64,000 bases of DNA, from NCBI RefSeq assembly GCF_009914755.1, contig NC_060941.1; one strand, written 5' to 3'. Positions 1-64,000 of this stretch are shown here, in pieces. Source of the DNA: the human T2T-CHM13v2.0 reference genome, Homo sapiens. A program made the position numbers and the translations under genes. The notes beneath the pieces were generated by a model. It made no database searches. It was not told the DNA's origin and saw only the letters and a program-made list of their open reading frames with translations. How positions within the stretch are numbered: the stretch's first letter is position 1; each line of letters opens with the position of its first letter.

Positions 1-188
1 AGGACCACATGGACACACAGGGAGAAGACGGCCATCTGCAAGCCAAACAGAGAGCCCTCAGAAGAAACCAAACCTGCTGACACCTTGCTCTCCGACTTCT
101 GGCCCACAGAACTGTGAGAAAACAAATTTCTGGTGTTTAAGCCATCCAGTCTCGGCACTTTGTCATGGCAGCCTGAGCAGACTCATAA
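1..188 (+). mobile_element. MaLR LTR 3' part (MLT1A/B-like)
   Basis: gaagacggccatctgcaagcc...cctgctgacaccttg...agaactgtgagaaaacaaatttctg...tttaagcca hallmark sequence. Confidence 0.8.
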
Positions 189-189
189 A

Positions 190-615
190 AGGATTTTGAG
201 ATTGGGGGTTATCCTGGGCCATCCAGGAGGGCCCAATGTAAGGTCTCAATATAAGTGCCCAATATACAGCATCACATAGGGGTCCTTATAAATGAAAGAC
301 AGAGGCAGGAGGGCCGGAGAAAAGCTGTGATGACATAAGAACACCAGCCGTCTTCTGTGGACATTGGCTACGAAGATGGAAGGGGTCTCAAACCAGGGAC
401 TGCAGGCGGCCTCCAGAAGCTGAAAAAAGCAAGGAACAGATTCTCCCCTAGAGACTCCAGAAGGACACAACCCTGCCTGTACCTGGGCTTTAGCCCTGTG
501 AGATCCATGTTGGACTACTCACCTCCAGAACTGTGAGAAATAAATTTTTGTTGGTTTAAGCTACTAAAGTTATGGTGTTCCTTTTTATTTTATAATCACA
601 ATAGGAGGCTAACAC
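190..615 (+). mobile_element. MaLR LTR (MLT1C/D-like)
   Basis: aaggaacagattctcccctagagactccagaagg...ctccagaactgtgagaaataaatt hallmark sequence. Confidence 0.75.
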
Positions 616-2103
616 TGTATATTCAGTAGGCATTTAGATGTATGTTTTGCAAAGTCACCAACACGCAGAGAATAACTGAAGCCATTGTCATGGACAAAAT
701 CATTCAGAGAATTATTTAGAATGAGGAAGAGACGGAATCTAGGGAAGAATCTTCTGGGAGACCAACATTCCAGGAAAGGGAAAAAATTGCACTGCTGTTT
801 CTTTGATGGCTGGGTCTCAGGACTTAGAAGTGTAGCCAGATGGGGACATGTGGGGAGACACTGATCCCCCTAAGTGCCTTCCTTAGACATGACAGCTGCA
901 CAACACAATCGAAGGCTATGATGGACAGGTTTCCAAGGAAACAGCAAAAAGCAAGACCGTGAAATAGAGGTGTGAATAGAATCAAAAGGGCATTGCTTTT
1001 TATAGGCTGGGGTTCTCCTACTAACCCACAGGCAGCTCCCAGTCCCCACCCCCTCCATCTCCCCATTCCTTTCCTCTCACCTCCCACCCCTACGTGAACA
1101 CCTATCATATCTCCATTCTAGAGAGCTGGAAAGGCAGCCTGGAGCCAGAATGACTTGGGCACACACCCTCTGTGCATTCTGTCCTCCCTCTGTCTCCATC
1201 CTAACTGATGATCTCCTTGCTTCTCTCCTCTGGGGACTCTCTTGATTGCTTTCTGAGATGAGAGCTCATCTTTCTCACAGCATCTCCAGTTTTGATGTCT
1301 GGTGCATGGCAGGTACTCGGGGCCTTGAAATGCTAGGCTAACAGCTACTCTTGAGGGAGGGATCAGAGACCATGTCTGAGAAAGGGATCAGAGGAAGGGA
1401 AGGTCCCCAGGCCCTAGGGAATGAGATAGGCAAAGGCTGCCTGAATAGAATCTGCTTCCCTTCTCTTTCAGGTCTTCCTCCCATGCAACCCCACAGGAAA
1501 AGGACGATGATTGATACTTACATTCCTTTATTGATTGAAAAAGAGCCCAACATGGTCTACATGATTATCAGAGGGGCCACTGGCCATCACTCCCCCTCCT
1601 CTTTGCAGTCACTTTGGTGGTTTTGCCAGAGAGCCCTGCTGTGCAGTGGGAGATGGTCTTATTTTGGAGGTGACCTTTACCTAAACTTCGTTCTCTTTGG
1701 AATAGGAGACCTGGACTTGGAGAAGGCCTGCAATCTCTCTTTCCTGCACCTGTAGTCCACAGACGTGAGCACTGTCCCTTAGCCATAGAGGACTCCCCCC
1801 ACCTCCCATGGAGACCAGGGGAAGCTGACTGCACAGAGCCAGAGCCCAGCTGGGCTGGTGGAGTGCCTGGAGCTCTGTGCAGGTCTGGATAGGAGGAAAC
1901 GGCCAATAGGAACTGGACCTCCTTGCAGGTGCTAGGAGCACAGGCTCAGGGCTCTGGGGATGGGAATGAAGGTAGGACCTGGGAGGGCAATTGTCTGCCT
2001 TGGTTTCTGCGGGGCGGGGCTTCTTTCCAGGAGCTAGTGTAGTAGGGTCAAGGCCCTTCAGTACCAAGCCCAAGGTCCTTCAGTGACTCCTCTCTAGTCT
2101 TGA

Positions 2104-2536
<433 letters not shown>

Positions 2537-4379
2537 TGATTGCCCCTTTGCTTCTAGGCACTCCCTGTGGGAGGTGGTCTTAGCCTTATGAGGGGTTATG
2601 AACTTGGCCTATAATGTGATGCAATGTGAACACAACCTGTGTCAGCAGGTCCTGAATCCTCCTGCTGCTCAGTAAGTGAGCCTGGCCCCTGGAACAAAGG
2701 CTGTATGTACCAAGGCCACCTTGCTTTGACAGTGTGGTGATTGGAGCCCCCATTCCTGCCCGTGACCATGCCCATAGAATGGAACCTCATGCTTATGGCC
2801 TGGAGCTCAGGATATGAGAGCATATGAGCTCTGGAGGTAGCCGTGGGCTTATGCCTCTGACTGGTGCTTATAGGCTGAGACCTGGGGCATGTAACTTACT
2901 TTTCTAAGCCCCATTTACTTAACTGGAAAAGGTGCTACAAAGGTTTGCATACAGGGGAGAAAAAGAACAAACTAAACTGTGTGAAAGCCCCCAGCACAGG
3001 GTCTGGCACAGAGGAGGTGCTCAGAATGCGGGCTTCTTCCTGGCTGGTGGCTCCTTTTGTCTTCCCTTCTGGGCTCCTGGCCAGGAATTTTACCCCCGTC
3101 CTGGGCCCCTGCCTGATGTGCCCTCCCAGCCTGTCTGGTGACCTCAGCTCCCTTTCCACTTTCCCCACCTTGTTGATGCCGGTGCCTTCTGCTGCTCCTT
3201 AGAGGCCTTTAGAGAGCTGTGTGGAGGTGGAGGGTATGGGCGTGGCCTCTGCAACTAGACCAGCTGGGTTTCAATCATGCTGTCCTAGCTTGATGTCCCT
3301 GTGCATTACTTATCTCACCTGTAAAGTGAGGATGATGGTAACAGTATTTCAGGACAGGATTTTGGAAAGGATTGAATGAGTCAATGAATAAAGTGCTTAG
3401 ATCAGCTTCAGGCATGTAGTGAACACCCAATAAACAGTCATCATTTCATTCCTCTGCTCTTCAGACACCACCCCAGAATGCCTCCTTGCCAATCGCCTCT
3501 GAGCACCCCTCCTTCTTCTGTCCTCCCCTCCCCAACCCTACCCTCCAAACCCCCATGGCACAGGGTTGTTGCCACCCAGCAGCATCCCCAGGTACACCCC
3601 CTGGGTAGTTTCCTTGCCCACATTTAATATCAGACATGTTTGGAGCTCTGGGTTTTGGTTTTCTGGTGCCCTCTGATCTTTGAGTGCAGGAGATAGTGAG
3701 GAGATGGGTATGAGGGTCAAGAAGGGTGGGGGGTCATGACTCTGGCAATGTTGCAGGAATTGAAGGAGGAATAAAATATCCTTTGCTCTACCCAGACATA
3801 CCACCAGTTGCTTTCTTATTTCCTTTATGGATTGAGCCAGCTAGTGCAAGCAGAAAGTCAAGGCCACAGTGAGTTTGGTGGGAAGCCAAGTGTAAGAGAG
3901 TCAGGATTAAAAGGCTGGAGGGGCAGAGGAGGCCAGCACAGGAGACGAGGAGAAGGGGCTTAGAAGAAAGGAGACCTGGGGAGCTGAACTGCACCTGCTC
4001 CTTGTGCCTGCTCTTGTCAGTTACTGGGGACATTGATAGGCTGACCCTGGAGCAGCTGCCTGCCTTGCCCCAAAACACTGATTCATTCTGGATGGTTCTT
4101 TCTCGATATCTCTTTTTTTGGTCTCAATACTTGGCTTGTGAGGATGGAAAGAGTTGGAAGCTGCTGGTCTCTGCCCCATCAGCATCTCAGAGTAGGGTCA
4201 TCAGCTCCTACAAGATGCCTGAGGAACCATGCACAAAATCCATCCTGTCCATTTTCTCCCAGGCAGCAATCTGGGGAGAAGGATGTGTGGCAATGGAGGG
4301 TGGGGTGCATTTTAGATGAATTAATTGGTGGACATGGTCTTGAAATTCCTGAAGAGAAGAATGAAAACACAGCAGACAG

Positions 4380-7690
<3,311 letters not shown>

Positions 7691-7857
7691 CTGAAGCCAA
7701 AAAAGAAAATGAAATGAAATTCACATAAATAAGAAACCACCCAAGCTGGTATAATTTTTTTTTCTTGCAAGAGATAAATATTATAACATTTTATTCAATA
7801 GCTTTTAATATTTAAAACAAGGAACAGTGATGCCATTTTAGAAACAAACAAGTTATA

Positions 7858-8170
7858 GTTTTTTGTTTGTTTGCTTGTTTTTTTTTTTAGATGGAGTCTC
7901 CCTTTGTCACCCAGGCTGGAGTGCAGTGGCCGTGACCTCAGCTCACTGCAACCTCCACCTCCCGGGTTCAAGTGATTCTCCTGCCTCAGCCTCCTGAGTA
8001 GCTGTGATTCCAGGCACCTGCCATGAAGCCTGGCTAATTTGTGTATTCTTAGTAGAGACGGGTTTCCACCATGTTGGCCAGGCTGGTCTCGAACTCCTGA
8101 CCTCAAGTTATCCACCTGCCTCGGCCTCCCAAAGTGCTGGGATTACAGGCATGAGCCACCGCACCCGGCC
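7858..8170 (-). mobile_element. Alu (AluS-like)
   Basis: Full dimer, reverse complement, ~170 bp from the PIRT acceptor. Confidence 0.95.
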
Positions 8171-8726
8171 AGCTATATTTTGTTGAATGGCATTTTATTT
8201 TCAGACCCAACCACTTTCTAGTTGTCTGATCTTGATGGAATTACTCAACCTCTCTTTGTCTCAGTTTTCTTATCTATAAGATGAGGATAATGTTACTTCT
8301 TTCATAGAATTTTCAAAACGGTGTGAGTTAAGGGATGTAATGCATTGAAATAATGCCTAGCATATGGCAAATACTCCATAAATGATATCGTTTGTCTATT
8401 AGAAGAGTGATGCTTTACAGATAAATTCTGCATGTGTGTCCTGTGCCAGACACTGCATCAAACACTTCCTTTGTTAAATTGAAACCTGACAATAAACCTG
8501 TGAATTAGGCATTAGTCCTGTTTTACTGATGAGATAGTGAAGCTTCAGAGAGGTGAAGCAACTTCTTGAAGATCACACGATAAGGAACAGCCTGAGCTCA
8601 GATTTGAACCCTGTCACTCCTACCAGGCTATGCGTAGTCTGGAGAACACCGTTTCGTGCAGCCTGGGCTTTCACGTGCTCTGTCAGCAGAGGACAGTGAT
8701 GTCACAGGTTCACAGTGCAACCTTCT

Positions 8727-9020
8727 TTTTTTTTTTGAGATGGAGTTTCACTCTTGTTGCCCAGGCAGGAGTGCAATGGCGTGATCTCAGCTGACCGCAC
8801 CCTCCGCCTCCCGGGTTCAAACGATCCTCCTGCCTCAGCCTCCTGAGTAGTGGGGATTACAGGCATGCACCACCACACCCAGTTAATTTTGTATTTTTAG
8901 TAGAGATGGGGTTTCTCCATATTGGTCAGGCTGGTCTTGAACTCCTGACCTCAGGTGATCTACCTGTCTTGGCCTCCCAAAGTGCTGGGATTACAAGCAT
9001 GAGCCACTGTGCCTGGCCCC
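8727..9020 (-). mobile_element. Alu (AluS-like) with 16-bp TSD
   Basis: TSD cacagtgcaaccttct at 8711-8726 and 9021-9036. Confidence 0.95.
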
Positions 9021-9349
9021 CACAGTGCAACCTTCTAAGATCTAAACGCCACCCTTCCCTACCCTCCATGTTAATTACATCAAGGCCAATTTCCAGCTTC
9101 CTATTCTCAGGCCTGGAAAGGTATGGAGTCTCACTCAATTGCCCACCCCAGGGTCTAATCGAGAGCCCATCTGCATAGCTCTCAGCCACTGGGGCTCCCT
9201 CATCACTGACCCTGACTCAGGGGAGGTAGATGGTCACCCATGTGGAGCAATTTCAGGGCTGGGCTGCAGAGAAGCACTGCTTGCCCGCCAAATACTTCAC
9301 CAGACCAGTGCTTTCTCAAATTCTTTTCATGTCCGATTAAAGCATTTCT

Positions 9350-9705
<356 letters not shown>

Positions 9706-11866
9706 TAATCAGAAATGTGGGTTCAAGGCAAAGGTCTATATATTTACAACAAGATAATAAGATGTAAATGACTGATATTAGGTACTTTCCTGAGGATAGG
9801 TTCTGTTTGAGAGAGCCCAGGTTCCCTGCCTGGAGGTTTCACAAAGTTACTGCCCTGATTCATCTTTCAAATGTCTCCAAGGTGTCTGTACATTGCTTTG
9901 TACCCAAGAGATTTTACACATCTTTAATTGAATGAGTAAGTAAATGAACAACTCTCTCTCCCTTCTTTCCCTTCCTCTTCCTTCCACTGGTTGCTAAGGA
10001 CAAACACAGGACCTGCTCCACTTATATAGAAACCACTTACACACTTATTTATCTTCTAGCAGGAGCCTGGTGCCTCCCCTGCAGTAAGCTCAGGCGGTTG
10101 CTGCTCTCTGGGACAGAGCCCACAGGCTCTCTCCTCCTGTATCCCGAGTCCTCAAGCTCTCTGGCTGTTCTCTGAGGGTCCCTTGCCTGCTTGGGATGAC
10201 TTTCCTTAAGCAGCTCTCCGAGGCTTCTGCTCTTTCTGCCTCTTCAGATGAAGAAGGAGACCTTGGCCTCTGGACCTTGGCTTCTACCCTCTTTCCTGGC
10301 CAAGAATCCTGCGATTCCTCCTCTGGCTTCTTCTTCTGTTTCCTGTTGGGCTACTCAACGCCCCACTCATGTCAGCATTTACAAATATCTCTATTTATGA
10401 GTGGGATGTGGGAGATTTCTTTCCATAGCAAAAAAATTGTATTGGGGAAGGTGGGCTATTCATCCTGGTCACCATGAAACCTTGGTCAAGAGGAAGGGGC
10501 AGGTTGCAGATAAATGTAACATGTATCAGGGCTTGGGAGCCACCAGCTCCAGACACATGTTACACAGAGAGGAGTCCTTTACTGAATGCGTTCTCCTTCA
10601 ATCCTTCCGACGACGTCAATTTCAGCGGAGTCCCTCCAACCTGTTCATTCCAACCCTCACTGCTCAGGCCTGAACTTTTCTGAACTAGTGTCTTCCCTGA
10701 CCCCAAGAATAATGATTCCATTCTCTAGAACAAGCAGTTACAGATCCCTCACCATTAACAGGGGGAAATAGGAGTTGTAACCAAGGCCTTCGGAATTTGG
10801 CCTTGGTAATGTTACAGTTTGGATCTCTGCTTCCTAAGACTCTGAAAATATTACAAGGTGCTTTTGTAACTGTAGGCACCCAGTGTGTGCTTCCCTTTGG
10901 AGCCTGTGGTATATTTGCATAAGCAAAGTAGCCATTTAAAAGGTGATTTTTTTCCCCCTGTGGGCTTGGGGGTAGGGATGGGTTCATAAAGCTGTTAGGA
11001 GACCTTGTGCTGCTTACTGCAACCTGGTCTCATATGAGGATGTTTGATCATCTTCAGCAGAATTTATTTTTCTCAGTAGTCATTTCGATCCCGTTTCCGT
11101 GAAGACATGGGGCGATATGATGGCTGTTTCCTGAGGCTGGAAAGGTTGTGATGAAGGAATTAAATGCAGTGATTCTCAGTGGTGCCAGAGAAGATAGCTG
11201 GGGCTGGGCAGGGGAAGGGCTTGCTCCTGGGAGCTGCCATCTGGGAGTGAGGGGGCTCAGGAACAGGAAGTGTTGAACTGGAGGCTGGGGCCACTGCAGG
11301 GACATTGGACTGTAGATTCTGAGAGAGGAAAATGGGCCTTGCTGGAAGTAACTAAGACCTTCTTTCTGGCTCTGCAACGCGGTCGCTAGTTCAGTCTCAT
11401 TTTCTAGGGGCAGAGACTGAGGCCCAGTGGGGTTTAGGAGCTTGGCGAACTATACCAACCCCCGCATCAGGCCAAGGTCTTCGGCCTCAAAGCTCCTTGC
11501 ACTGCACAGCAGCTAGTCTGGATGGGTCCCAAAGGTTCCTCAACTACAAGAATCTTGAGATTATCACTTTGTGGCTCCATCCTGTAGTAAAATAATCTCT
11601 CAATGAATACAGAATGACTTAGATTCATAATCCCCTAACATTGACCCACTACGTGATGTGAGAAAGAAGAATTCTGTTGTAAGTTTTTCATAATGTTACA
11701 TTTATTCAGTTCGAAGGACTATTTTTTATTCTGAGATCATAATGTAATGGAGTGGAGTCCTTCCTTGGCATTAGAATAGTCTTCATTTTATGAAATAATT
11801 ATGATGGAAGAGGATCATTGGTTTTGTTAGTAACTGCTCAGAAAAAAATTGTCCACTATGTAGATG

Positions 11867-11874
11867 TCTGTCTG

Positions 11875-11920
<46 letters not shown>

Positions 11921-11930
11921 ATCATCATCT
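11867..11930 (+). repeat. Tetranucleotide STR (TCTG)2(TATC)11
   Basis: Directly visible perfect array in the PIRT intron. Confidence 0.95.
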
Positions 11931-12699
11931 ATCTGCAATGGTCCATGAAATCCCAAAGAAAAGCAACTATTCATTTGTTGGGAGGGAGGATGTGTCTTTG
12001 GGAGAGTGAATGGGCAGGGAGGCACTTCTAGGCAATGACTGAAAGAGAAGCAGTTCTCTTCCCCTGAGCAGAGGGAATGCCTACCCTCCTCTCCCTCCCA
12101 CGCTACTCTCTGTAACTGTGACCAGGCAAAAGGCAAGGAGCATCTATAAACAGAAGCAGGCAGGCAGGGCAGGGCTGTGAGTGGAACTCTGTACTGGGAA
12201 GAATTAAGCCTACTTATTCACAGTTCCAGCAAGTCACTAAACTTACTTGCAGAAGCTGCTTGTGATGGAAAGACCCAGGTCTTTGGCATCAGAGTGACCA
12301 CAATTTGAACACAGTTTGCCACTTACATGCTGTGGGACCTCGGTCAGGTTACTTCAGCCCCTGAGCCTTACGAGCCCCATATAAAACAGGGATAATGGAG
12401 TGTCTACCTCATAGGGTTGCGGTACAGTCAAATTTCAAATAACACTGCTATATTGTCTGACACATTCTACGTGTTCAGGAAATGGCCTTGGTTGCCATTG
12501 CAATTATTTTCTTTCTGGGTCTCTGTTTTTCCATTTATAAAATGAAGGAGTTTTCTTAGCTATTTCAGATAAGTCTATAGGTAATGAATCAGCTTGAAAT
12601 CTGAAAATTGAGGTTTTCAGAAAATCACCAATTCATGGGCTGTAGGAGTTTTATAACATTTTATTAAAGCCCCAATAAGATTCCATTTTTTCTGTATAC

Positions 12700-12925
12700 C
12701 AGGGCTTTTTAACAATGGCACTGTTGGCATTGTGGATTGGAAAATGGATTGCTGTGGCAGACTATAGGATTGTAGGATGTTTGTATTGTAGGATAGTTAG
12801 CAACATTCCTGGTCTCTACCCACTAGATGCCAACAGTACCTCTTCCTCCCTGTTGTTATCATCACAATAAAATATATCTCCAGACATTGCAAAGGTCCCC
12901 TGGGGTAGGCAAGATCAATGTGGTG
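12700..12925. mobile_element. MER20-like hAT DNA transposon
   Basis: tagcaacattcctggtctctacccactagatgcca...tctccagacattgcaaaggtcccctgggg. Confidence 0.75.
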
Positions 12926-13188
12926 GATCAAAGGCTGCTCTGGCCAGCCTTTCCTCCTGCCTAGCTTGAAAATTCAGGATAGAGGCTGGGCTTCCTCATC
13001 TTCTACCCCATGGCACCTGGCTCACAGCCTGGCACTTGGCAGTTGCTCAGAGGATGTGGCCCAGATGCTGCAGCTCTGTCGGGGACAAGGTAACACTCAG
13101 GGGGCTGGTCCAGTGAGAACCACCCTTTTCCGCTTCAATTAAGTTACTGGTAGTTTGGTTTGTGTGATTCAGGAGATCCTTCACTCAC

Positions 13189-13636
13189 TGTAGGGAGTTG
13201 AATTGTGGCCCCCAAAAGATATGTCTACCCAGAACCTCAGAATGTGACCTTATTTGGAATAAGGGTCACTGCAGATACAATTAAGATAAGGATCTTGAGA
13301 TTAAAACATCCTGAGTGAGAGTGGGTTCTAAATCCAATGATTGGCATCTTCCTTCTAAGAGAAGGGAGAAGGGAATTTGACACACAGAGGGGAAGGCTAT
13401 GTGCAGAGGAGAGATGGAAGGAATGTTTCTACAAACCAAGGCATGCCAAGGGTTGCTCGAGGCTGGGAGAGAGGCAAGGAGTGAATTCTCCCTCTGAGCC
13501 TCTGGAAAGACCCAACCCCACTAACACCTTAATTTTAGACTTCTGGCCTCTAAGAATGTGAGACCTTCAATTTCTGTTGTTTCAAGTCACCAAGTCTGTG
13601 GCAATTTGTCATGGCAGCCCTAAAAAATAAGTATAC
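13189..13636 (+). mobile_element. MaLR LTR (MLT1C-like)
   Basis: Starts tgtagggagttgaattgtggcccccaaaagatatgtc; contains gaatgtgaccttatttggaataagg. Confidence 0.85.
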
Positions 13637-14085
13637 TCAGTTTCCTTTAAGGTCCTGATGCCCCAGACTGGGCAAGGACTGAGGCCCCAGAGAGGATGGG
13701 CCTATGGAGGAGCAGGAGAAGCCTGGAGTTGCAGGGCCTCCTGGACTCACCTCAGATTTGAATGTCAGCTCGCCTGCAGGGCAGCAACTGGAGAAGGGCG
13801 GATGGGTCCTTCTCCCCTGGAGGCCAGTTTGGAGCTTCAGAAGGCTGAGTTAGTGGGTGGGGACTTAATTACAGTACACAACCAAGCTGAGCAGGCTGCA
13901 GGCTGGCACCAAGAAACAGTGCCAGTCTGGGACTATACAGCAACGAGAAGCCAGACAGAGAAAGAATGCATGCGATGTGATCTCATTTCCGTAAAATTCA
14001 AATATGTGTAAAACAGTCTATGCTATGAGAGCTTAGGATAGTGGCTGCCTTTGGTGGGGGTAGTGACTGAAATGGGGACTTTTGA

Positions 14086-14414
<329 letters not shown>

Positions 14415-14984
14415 TGACCTAGCAGCTGGCTACAAGGGTGTGTACTACTGGCACAGTACACTTGAGTTGTGACCGTTTTTGTGTGTGTGCAATCTATGTC
14501 AATAAAATGCTTAAACAAAGACAATTAAAAGATATAACTAAATGCAATACGTTCCTTCCTTTGGATTCTGATTAGAACAAGCCAATTGTACAAAGGCACT
14601 GGGGATAATTAGGGAAGTTTGAACATGGACTTGGATACGTCTCAGCCTCAGTGTGAACCATGATTCCTTTCCCTTTTCCATAAGCAGATTTATCCCTAGA
14701 GCTCTGTGACCTTCCATCCCCCAAACAGCACTGGTTTTCCCTAGGTAGTTGCTGACCTCTAAGGTCAAATCAACTGCATAGACCCTTAGTGCTAAGAGGA
14801 TGAGAGGGGGTCTGGGGATCCACCTGACAGGCCCAGAACCCCGGAGTGATGATCCCTGACTGTATAACTTGGGGCCCACTTCCTGGTTTAAAGAAATAAC
14901 TTATTCACCTCTTACATGGATATGTGGTAGGGACAGGGATGCCAGACAAGAAAAGGGAAGGGAAGAGGGTGGAAAAAACACAGA

Positions 14985-16797
<1,813 letters not shown>

Positions 16798-17810
16798 GTT
16801 GTTTGTTTTTTTTTTTTTTAACTACAGAAGGTTAGAACCTGACTAGCACCGCTTTACCAAGTCACTGGTCCTGTTCCTTCCCACCCGGTGGTTGTAAAAA
16901 TCTCCCTTTGATATTACAGCCAGGTGTTAGGATGGAAGTAGCTCACAAGGTGGCATGGAGGCAGCTGTGAAGGGGCAAAGGCAGGACACACTGACCAACT
17001 CCTCCCTGCCTCCCTTCTTTGGCCTAAGTGACCGCTCACCTCGCCAAGGCAGGCTTCCTTCTGCTGGCCGAAGTTCCTACAAAAATCTCCAATGTACCTC
17101 AGCTGCTTCTCCAAAGCCAAAGAAGCCATGCGGCTGGGGAGGGCAGGTGCTTTTTATACAATAATAAAAACTACCATTTATCAAATGCTTAGTGTGTGGT
17201 GGGAGCCACGCTAAATGCTTTGTCTGCATTGCCTCATTTCATCCTCCCACCCAGTCACTCCTATGGGGAAGCTATATTCTTGCCCCACTTTGCAGGTGAG
17301 GAAACTGAGGATCAGAGAGGTATAAGTGACTTGCCCAAGATGACTCACAGATGAGGAGAGCATCTGGATTGGAATGTGAGTTTTGCAGCCAGCCTGGCCC
17401 AGACTCTGTGTTCAAGTCTATTCCGCCCCTCCTTGGGGCGGTTTTAACGTTTATTTTCAAATTATGGGAAAAGCAAGTGGGGAGGATGCCCAAAGTGGGA
17501 CATAGTGAACAGAACTGCAGCCTTGGCTGAGGAGATAGGCCTAGGACTGTTGGTTAGAGCTGCCAAGGACGCCGGGGTCCCCGAGCTGGGGCCAGCAAGC
17601 AGCAAGAGGCCAGCAAGGGGCCTGTGGCACAGTGGCCTTAAAGTCACCACTGTCACCATGCCACAAATCCAACGTAAGATGCCTGGCATGTGCCACTTTC
17701 TTCGCCTGGGGAGTCTCTTTTAATCCTCTGCTTTAGGAGGGTAATACTATTATCATTCCCATTTTGCAGCTAGGAGCACAGGCTCAGAGCTGCCAGCCTC
17801 CAAATCCTGA

Positions 17811-18108
17811 TTTTTTTTTTTTTTTTGAGATGGAGTTTCGCTCTTTTGCCCAGGCTAGAGTGAAGTGGTGTGATCTTAGCTCACTGCAACCTCCACCTCC
17901 CAGGTTCAAGCTATTCTCCTGCCTCAGCCTCCTGAGTAGCTGGGATTACAGGTGCATGCCACCACGCCTGGCTAATTTTTGAATTTTTAGTAGAGACGGG
18001 ATTTTGCCATGTTGGCCAGGCTGGCCTCGAACTCCTGAACTCAGGTGATCCACCTCCCTCAGCTTCCCAAAGTGCTAGGATTACAGGCGTGAGCTACTGC
18101 ACCCGGCC
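17811..18108 (-). mobile_element. Alu (AluS-like)
   Basis: Dimer; aatcctg flanks both ends. Confidence 0.95.
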
Positions 18109-18293
18109 AATCCTGCTCTTTTATTTATGCTTTCTCAAGGAGAGGGCCCTGCCTTTTTTTCTTCTTGTTTTCTTCACCGCCTTCCTTGCATTCTACCACC
18201 CTATACCTGTACATCTCCACCTCTGAACTCACTCCCCAGCCTTTTCCTGGTGCTGTCCTCCTTCGAACGTGCTGAAATACAGTTGGTATTAAG

Positions 18294-18482
18294 AGGGTTG
18301 TCAGATTTAGAGAATAAAACTACAAGGTGTCCAGTTACAGTTCAGCCTCAGATCAACAACGGATAGTTTTTTTCATGTAAGAATGTTCCAGTATTGCATG
18401 GGACCAACGCATGCAAAAAATGTATTTGTTGTTTGACAAATTCAAATTGAACTGGGCATCTCGCAATACATCTGGCACCCCT
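18294..18482. mobile_element. MER53-like palindromic MITE
   Basis: Terminal inverted repeats agggttgtcagat / atctggcacccct and internal tgtccagtt / aactgggca symmetry. Confidence 0.75.
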
Positions 18483-19853
18483 AATATTGTAAGAGATCCC
18501 GCTGTGCTGCTGTGCTTGGGCCTGGAGTTATCTGGCCCTTCCTGAGCTTCTGCCCCTCAGGCCCCACCATCTAGAGAGCTCTGATAGCACCTGGGCTGTT
18601 CTGGAAGTTGCAAGAGCTGAAAGCAGAGGAGAGAGGCACACATTACCTCACTGCTGGGAGGCTGGGCCCAGCGAGGGGAGTCTGGGGGAGAAGCGGGGAA
18701 GGCAGGATGGAAGTGGTGGGAATAACACCATGTATTATTCCTGTGGAAGACCCAGAGTGGTAAGAAGTGGAGGGTCCTCCTGTTTCCCTCACGGAGTCCC
18801 CATTAAGGCCCCACCCAGCTCCAGCTTGCCAGTGGTCATCCCCACGGTCCCTTATCTTCTCTGGCGGTGCTGTCTTCCCCTCACCAGGACATTCAGTTGG
18901 TGACTGTCCACCCCTCTGATAAGGTGAGTGGGGGCCAAGTGTCTGGGCTAATAGAAGCTAGAGGGTTTCTGAGTAAGCCGCTGCTGTCACCATGGCCATG
19001 GCCACCCATCTGTCACCTGCTCATAGCGCTTCTAGGAAGGGAAGTTTCCCAAAGGTCACAGTCAACCTAGAGGGTGCCACCCACCTCCCTTGTTGGGCCA
19101 CCCGGCTGGTGCCCAGACCCTGGCCAGTGACAGGGTAGAAAAATAGCTCGGGCGATTGCGTGTGTGACCACGGCTGGCTTTACCCGGATGCAGGGTCCTC
19201 ACGGCACACAGTTGCCTGACTGAGCCACGTCTTTGTCCGTGTTTGCATGTGCCTGCCTTGTTCCCCCTGTCTGAGATAAAACTCCCGAGGCAGCCAACGC
19301 ACTCCACCTTGTTTTTCTGGCACCTGCCCCAGACACCTGCCACAGCTGCAGGAGGAAGACATTGGCAGCTGCAGAGGTCTGACACAGGGTGCTCAGGAGG
19401 ACGGCTGGGGTCCGAGATTCCACCCATGTACTCTGGGGTCTGGGGGTGGCCTTGCACTTTCCTGTCTGGCTTTTTTGCTTCTTCTTCCACTTAGATTTGG
19501 GAGGAGAGTCCCTGCCCAGCCCTTCCCACAATGGCTGCTAAGAGTGAAGGCTGGATGCTATAGACGCAGGACTGAAGCAGCTCTCTGCCCACAAATTCCC
19601 TTCTTCCCAGTACACAGCAAGGGGCGGCCCCCCTTCCTCTGGCCACCACTGTCTGCCAAGACCCTCAGCAGGCAGTGCCTCCAGGCTGACTTCACCCCCT
19701 CCCAGGGCATAGCCCCCTTTTCTCCGCTTGTTGTTCATGCTTGCCTTCCAACCCCAGTTTAAAGACAACACGCTCCAAAGCAAAGTTAAAATCTGCTCCT
19801 TCCTCCAGCGAGATGGAAGGAAGGGCAGAAGGAAACATTCCCTCCTTACTTAC

Positions 19854-20000
19854 TGTCCTCGATGTCCCAGGGGAGGATGGGGGACCTGGGAATCACTTGG
19901 TGCTCGTGCAAGGAGGAAGCCGGCAATGAGTTTCTGCTCAAGTCCATGCCAGCCGGAGAAAGCCACCCTGACCACGTCCAGAAGTCAGTGTGTTGTGAAT
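19854..20000 (-). other. PIRT: PIRT non-coding exon 1 (5' boundary approximate)
   Basis: Consensus donor on the minus strand GAGGACA|GTAAGT (GT at plus 19852-19853) in unique, mildly CpG-retaining sequence. It gives a ~12.2-kb intron (7691-19853), consistent with my recollection of a two-exon PIRT gene. Confidence 0.7.
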
Positions 20001-22126
20001 CCCAGCAACTGAGCAGGCTCCAGCAGGGATGGATGAGCTCACCAGGCAATGGCCTAATGGGTTAACTCTTTGTGAGCTGCTGGCATGGGTCCTCGGACTG
20101 TGGCTTTCTCAGCTCTGCTCAGCCACAATTAGATGAATCTTGTGAAAAATTCATGATGCTTCTCTGCAGTCTGTCTTCAAGTTTCATGGAGGCGTGCGTT
20201 CCGTTGGTGCCTGGGCAGGGCAGCTTCTCCTGACCCAGGCTCAGAAATCAGAGGACCTGGAGTTTCTGGGTTGGTGGAGGTGTGTAGTGGCCATGGTGGT
20301 GGGGATGAGTTGCCAAAGAGTGGATCAGACCCTCTGGCTGACTCAGGCTACACTGGCTCTGTTCAGTGCAGGCCTTAATAATTTGATCTGGGAACTCTCT
20401 GTGTTCTGGATGTTGGAGGGGGCACATGCAGACTTAGAAAACATCCTTGGTTGCAAGATGGCAGGGACACTTCTTGGAACTTTCCAATGCACGGGTGGGC
20501 ACCCTATGTTACAAACTGCCAGGAGCCCACAACACGACTTACCTCCATCCCAGGCCTGACATCTCAAATAGAGGCAAAAGAGCTTGTTCCCCATCGCTCT
20601 TCCAATCATTCCTCATGGTGCCCTGTTGCTTTTTATGGGATGCCTGCTGCCACAATGATGAGAAGAGAATGATGCAAATCAGTGCAAGGAGGATGAAAAG
20701 GTTTTCTCCTCTATAAACCTTTACCAGACTGTGCTTCGGGAAGCTGGGTGTGAGCTGTTGAGTGGCCAGTTCTCAAGATGCTGACGGATACACTGAGGTC
20801 AGCAAAATTGCCTATGATTCTGGAAGGCATGCTGGCTCCTGCCCTGGCCCACACTAACCTGAGAACGTGGGCAGCTGTTGTTCCTCAGGATAACTGGTGG
20901 GTGGGCATCCTTGCTACTGGGAACAGTACCCTGAGGGGCTTCCTCTGTGGTCTGCCGGGAGGGCTTTCCTAGGAGCCATCCAAGGAAGCTGCTGTCAAGG
21001 CAGGTATGAGACTCTCCCATATTTGGCATCTTGAGTTCCTCATCTGTGCAATGAGCAGGAGATTCTGAGCCTAGAAGGCTCTGTAGAGGTTGCTGTGTGA
21101 TCCATGCCTAGAGAAGCAGAGAGCTAGGAGGATGAGCCTGTCCCCTGAGCTGCTGTGAGGGATCAGGCTGAGTACGCCCTCTGTCCTCTGTGAAGATGAG
21201 CGTCTCTGCTCAGGGCAATGAGCAGGGAGAGGCCTGCCTTGAGTGTCCAGGGGAACTTGACTTTGAAGGTTTTTGAGGATGTGAGTTGCTTTGCCTTAGG
21301 TGCCTCTGACTTTATACTCAAATCAGTTTGTAAAACCAAGTGGCCTGGCTCGCAGAGGAACCCTAGAGTGAATTATTTTGCAATGCAAATAATCAAATGA
21401 TTTATTTATTTATTTTTACAAAGTTCGGGCTATTCCCCCACCCTCTGCAGGGCACGGCAGTGTGGCAGAGTAATACCATCCTAAGTTAAACCCTTATTCA
21501 TCACTCCCTCCATGTCAGGCACTCTTCTAAGCACTTTATATATATAGCAATTCACTTATTTCCCATACAACTCCATGAGGTAGCCATGTGAGGTATATTG
21601 CTATCTCTGTATTTGGCCTTGGACGAATTACTTCTCTGGGCCTTAATTTCCTCATGTATTCATTGAGTGGGATCATTACTACATCACAGAGCTTTTATGA
21701 AGATTAAATGAGAAAATGCTCATAGCAAGTGCTTAAAGAATATATACATAATATATATGCACATAATGCACATGTGTATAAGTACATATTTAAATATAAA
21801 TGTAAATTGGAGGGGCAGCAAGCATCAGAGGAGAACATGTCCGGGGTAGAAGCTGTTCTGTCTGCAGACCCCCTTCCTAGCAGGACAGATGAGGAGGCAT
21901 GAGGAGCCATCATGGTCCCTGGGCAGCTGACTCCAGTGTCCCGGGATGAAGAGGCCGCTACTGCAGCTGTGGTGTTGAAGGGAATGGGAGCAGGGATGGT
22001 CACTGCCTGGGGATGGCTCTTAGCCTCTTATCCACAGTGCCCTAACTCTCCACCCTGTAGCTGCTCCTGCTCAGCGCTGTGCCCCCTCACCTGGCCAGTC
22101 CAGTGTTGCACGAGACAGTGGTAAGG

Positions 22127-22240
22127 TAGGATGACCAGCCATCCAGGCTCACTGGGTACTGATGGATTTCCTGAAATGTGGGACTTTCAGTGCTAAAACC
22201 ATGAAAGTTCCAAGCAAACCAGATGAATTGGTTTCCTTAG
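22127..22240. mobile_element. MER81-like MITE
   Basis: taggatgaccagccatcc...gggactttcagtgctaaaacc...gaattggtttcctta. Confidence 0.7.
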
Positions 22241-22344
22241 TAAACACTTTTGGGCAGTGGCATGTCATTTGGAACATCCGTCCCTGTGCACGTGGGCTGT
22301 CTCCTTCTGGAATGTTCTTTCTGTCAATCTTTATGTACATATGT

Positions 22345-22651
22345 ATGTATGTATTTATTTTTGAGACAAGGTCTCACTCCTGTTTCCCAGGCTGGAGTGC
22401 ATTGGCGTGATCTTGGCTCACTGCAGCCTTGACTCCCAGATGCAAATGATTCTCCCTCCTCAGCCTCCCAGTAGCTGAGATTATAGATGTGCACCACCAT
22501 GCCTGGCTAATTTTTTTGTTTGTATTTTTTTTGTAGAGATGGGGTTTCACCATGTTGTCCAGGCTGGTCTTGAACTCCTGGGCTCAAGCAATCTGCCCGC
22601 CTCAGCCTCCCAAAGTGCTGGAATTACAGGCGTGAGCCACCGCGCCTAGCC
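22345..22651 (-). mobile_element. Alu (AluJ-like)
   Basis: Dimer with ctcctgggctcaagcaatc. Confidence 0.9.
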
Positions 22652-22989
22652 CATCTTCATTTAGCTGACGCAGTCAGTCTGGCCTTGGCCCTGCACAGCC
22701 TCTGGGCCTTCGCTCTTCTGCTCTATTATACTTCTTGATGACTGTCTGTCTGTCCCCTACTTACATCCCCTAAACTCCTTGGAATAGTTTTTTTTTTTTT
22801 AATAAAAAGTGCTTATTACGAAAAATTTTAAACACACACACGTGTGCACGTTACCTAATGAACTTCCACAATCCAGCTTCAACAATTATCAACGTTCATT
22901 CTTTTTCATATGTCTCCCTTGTGTATGTACAGTTGACCCTTGAGAACAACACAAGTTTGAACTTCGAGGGTCCACTTATATGTTGGCAA

Positions 22990-23284
22990 TTTTTCTTCTT
23001 TGAGATAGGGTCTGCCTGTCTTCCAGGCTGGAGTGCAGTGGCACTATCCCAGCTCACTGCAGCCTCGAGTTCCTGGGCTCAAGCGATCCTCCCACCTTAG
23101 CCTCCTGAGTAACTAGGAACACAGGCACATGCCACCATGTCTGGCTAACTTTTAATTTTTCTGTAGAGATGGTGTCTTGCTATGTTGCCCAGGCTGGTCT
23201 TGAACTTCCATCTTTAAGCGATCCTCCTGCCTGGGCTTCCCACAGTGCTGAGATTACAAGGAATGAGCCACCATGCCTGGCCTG
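22990..23284 (-). mobile_element. Alu (AluJ-like)
   Basis: Diverged dimer, reverse complement. Confidence 0.9.
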
Positions 23285-23430
23285 GATATTTCTTCCATAA
23301 ATATATTGACTTTTTTGAGACTTGTGACGATTTGAAGAAACCTACATACAAACTGCATAGCCTAGAAATATTGAAAAAATTAAGAAAAAAGATAGATATG
23401 TCATAAATGCATAAAATATGAGTAGATACT

Positions 23431-23745
<315 letters not shown>

Positions 23746-24109
23746 TTATATGTTAATTGACTCTTCATCTTATCAGTAAGGCCTCTGGTCAACGATAGGA
23801 TATTAATAATTAAGTTTGGGGGAGTCAAAACTTACATATGACGTTTTTACTGCACAGAGGTTGGCACTCCTAACCCCCACATTGGTCAAGATACTTTATT
23901 TCACTTAGTATTTTAAAGTTAATTCTATACGTCTCTTCTTCAGTAAAGCCTTGCAAATAGAGAGTTGTGTTTCCCTAACAGATGACCTCCTTCCTTCTTT
24001 TTTGAAATAATAACCACAGTGCCATCATAACCATACATGAAGTTGAAGCATTCTTAAAGTGAATACCCATTCCACATTCACATTCCCTTGATTGTCTCAA
24101 AACAACGTT

Positions 24110-24481
<372 letters not shown>

Positions 24482-24919
24482 TAGTAGGTCTGCCTCCAGC
24501 ACTTCTTTTGGCCTCTAACAGCCTTTCCCTCTTCTATTCATAACATTTATTTATTGAAGACACAGGACTTCTGTCTTAGAGAACTTCCCTCATTCCAGAT
24601 TTGGCTGCCTGCTTCCTCACGGTGCCATTTATCACTTGCCTGCATTTTGCAAGGGCCGTGTCTCAATTTCCACTGTGGCCCTGGATCCTAGTACAATGCC
24701 TTGGCCCAGGAGGGGTGCCCAGTCAATGGTGAATAAGGAGTCACATGAATATTCATAAGGTACCTGGCAATGCATAGAGGGCTTTGGCCCACATGCCGTT
24801 CGGCCAGGAGCTACATTTTCTGTTTGCTTCTCCCTTGTGATGCTGGAACTGGTTACTGAGCCAAAAGACTCTGAATGCCATGGTCATTTCCAACATCCCC
24901 TTCTAACTGAGTGCTCCCA

Positions 24920-24924
<5 letters not shown>

Positions 24925-24950
<26 letters not shown>

Positions 24951-25259
24951 CTTTTCTTTCTTTCTTTTTTTTTTTTTTTGAGACAGAGTCTTGCTCTGTC
25001 TCCCGGGCTGGAGTATAGTGGCGCAATCTCGGCTCACTGCAACCTCCGCCTCCCAGGTCAAGCGATTCTCCTGCCTCAGCCTCCTGAGTAGCTGGGACTA
25101 CAGGTGCCTGCCACCATGCCCGGCTAATTTTTTGTAGTTTTAGCAGAGATGGGGTTTCACCATGTTGGCCAGGATGGTCTCGATCTCCTACCTCGTGATC
25201 CACCCGCCTCAGGCCTCCCAAAATGCTGGGATTACAGGCGTGAGCCACCGTGCCCGGCC
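24925..25259 (-). mobile_element. Alu (AluSc-like)
   Basis: (CTTTT)n tail plus dimer. Confidence 0.93.
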
Positions 25260-25274
25260 AGTACTCTCATTTTC

Positions 25275-25865
25275 TAAGGGATAATAAGTTAATATTTAAA
25301 ATTATATTTTCTCTTTTTTTTCCTCTTTCCTCCTCTTCTCCTGTGCCCCACTTCCTACTTAGCTCTTTAGGAATGCAGTTATAACCTTTTACCTTCCCTT
25401 CACCAGACACTGCCTATAGGGTAAGCTTATCTAACTGTGTGCGTATTTAAAAGCTCCAGAGTGGAAACCTTTCCCACCAGGAGTTTGCCTTGACAGACAA
25501 AAGCCAATTTACAACCAAAAGTATGCCTGCTACAAAACTCTCTCTCATCTGAAGAGCACCTCGAGACAAGGCCACTTTACAACCTAGTTCTGCCTGCGAT
25601 GGCACCAACTTGACCACTTCTGGTAAGGCAGCCCTGTAGATAAGGCACATATAGATAAGGCACTGGAAGTTACGCAGACCCCCACCTGCTTGTTTCCTCC
25701 CCTGCATACCACGCGTGCAAAATCCCCTTCTAAAAACCCCTGCTTTCTCTTCCAAAAGAGAAGCCGTACCCTTAAGGCAGGAAGCCTGTGCTTCTTCCCC
25801 TGAGCTAGCTTTGGAACAAAGTCACTTTCTTTGTAGCAGATCTCGGGAGCAACTGAACTTGCAAC
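25275..25865 (+). mobile_element. ERV1 solo LTR (MER50-like)
   Basis: cccttaaggcaggaagcctgtgcttcttcccctgagctagctttggaacaaagtcactttcttt resembles the MER50 3' end. Subfamily by memory. Confidence 0.65.
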
Positions 25866-26679
25866 CCAGCTACACTCTCCCTCCCGCCCACGCCAAGGCA
25901 GGGGAATGAGCAAATAGGAACCTTCAGGGTAACTTCAGAGGAGGCGACTGCCCTGAGCAGGAGTTTCCACAGGATCCTGGGTATCTCTTGCCAATGCCAG
26001 TGCAGAGGGGGAGTGAGGTTCTAACCATGGGAAGGAGTCCGGGGTGGGCTGTCAGCACTGGCTGTCGGTGACAAGCCTAACAAAGAGGTGCCTATGTTGA
26101 CATCCTTGTCTTCCACTGTTTGTTTTGGTGTCTTTTTATTAGTCTAATAACCATTAGGTAGCTCATTGTCCTAACCAAACACACAGCAAGCTGAAAGAAA
26201 ACACCACCAACTTTGGGAAACTATTGGAAACTGTGCTCAGAGGGAGTCCCAGCCCCCTCCCAAACTGCGCCCAAGAGCAGAGCAAGATGCAAAGCCAGGG
26301 GAAGTAAGGAGGGAAGCAGGCTGGGAGGGAGGGGCTCCAGCCCCAGGGTTGGGGTGGAGGAGACGAGGCCCCCTTTGCCCATAAGACTCTAGGCTCCTTC
26401 CAAGGAGGGCAAGAAGCCTTTTTTTTTTTTTTTTTTTTTTTTTAAACCCAGGGCCCAGGAAAGTTATGCAAAGCAATTACTCAACTTAGGCAGCCCAGGG
26501 AGGGACCACCATCTTCCAACTGCTCCACCTCCCACTACGTTTGTCTTTGCCTCCTTTCCCTTCCCATCAGGGTTCATGACCAAGGAGACGGAATTCTGTG
26601 AGCCTAAGTCTCTGCTGGTCTGGTCCTCTTGGCTCTCTTGAGAGACCCAAGTACAGGTGACTTCCCTGACTCTGGCTGG

Positions 26680-27350
26680 GCTCCGTAAGCTGTCTTGAGG
26701 CTACGCAGCGTCTAAGGCGTTATCCTTAACCTCCAGCTCCCTCCGGCTTTGCTTTTCTCTCTCTTCTTGACTCTTCTGAAGTTTTTCCTTGTTCCTGTCT
26801 CTCTTCCTCCTGTCTGCTGCAGCCTCACACACCAGACAGTTCTCAAGATGTCCTTCGGGGGAGCCTCCAGGAAGGTCTGTCCCTTCTCTTTCTCGGTGCA
26901 TATAATTGAGCAGTGACGTGGGAGACAGCAGCCCCCTGGGCTCTGCGCCGGGAGCCGGGAGCGCTAAAGCGAGGGCAATTGTGTATGGGGAGGTGGGGAC
27001 GGGGAGCTGGGGACGTGAAGAATGAAGAGACTGGTGGAGTTTACAAGAAGTAGGAGTGGGAGTGGCGGAGGAAGGAGCGTCTTTCTTCGGGGAAGTTCCC
27101 AGGGCAATCGTTATCTGCTGGCCCCTGCCCCTCCTGGGGTGGGGGGCGTCCCAGGAAGGAGCTGGGGCTGAGTGGGACGCGGTGCCCAAGGGCGGGGCTG
27201 TGGTCGAGGGCGGAGGTGGCCTCCTCTTGGGGTGTGCCTGCCACCTAGTGGTGAACTTGGAGCAGTGCTGCTATCTGAAGTCGACTTCAATTATTCCTTC
27301 GCGATCTGTGTCTGGCCTGGTAATTCACGGTGGACTGGAAATTAGAAAAT
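26680..27350. promoter_or_regulatory. Weak CpG island / candidate promoter-like or CTCF element
   Basis: About 30 CpGs in ~670 bp of non-Alu sequence by hand count. GC boxes at 27190-27197 and 27208-27213, TGACGT at 26914-26919, and a CTCF-like CCACTAGGTGGCAG on the minus strand at ~27238-27251. Confidence 0.55.
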
Positions 27351-27565
27351 CGAATCTTACACATTGCTGATAAATACTATCTCACGGTAATATTCATTGC
27401 AATTTCAAAATGTCAAATAATTAAGACCTACTAGTTTTTAAATAATTTAAAAGACTCATGTAGTCATGTATGCATCTCACCATCAAATATTGATTATATA
27501 GGTCTCTTATATACCAGACACTGTTTTAGGTTAGGCATTGGAAATAAAGAGAACTATACAATTTA

Positions 27566-28240
<675 letters not shown>

Positions 28241-28315
28241 CCAACAAAATAAAAGAAACAAATGAAGGTTGGTGGTTAGGATGAGGCTTGGAGGACATAT
28301 AGGAACCAAAGAAAA

Positions 28316-29300
28316 GTGATGGAGGTGATAGAGGTGGTGGTGATGGTGGTAGAAGTAGAGGTGTTGATGGAGATGAAGGTGGTGGTGGAAATGGAGGTGA
28401 TGGTGGAGATGGTGGTGGTGGTGGAAGTGGAGGTGATGGTGGAGATGGAGGTGGTGGTGGTGGAAGTGGAGGTGATGGTGGAGATGGAGGCGGTGGTGGT
28501 GGAAATAGAGGTAATGGTGGAGATGAAGGTGGTGGTGGAAATGAAGGTGATGGTGGAGATGGTGATGGTGGTGGTGGAAGTGGAGGTGATGGTGGAGATG
28601 GAGGTGGTGGTGGAAATGGAGGTGATGGTGGAGATGGTGGTGGTGGTGGAAGTGGAGGTGATGGTGGAGATGGAGGTGGTGGTGGTGGAAATAGAGGTAA
28701 TGGTGGAGATGAAGGTGGTGGTGGAAATGAAGGTGATGGTGGAGATGGTGATGGTGGTGGTGGAGATGGTGATGGTGGTGGTGGAAGCGGAGGTGATGGT
28801 GGAGATGGAGGCGGTGGTGGTGGTGGAAGTGGAGGTGATGGTGGTGGTGGAAATGAAGGTGATGGTGGAGATGGTGATGGTGGTGGTGGAAGTGGAGGTG
28901 ATGGTGGAGATGGAGGCGGTGGTGGTGGAAGTGGAGGTGATGGTGGAGATGGAGGCGGTGGTGGTGGTGGAAATAGAGGCGATGGTGGAGATAGTGGTGG
29001 AGGTCTTGGAGGCAGTAAAGTTAAAGGCTGGAGGCCATGCAGGCTGTGGTTGTGAAGGTAGAGCTGACAGAGGTAGAAGTGGTTGCAGTGGTGATGAAGG
29101 TGGTGATGATGAGGAGAGTCGCGATTGTGGTGGTGGTTATAGTGTTGGTGAGTGTGATGATGATAGCACTGTTGTTGTTGGATGTGTTAGCTTTGGTTTT
29201 GGTGATGGTGATGAATGTGGATGGTATTGGCAGAGGTGGGTGTGGTGGTGGTGGTGATGGTGGTCATGGTGTAGTGGTAGTGGTAGTGAGGGAGCTGCAG
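28316..29300 (+). repeat. Complex triplet-based VNTR / low-complexity (GGT/GAT/GGA)n
   Basis: Reiterated gtggaagtggaggtgatggtggagatg-type units to ~29000, then a degenerate GGT/GAT tail. Confidence 0.95.
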
Positions 29301-29739
29301 ATGGAGATAGAGGTGGAAGTCTGATCTTCAAGTCATCCATAGCTGCTGCTACCACACAGGTCACTGCTAAGCCTCCACTGGTTCCCATCTTTATGGCCTT
29401 TCCAGGGTTGGAGACTCTCATCTCTACTTCTACCCATTCTTGGTCCTCAGAAATCCTTCTACTGCTTCCATACTGCCTCAGGGCACAAAGAATTGCTGAG
29501 CAGCCATCGGAGGTGATACGTCTCTAGAGATATAAACAGCTCCCTCTCATTAGGATCTGGTCACTTCCCTGCTTCTTTTCTGGAACTCCACTTGGAGTAA
29601 GAAATTTGTTCTTCTTTGCTGTACTTTTTCCAAGATGCAACTGAGTTATTCATCAATATGGGCCTCAGGCCAGGCAGTGGGTTGCAGGGACCCTGTATTG
29701 GGAAAACACCAATGTCTGTGTTTTCTTCTTACTCTTTGT

Positions 29740-30103
29740 TATGTGTTAAGTATGCCCCCACCCCCAAATTCATAGGTTGAAGCTGTCGTAACCCCCAACG
29801 TGATTGTATTTGTTAAAGAGGTAATTAAGGTTAAGTAAGATTATAAGGGTCTTAATCCAGTACGATTGGTGTCCTTAGACGAAGAAGAGGCACTAGGTGC
29901 ATGCCTACACAGAGGAAAGCCATGTGAGGACACAGCGATAAGATTGCTGACTGCAAGCTCAGGAGAACTTAGAAGAAACCAACCCTACCAGCACCTTGAT
30001 CTTGGACTTCCAGCCTCCAGAACTGTGAGAAAGTAAATTTCTGTTGTTTAAATCACCCAGTCTATGGTAGTTTGTTATGATGACCCAAGCAGAATAATGC
30101 ATA
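29740..30103 (+). mobile_element. MaLR LTR (MLT1A-like)
   Basis: cccccaaattcataggttgaa...ccagcaccttgatcttggacttccagcctccagaactgtgaga. Confidence 0.85.
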
Positions 30104-32486
30104 CCATGATTCTCTTCCATTCTCTCAACTCAGGACATCCTTTCCCAGTGTTGGGGTGGTGGAGGGGAATGACATAGATGTTCGTGGATGGAGAGAAGGC
30201 CTTCCTGTTGTTAAGACTTTTTTCTTAGCTCCATCATCCATGTGACATGCCCTTGCATTCTTTTTAGTGTCTGGGCCAGTCTGCCATGGCTTTTCAGAAA
30301 GCAGGGCCCAAGCACACCTTTGGATTCAACCTGAGTGGGTTCTAACCAAGAATACCAGTGAACACACCCCATGGAAGGGGCCTCATCAGTAGAGGTTGTA
30401 TTCCGAATACTTGTGAACATTTTTTGGTCTGAGATGAACACAGCATTCCCTCTTTGGAGCACTGTGGGCATTATATTTGCAAAAGGGAATAATGTTAGGC
30501 TCCTTCAGAAAAACAAAGTGGTGCACCAGCATCTCAGCTGTGGAAAGAGCTCAGACCTTGGTAACGTTTCAAAGTACCATGGATGTGAGGGACAGTCAGT
30601 GACCACAGAAGGAACTTGGCCAAGGAAAAAGAGACACGTAGTGTCAGGCAAAGCTCAGAAAATTTCAGAGAATTAGACTGGGAGGCAGACCATCTCAGCC
30701 TGGAGCTAGCTTACTTTTGTACTTCTTGCATGAGACAGTCCACATTCTTACTGTTTAAGCTGCTCAAAAGGGTGTTTCTGTAACTACTTGCAGTGGAAAG
30801 AAATGTGTCCAGAATCTCTCAAAACCCTGAATACCACAGTGCATTGGCAGGGCAGGCTTTATATGGCCACAAACAACAATAACACTGGAATATTCTATTC
30901 ACTCATTCCCTCAGGTCATGGTTTCCTACTTGAAAGCACCATGGATAAGTCCCTTTCTGCTGTTTCTCCCCAAAACAAGGATATGCATCATGATTTCTTG
31001 AAGATTCCACCATTAGTCATAGACGGGCCTGAAAAATTGTACAAATTAGAAGGTAGTAAGGCACCTTCACTGGACCTCTGCTATATCTCTAAGTATATAT
31101 TGGGATGGGGAAGGGTGAGTGAATAATTACAATAATAATTAATAAGAACAAGTTCTTTTCAGTCCGAGTTGCATTTAAGAAAAGCTATGAATTCTTCCCT
31201 GATCAGTCCAGAAATGCATCTCTGGAGCTATGGCTATTGAGTGATCTTTGTTGTAACATAGTTTTCCTTAAGTCAGATTCACTGGGAAGAGGACTGCCTT
31301 TAAGTCCAATCCAAGGGATAAACAGTTCATCAAATATAACAGTTTATTTGTCTACATGCTTCCTTCCCTTCTAGTCAGTTTAGCTTCTCCAGGGCAAGAG
31401 ATTCAGCCCCTGCCTCCCTGTCTCTAGCACATGAATTCATTCAAGAAATGTTTCCCCACTACCAGGCTCCAGGATGCTTCTGTTGCATGGGAAATCAGAG
31501 ACACATAGTGCCTGCTCTTCCCAAGCATTCAGACTAGTGAGAAAGGTAAGCATTAAATAGGTCATTACTCCAGTAATTACTCAATAGTGACTAGAACGAA
31601 GAGGTACGGGAGCTATAAGACTATACCATGGGAGGACCTGACCTAGTTCATAGAGTATCATGGAGGCGTCCCAGAGCAGGGACCATTTCAATAGAGACCT
31701 ACAAGCTAAGGTCTTGGCATTTGGTATCCTGTTAGCAGGGGGAGGCTCTGAGCCTGGGTAAGACTGACTTAGAAAGGTACTTGGCAGGAGGTCAGAAAAC
31801 CAGGCAAAAGAGGCTCAGATGAAACTGGAGTCATAAGCAGGGGCCAGAGCTTGGTGCACCTTGTAGACTATGATCAGCCATAATAGAGTCTTTGTACATG
31901 TTAGCTTCCATGCATGAATGAATGAAATATCAGAAAGGTGTCGTTCCTTAGGTACCCTTGGGTAGCCTTATGTGGGTTTCAGGGTAGCAACACAGTGGTG
32001 AAAATGTTCAAGCAAGGGTGAAGAAAGAAGTATTTCTACGTAAGCCAAGGAGGAGATAAGAATGGACATGGGCAGATTGTACACTTCTTGATGGAGCAGA
32101 GACACCCCAGGGTGGAGATAGCCTGAGTTAGATATCAGTCTTTGGTGCCTATGGAAGTGATAATGAGGTAGGATCAGGCCTACAATTCACCCGCCTCCTT
32201 CTCCTCCAAGATCCAATTCCCCTCCTCACTTTCTTAAGATACCAACATGATCTCCTGAGGGCAGGGTCTAGGGACTTTGCCCTCAGGAGATCATGCTGCC
32301 CACTTTAGAGTGCCTTGAACAGTCTCAGAGACAGACCTCCCTCTGTGCACCAGCCAGGAGGTGCTATATATACTTAACCATGGACTATTCCTGAGACTAA
32401 GACTTCTAGCATTCACCTGCAATCTCTCTTTCTTTCTAACAGTTGCAATTTTGGTGAGGTGGAAGGGGGCGGCAGAAATATTTCTA

Positions 32487-33730
<1,244 letters not shown>

Positions 33731-34260
33731 TATCCAAGTGGAAACATTTAAAAATTACCACGTTCTTAAAGAAGGATGTGGTTTTGAGACATAGTTCAGG
33801 AAAATGAAACACCAGGAGAAGTTGCAGTTGGGGCTTCCAGGAGCACCTCCTAAATACCTGGCTTGTTTTCCCTTTACACCTTCTGCTTTCTTACCGTCTG
33901 GACTGTGAGTGCCACTTTTATTGCTGCAGTGGCCCTCTGAGGACAATGAAGAAGTCTTGTGGGTGGAACTGAGCAGTAAAAAGGGTGAAAACAGAAATAA
34001 AAGGAAATTGGAGCATTGAGAATATTGTGGAGCCACCAGGACAGCCCAGGACCTTCTACTCCTGAACTAAATGATTAAAAAAAAAATCATTATCTGATTT
34101 AAGCCACTGCATGTTTTTTTGGGGGGAGGAGAGGATTTCTGTCACTTACAACCAAATTCTACTTACAAACAAATATAACCAATTCCTAACTGATGCAACT
34201 GCTATGTGTTAGGCAGTCCTAGGCACTGGGGAAAGAAATTCATGTGAAAAAGTCACTATC

Positions 34261-34821
<561 letters not shown>

Positions 34822-35974
34822 TCAAATTAAAATAAAATGTCTTCTGTAGGGAGAGAATGATGATGAAGGACTTTCTGGATTTCTAGCTGGGTTGGAGGAC
34901 AAAGCCAGTTGGGTAGGGCACTTAGGCACTAGGCTCACATGGGGAGCCTCAGCAGATGGAGGCAAGCTGTGGGCACATCTAGTGCGGGTGTCTTTGCAGT
35001 CGCTTTCAGAGCACACAGGGCTTATTGTGGCATTGATTACTGGAGGCTCTGGGTGTTCAATTTGGCTTGAAAATGCCTCTCCCAAAAGTCAGAATAGCAA
35101 TTAAGAAAAGCGTGGTGAGAGTACTAACCCATTTAATTAATGAGGTCATTTGTTTTGCTGAGAATCTTACTGAGGTCTATGAGGAGGGCTTGCTGCCGTG
35201 GATTACAACCCCAAAGGATGGACGTTTTTTCTGTTTAGCCCTAAAAGTCCAAATCTCATCCTGCAACGCCAGTCACTGGTTTGAACTGACATTCACTTGT
35301 CCTTTCACACTAATTTCTCTGCGGACCTGTTTGATTTAAGCGGTCCTCCCTGGTGTGAGGTTCTCAAATGGATTAGATAATTTCAGCCAGTGTTTGTAGT
35401 GTACTGGACCCCTGTCCAAAGAATAACAATGAAATTAAACAGCTACAATGTCCTGCTTTTTCCCCTCTACAGTAACAGAGGACAAAATCCTGGAACGTGT
35501 CTCCAGCATTCGCCAAGCCAGTGACTTTCACACACTCTTATCTATTTACATCCAGTTCATAAAGATGACCTCGGTAATACAGACCCATGCCAGAGCTCTG
35601 CAAGCTTCACTAGGACCTACAAAAGTAACTGAAAGTTTAAAAAAAAAACTCTCCAAAACTCAGAAAGAAAATATTAACAAAATCTTTTTCAAGGTAACAT
35701 TAAGTCATTGAGTCCACTAAAATTCAGTGCATGGTTATATTATCATATATAAATTATGTCCCATGTGGGCATATTTTGATTGCTATTTTTAATATGCTGT
35801 GAGGTTGAGTGTCTCCAAATATGAAGATAATTCGTGACCTTGAAAGTTCTAAAATGACCTTGAGTCTACTTGCTTCTTGAAATCTAGGTAAGGTTATTCT
35901 TTGAACTTCCTATGGAAGTTCAAAGCCCTCCCTGTGATTTCTGCAATTTCTATGTTTCTGCCTGGGCATGGCTT

Positions 35975-36750
35975 ATAATCACGTGGAGAGGATGTTAAGA
36001 CAAAAATGGCTGGGCTAGGCCCTCATCAATTCTGATTCAGCAGGTCTGTGGGGAGGCCCAGAATTTGCATTTCTCACAAGCTCTTAGATGATGCTGATGC
36101 CACTGGCTCTTAGACCACACTTGTGTAACAAGTGCTGCCCTGGAGCCGTGGTTCTCAAGGTGTCTTGGTCCATTTGTGTTGCTACGAAGGAATATCTGAG
36201 GCTAAGTAATTCATAAAAGAGGCTTATTTGGCTCATGGTGTTGCAGACTGTACAAAAATCATGGTGCCAGCATCTGCATCTGCGGAGGGCCTCAGGCTGC
36301 TTCCACTTATGGTGAAAGGGAAAGGGGAGTCAGCACATGCAGAGATCATATGGTGAGAAAGGAAGCAAGACAGAGAGGAGGGAGGTGCCAGGTTCTTTTT
36401 AGCAATCAGTTCTACAGAGTGAAAACTACTCATTTTCACCAAGAGCGCACCAAGCCATTCATGAGAAATCCATCCCTATGACCCAAACACTTCCCATTAG
36501 TCCCCATCTCCAATATTGGGTTCAAATTTCAACATGAGGTTTGGAGGGTTCAATATCCAAGCTATATATACCTTAAAACTTAGCGTCGGAATCACCTAGA
36601 GAGCTTAATAAAACACAGACTGCTGGCTGCCATCCCAGAGTTTCTGATTCAAGAGGTCTGGGGTGGGGCCCCCAGATTTTCATTTCTAACAAGTTCCCAG
36701 GTGATGCTGATGCTGCTGGTCCCAGCATCAAACTTTGAGTAATGGTTCTT
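35975..36750. mobile_element. Two MER5A-like elements, the second split by an MST LTR
   Basis: Two copies of tctgattca..aggtctg..gg..ggccc.aga.ttt.catttct.acaag.tc...atgctgatgc. Confidence 0.7.
36161..36568 (-). mobile_element. MaLR LTR (MSTB-like)
   Basis: ggctcatggtgttgcagactgtac...ccctatgacccaaacacttcccattag...caaatttcaacatgag. Confidence 0.85.
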
Positions 36751-37939
36751 CAGAGGACCCTCCTTTGATCCTCCTTCAGCTGTGCCCTTCCCTACAGGGG
36801 AGTCTTGGGACCAAGGGACCATCCTCTTCCCCACTAGACCCTACTCTGGGTACTTGAGATCCTTGTACAACTAGCCTTGAGCCCACTTCCAGGGCCTGCA
36901 TGGGGACTATTCATAGGAGGTGGGAGGGGAGTGGATGGAGTTGGATGTACAGGCTGGGATGTCCACATGCCATGTGAGGTCCTTGTAGTTCAGGATGGAG
37001 CCGAGGTTGAGAAGAATGGGGGATGGAACCAGAGCCCAAACATTCCTGTGCAGGTAGCATCATTTCCTCCATTTAGGACCATCCTGACCAGAGATGAGAA
37101 ACATGACAATTAGGAACATAGGTTCTCAAGTCACGCATACTTCCATTCAATCCATGACTCTGAACTCTTTCCCCCGTGACCTCAGGTAAGTTATTAAACC
37201 TCTATGAACCTAGTCTCTGCATCTGTAAAATTGGAATAATGCCAAATACCTACCTCATTGGTCTTTTGGCAAGAGCTACTGCAGTAAGGTATATAAGGCA
37301 TTTAGCATGAGCCTTGGAATGTAGTAAATGGTTGAAACTATTGCTCTTGCTGTTGTTATTATTAGTTGCTGCTTTATTAAGTCCTGTGGTGGGCGGAGCA
37401 CCTGTTATTCATCACTGTCTTCTTGCCTTGTGCCAGAGAAATCCAGGCACCTTCTGAGCAGGATTTAGGCTCCTGGTGCTCTCCTCTGGCTGCTCTTTGC
37501 TCCATCCTGCTCACAGCCCAAAGTCCTATATTGAAGACCATGAATAAAGGATGCTAGAGTTTAGAAGATAACATGCCTTTTTTGTAAATGGCTAATCTGA
37601 ATGAGCAACTTCATAGAAAATAGTACTTTCTTGCTGCTGTAATTAGAAGTTTCATGAATCTATTTGTGGTCGAGATAGTAACATTTATGAAAAATAGTGC
37701 ATTCAATTATTTGACCCTTGCTCCCATTTTTCAAAGGTTTAATTTATGTTTTCTTTGCTTTGTGACTGCTTTAGATACAGTGATGAAATATGAGTGTCTT
37801 TGTGAGTGCTTAGGCAGCCCCCATGGATGTTGGAGTGTGGGCCTGTGTGAATGAGTGCCTCTCCTCATGTATATATGAGAATTCCAACCTCCAGCAGCAG
37901 CAATGATAACCTAACTTGTACTTTCACCAGGCTTTCAAC

Positions 37940-38150
37940 AGGGCCATCCGGTCCTACTTTCTACAATGATGAGAGTATCCTTTCTTTGTGTTGTCGAAAA
38001 TGCAGCCACTAGCCACATGTGGCTATGAGCACTTGGAAGGTGACCAAAGGGACCTTAGGTGAAAATTGAATTCTGAATTTTGTTTACTTTTCATTAACTT
38101 AAATTTAAATAGTCACTTAGCATTAGTAGCTACCATGTCGGGCAATGCGG
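37940..38150. mobile_element. MER3/MER33-like hAT element
   Basis: gcagccactagccacatgtggctatgagcacttg...aatttaaatagtcac. Confidence 0.7.
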
Positions 38151-39138
38151 ATTAAGAAGGTACTTGCTGACTTGATCTTTGCTACTTCTCTGAGAGAGGA
38201 ATGGAGAAATGTATCATCTTATTGACAATGAAACTTTGGAGTGGAAAGGCGGTGTGACTGATTTAAGATCACAGTGCAGTGATCACACGTGGGTATGAGG
38301 CAGGCGGTCATCCACCCCATCACCACAGGTAACCTGCTTCTTCAGAGCCTGAGAAAGTCTAATACCTGAACTACTAAGAAAAAGACAAACACTTCAATAG
38401 AAAAAAATGGAGAGGATAAAAAAGTAACATTCAAAAATTCAAAAGCATTCTTACATACTAGGAGTAATCAATTAGAAAATATAGGCTTTCGATATGAAGA
38501 AAAGTTGTGAAACTGTCCAGAAGGCCACAAAGGAAGATGTGAATAAACAGAGACAAATTGTGTTCCTGGTGGGAAGCCCCAGTAGGTCAGTTCTACACAA
38601 AGTAATTTATAAATACAAAGCAATTCCCTTAAGAACCTTAGGGATATTTCATGGAGTTTTTCAAACTGAAGAAAAAAATGCACCTGGAGTAGAAAATGTA
38701 AGAGAATAGCATAGACATTTAAAAATATAAATCAGAGGCTTGGAGGGGCAGGGAAACACATGACAAACTAATAATAACTAAAACAATATGGGGATGGTGT
38801 GTAAATAGCCTGAAGGACAAATGCAACAGGGCAGAGAGTCCAGAACGAACCCATGTATGTGTGGAAACTAGGATGTGATAGCAGCAATGCCTCAGGCCAG
38901 TAGGAAAAGATGGCAGTTCTGTCCTGCACTGTGATTTATAGTGAAAAATTCAAAACAAATGTCCCACAATAGAAAATTAATAAAATATCTTTTAAGACTA
39001 TGCATTCATGAGATGACAAAATAAACCATTTTAAAACTATGATATTACTAAATGACAAAATGATAAACATTATTTATGGAGATGTATATGATATACTGTT
39101 CAGTGAGCACAAAAACACACTTTACAAAATAGTAAAAA

Positions 39139-39430
39139 GGGCTGGGCGTAGTGGCTCATGCCTGTAATCCCAGCACGTTGGGATGCCAAGCAGGGGCGGA
39201 TCACCTGAGGTCAGGAGTTCGAGGCCAGCCCTGCCAACATGGCGAAACTCCATCTCTACTGAAATAACAAAACAAAACAAAACAAAACAAAAAACCGTAA
39301 TCCCAGCTACTCCAGAGGCTAAGGCAGGAGAATCGCTTGAACCTGGAGGTGGAGGTTGCAGTAAGCCGAGATCGTGCCACTGCACTCCAGCCTGGGTGAC
39401 AGAGTGAGACTCCTTCTCAAAAAACAAAAC
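39139..39430 (+). mobile_element. Alu (AluS-like) with an (AAAAC)n linker replacing the start of the right arm
   Basis: TSD aaaa(t/c)agtaaaaag. Confidence 0.93.
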
Positions 39431-39531
39431 AGTAAAAAGCATCATGTGATCCATGTTTGCTAAATACATTCACATATATGGATACTTCTACTTACAAAAG
39501 TCACAAATGTAGACGTCTATCCTGACCCAAC

Positions 39532-39833
39532 TTTTTTTTTTTTTTTTGAGACGGAGTCTCGCTCTGTTGCCCAGGCTGGAGTGCAGTGGCGCGAACTCGG
39601 CTCACTGCAAGCTCCACCTCCTGGGTTCACGCCATTCTCCTGCCTCAGCCTCCTGAGTAGCTGGGACTACAGGTGCCGGCCACCAGGCCTGGCTAATATT
39701 TTTTTTTGTATTTTTTAGTAGAGACGGGGTTTCACCCTGTTAGCCAGGATGGTCTGGATCTCCTGACCTTGTAATCTGCCTGCCTCGGCCTCCCAAAGTG
39801 CTGGGATTACAGGCGTAAGCCACTGCGCCCGGC
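39532..39833 (-). mobile_element. AluY
   Basis: ctgcaagctcc and ttcacgccattctc; TSD ctatcctga(c/t)ccaac. Confidence 0.95.
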
Positions 39834-39879
39834 CTATCCTGATCCAACGTTTAAACTTTATTTTTATATTTTTGTTTTT

Positions 39880-39985
39880 AAAACTATGGAATGCTTCACA
39901 AGTTTTTTGTTATCCGTGCACTGAGGCCATGCTAATCTTCTCTGTATCATTCCAATTTCAGTATATGTGCTGCCAAGGTGAGTAC
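39880..39985 (-). pseudogene. RNU6-1065P: U6 snRNA retropseudogene, full length
   Basis: The reverse complement reads GTACTCACCTTGGCAGCACATATACTGAAATTGGAATGATACAGAGAAGATTAGCATGGCCTC...GTGAAGCATTCCATAGTTTT, matching U6 with CpG-decay substitutions. An A-rich tail is at 39856-39879. The U6 call is firm; the specific symbol is from memory and unverified. Confidence 0.9.
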
Positions 39986-40486
39986 ATGACTTAATTTTTT
40001 AGACCAATCTTAACTGAGGTACTAAACAATCAGCAGCTTAAGCCTCTACTTGGTTGGGTTAAGCGTTAAGCCATAACTCCCAATCTTGACTTCAGTGGTC
40101 TATCCCTGATGGCTGGGCTCCCACGTGGCTTCCTGAGTTGCCTTTGAAGTTGACCACATTCCCAACCATGTGGGTTTAGGAAACAGCCCTAGGGGTATAT
40201 TTTTCTCTAGATCATAACTCTTCCTCGTGATCTTTCTTTTTTCCTTGTCTGCTACACCAGGTCCTTCCCTGTTTGGTCTAGCAAGCAGAGATCAGGGGAG
40301 TATCACATCTAAACAGATTCCACTAACATTCCAAGGGAAATGGAGTGGCTCTTTCTGAAAAATAAGAACATGTAAAACTCTAGAAAGACCATGGGAAGAA
40401 AAAATGTTTTCTCTAAAACCCTTGAGTCCACATCCTCCACTCTTAAGTGGGGAGCCCAGAACAATCTTTCCAATCTCTTATTCACC

Positions 40487-40783
40487 TTTTTTTTCTTTTT
40501 GAGACGGAGTTTCGCTCTTGTTGCCCAGGCTGGAGTGCAATGGCACCATCTCAGCTTGCAGCAACCTCCACCTCCTGAGTTCAAGTGATTCTCCTGCCTC
40601 AGCCTCTTGAGTAGCTGGGATTACAGGTGTCCACTACCACGCCCAGCTAATTTTTTGTACTTTTAGTAGAGACGGGGTTTCGCTATATTGGCCAGGCTGG
40701 TCTCGAACTCCTGATATCAGGTAATCTACCGGCCTTGGCCTTCCAGAGTGCTGGGATTACAGGCATGAGCCACCGTGCCTGGC
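40487..40783 (-). mobile_element. Alu (AluS-like)
   Basis: Dimer; TSD ctcttattcac. Confidence 0.95.
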
Positions 40784-41804
40784 CTCTTATTCACTCTTAT
40801 ATCCTCCCAATAATTTTTGGACTTAATGAGGAAAGTGTGTTGTTTGAACACTGCGCTTGGCGCATTCAGCTTCATATTCACAGCCAGTGCCCATCTGGGC
40901 CAGTTCTCCCATCACTAGCTCATTTTAGTGTATCCAGATCATGGCAGTTTACCAGGACACATCACTTCTTCTCCCACTCACCCTCCTACCCATTCCTGCC
41001 TCTGTTTCAGAGGGACACATGGTGGTAGAGCCCTGATACTGCTGGATATATCTAGAATGAATTCCTAAAACAAATTGCTTCTGAAGAGTCCCCAGACTGG
41101 TGGCTGAGCGAGTGAGAATTAAGTGTCAGTGAAGGAACTAAATTACCACTTATTGCTTCATCCATATAATTAAGTTAATAATTAAAACATGACTAGCAGG
41201 GGCCTCATCCACCAGGAATCATAATATGCTTCTTTCTTAGACCATTGTCACAAAATATGAAAACCACATCTGTAATTGTTCTCAGAACTGCTTAGCAACC
41301 TCAGCTTTAATTGTCAGCCAGCTTATCAGAACATGCAGTTAATTATCGTGTCTCATACCTAGAATGTTCGGCATGTGAAAGAGTTCTGGAGATGGATCTT
41401 CCCTGCAGTGAAATTGAGTCAGATGGATCACCTGCAGGGGAGTTCACCCTGGGAGAATATTTCAGAATTTGCCTGCTTCTTCCTGGAACCAGCCTCTGTT
41501 AGAATGCATGATTCCGTGATGAAAACTTGCAGATTTTCCATGGAGGAGAAGACCTCTTCCTGATCATATGTCCATTGTTATGGGACTGTCTATTAGTGGT
41601 ACAGTTGCTGAGCCAGCCCAGGTTTAGTATTCTCATTAATAACAGGTATTTGGATGCTCTTAACAGTTCTAGGGGAAATTTATGAGTGATGAGGTAAAAT
41701 AAAATGCTGGATCTGAGAACAAAGAGATGAGTTCCATGGCCAGTTTTTATGCCACTAGCTGTGGGCCTTTCTTCAAATCTTATCTCACTAAACCTCAGTT
41801 TCTT

Positions 41805-42342
41805 TTCTTTTTTAAATTATACTTTAAGTTCTAGGGTACATGTTCACAATGTGCAGGTTTGTTACATATGTATACATGTGCCATGTTGGTGTGCTGCACC
41901 CGTTAACTCGTCATTTACATTAGGTATATCTCCTAATGCTATCCCTCCCCTCTCCCCCCACCCCACAACAGACCCCGGTGTGTGATGTTCCCCTTCCTGT
42001 GTCCATGTGTTCTCATTGTTCAATTCCCACCTATGAGTGAGAACATGCGGTGTTTGTTTTTTTGCCCTTGCGATAGTTTGCTGAGAATGATGGTTTCCAG
42101 CTTCATCCATGTTCCTACAAAGGACAAGAACTCATCCTTTTTTATGGCTGCATAGTATTCCATGGTGTATACGTGCCACATTTTCTTAATTCAGTCTATC
42201 ATTGATGGACATTTGGGTTGGTTCCAAGTATTTGCTATTGTGAATAGCGCCACAATAAACATACATGTGCATGTGTCTTTATAGCAGCATGATTTGTAAT
42301 CCTTTGGGTATATACCCAGGAACAGGATGGCTGGGTCAAATG
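41805..42342 (-). mobile_element. 5'-truncated L1PA 3' end
   Basis: ttatactttaagttctagggtacatg...; TSD taaac(ct/tg)cagtttctt at 41789-41804 and 42343-42358. Confidence 0.95.
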
Positions 42343-42452
42343 TAAACTGCAGTTTCTTAATCTGTTAAATAGGGAGAAGTGTAATAGCCTGAGCTGGTAT
42401 GCCTTGGGCTGCTGGCACATCAGCAAGTGCAAAGAGGTTTGGCCATTGGAGG

Positions 42453-43479
42453 TTTTTCTTTGACTGTCCTAAATTGTTTCTTAGGTGTGAATTTTACAAA
42501 CATTACTTATATTAGCGGTAACGGTGGAGCCAGAGAGTATTGCACCTTCTCCAAGCTGCACGGCGAGAACCACTAATAGTGTGGTGGAACTTACGGCCCT
42601 TTCCAAGGCCACAGCTCTTTCAGCCTGCAGCTATCAGCCCATTCATCTTCCTGTGCTTGTGGACTGGTGTGGTGATTCACAGGGTGTCAGGATTTCTTCT
42701 GACAGCTTTATGGAATGTATCAATGAGGATAACCTCAAAAAATTTGTATGAGGAATCTTTACCAACCCAGTGAGAATTCAGGCCTCTTAGAGGCCCACAG
42801 TAGCATCCAGCTCACTCCTCTGCAATGAACCGAAGGCTTCGAGCAAACTTTAGCTGGTTAACACCAGGATGGACAGGCTTGCTGTAAGTTGCACCCGTAG
42901 GAACTGGGTGTTTTCCACCACCATGGCGCACGTGAATCCTATATATAATGTAACCTGACTTGGCCTTCTATCCCAGTCCATGCGCTTTGTATCTGACTTG
43001 AGGGATGGGAAAGAACCCAGAAGAGAGAGTCACACTAAGCGAATGTTTCAGAATGAATGGAAATGTTGTCTTTGACAAACACTCCTAAGAGGCCAGGGGA
43101 AATAACTGAAAGGGTTTTACTGAAATGGGTCCAGTTAAACAACCCATTATGGTACTATATGTTTTTGCTAACATGTCTGTCCACTAGCCTGAAAACTCCT
43201 TTAGTCTTCTCATGTCCTGTAACTTTGCTTGGCCTTGTAACTCTCAGAAGAAAGTGCATTCTTCTCAGTCCACATTGTGGGCTACTCAAACAATTAAAAG
43301 TTGGAATTCCCAGGACCGGTCCTTAGCCCCTTTTCTTCTGGTGCTCTTGTAACCTTCCTTGGCCTTATAACCTTTAGAAGAAACTGCATTACATCAGACT
43401 GCTTCTTCCTCCGTGGCTCCTGGATGTCTTTGTGTGTACCCATCTTGGCTTACTGGATGGCTGCCGCCAGATGGAAAGG
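42453..43479 (-). pseudogene. RPL15P21: Ribosomal protein L15 processed pseudogene, internally rearranged
   Basis: The minus strand has the 5' UTR and MGTHKDIQEPRRKKQSDVMQFLLKV (ATG at 43441-43443). The body (42512-~42990) reads ...[10 protein letters not shown]...[22 protein letters not shown]...NTLWLHRYR*, intronless with several in-frame stops. The 3' UTR and A-tail remnant are at 42453-42461, and the TSD is ggccattgga (42441-42450)/ggccgttgga (43478-43487). The parent call is firm; the P-number is from memory. Confidence 0.92.
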
Positions 43480-44603
43480 CCGTTGGAATTACTGAAATGC
43501 AGAAATGCTCTGTGCCAACTGGCAAACAGCCACCATCAAAGCCCCTCTTCCTGCACCCCTTGCCCACTGCCTCCTGATCGCCTTGGCTGCATTGGCTGCA
43601 GGTTTCCTCACCCGGACTCCCATCAGCATCAGCTAAAGTTTCACATCTGGTCCAGATGCCTTGTGACACGGCATCCTTGTTGTCGTTATCAAGGTCATTT
43701 TTGAGTCCTCAGTACCTTGGCCGTGCCCATGGCTAAATGACATCGATGCCCTTGGGGAGAAGCATCACCCACCTGATGAGTTAGTGGTTGTTTACACTCT
43801 CTACAAACAAAAAGAAAGGTGATTTTTAGATTTTTCCATCTGACTCCTTGTTTTTGGCCAGCTGGGTGGGGTCAAGGTCAGATTTTGGCTGTGAGTGTCT
43901 ATTAACACGTGCACTTTTGCTTCACAAATGGAGGAAAAACCTGTTAATGGTAGAGCCTTTGGATAATTCAGGCAAGGATTAGACTGAAGATGACCTTGAC
44001 TTTGGAGATAATGAAATTTAATTATGCAAATACAATTGGAACACTGAAAGCACATAAGTAAAATTGGTTTTGAGCACCCAACTCACTCTTTATGTGGTGA
44101 CCACTGGCGGGATTGTGATTTAAGCTAGGTAGGCTGTGGGCTATTCACATAAAGAGTATCAGTGAGACTGTAGTTCTTTTCAAAGATCTTGTTGATTTCT
44201 CTGTTCATGTATTGCAAATGACTGAAGACTTGTTCCATGTTTTCTCTCTCCTCCAGAAGTGATTTTTAAGATCTTTTAATGCCTAGGGCATGTTCATTCA
44301 TTCAATAAACAGTTTTTGAGGCTTTACTCTGTGCCAGACATTTGTACTAATTGCTGGGAACAAAGGCAGAAAACCATATTTACTAAAGGAGTTTTCAGGC
44401 TAGTAACTAGACATGTTAACAAAAAATACATAATACCATAAATGCGTTGTTTTACTGGACATCTTTCAGTCATTTCCCTGGCCTCTTAGGAATGTTTGTC
44501 AAAGACAACATTTCCATTCTTTCAGAAACATTTGCTTAGAGTGACTCTCTCTTCTGGTTTCCCTTCCATTTCTCAGGTTGTTTCTTCTCAATTGTGGGCT
44601 ACT

Positions 44604-44974
44604 TGTATTAGTCAGTTCTCACACTGCTGATAAAGACATACCCAAGACTGGATTATTAATGAGGAAAAAGAGGTTTAAAGGATTCACAGTTCTACATGCT
44701 CAGGGAGGCCTCACAATCATGCTGGAAGGCAAAAGGCAAGTCTTACATGGTGGCAGACAAGAGAGAATGAGAACCAAGTGAAAGGGGTTTCCCCTTATAA
44801 AACCATCAGCTCTCGTGAGACTTATTCACTACCATGAATAAGTATGAATAAGTATGGGGGAAACCGCCCCCATGATTCAATTATCTCCCACTGGGTCCCT
44901 CCTACAACATGTGGGAATTATGAGAGCTACAATTCAAGATGAGATTTGGGTAGGGACACAGACAAACCATATCA
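44604..44974 (-). mobile_element. THE1 (THE1B/C-like) solo LTR
   Basis: tgtattagtc...ccatatca termini; 5-bp TSD ctact/ctatc. Confidence 0.92.
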
Positions 44975-44979
44975 CTATC

Positions 44980-45560
44980 CAAACAATTAAAAGTCGGAAT
45001 TCCCCAGGACCTGTCCTAAGCCTTTCTCTTCTCATGCTCTGTGCTATTCCTAGAACATTTCTTTCACTTCCATTGCTTTAATTACCATTGCTGTGCCAGT
45101 CTCTTAAGAGCAACCCTCTCTTCCAGAGCAATGCGTCCAACAGCCCATTGGATGTCTCTCCTTAGACATCTCACAGGCTGCCTGAAACTCAACATGTCTC
45201 AGATAGAATTCTTGTTCTCTGAACCGCACCCACACCCTCTTTCTAGTCCAATGTCCTAGATGTTTTGTTAATGACATTACTGTCCACCCAGTTGGTCAAG
45301 CCAGAAACCCAACAATTACCTGGCATTCCTCTCCCTATACCTCATATCCAACAAATCATCAAGTTTTGTTAGTTCTACCTCCCTCCATATCTCTGGAGCG
45401 TTTCTCCAGTGCCACAGCCACCACGCCTGTCTAAGACCTCACCGTCTCGTACCTGGGTGGGGTAATGTTCTGGTGTTTCTAGCTCCACTGTTTCTCCCCT
45501 GCAGGCCTTCTTCCACATGGCAGATGTGGTGATCTGCTTCAATTGTAGATCTGATTACGT
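44980..45560. mobile_element. L2 fragment
   Basis: ttggatgtct...aaactcaacatgtc...ccacccagttggtcaagccagaaacc...ttctacctcc L2 motifs. Confidence 0.65.
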
Positions 45561-45879
45561 CTACAGCAGTTGTCATTAGAGGTCTGCCGAACCTATAAGC
45601 CTCTCCTTTACAGAGACGTGTGCTGATTCCTGAAGCCATGTTTGCGTCATGAGAGCTGGAGTTCCCTTGCCTTGCTCATAGCTCATTGAATTAGGGATGA
45701 ATACGCTGACCCAAGCTGGCTTAATTGAATTCTTTCTCCATGAAGTTTGAATTGGGGTCAATAACCACTGTTGTGTGTGTCTCTCTGTATGGCCAGACCC
45801 TTTGGTTTTTTTTTTTCTTTCTTCCTTTCTTTTCATTTCATTTCCTTCCTTCCTCTTTCTTTTTCCCCTTCTCTTTTCT

Positions 45880-46328
45880 TTCTTTTTCATCCAGTTTTAT
45901 TGAAATATAATTGATGAATATTGTGTATATTTAAGGTGTAAAACAATGCTTTGATATACATGTACTATACATTGAGAAATAATTACTATCAAACTAATTA
46001 GCATATTCATCAGCTCACACAGTTACTGTGTGTATGTGGTGAGAACATTGACAACGTACTGCCTTTACAAATTTCAAGTATACAAGAAAGTATTACTGAC
46101 TGTAGTCACCAGGCTGTACATTAGATCTCTGGAACTTCATCCTGTGTAACTGACAGTTTGTACCCTTTGACCAATATCTCTGGAACAATTATCCCTACAC
46201 CCCAGCTTCTGGCCACTGCCATTTTACTCCCTGCTTCTATGAGTTTGATTGTTTTGGACTCCACATATAAGTGAGATCATGCAGTATTTGTCTTTCTGTA
46301 CATGGCTTATTCCATTTAGCATAATGTC
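45880..46328 (-). mobile_element. Old L1 (L1MA-like) 3' end
   Basis: tgtagtcaccaggctgtacattagatctct; ccacatataagtgagatcatgcagtatttgtctttctg. Confidence 0.85.
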
Positions 46329-46684
46329 TGATATAGTTTGGCTGTGTCCCCATCCAAATCTCAACTTGAATTGTATCTCCCAGAATTCTCACATGTTGTG
46401 GGAAGGACTCGGGGGGAGGTCATTGAATCGTGGGGGTCAGTCTTTCCTGTGCTATCCTCGTGATAGTGAATAAATCTCATGAGATCTGATGGGTTTACCA
46501 GGGGTTTCCGATTTTGCTTCTTCCTCGTTTTTCTCTTACCACTGCCATGTTAAGAAGTGCCTTTCACCTCCTGCTATGATTCTGAGGCCTGCCCAGCAAT
46601 GTGGAACTATAAGTCCAATTAAACCTCTTTTTGTTCCCAGTTTCGAGTATGTTTTTATCAGCAGCGTGAAAACAAACTAATACA
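46329..46684 (+). mobile_element. THE1 (THE1A-like) solo LTR
   Basis: tgatatagtttggctgtgtcccc...aactaataca; perfect TSD atgtc (46324-46328, 46685-46689). Confidence 0.92.
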
Positions 46685-48964
46685 ATGTCCTACAGATAGA
46701 ATAATAAATTATAATATGAGGGTTGTAGGGTGACTGTCATTCACCCTGTTTTTGGAGAAGCAAGGAAAATAACTGCAAACAGAGGAAGAGAAAATAGTGA
46801 AGCAGAAACACTGAGTGGCAACAGCACAGATGGAGAGAGACCAACTCTAGGCTTTCCCAAGAGTTTCCAGATTATGACTCCAGGCTCTTTTCTTTCTTAA
46901 GTTTCATCAAATTTCTATGAGTCGTTATAATAAATTTCCACATTTCACTTAAGCTACTTTGAGCTGATTTCTATTCCTTGCAGCCAAATAATTTTCACTC
47001 ACACACTGGCATTATTATGTTAAAAAAAAGTCAAAATTCCCTTGACCTTAGGACACAGCCCCAAATTTTGAAGCTGGACCCAAAGCCCTGATCAACTTGG
47101 CTTCTCACTGCTTTGTGCTCTGCACTATGGTCACCCTGGAAGACTTCCAGTTCCTGGACATGCTGCCCTCTCTTTTATCCCTGCCCCTGTCGTCCTCCTG
47201 CCAGAGTATACTTTGATTCCCTTCTCCACCTACTTGTGCCATCCTCTTCCTTCACATTGCAACATAAATGCCAGTTCCTAGGAAGCCAGCATCTTGGCTT
47301 TCCAAGCAAGGCTGCTGCCCTCAAGGAGGACTCCCTTGGCATTCGATATTTCCTCCCTACATTCACTTCCCCATCATACCTTAGCTTCAAGAAGGTAGCA
47401 GCTGTGGTCTGGTTCATTTTCAGCTGTATGCTCAGCCCTTGGTGTTCAGCCTGCCACAGAGATAGCCCTCAGTATCCATCTGTGCATGAATTGGTTGCTG
47501 GGAGAACCCTGGAGAAGGAGCAGCCATGTTTGCAAGGAGAGCTAGGGAAGATTTTGCAGAGGAGGTGGTGTCTGAGCAGAGCCTTAAAGGACAGAAAAGA
47601 AGATCCCATCTAAGACACTCTCAAGAATTCAGGGACACAGGTGGGGCACTTTGGGAGGGTGGGGAGTCTGGGCTTTCAAGTCAGGTGCTCCTACTAACTG
47701 TGGGACTTAGGGCAAAGTCCTGGCTAGAAGGGGTAATGTGAAGATCAGAAAGGGCAATTACAGAGTACCAGCCACTACTTTTAATAAGAGAAAACAATCA
47801 TTATTTTCTGTAGATCTGAGCATCACCAAACGCCTTACATTGTTGTAAGGATTGCATTTTCTGAACACTAATGAAAACCCTAAATAAAGTTGTTATTAAT
47901 AATACTGATAATCAGAACTTGAAGCCCGCAGTGAAGTGCTCCTTCTCTCAACAACTGGACAATCATTCTCTTCCTTTGGGAGTTAAAGTGAAACATGCAA
48001 AGTCACCAGAAATATATAGAATAGTTCTCAGACCAGCACCATTTAAATGTAACTTGGTTGAATATATTTACATATTAAAAAAAAGTATGTCAATCAGAGA
48101 ATTAAGGGACAGGAAAAGCAGTCACAGAGGCAAACAGGCTTGACTTGGCCTGTGCAGAAAGGAGGGAGGAGGGCAGTTCAGCCAGCAGAAGTAATGGCTT
48201 TCTGTTTCTGAGGCCAGCCCTAGGATGCAGAGATGTTCTGATGATGCCAGTAATTTCCTCTCTGCTCTCTGACACCATCTTAAAGGGCCTGCCTAAGCCA
48301 CAGCACCCAATGAGACAGATTTTTATAGCAAAAGCCCCAGCTCCTGGCTCCTCCATCCTGACCATAACTGATAGAGTTAAGAGTGAACATCAGACTAGAG
48401 CTGAGCTTATCAGTTTCAATGTGTTCAGACCTTTCCATCAGGGATGGGAAGACTGATACAGTTGGTTGTGGGGGGAACAAGGCTGGAATGTTGGGACATC
48501 ATGGAACAGAAGCCATCATCTTGGGATGGCCTTGTTGAAGCCTTGTACACACAGAGATGTAAGCAAAGTCATGTCTGCAAGAAGAGAACAATAAATAAGA
48601 TATTTATAGAAAAGAAGAGATAAGAGTAGGAGAGGAGAGAGAGTGAGAGAGAAAAGAAGGAAGAGAGCGAGAATGCCATCTACTAAATTTCTGGTTCCAC
48701 GAAGCTTCGCTCTGCTTCTAAATAGCTTTCATTTTTCACGTGAGCCTTGATGAGTAGAGCTATGTTCCACACAACCAAACCATTTCTAACTAAGATGGGG
48801 TTTTAGGTGACAGCCTCAATTATTTCAAGTTTTCCTGGCAAGATCTTCCCAGCATGAGTGAAATGGATGGATCATGCTGCGTCAGCCAGGCATGGTCAGG
48901 CTGGGACTCAAACCGTGTCTTCTTCTTAGATTCGTGGCCTACCATTATGAAAGCTGGGACCTTG

Positions 48965-49770
48965 TTGTATAATAATGTGGCTTCCACACATGGGTGGCAT
49001 AAAACAATGTCAATTTATTATCTTGCCATTCTTCAGTTTGGAAGTTCAACATTGGTCTCACTGGGATGAAATGAAGTCATCATCAGGGCCAATTCCTTTG
49101 GTGGCTCTCAGGAAGAATCCATTTCCTTGTGCATTTACAGCTTCTGGAGGCTGCCCACATTCCTTGCCTTGTGGCCCCTTCTTCCACCTTCAAAATGAAT
49201 TATGTGGCATCTTTCTGACTCTACTTCCAGTGTCACAGCTTTCTCCAGCTCACTCTTTTTACTCCCCTGCCCCATGTGAATACACTGAGCCCACTTGGAT
49301 AAATCAGGATGATTTTCTCATCTCAAGGTTATTGTTTGGTCATGTTCCCACCCACATCTCATCTTGAATTCCCATGTGTGGTGGAGGGGACCTGGTGGGA
49401 GGTAATTGAATCATGGGGTCAGATCTTTTCCATGCTGTTCTCACGATAGTGAATAAGTCTCATGAGATCTGATGGTTTTACAAGGGGGATTTTCCCTGAA
49501 CAAGCTCTCTCTTTGCCTGCTGCCATCCATGTAAGAGGTGACTTGCTCCTCCTTGCCTTCTGCCATGATTGTGATGCTTCCCCAGCCATATGCAACTGTG
49601 AGTCCATTAAATCTCTTTTTCTTCCCATTCTCAGATGTGTCTTTATCAGCAGCATGAAAATGGACTAATACAGCAACCTCAATTCCCCTTTTTCATATAA
49701 CCTAACAATTCACAGGGCCCAGGGATGAGGGCATGGACATTTTGGTGGGTAGGGAGCATTATTCTACCTA
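48965..49770 (-). mobile_element. MLT1C-like LTR split by a THE1 LTR
   Basis: gcttctggaggctgcccacattccttg...gagcccacttggataaatcaggatgattttctcatctcaagg. Confidence 0.7.
49328..49672 (+). mobile_element. THE1 (THE1B-like) solo LTR
   Basis: atctcatcttgaattcccatgtg...ctttatcagcagcatgaaaatggactaataca. Confidence 0.9.
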
Positions 49771-50560
49771 CTCCATATGGGGAGAAAACAACAAATACCA
49801 ATGTAGAGCATTCTTTAAAAATACTCATTTTGGCTTAGGAAACTTTGATGCTCAACTAGTGATCTTCTGAACCCATGCTTTAATGAAAAATAGCATGGAC
49901 TTTCCACTCCTTTAGGCCTGAGTTCGATCCTACCAAGTCTATGACTTGAGTGTGTGTGTTTAACTTCTCTGTACTTCAGCTTCCTCCTCCATAAAATGCA
50001 GATAATGATGCGGAACTAGATGAAATGTTTGGGGAACTAGATGAAATCAAATATGCTTTTAAAAAAACATTATAAATGCCTTTCTTTTTTTTTTTTTTTG
50101 CTTTCCTTACTTTCCTTACTTTCCTTTTCCTTTCCTTCCAGCCTGGAACCATTAACTGAATATACCAAGAATGCTCTTGAGTGAGGACCCATGCTGTCTT
50201 GGTCATGCTATGTCTCAGCTGCAGAAGTGACCTGGTGCTAGAAATCTGAAACTAGCATTCCACCGGGATGACAATCCATAATCTCCTCATGCTCCTTCTG
50301 CCCCATATTTCAGGTCTTGTTATCTCCAGGAGCGAGAGCCATTCAAGGTCTTCTTTTTGTCTTTCTTTTCTCACAGCTTACAATGACAAGGGCCAGGAAG
50401 CCAAGGAGAGGATATTTGGGGGTTGCTAAGTAGGAGCCACCAGGACAGTGATCTCGAGGGCCTATCTGAATGATGGGAGGTATTAAAGAATTCCCAATAG
50501 ACTGCATCCAGATCATGGCTACAGCAAGCTTTTCCCCATCCCTTTGAGCAACTTATATTC

Positions 50561-51030
50561 CTTTTTTTGTCTTTTTTTTAAAAAGTTTTATTTTAAGTTC
50601 TGGGATACATGTGAAGAATGTGCAGGTTTGTTACATAGGCATACATACGCCATGGTGGTTTGCTGCACCTATCAACCCGTCATCTAGGCTTTAAGCCCTG
50701 CATGGATTAGGTATTTGTCCTAATGCTCCCTCTCCTCTTGTCCCCCACCCCCTGACAGGCCCTGGTGTGTGATGTTCCCCTCTCTGTGTCCATGTGTTCT
50801 CATTGTTCAACTCCCACTTCTTAGTGAGAACATGTGGTGTTTGGTTTTCTGTTCTGTGTTACTTTGCTGAGAATGATGGTTTCCAGCTTCATCCATGTCC
50901 CTACGAAGGACATGAACTCATTCTTTTTCATGGCTGCATAGTATTCCACGGTGTATATGTGACACATTTTCTTTATCCAGTCTATCACTGATGGGCATTT
51001 GGGTTGGTTCCAAGTCTTTGTTATTGTAAA
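50561..51030 (-). mobile_element. 5'-truncated L1PA 3' end
   Basis: L1 3' UTR reverse complement; TSD tgagcaactta at 50545-50555 and 51031-51041. Confidence 0.93.
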
Positions 51031-54000
51031 TGAGCAACTTACATTTCTTTAAAGTGTTGGTGAGCTCTGCACATCTGTAACCACAGCCATGGGCTTCTGA
51101 TGAGAACTTCTTATTTTACTTTATGTTTGAAGGAGCTTGGCTGCCTTTGACCTCACCACCCTAGGAATTGGAATGGAATGAGTGAAGGAGTTCCTATGTT
51201 GGTTTGTGGCAGGAAGATAGTCCAGTTGGATTTAAGTGGTATCATTATGGAAATGCAACCAGTGCAGGTATCAAAGCCTTTGCAAAACATTCTAGAAGGT
51301 TACTCATGTTTTAGCTGAAAAAGCAGTCTGCTGATTATAAAATATGGCTCCTCAGCTTTCCTTTCAGTTTTAGACAGTTACCATACCTCATTGGCAGCTC
51401 ACAATGCATCTTCACAGATATGAGCACTTTTCTTGGTGCACGGGTTCCTAGCAGAGTCTCAGAGTCAGACAGGCCAGTGTTGAAATTCCAGTTCTCCTGA
51501 AACTAGCAGTCACTTAATCTTTCTGAGTTTCAGTTCTCCTAACTGTAAAATGGTGGCACTAATAACTATTTCCTTGAATTGCTGTGCTTATTAAATGCCC
51601 CTAGCACGGCACCAAGCCCTCATTAAGCACTTGGAAACTTATATCCATTTCTTCTTTTTTGGGTTCTCTGCATATAATGTTTATATACATCTTAATTAAA
51701 ACTGCTTCTTTCCTTAAAATATCTAATATTCACGTATAGAAGGGTATTCACAGAAAAGGATGCAGCTACCTTTCCTTCTCTGGGCACAGTAGACATTTGC
51801 CTTCCCAGATTTGGAAATGAAGGAAGCAAGATTGCCTTTTGGGGAATTAGGCACAGTGCATCACAGTACAGATATGTGAACTCAGCTGAAGGAGAAGGCA
51901 CAGCTCTCAGGTAGACAAGCCCCCACAGCCACCAGATTGAATGTATTTCCATCAAGAAAGGATGTGTCCATCAGAGGAAGGACTTGTCAGCTCTGGAATA
52001 AGAAAGAAATGTGAGTACCAGAGGCAAATATCAGCAGGATCCATCCTAGGGTATTCCCCTTAACCAGTGACTGGAAGAGTTCTGGTTTTGTCAGGGCAGA
52101 GGTGGAGCCCACATATTTTAAGCGACTCTGGTCTCACTGGCAAGACCGTCCTCCTTGCGGAATGAAAACACTGAGGTATCTCAGCTGGATGCCTGAAGCA
52201 CTGGATTATTGAACTTCCCCCTTTCTGACTTCAGGCTCACCAGAAACTTTCAGTCTATGATTTGGCTTCTCCTTGGAGTCTGTCTGTGGGGAGACTTTGG
52301 GCTCATTCTATGGAATCTGAGTTTTTAGGTCTCCGTGCCAGGAATTTCTCACAGTAAATGAAGGCATTGGCATTCTGGTTTTATCTGCCAGTGTTCTGTG
52401 CTTGGTTAAAGTGTCTCTATTGAGAGATGGATCCCTTTTCAGATTCTGTAGCATCCAAATAGCAGATCTAGGATGATGGAAAATTCCCCAAAGTAAGCCA
52501 TATTAGTTTATGAGACATCTTGGAAGATAGTCTGCTGGCCTTTCCTCTTGGTGACAACCATCTGGCATTTCAGAAGAAGAACATTTCCAACTTTGACACT
52601 AACCATACAGCCCCTCCCCACTCCATCTCACTCAATAACAGCCCATGGTGTTGGTGTCACATGCTAGAAAGATTCTGGAATTTGGAACCAAACAGACCTG
52701 GGCTTGATTCTGTCTCTGCTGCCTTCTGTCTATATAATACTGTGCATGTAATGTAATGTTTCTGAACATCGGTTTCTCCATCTGTAAAATGAGATTCCTC
52801 ATAGGGATGTTGCAAGGATGAAAGTGACGCAGCTCAACGAAATGTAGCTATGATTATCACGTACATTGGCAATGACTCATTGATGTAGAATGATGGTCAA
52901 GTGTGGATCTTTCATTCTAATACGTACAGTGAATCTGTTATATGCAATGGCGACTGACTAGTTTTCAGTGATGTGCCATCGTCATGGCCTTTCCTGGGGT
53001 GGACTTCTCCTTAAGGAAGGCTAATGGATTTCTGCACCTAAGAGCTCAAGGACCTTGCTGAGTTTTTATTTTCCCCACAAACTAACAAAGTTGCAATACC
53101 TCAGTCTGGCTTCACTGTTCCAGATATTGGTAAAATTAGGTTGTCTCTCCTCTCTGGGCAAAACTGTGCTTTGATTCTTTTGATTATAAGGGGAGAGCAT
53201 TTTAGCACATCCAGAGATGAAAACAATCACAGTTTCCCTCTCAGCAAAGTTCTGGCTGCATTGCCGAGCAATAGCCAGGTGGCCTGCTTTGCTTCCATCC
53301 TTCTGTGCATTCTTTTTACAAGGTCTGAACAGGCTGGAGCTTCCCCAAATGCTTTGTGATGGGAATGGTCATGGAGGGCCTTCACCTATGGCCTCAAGTT
53401 GAGCCCCTGAAAGTATAAAGAGGCAACAATTTTGGCAAAGCAAGTTTGTTTTAAAGGTATAAGCATATATATGTCAGTGTTTTGGTCTTCCTTAAAGTAG
53501 AAATTACTGCTTCATGGTACCATTCGATCAGAACTTTGGCAACTGGTTCGTTAAATGAGAACATTCTTTTTTGTATCTGCCCATTTCTACCTGATCTCTG
53601 TCCCTGGAAAACATTTTGGGTGAATGCAGTCGCTTTTGTGGTCACTCTTAGACAATAACGACAAATTTGATATAATAATGTTACTTGGCTACTTCTAGGT
53701 AAGAGAAAATCTAGTCCAGTCTAATATACAAACTCCAGACTCTCCTTCCACCACTTGGCCGATTTCAGGTTTGGAAGTCATAGTGGGGGAAATAGTTGTG
53801 ATTGCTTCTCCACCCATTTCCATCTTACCTACCCTAACACCCCAGCAGACATTTTAGGACCCTCCTGTGTTGGGGTCATAGGTGGGGAGGAGAGAGGAGA
53901 GGAAGGACAGAAGAGGCTTCCTGCACCTGCCTGTAACCTGTATGTGGCAGTAAGCATATGTCTCTCTCTCTCTGTGTGGCACTTTGTGAATTCCTCCATG

Positions 54001-54274
54001 AGCCCTCTGACTGCAGCCCCTAAAGCTGAGGAAGCCACCACACGTTGGCTGCCTTTGACTTTTTTCTCTTGACAGCTGTGCACCCAATGGCACGCCCACA
54101 GCTCCTGCTGAGATTGCCTCACTGCTGGCAGGAAGCCCACATGGGCAAGCTTCTTTTCTTCCTCTTCATTAAAAAAAAAAAACACTTAAGTGGTAACCTG
54201 ATTATAAAAGCAACACACGTGACAACAGAATATTTCTAAAAATAAGAGAGCAGAAGATAATTAGTCAAATTCCC

Positions 54275-54715
54275 GCCACCTACGTCCCAAATGCCCATCA
54301 GCAGATGAATGAAGAAGCAAATCGTTGTACATTCCCACGCTGGAGTACCACTCAGCGATAAAAAGGAGTGAACTATTGATACGACAACATGGTTGCATCT
54401 AAAAATAATCACGCTGAGTGAAAGAAGGCGGACAAAAAAAAGCATGCATACTGTCTGATTCCATTTCTATAAAATGCTCAAAAATACGCACTGATTTACA
54501 GTGACAGAGAGCAGAGCGGTGATTGCTTTTTAATGAGGCAAAGGGAAGGGTGGGAGGGATGGATGCTAAAGGAGTAGAAGGACGTTTCTGGGTGTGATGG
54601 ATGAGTTCCTTATCTTGATTATGGAGACAGTTTTGTGCATGTATCAAATTGCATCCTTTAAGTACGTGCAGTTCTTTGTAAATCTATTATGTCTCAATAA
54701 AACTATTTAAACATT
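54275..54715 (+). mobile_element. Old L1 (L1MB/ME-like) 3' end
   Basis: cccaaatgcccatcagcagatgaatg...catactgtctgattccattt...ctcaataaaact. Confidence 0.8.
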
Positions 54716-54751
54716 TTTACTGTTGGGCATATTCAGACAGGGTCTTTTTCT

Positions 54752-55107
54752 TTCTTTATTTTTATTTTTTATTTTACTTTAAGTTCCAGGACATATGTGC
54801 AGGACATGCAGGCTTGTTACATAGGTATACGTGTGCCACGGTGGTTTGCTGCCTCTATTGACCCATCCTCTACGTTCCCTCCCCTTGCCCCTCACCCCCC
54901 AACAGGCCCTGGTGTGTGTTGTTCCCCTCCCTGTGTCCATGTGTTCTCATTGTTCAACCCCCACTTATGAGTGAGAACATGTGGTGTTTGGTTTTCTGTT
55001 CCTGTGTTAGTTTGCTGAGAATGATGGCTTCCAGCCTCATCCATGTCCCTGCAAAGGACATGGTCTCATTCCTTTTTATGGCCGCATAGTATTCCATCGT
55101 GTATATG
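54752..55107 (-). mobile_element. 5'-truncated L1PA 3' end with 19-bp TSD
   Basis: TSD tcagacagggtctttttct at 54733-54751 and 55108-55126. Confidence 0.95.
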
Positions 55108-56130
55108 TCAGACAGGGTCTTTTTCTAGAAGGGCCATGGCTGGTTCTTTCCTGGACCACCCATCACAGGCTCCTTCCCCCACGCTCAGTGTAAGTGCAGC
55201 TTGCATCTTTGGCAGCCTCTGTATTCAGCTGTTGCCTATTACCTGTAGACTCTTTAGGAATGAGCCTGGCTGCCACCCAGGCTTCAGGGAGCCTCGATAG
55301 TTCTCCTTAAGTCCTGTCCTTTCTCTGACCTGAGGTGTTGGACCCGAAGCTTGCTCTCACACATGTGTGGAGAGCCACCCATATAAAACACCAATATCTC
55401 TCTTCAAAGATCTAATCCTTTGCATCTCTTTAACCTCCTGTGAGTCTCGGCTTTTTCCTCCATAGCCTGGAGACAGGTGCACATCTATTGAAAGCAGCAG
55501 TAGCTTTTGGCAATGCCCTTCGCCAAGCCTACACATGTGGTTCAGCATTACAGTGGGCGTCTACTTGGCACTCATTGTTTTTAGCTTTGGGGTCACAGCT
55601 GAAACTCTGAGATGACAAAAAGTCTCATTTTAATGACCTGTTTCACTTCCCTTTGGTTCACTGGGATACAAAGAGATGAATTTTTCCCAATATATTTTTA
55701 GAGGCATATTTATCATAAGAGCAGGCCAGCAGCCTCTCTGAGTGCTGAGGCCCTAATAGGGACTTGCAGTTATTGTATACCTACACCCCCCCAAGGCCCC
55801 CAAAGATGCAGAGTGGACCTTTTGGTCCCTCTCCTCCCTTTGTCTAAGGACATCAGATAGTGATCATAAATATTCATCCCATCTATTTCCTGATGCTGGG
55901 AAGGGAAAATATTGCAAACACCACGAGCACTTGTTGAAGACACACATACGCCAGGCACTGTACCCAGAACTGACTCTACAGTGGTGATGGACAGGTCCTG
56001 CCCACGTGGATCCCCCAGTCTAGCAGACTGGACAACAGGATGGTGGCCTGGAGAAGAGGGTGAACATAAACTGGTGGACAAAGGGCCACATGGTTCGCCT
56101 CCAGAGATCTTCTTTAGAAAGGAGTCAAAG

Positions 56131-56409
56131 GGCTGGGCGCGGCGGCTCATGCCTGTAATCCCAGCACTTTGGGAGGCTGAGGTGGGTAGATCATGAGGTC
56201 AAGAGTTCGAGACCAGCCTGACCAACATGGTGAAACCCCGTCTCTGCTAAAAATACAAAAATTAGCCGGGTGTGGTGGTTCACACCTGTAATCTCAGGTA
56301 TTCAGGAGACTGAGGCAGGAGAATCACTTGAACCTGGGAGGTTGCAGTGAGCTGAGATTGCGCCACTGCACTCCAGCCTGGGCAACAGAGTGAGACTCTG
56401 TCTCAAAAA

Positions 56410-56446
<37 letters not shown>
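56131..56446 (+). mobile_element. Alu (AluSg-like)
   Basis: Dimer, A/(GAAAA)n tail; gagtcaa flanks both ends. Confidence 0.95.
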
Positions 56447-56920
56447 GAGTCAAGGGTGAGCAGTGCAAGGCTGAACAGCTTTCCATATTAGCCAAATACA
56501 CCACCTCCGTCAGGATCCTCCCTCATAGAAGTCACCAGCACAGAAATGAGTCAGAACATTGTCACGTGAGCAATGGGAGCAGAATCTCCCCTCCTCGTGT
56601 CCTTGCTGCTGGGCCACAGGCCAGTGGTAGGCCTCTAAAGGGTTTAGAGTCACACAGGATGATGAAGGGGACAAATCAAGAAGAAAAGAAAAAAGGGAGC
56701 TTGCCAGGCACCTTCTTCTGCACCTCCAATTCCAAATGCACTCAGTGGATGCGTGGGAAGTGCTGAATCACATATGAAAGCAAAGCTTTAAACAGGATAG
56801 ACCAAGCTTTAACAACAACAACACAAAAGCTTGAATGTCTACGAAGTTGGATCTGCATCTCATGGAGAGCCCAGGAGGTTTTTGCAGAGTACAGCTGGTA
56901 ATAAAAATATGGAGGATCTA

Positions 56921-57208
56921 GGCCAGGTGCAGTGGCTCACGCCTGTAATCCCAGCACTTTGGGAAGCCAAGGCAGTCTGATTGCTTGAGCTCAGGAGTTA
57001 GAGACTAGACGGAGCAACATGGGGAAAACCTGTCTCTACAAAATACAAAAAATTTAGCAGGGCGTGGTGGTGAGCACCTGTAGACCCAGCTACTTGGGAG
57101 GCTACTTGCTTGAGGCCAAGAAGTTGAGGCTGCAGTGAGCCGTGATCGTGCCATGCATTTCAGCCTGGGTGACAGAAGACAGAAAAAGACCATGTCTTAA
57201 AAAAAAAA
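56921..57208 (+). mobile_element. Alu (AluJ-like)
   Basis: Diverged dimer with gttgaggctgcagtgagc. Confidence 0.9.
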
Positions 57209-59104
57209 GAGGAAGATTTACCATGCCTCAGAGACTAAGTGCCTTACATTGTAATATAAAGTCTTTGAATCCTCACAATGACCCCAGGAGGTAGGTGCTG
57301 TTATTAACATCGTCCTTTCCTCCATGAGGCTAATAAGACACAGAGAGATTAAGTGTCTTGTCCAAGGTCATAGAGCTAGAACCTTGACTCCAGAAACAGC
57401 ATCTGCAACCCCCAACCCCCCACCCCCGCGGCCTTTTGCCTATTCTGCAATCTCATGAAATTTCCTTTCCTTCTTTGAGGCCAGGAGCTCTCCAAGGTGC
57501 TGGAGAGAGGCCCAGAAGCAGCGTAGAGAGGCAGCCCCGCCAGACCCTGCAAGACCATAGTAAGGACCAGGATTTTATTTTGAGAATTAAGGGAAACCAC
57601 AGGCGTCTAAATGAATCACTGCTGCTTCCGCGCTGTCATAGCCAGCACTCCGGCTGTGTCTCTATTTAGCACTTGAGAGCTGGCTGTTTACGTGCCTACT
57701 TCTCCTTCTGGACTGGAAATGTCTTAGAGCAGGGACTGCATCTTAGCCATTTTTATATCTTCTTCACGCTGTCCCAGTTACACAGCACAGTGCTGGCATA
57801 TATTAAACATTTAGTACCTGTTTATTGAATGAAATTAAAGTAGAAATGGATTCTTAATTATCTTTGAAAAATCTCATTTTCCGGCAGCCCAATTAATTTC
57901 AAAGAGACTCAGGAATTTCTACAGTATCATGGCAATAACAATGGTAATGTTAATTCCGGTTACTAAGCTCTCAGTGTTACATGCTGGGATTTGGGCAAAA
58001 CACTTTATATCACCCTTAGTATATTGAGAGAGAGGTACTCTAGGTCCTCCCAGTCACTGGTAGTCCTTTCCCAAGCAGAAGACTCACCTGGGCGAGCTTA
58101 TAAATCCCAGAGGTTAAGGAGAATACGATTTCACAGGAGTGGCCACTAGGTGGTGGTGTGACACCATCATCACCTCGCCGTGGGCTAGTGGGCAACTTGG
58201 ACCAATTGCGCGGGGCCGGTGGAGTGGCTGGGGGCCTCTTGGGAATCAAGATGGCCAAGATGGGGGTCTGTGCACCAAACTCTGTAGTTGAAGTTGAGGG
58301 CTTTCCAGTTTATGCTGCCCATGAGCAGATGAATGGAGAGGACTCTTACTAAGCCAGGGTGCATTTTCTTCTTGTTGAAATCTGAAAATTATTCACTTCA
58401 TTTCAACTCAGTTGAACAAGACATTATTGAGTCTCAGCTCTCACTAACACCCCCTCTGTCTTCACACCCTCTATTTTAGACTGGATTGGGGTGTGGGGAC
58501 AGGAAGGCCACCAGTCCCAGTTCTCACATTTATGAAGAACATGATTAGGCATTTAATGTTGCATTCAAATAAGGCCATGCATACGATCATTATATCCCTC
58601 CCGATGTTAAAACAGTTTATTCGTTCTTACGAATAATGGTATATTTAAGTTGTACCATTATTTTTGTGCTCTTTTTTTTAGCATACCTTCGTTTTAAAAA
58701 TATGTCAGCATCTTTAGATATTGGAAGTATTTAGGACTCCTTTCTCAATTTTTGAAGAGCTACCTGTTTGAAGAGCAACTAAAATGCTTGCAGTCCCATC
58801 AAAATAACTAATCGACCACGCTTTCTCTGATTTTATTGTTTTTGCGCTTGCTAATTTCCACTTCTGGAACAGTTTCTTCTCTGTCTTAAGTTGATCTATT
58901 CCTGCCTATTCTTCAGATTTTAGATTGGACATCACCTCCTGTGCAAAACAAGAGCTTGTTAGGTGCTTGCTTTTACCCCATTGTTATTCTTTCTACTATG
59001 CTGTAATTCACGAATCCTTCTCTGTGTCCCCTAAAAGATCAGGGGTTCTCAACTTGGGGTATTTGGACCTTTAGGCTATCCATGATATGCCCTTAAAATT
59101 TTGT

Positions 59105-59610
59105 ATTATTTACTTACTGCCACAATAATACAGAATAAGAGCAACCACAAAACCTCAGTGGCCCATAGTAAGTGAATATTTGTTATGTGTCTAGAGTCAG
59201 CTGAAATTCAGCCAGGCAGGGGTCCTGCCACTCTTGGATGGGCTTGTTTACACCTCTGGGATTACCTGACTGCTGGCTGATGGAGATTGGCCCTTGCTGC
59301 GGCAACTGAGCCGTGTTCCACATGCTTCCCATCTCCCTTCTGGACTAGAAGGCTAACCCAGGAGGTCCTTCTCATAATGGTTGTGGAAATGCAAAAGATC
59401 AGGCCCCAAAATGCAAGTCTGTTTCATCAGCTTCTGCATTGGCCATTCCCACTAACATCCCTTTGACCAAAGCAAGTTACATGGATGAGCTCAAATTCAA
59501 GTGGTGGGGAAGGCCCCCCTACTCACAGAGGGAAGGTTGGCCATGCTGCGTGGCCAAGGGCATCATTCAGAAAAGAGAGAAGAATTAGGGCCATTGCTGC
59601 TATCTACCAT
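59105..59610 (-). mobile_element. Old MaLR LTR (MLT1H/J-like)
   Basis: aaccacaaaacctcagtggc...ccactaacatccctttgaccaaagcaagttacatgg. Confidence 0.6.
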
Positions 59611-62600
59611 GGATTGTATGCCAAAATACTGTATATTTTCTGGAAAGATGATCTAAGGCTTTTACCAATTTCTTACTGGGACCCATATCTGCAAAAGTTC
59701 AAGAACCTCTGATATAGACCCAACTTTGAGTTTAGGGACTATATTTTCTTTATTTGTATATCTTCAAAACCTAAAATATAGGGCCTTGATCATAACAGGC
59801 GCTCAATAAATGTATGTAGAATGAATGAGTGCCTTTTGTATGCAGGCCATGTATAGTATTAGGTTCTGGGGATACAGAATTTAGCCAACCAAGGACTCTA
59901 TTCTCAAGGAGCTTCTACTATGTGTGCTCTCTGAGAGAGCTGTTTTTCAGGGGTTGGAGTCAGGAGGCAGGTGGACATCCTTCCGCCTCAGCCAGTATGT
60001 GTTTGCATCATTATGATGCCTTGAGGGTGAAATTCAAGAAAGAACAAGTTCAGGGGAAACATAATAAACAAAGATGCTCAACTTCTGGGGTCCCAAATGT
60101 GAATTATCCTGCAGAAACCATATGCTGTGCAAGTAAACATATATGTGGGCATAAAAAAATAGAAGTGGAGACCTCATATTTGTTGGTGTCACAAAGTGAA
60201 TAATGCATTTTCTTAGCAGCTAGTTCCAGAATCCCGGTCCAACAAGGAGATTGCCTCTGTCCAAGAAAATATCTTGATAAGCTGCTCAGGGCAGAAGGTG
60301 AGAGACCCTGAAGGCATGGGTGTCCAGTGAAATGAATTGTTTATTTTTTCCTCACAATGCAGGAAAGAGACAAAGGAGATAGAAGAAGTGGAATAAGGGG
60401 AAAGATAAGAACTGGAAAGCTGAACCATAGCCCAGACCCAAGCAGGAGAAAGAGCAAGAAATGCCTATGAGAAAGCCGGAAAGAAACCCCTGGAATTTGG
60501 AAGAAAATGTCTAAAAGGTTGTTTTCAGGAGATGGCTGGAAGGTGTTCTCTGGGACCCTCCCTCATGACTCCTAAGTAACCACACTTGCAAATGCATCTT
60601 GCATTTTGTTTCCTCCAGCTTTGTTTTGGTTTTGCTATCATGGAACTGAGAAAAAGACTGAGTTACTCATCAGGATTGGTGTGGTCCCAAAGAGATATCA
60701 CTTGGTAAATGTAGTAACAGATTTAGTAGCAGGACCCTGGAGATGGAGGTTTCTAGGCTTGTGCTTCTGAAGTCTTAGGGACTTGGGGAAGGGTCTGGAA
60801 GCTCAGAGACTGTGGAACCATGGGATATCAGGGCATCTGTGCCTGGCACTTGCTCTACGACACTTTCTACTTGTAATGTTGGGCTGGTTTCTTAAATGTT
60901 CTGCTTCTGTTTTCTCACCTCTAGACTGAGGATAATAGTATCTTCTTCCTGGGGTCTTGGGGAGCTATCTAATGAGAAATGGAGACATCATACAAGACAT
61001 AGCACCTGGCACACACACTTATACATGTTAGCTCTCATTATTTTAGATGTCACTGGGTTGTTATTATTATTTCTTTTGTTGTTCCCAGTAGCTGACATTT
61101 GGGTAGCATTGGCCTGGTGGACTGGAAGCAACACAGGACTGAGGGTCAGAAAACCAGTCTGGTCTTTGCTCCTCCCCTAAACAGCCATGCGACCTTGAGG
61201 AAGTCACTTTGCCCTTCCAGGCTTCAGGCTTCCTCTTCCTCCTCTAACTGAAGAAATTCGACAAGACTTTCTCTGAGGGTTGTTTTTTCCCCTCAACCTG
61301 TAGGAGGCACCATGGCCCCGCAGCTCCCAGCCTCACAAAGCCTGTTTTGACATTGGAGGAAGCAGCCCTGTTGCAGTCCACGGTCCACTCCGAAATCCAT
61401 TTTCCCCACTCAGCATAACACTGAAATGAGACTGACTTGGTGTGTTTGTTTACACCCCTTGGGAAGTTATTTCCCCTTTCACTTAATTACCTGATATCCA
61501 GACATTGCTGTGCAAAATTCGCCTCAAATACATTTTGTAAAGTCATCTAGACTTGCTCCTCTGGTGCTTTGATTAAAATGTGCAATCTTCCCCAGGCTTC
61601 AGCACCTCATTAAATAATTGCACCTCCAGTGAGAAAGTAAACAGCACACTCCGGGGGCACAGAGAACAAGATAAACGTGGTGCACATCCAGCAGCTATTT
61701 TATACTCCATCCCCCGGGCAAACACATAACCTCTGGCTTAAGGGCTGGATGGATACTGGCTTTAAGTTGCTTTCTTTTTGCAATTTTTTTGGGAAGGAGT
61801 ATGATCTAGAAGCAGAGCAGAATCTCCTCTCCCCGCCCTTTCCCAGCTCAGTGTCTGCTTAACTTGGGCTCAGCCCCGGCGGAAGGACCAAGGGTTGGTT
61901 GTTCACTGGGAACCTGGCTCATCCCCTAGCAGCAACTTTGCATGCAAAGTACCAGGGGTGGGGGCTGGATACAGAGCACATTTCCTAGAGGGTGTTGCAG
62001 TGCTGTTAAGGGATTGGCAACTTTGAATCAAGTCCCACCTTTCTCATTAATTCTTGATGTTGACCTTGAGCATTTCACTTTACCTTTTCTGACCTTCATT
62101 TTCCCCCTGCCTCTTCTATAAAATGAATCTGGGGTACGACTATAGAGGGAGTGGCTGAGTTAGGATGGAGGAAAAAAATCAGTGGAAAAGATGAGGTCAA
62201 GGAACTGACTCACAAAGCCTATGATGACAGGTGATGATAATGACCAACAGCACAAGGAGCCACCTTTGGGCTCCAGGATAGGAAGCTTGATTCAAGATGA
62301 TGTCCTAACCACCATGGTCCCAAAAAAGGCTGAAGGATGCTGGTTGGTGAGGGTGTTGGTGGAAAGTTCTTTTCCGTGGCATTACAACTCCAAGGTATGG
62401 GAATTGAGGATCTAACCACCAGGCTGGCATAGATTCTTCTTGAATTTGTCTTCTTGTTCCACAGGGAATGGCAAGGAACCTGAGGAACCAGCGTGAGGAA
62501 AACCTGGATGATCTGACGTCTTCCTCACTTTATCCCTACCTGTCCACGCCTCCATCCATCCACCCATCCATCACTGATCAAGCTCTCACTATGTCTATAG

Positions 62601-63046
62601 TGTAGAAGGTGCCACCAAATGCAATGGAACCTCTTGTCTCATGTGTCTACTTGCATCTTTAAGTTGATACACGGAAGGCACAGTCCAAGCACAGGATACT
62701 GGAAGCTATGGAGGTACAGTGGCCTCTGAGCAAACTGAAAACTCTCTATCACTAAAGGGTTGGACATACAGGGTATCTCCTCTGCTCTGCCACCTACCTT
62801 GAGGATGCTTTACATGTGGCTAAAAGTGGAGGCAGAGATATTTGGATAAATAAATGCTAGAGAATTGGAAATTCCTAGGACAAGTCAATTTGGATATGTC
62901 TATGTCATCCTTTTTTTTCTAAGAGACACGTAACTCTGATCCTTAAGGAGTTAGAGAGTTCCCATAGCTTAGGGTCTGGAAGCCATATTCCTTTTTATGT
63001 AACATCCTTGAATATGCTACTCGTATACCCTAAATTTACTCTGTAA

Positions 63047-63348
63047 TTTTTTTTTTTTTTTATTTGAGAGGGAGTCTCACTCTGCTGCCTATCCTGAAGT
63101 GCAGTGGTGTGATCTTCACTCACTGCAACCTCCTCCACCCAAGTTCAAGCGATTTTCCCACCTCAGGCTCCTGAGTACCTGGGATTACAGGCACATGCCA
63201 CCACACCCGGCTAATTTTTGTGTTTCTAGTAGAAGCGGGATTTCACCATGTTGGCCAGGCTGGTCTCGAACTCCTGACCTCAGGTAACCCACCCACCTTA
63301 GCCTCCCAAAATGTTGGGATTTCAGGCATGAGCCACCATGCCTGGCCT
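63047..63348 (-). mobile_element. Alu (AluS-like)
   Basis: T tail plus dimer. Confidence 0.93.
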
Positions 63349-63879
63349 ATAATTATTCTTCACAACATATTTCAGCAATAGGATTAATTATATGTGTCAT
63401 TAATTATTCAATGTTTGTCTGTCTTACTAAAGTGTGAGCTCCAAAAGGACAGGAGCTTACCACAAATAGCTACAAATTACCTATACACATCCTAGGTACT
63501 GTTTTAAGCCCTTCAGATACAACCTGCTCACCCAGAACTCCCATTCTGGTTCCAGGATGGGGACAAAGGGAATTGCTACCTAACACAGTTGTCAGAAAAA
63601 GTCTCTCAAATCAGGTTGCATGAAAACGGAGACTGAAAGCAGTGAAGGACCATATCATGAAGCTCTCTGGGAGGAGGGGCATTTAAAGAAGAGAAAATGG
63701 AAAGTGCAAAGGTTTTGAGGGCTGGAACATGTTTGGTATATTCAAGGAACAGCAAGAAGACCAATGCAACTGTTGCAGAATAATCCCATGTGAGAGTGGT
63801 GGAAGATGAAATCAGAGAGGTAGCAGGTGGCCCTAGCTTTTACTCTGAGTGCGACGGGAAGCTGTTTTTGAGCAAGGGG

Positions 63880-63902
63880 AGAAAGACAGAGAGAGAGAGA
63901 GA

Positions 63903-63934
<32 letters not shown>
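63880..63934 (+). repeat. (GA)n microsatellite, interrupted
   Basis: Directly visible. Confidence 0.9.
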
Positions 63935-64000
63935 ATTGGGAGGTATGTGACTGGGAGGTATGTGACTCAGGAGTTGGGTTTTGTTCGTTTAAAGTTTGAG

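What the first reader, a model, noticed from the sequence alone, without database searches (positions are those of the whole stretch)
42991..43390. RPL15 retrocopy contains a multi-template patchwork of locally copied DNA
Seen: the retrocopy has both ends and a TSD, but codons ~26-45 are missing. In mRNA direction the 5' piece (to MQFLLKV, ~43370) jumps to a ~21-nt re-copy of the YKAKQGY segment (43349-43369). Next is a copy of flanking DNA from 44584-45040 (43261-43347), then a second copy of the fused RPL15 junction (43205-43260, offset 130 bp), then a ~210-bp inverted copy of 44382-44579 (42996-43205). The RPL15 body resumes at ~42990. That is at least five junctions in ~400 bp, all templated from within 2 kb. 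Inference: this is a fixed fossil of serial template switching (FoSTeS/MMBIR or polymerase-theta-type repair), during or after L1-mediated insertion. Standard annotation would probably show only a truncated pseudogene.
Basis: partly seen in the sequence, partly recalled or inferred. Interest (0 to 1): 0.8.

Follow-up and report, generated by a model that had tools for sequence, protein, structure and literature searches.

The report
Patchwork DNA-repair scar inside RPL15 pseudogene
An old, dead copy of the ribosomal protein gene RPL15 lost 59 bases and gained about 380 bases stitched from itself and from DNA 1-1.6 kb away; it is a well-preserved scar of error-prone break repair, of a kind already known.

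Summary
RPL15P21 (minus strand, 42461-43479) is a full-length processed pseudogene with a poly(A) remnant and a 10-bp target-site duplication.

mRNA bases 117-175 are replaced by six blocks (42996-43369):
- a 21-nt re-copy of mRNA 199-219;
- 87 nt copied from 44582-45040;
- a 56-nt second copy of the junctions just formed;
- 210 nt copied in inverted orientation from 44382-44578.

An eight-block model built from the parent mRNA and the local donor explains all 1019 nt at 89.2% identity. A search of the whole T2T genome finds the patch nowhere except at the local donor, so it is not a dispersed repeat. The copies differ by about 12%, so it is not an assembly artefact.

- The copy matches the empty site of a 371-bp LTR-type repeat now sitting in the donor, so the event predates that insertion.
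- The two donor blocks abut within 3 nt in the donor but lie in opposite orientations in the patch.

Best reading: one ancient break repair with serial template switches at 0-2 nt microhomology. It probably happened after retrocopy insertion, but the timing is unresolved. This is a new example of a known kind, with no sign of function.

The parts
42441..42450 (.). Left copy of the retrocopy's 10-bp target-site duplication (GGCCATTGGA)
   Evidence: local alignment of the two flanks, 9 of 10 identical; 22 of 20000 random placements do as well.
42453..42460 (-). Remnant of the poly(A) tail (T-rich on the plus strand), directly after the last mRNA base (708 = 42461)
42461..42995 (-). R3: RPL15 cDNA, mRNA 176-708 (codon 45 to the stop, plus the short 3'UTR)
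   Evidence: 42461-42988 = mRNA 181-708, 89.8%, ungapped. extends it to mRNA 176; 478 matches, 55 mismatches.
42996..43205 (+). A': inverted copy of donor 44382-44578
   Evidence: I1, I2; 172 matches, 23 mismatches, 17 gap columns; whole-genome E = 1e-47 and no other locus.
43205..43260 (-). J': second copy of two already-formed junctions. It holds about 14 nt of the far end of donor block B (45027-45040), mRNA 199-219 and mRNA 97-116
   Evidence: (D3, D6), (51 of 61 with flanks; 46 of 56).
43261..43347 (+). B': direct copy of donor 44582-44603 + 44980-45040, which is the empty site of the LTR-type repeat now in the donor
   Evidence: D1; alignment with a 376-nt gap exactly at the repeat plus one 5-bp duplication; 74 matches, 7 mismatches.
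43349..43369 (-). j1: 21-nt re-copy of mRNA 199-219. It spans the exon 2/3 junction, and the same bases are still present in R3 at 42950-42970
   Evidence: (exon boundary at mRNA 214/215).
43370..43479 (-). R5: RPL15 cDNA, mRNA 7-116 (5'UTR to codon 25)
   Evidence: 86.4%, ungapped.
43478..43487 (.). Right copy of the target-site duplication (GGCCGTTGGA)
44382..44578 (+). Donor block A, unique DNA
44582..45040 (+). Donor block B, now split by the repeat at 44604-44974 (5-bp duplication CTACT 44599-44603 / CTATC 44975-44979)

Best explanation
A full-length RPL15 retrocopy was inserted by the L1 machinery. Later, but before an LTR-type repeat landed in the nearby donor, it suffered a break between mRNA positions 116 and 176. 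The break was closed by one error-prone, synthesis-dependent repair event. In that event the 3' ends repeatedly annealed at little or no homology, copied a stretch, dissociated and annealed elsewhere.

My reconstruction is inference throughout.
1. The end carrying the 5' part of the retrocopy first copied 21 nt from the other broken end (j1).
2. It then copied the donor from 45040 down to 44582.
3. The end carrying the 3' part copied the same donor strand from 44578 down to 44382.
4. That end then copied 56 nt of the first end's new tail, which produced J'. This is the only template on which those two junctions already existed.
5. It finally re-annealed at the tip of that tail by a TT/AA overlap and copied back through B', j1 and R5, closing the break.

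The scar has no apparent function.
For: SHOWN
- An eight-block model made only of parent mRNA and local donor pieces accounts for all 1019 nt. There are 887 matches in 994 aligned positions (89.2%), and the largest indels are 12 and 6 nt.
- The patch has no other match in the 3.1-Gb genome.
- Among the other RPL15 retrocopy loci returned, none matches the patch. They match only query positions 18-131 and 508-1049.
- j1 spans the exon 2/3 junction, so it was copied from cDNA and not from the gene.
- J' repeats two junctions base for base (116|199 and 219|donor 45040), so it was copied after they existed.
- B' matches the donor with the 371-bp repeat and one 5-bp duplication removed exactly. That repeat is a high-copy element: 10767 first-look candidates, 40 scored, and the 39 others are 85-88% identical, almost all end to end.
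- The donor blocks end at 44578 and 44582, 3 nt apart, in opposite orientation.
- Strict microhomology at the five unique junctions is 0, 2 (AC), 1-2 (A/AA), 1 (A, next to a shared AAAGG) and 0 nt.
- The target-site duplication and the full 5' end are intact.
- Divergence of the three copy pairs is 23 of 195, 7 of 81 and 10 of 56. By my hand chi-square this is not heterogeneous (p about 0.25), so a single age fits.

FROM PRINT (passages read)
- Multi-part templated insertions with microhomology are described for MMBIR-type events (PMC8421209).
- Templated insertions copied from adjacent or kilobase-distant sequence are described for polymerase theta (PMC7454005).
Against: - Two junctions (116|199 and donor 44578|mRNA 176) have no strict microhomology, only near-matches (GGG then T/C; GG then T/C). 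Priming there is not explained by annealing.
- The tracts of 56, 87 and 210 nt are longer than the 2-35 bp or 5-15 bp reported for polymerase-theta insertions. The templates lie 1.0-1.6 kb away, further than the 100 bp used to define MMBIR templated insertions.
- The 'collision' explanation for the shared donor breakpoint is untested. A nick or break in the donor fits equally well.
- Timing: per-lineage non-CpG divergence of the copy pairs is 36 in 648. The retrocopy has 40-51 in 588. The ratio is 0.64-0.82, with p = 0.42, 0.10 or 0.04 depending on how many retrocopy differences are assigned to the parent lineage. An origin at insertion is therefore not excluded.
- A single event cannot be proven from one genome.
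Confidence: 0.68

Rival explanations
1. The mosaic arose during the L1-mediated insertion itself. The reverse transcriptase (ORF2p), or a host polymerase working on the integration intermediate, left the RPL15 mRNA at about position 176. It copied nearby genomic DNA on both strands and then returned to the same mRNA to finish the 5' end.
For: - Divergence does not exclude the same age: p = 0.42 when the 11 non-CpG sites shared with 3 or more other retrocopies are assigned to the parent lineage.
[quoted passage not shown] ORF2p is reported there to extend DNA ends on DNA templates (PMC11702581, passages).
- A 'templated insertions' category also exists among tumour L1 insertions (bioRxiv 10.1101/2024.08.27.596794, figure-legend passage).
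Against: - The first-strand cDNA is the window's plus strand. On it J' is made before the junctions it copies exist. This model therefore needs the same two jumps (donor 45040 to mRNA 219, and mRNA 199 to 116) to happen twice at identical bases, or an extra slip during second-strand synthesis.
- The patch is internal to a retrocopy with an intact 5' end and a clean target-site duplication. The reported cases are attributed to processing of the reciprocal DNA end before ligation.
- The skipped mRNA stretch shows no unusual structure that would make a reverse transcriptase jump: z = -0.09, and 84 of 200 shuffles fold at least as well.
- With no parent-lineage correction, the copy pairs look younger than the retrocopy (p = 0.04).
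Confidence: 0.16
2. The structure was built by several independent mutations spread over time. For example: a contiguous A-B copy was inserted into the retrocopy, block A was later inverted, and a separate 56-bp duplication followed.
For: - Inverting the stretch 'J' plus A'' would restore a contiguous A-B copy (my reasoning). This would also explain why the two donor blocks share a breakpoint.
- J versus J' is nominally the most diverged pair (10 of 56, against 23 of 195 and 7 of 81).
Against: - It needs at least three rare events within 400 bp, with one inversion breakpoint falling exactly at the A|B boundary.
- The differences in divergence among the pairs are not significant (hand chi-square counts, p about 0.25).
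- J' sits exactly between the two donor blocks, which a single switching series explains directly.
Confidence: 0.13
3. The patch is an ordinary transposable-element insertion or dispersed repeat, or it is an assembly artefact.
For: - No repeat-consensus library was available here, and the genome search is insensitive to very old repeats (caveat printed).
- A short piece just upstream of donor block A (44293-44355) does have weak matches on two other chromosomes.
Against: - The whole-genome search returned only the patch itself and the local donor pieces: 3 matches from 2 first-look candidates.
- The patch contains RPL15 cDNA pieces and repeated junctions, which no transposable element would carry.
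- The copies are 8.6-17.9% diverged, so they are not a recent mis-join.
- RefSeq's curated pseudogene record has the same two-block layout (hub annotation).
Confidence: 0.03

Closest known systems
Microhomology-mediated templated insertions (MMBIR / FoSTeS-type complex events)
   Same: The insertion is made of several parts copied from nearby templates in direct and inverted orientation, and the junctions have little or no homology. Multi-part examples with ordered template switches are described in PMC8421209 (passages and figure legends read).
   Different: That work defines the events by inverted templates within 100 bp and read-length insertions. Here the templates lie 1.0-1.6 kb away, the tracts reach 210 nt, and one tract re-copies junctions made earlier in the same event. 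This case is a fixed germline event, old enough for its copies to have diverged by about 12%.
Polymerase-theta-mediated end joining with templated insertions
   Same: The 21-nt j1 block is copied from the opposite side of the break and kept there as well. The final closure fits annealing of two 3' tips by 2 nt. Both are textbook features. PMC7454005 (passages) reports templates adjacent to the ends or many kb away.
   Different: Reported insertion sizes are 2-35 bp and 5-15 bp. The blocks of 56, 87 and 210 nt are well above that. Dependence on the enzyme cannot be tested on a fossil.
Short-range template-switch mutations in primate genomes (Loytynoja and Goldman model)
   Same: A local inverted copy replaces the original sequence in one event, and it shows up as a cluster of changes (PMC5453318 and PMC7954356; titles and abstracts seen in the search listing only).
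   Different: Those events are described as short-range, with a single excursion and return. Here there are five unique junctions, two templates and a scale of hundreds of bases.
Non-canonical L1 insertions (twin priming; insertions with templated genomic DNA)
   Same: The host element is an L1-mobilised processed pseudogene. [quoted passage not shown]
   Different: No part of the RPL15 sequence is inverted, so twin priming is not met. The patch is internal rather than at the 5' junction.

Membership tests
L1-mediated processed pseudogene | Intronless copy of the spliced mRNA | tested here: met
   R3 crosses the exon 3/4 junction without a gap. j1, j1' and R3 all cross the exon 2/3 junction at mRNA 214/215.
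L1-mediated processed pseudogene | Poly(A) tail at the 3' end and flanking target-site duplication | tested here: met
   An 8-nt A-rich remnant lies at 42453-42460. The 10-bp duplication is 9 of 10 identical, and 22 of 20000 random placements do as well.
Templated-insertion repair scar (MMBIR / FoSTeS / synthesis-dependent end joining) | Every inserted block has a template nearby, in either orientation | tested here: met
   The eight-block model covers all 1019 nt at 89.2% identity. All templates lie within 1.7 kb.
Templated-insertion repair scar (MMBIR / FoSTeS / synthesis-dependent end joining) | Microhomology at the switch points | tested here: inconclusive
   Strict overlaps at the five unique junctions are 0, 2, 1-2, 1 and 0 nt, with near-matches beside three of them. 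About 11% drift since the event blurs the ancestral state.
Templated-insertion repair scar (MMBIR / FoSTeS / synthesis-dependent end joining) | All junctions formed in one event | not testable with these tools
   Only one genome is held. Equal divergence of the copy pairs is compatible with one event but does not prove it.
Polymerase-theta end joining | Short templated insertions (2-35 bp in the cited work) | tested here: not met
   j1 (21 nt) fits, but the other tracts are 56, 87 and 210 nt.
Twin priming | The 5' part of the retrotransposed sequence is inverted relative to the 3' part | tested here: not met
   All four RPL15-derived pieces are on the minus strand.
Dispersed repeat / transposable element insertion | Multiple copies elsewhere in the genome | tested here: not met
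   One search returned 3 matches, all local. One search shows donor block A matching only A'. No repeat-consensus library was available.

The most novel reading that the evidence does not exclude
The patch is a germline fossil of L1 ORF2p (or its integration complex) switching back and forth between an mRNA and nearby genomic DNA on both strands in the middle of making a full-length retrocopy. If so, the DNA-templated synthesis recently seen in cell culture also shaped fixed primate pseudogenes, and similar internal patches in other retrocopies could be mined to map it.
Probability: 0.15. Interest if true: 0.5.

Novelty: new member of a known kind. Interest (0 to 1): 0.3.

Why it matters
The scar sits in neutral DNA and nothing suggests a function. 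Its value is as a clean, fully resolved natural example of multi-step template switching.
- Every base can be traced to a template.
- The event is bracketed in time by two retroelement insertions: the retrocopy before it and the LTR-type repeat after it.
- Two details constrain mechanism: the re-copied junctions, and the two donor tracts that meet at one donor position in opposite orientation. They argue that two broken ends worked on the same donor and on each other.

Retrocopies have a known 'before' sequence, the parent mRNA. A systematic scan of retrocopies for such internal patches could therefore give a germline spectrum of this repair class. It also shows that a 'two-exon' pseudogene annotation can hide a rearrangement.

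Tried and rejected
- Dispersed repeat: rejected by whole-genome searches with the patch and with the donor.
- Patch shared with other RPL15 retrocopies, or an aberrant splice form of the mRNA: rejected. None of the other loci matches query positions 132-505. The 20 other retrocopies that cover the site read straight through mRNA 116-119, apart from one with a local 12-nt gap. The 116|199 junction has no GT...AG.
- Reverse transcriptase skipping a stable hairpin in the mRNA: no support. The fold of mRNA 97-214 is no better than shuffles (z = -0.09).
- Shared derived substitutions between J and J' as a clock: uninformative. The only shared change is a CpG transition also present in 6 of 20 other retrocopies. 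An earlier hunch of a second shared change rested on a sequence I had misremembered, and the real mRNA removed it.
- Simple tandem duplication of a 130-bp unit: rejected. Only 56 nt of the unit are repeated.
- Simple inversion between the break and the A|B boundary: rejected, because R5 keeps its orientation.
- Print: the only paper in the library naming RPL15P21 is an expression list (listing only), so I found no description of this structure.
- Age of the LTR-type repeat from print: the passages read give no date for the family. The name 'THE1-type MaLR LTR' and an age of tens of millions of years are my recollection and were not tested.

Full report
**What is there**

I read 42300-45200 and mapped repeats. 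I then rebuilt the parent RPL15 mRNA from the window's own genome. A search with the pseudogene found the parent exons on contig C3 and about two dozen other retrocopies. An intact retrocopy (L005) was used to place the exon borders in L030. The joined 708-nt mRNA translates to a 204-residue protein.

Against this mRNA, the minus strand of the window gives five pieces:
- R5: 43479-43370 = mRNA 7-116, 86.4% identity.
- j1: 43372-43349 = mRNA 196-219.
- R5end': 43259-43240 = mRNA 97-116.
- j1': 43239-43219 = mRNA 199-219.
- R3: 42988-42461 = mRNA 181-708, 89.8%, ungapped. It extends to mRNA 176 at 42995.

mRNA 117-175 is absent.

The rest of the gap is local DNA:
- A': 42996-43205 is the reverse complement of 44382-44578, with 172 matches, 23 mismatches and 17 gap columns.
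- B': 43261-43347 is a direct copy of 44582-44603 joined to 44980-45040.
- 43205-43260 repeats 43334-43390, 46 of 56 identical. This includes about 14 nt of the far end of block B.

A model of eight blocks taken only from the parent mRNA and the donor aligns to the whole 1019-nt pseudogene. There are 887 matches in 994 aligned positions, and no unexplained stretch is longer than 12 nt.

The retrocopy's ends are normal. It has a near-complete 5'UTR, an A-rich tail remnant and a 10-bp target-site duplication. The duplication is matched as well at only 22 of 20000 random placements.

**Is it more than chance, a repeat or an artefact?**

- Within the window, the A'/A match has E = 3.6e-52, B'/B has E = 1.5e-12 and J'/J has E about 1e-8.
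- A search of the whole 3.1-Gb assembly with the patch returned only itself and the two local donor pieces.
- The donor returned only itself, A' and two short hits to a stretch outside block A.
- The tool warns that it scores only the best candidates and skips very common words, and I had no repeat-consensus library. A very old repeat therefore cannot be excluded formally. Nothing in the genome approaches the 88% identity of the local donor.
- The copy pairs differ at 23 of 195, 7 of 81 and 10 of 56 positions. The structure is therefore ancient, not a mis-assembly.
- None of the other RPL15 retrocopy loci carries the patch or the 116|199 junction.

First, the donor interval contains a 371-bp element (44604-44974) flanked by a 5-bp duplication (CTACT / CTATC).
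- B' matches the donor with this element and one duplication copy removed exactly.
- The element is a high-copy repeat with defined ends. There were 10767 first-look candidates and 40 were scored. The 39 others are 85-88% identical, nearly all over positions 1-371.
- I recall it as a THE1-type MaLR solo LTR, but that name was not tested.
- The copying therefore predates this insertion. The order is retrocopy, then mosaic, then LTR.

Second, blocks A and B are neighbours in the donor. They end at 44578 and 44582, with 3 nt left out. In the patch they lie in opposite orientations and are separated by J'. Two independent switch points falling within 3 nt of each other in a region of about 1 kb is unlikely by chance (my estimate, under 1%).

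**Junctions**

Read in mRNA sense, the order is:

R5 | j1 | reverse B | R5end' | j1' | reverse B-end' | A | R3

Strict overlaps at the five unique junctions:

| Junction | Strict overlap | Note |
|---|---|---|
| mRNA 116 to mRNA 199 | 0 nt | GGG followed by T/C on both sides |
| mRNA 219 to donor 45040 | 2 nt (AC) | |
| donor 44582 to mRNA 97 | 1-2 nt (A or AA) | |
| donor 45027 to donor 44382 | 1 nt | a shared AAAGG lies just beyond |
| donor 44578 to mRNA 176 | 0 nt | GG followed by T/C |

J' reproduces the first two junctions base for base. It was therefore copied from a molecule on which they already existed.

**Mechanism (inference)**

The simplest account I can build is one break in the retrocopy, repaired from both ends.
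1. The end bearing R5 has the mRNA-sense strand as its 3' tail. It annealed inside the other end's tail, copied 21 nt (j1) and let go.
2. It then primed on the donor at 45040 and copied down to 44582.
3. The end bearing R3 primed at 44578 on the same donor strand and copied down to 44382.
4. This would explain the shared breakpoint as one synthesis running into the other's entry point. A nick or break in the donor at 44579-44581 would explain it equally well.
5. The R3 end then annealed near AAAGG in the first end's new tail and copied 56 nt, which became J'. It released, re-annealed at the very tip of that tail (TT on AA) and copied back through B', j1 and R5.

Each step is of a kind described for synthesis-dependent end joining, polymerase-theta repair and MMBIR (passages in PMC7454005 and PMC8421209). 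The tracts here are longer than the 2-35 bp given for polymerase theta. The templates are further away than the 100 bp used to define MMBIR templated insertions. I therefore do not assign an enzyme.

**During or after insertion?**

- Non-CpG differences between the retrocopy and the present parent mRNA number 51 of 588.
- Of these, 11 are shared with three or more of the 25 other retrocopy loci. I dropped L029 as the same locus as L026, and L022 and L030 as the parent gene. At positions 576, 600 and 685, 21-23 of 24-25 other copies share the P21 state. Those changes belong to the parent lineage.
- The copy pairs show 36 non-CpG differences over 324 positions, which is 648 site-lineages.
- The rate ratio is 0.82, 0.70 or 0.64, with p = 0.42, 0.10 or 0.04, according to whether 40, 47 or 51 retrocopy changes are counted.
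- This leans towards a later event but is not decisive. Base composition also differs between the blocks (GC 0.37-0.50).

Structure argues more strongly against an origin at insertion.
- The first-strand cDNA is the plus strand, and on it J' precedes the junctions it copies.
- The patch is internal to a retrocopy with an intact 5' end and a clean target-site duplication.
- The skipped mRNA region has no unusual fold.

On the other side, recent cell-culture work reports L1-driven insertions, pseudogenes included, with sequence templated from nearby genomic DNA (PMC11702581, passages). I keep this rival at about 0.16.

**Comparison and verdict**

This is a processed pseudogene by all tested criteria. 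It carries a complex templated-insertion scar. It is not twin priming, because no RPL15 piece is inverted. It is not a transposable-element insertion.

The only paper in the library that names RPL15P21 is an expression list (listing only).

The class of event is known. This specimen is unusually complete and can be dated relative to two retroelement insertions. It is a new member of a known kind, of modest interest.

**What I could not do**

- No primate orthologues were available.
- There was no Dfam/Repbase library.
- I could not check GRCh38 or the pangenome.
- The supplementary figures S9 and S10 of PMC11702581, which show the closest experimental cases, were not seen.

Noticed in passing
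window 44604-44974: Solo LTR-type high-copy repeat on the minus strand relative to its family, with a 5-bp target-site duplication. It carries an internal 10-bp tandem duplication (ATGAATAAGT twice, about 44836-44855). The family name (THE1-type MaLR) is recalled and was not tested.
   Followed up: partly
window 43113-43124 (inside A'): 12 extra bases relative to the donor lie next to a repeated ACTGAAA motif. This looks like a small slippage duplication in the copy, or a deletion in the donor. A 6-nt extra GTCCAC lies in B' at 43268-43273.
   Followed up: no
window 44293-44355: A short stretch just upstream of donor block A has weak matches on two other chromosomes (84% over 50-62 nt). It is probably a fragment of an old interspersed repeat, and it is not part of the copied blocks.
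   Followed up: no
L030 (parent RPL15, contig C3) mRNA positions 576, 600, 685: At these sites, 21-23 of 24-25 retrocopies, and RPL15P21 itself, agree with each other against the present parent gene. Two are third codon positions and one is in the 3'UTR. The parent gene therefore changed after most retrocopies were made, which is useful for dating RPL15 retrocopies.
   Followed up: partly
L005 (contig C6:12382479-12383188): A young RPL15 retrocopy, 99.4% identical to the parent mRNA over 706 nt, with a long uninterrupted poly(A) tail.
   Followed up: no
L008 (contig C4:131373019-131373704): This RPL15 retrocopy has a gap just before mRNA 97. At mRNA 97-116 it reads the same 20 bases as block J' of the window, then diverges from the mRNA. 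The identity is probably coincidence, because both changes recur in other copies. This locus may also have an internal rearrangement near the same region.
   Followed up: no
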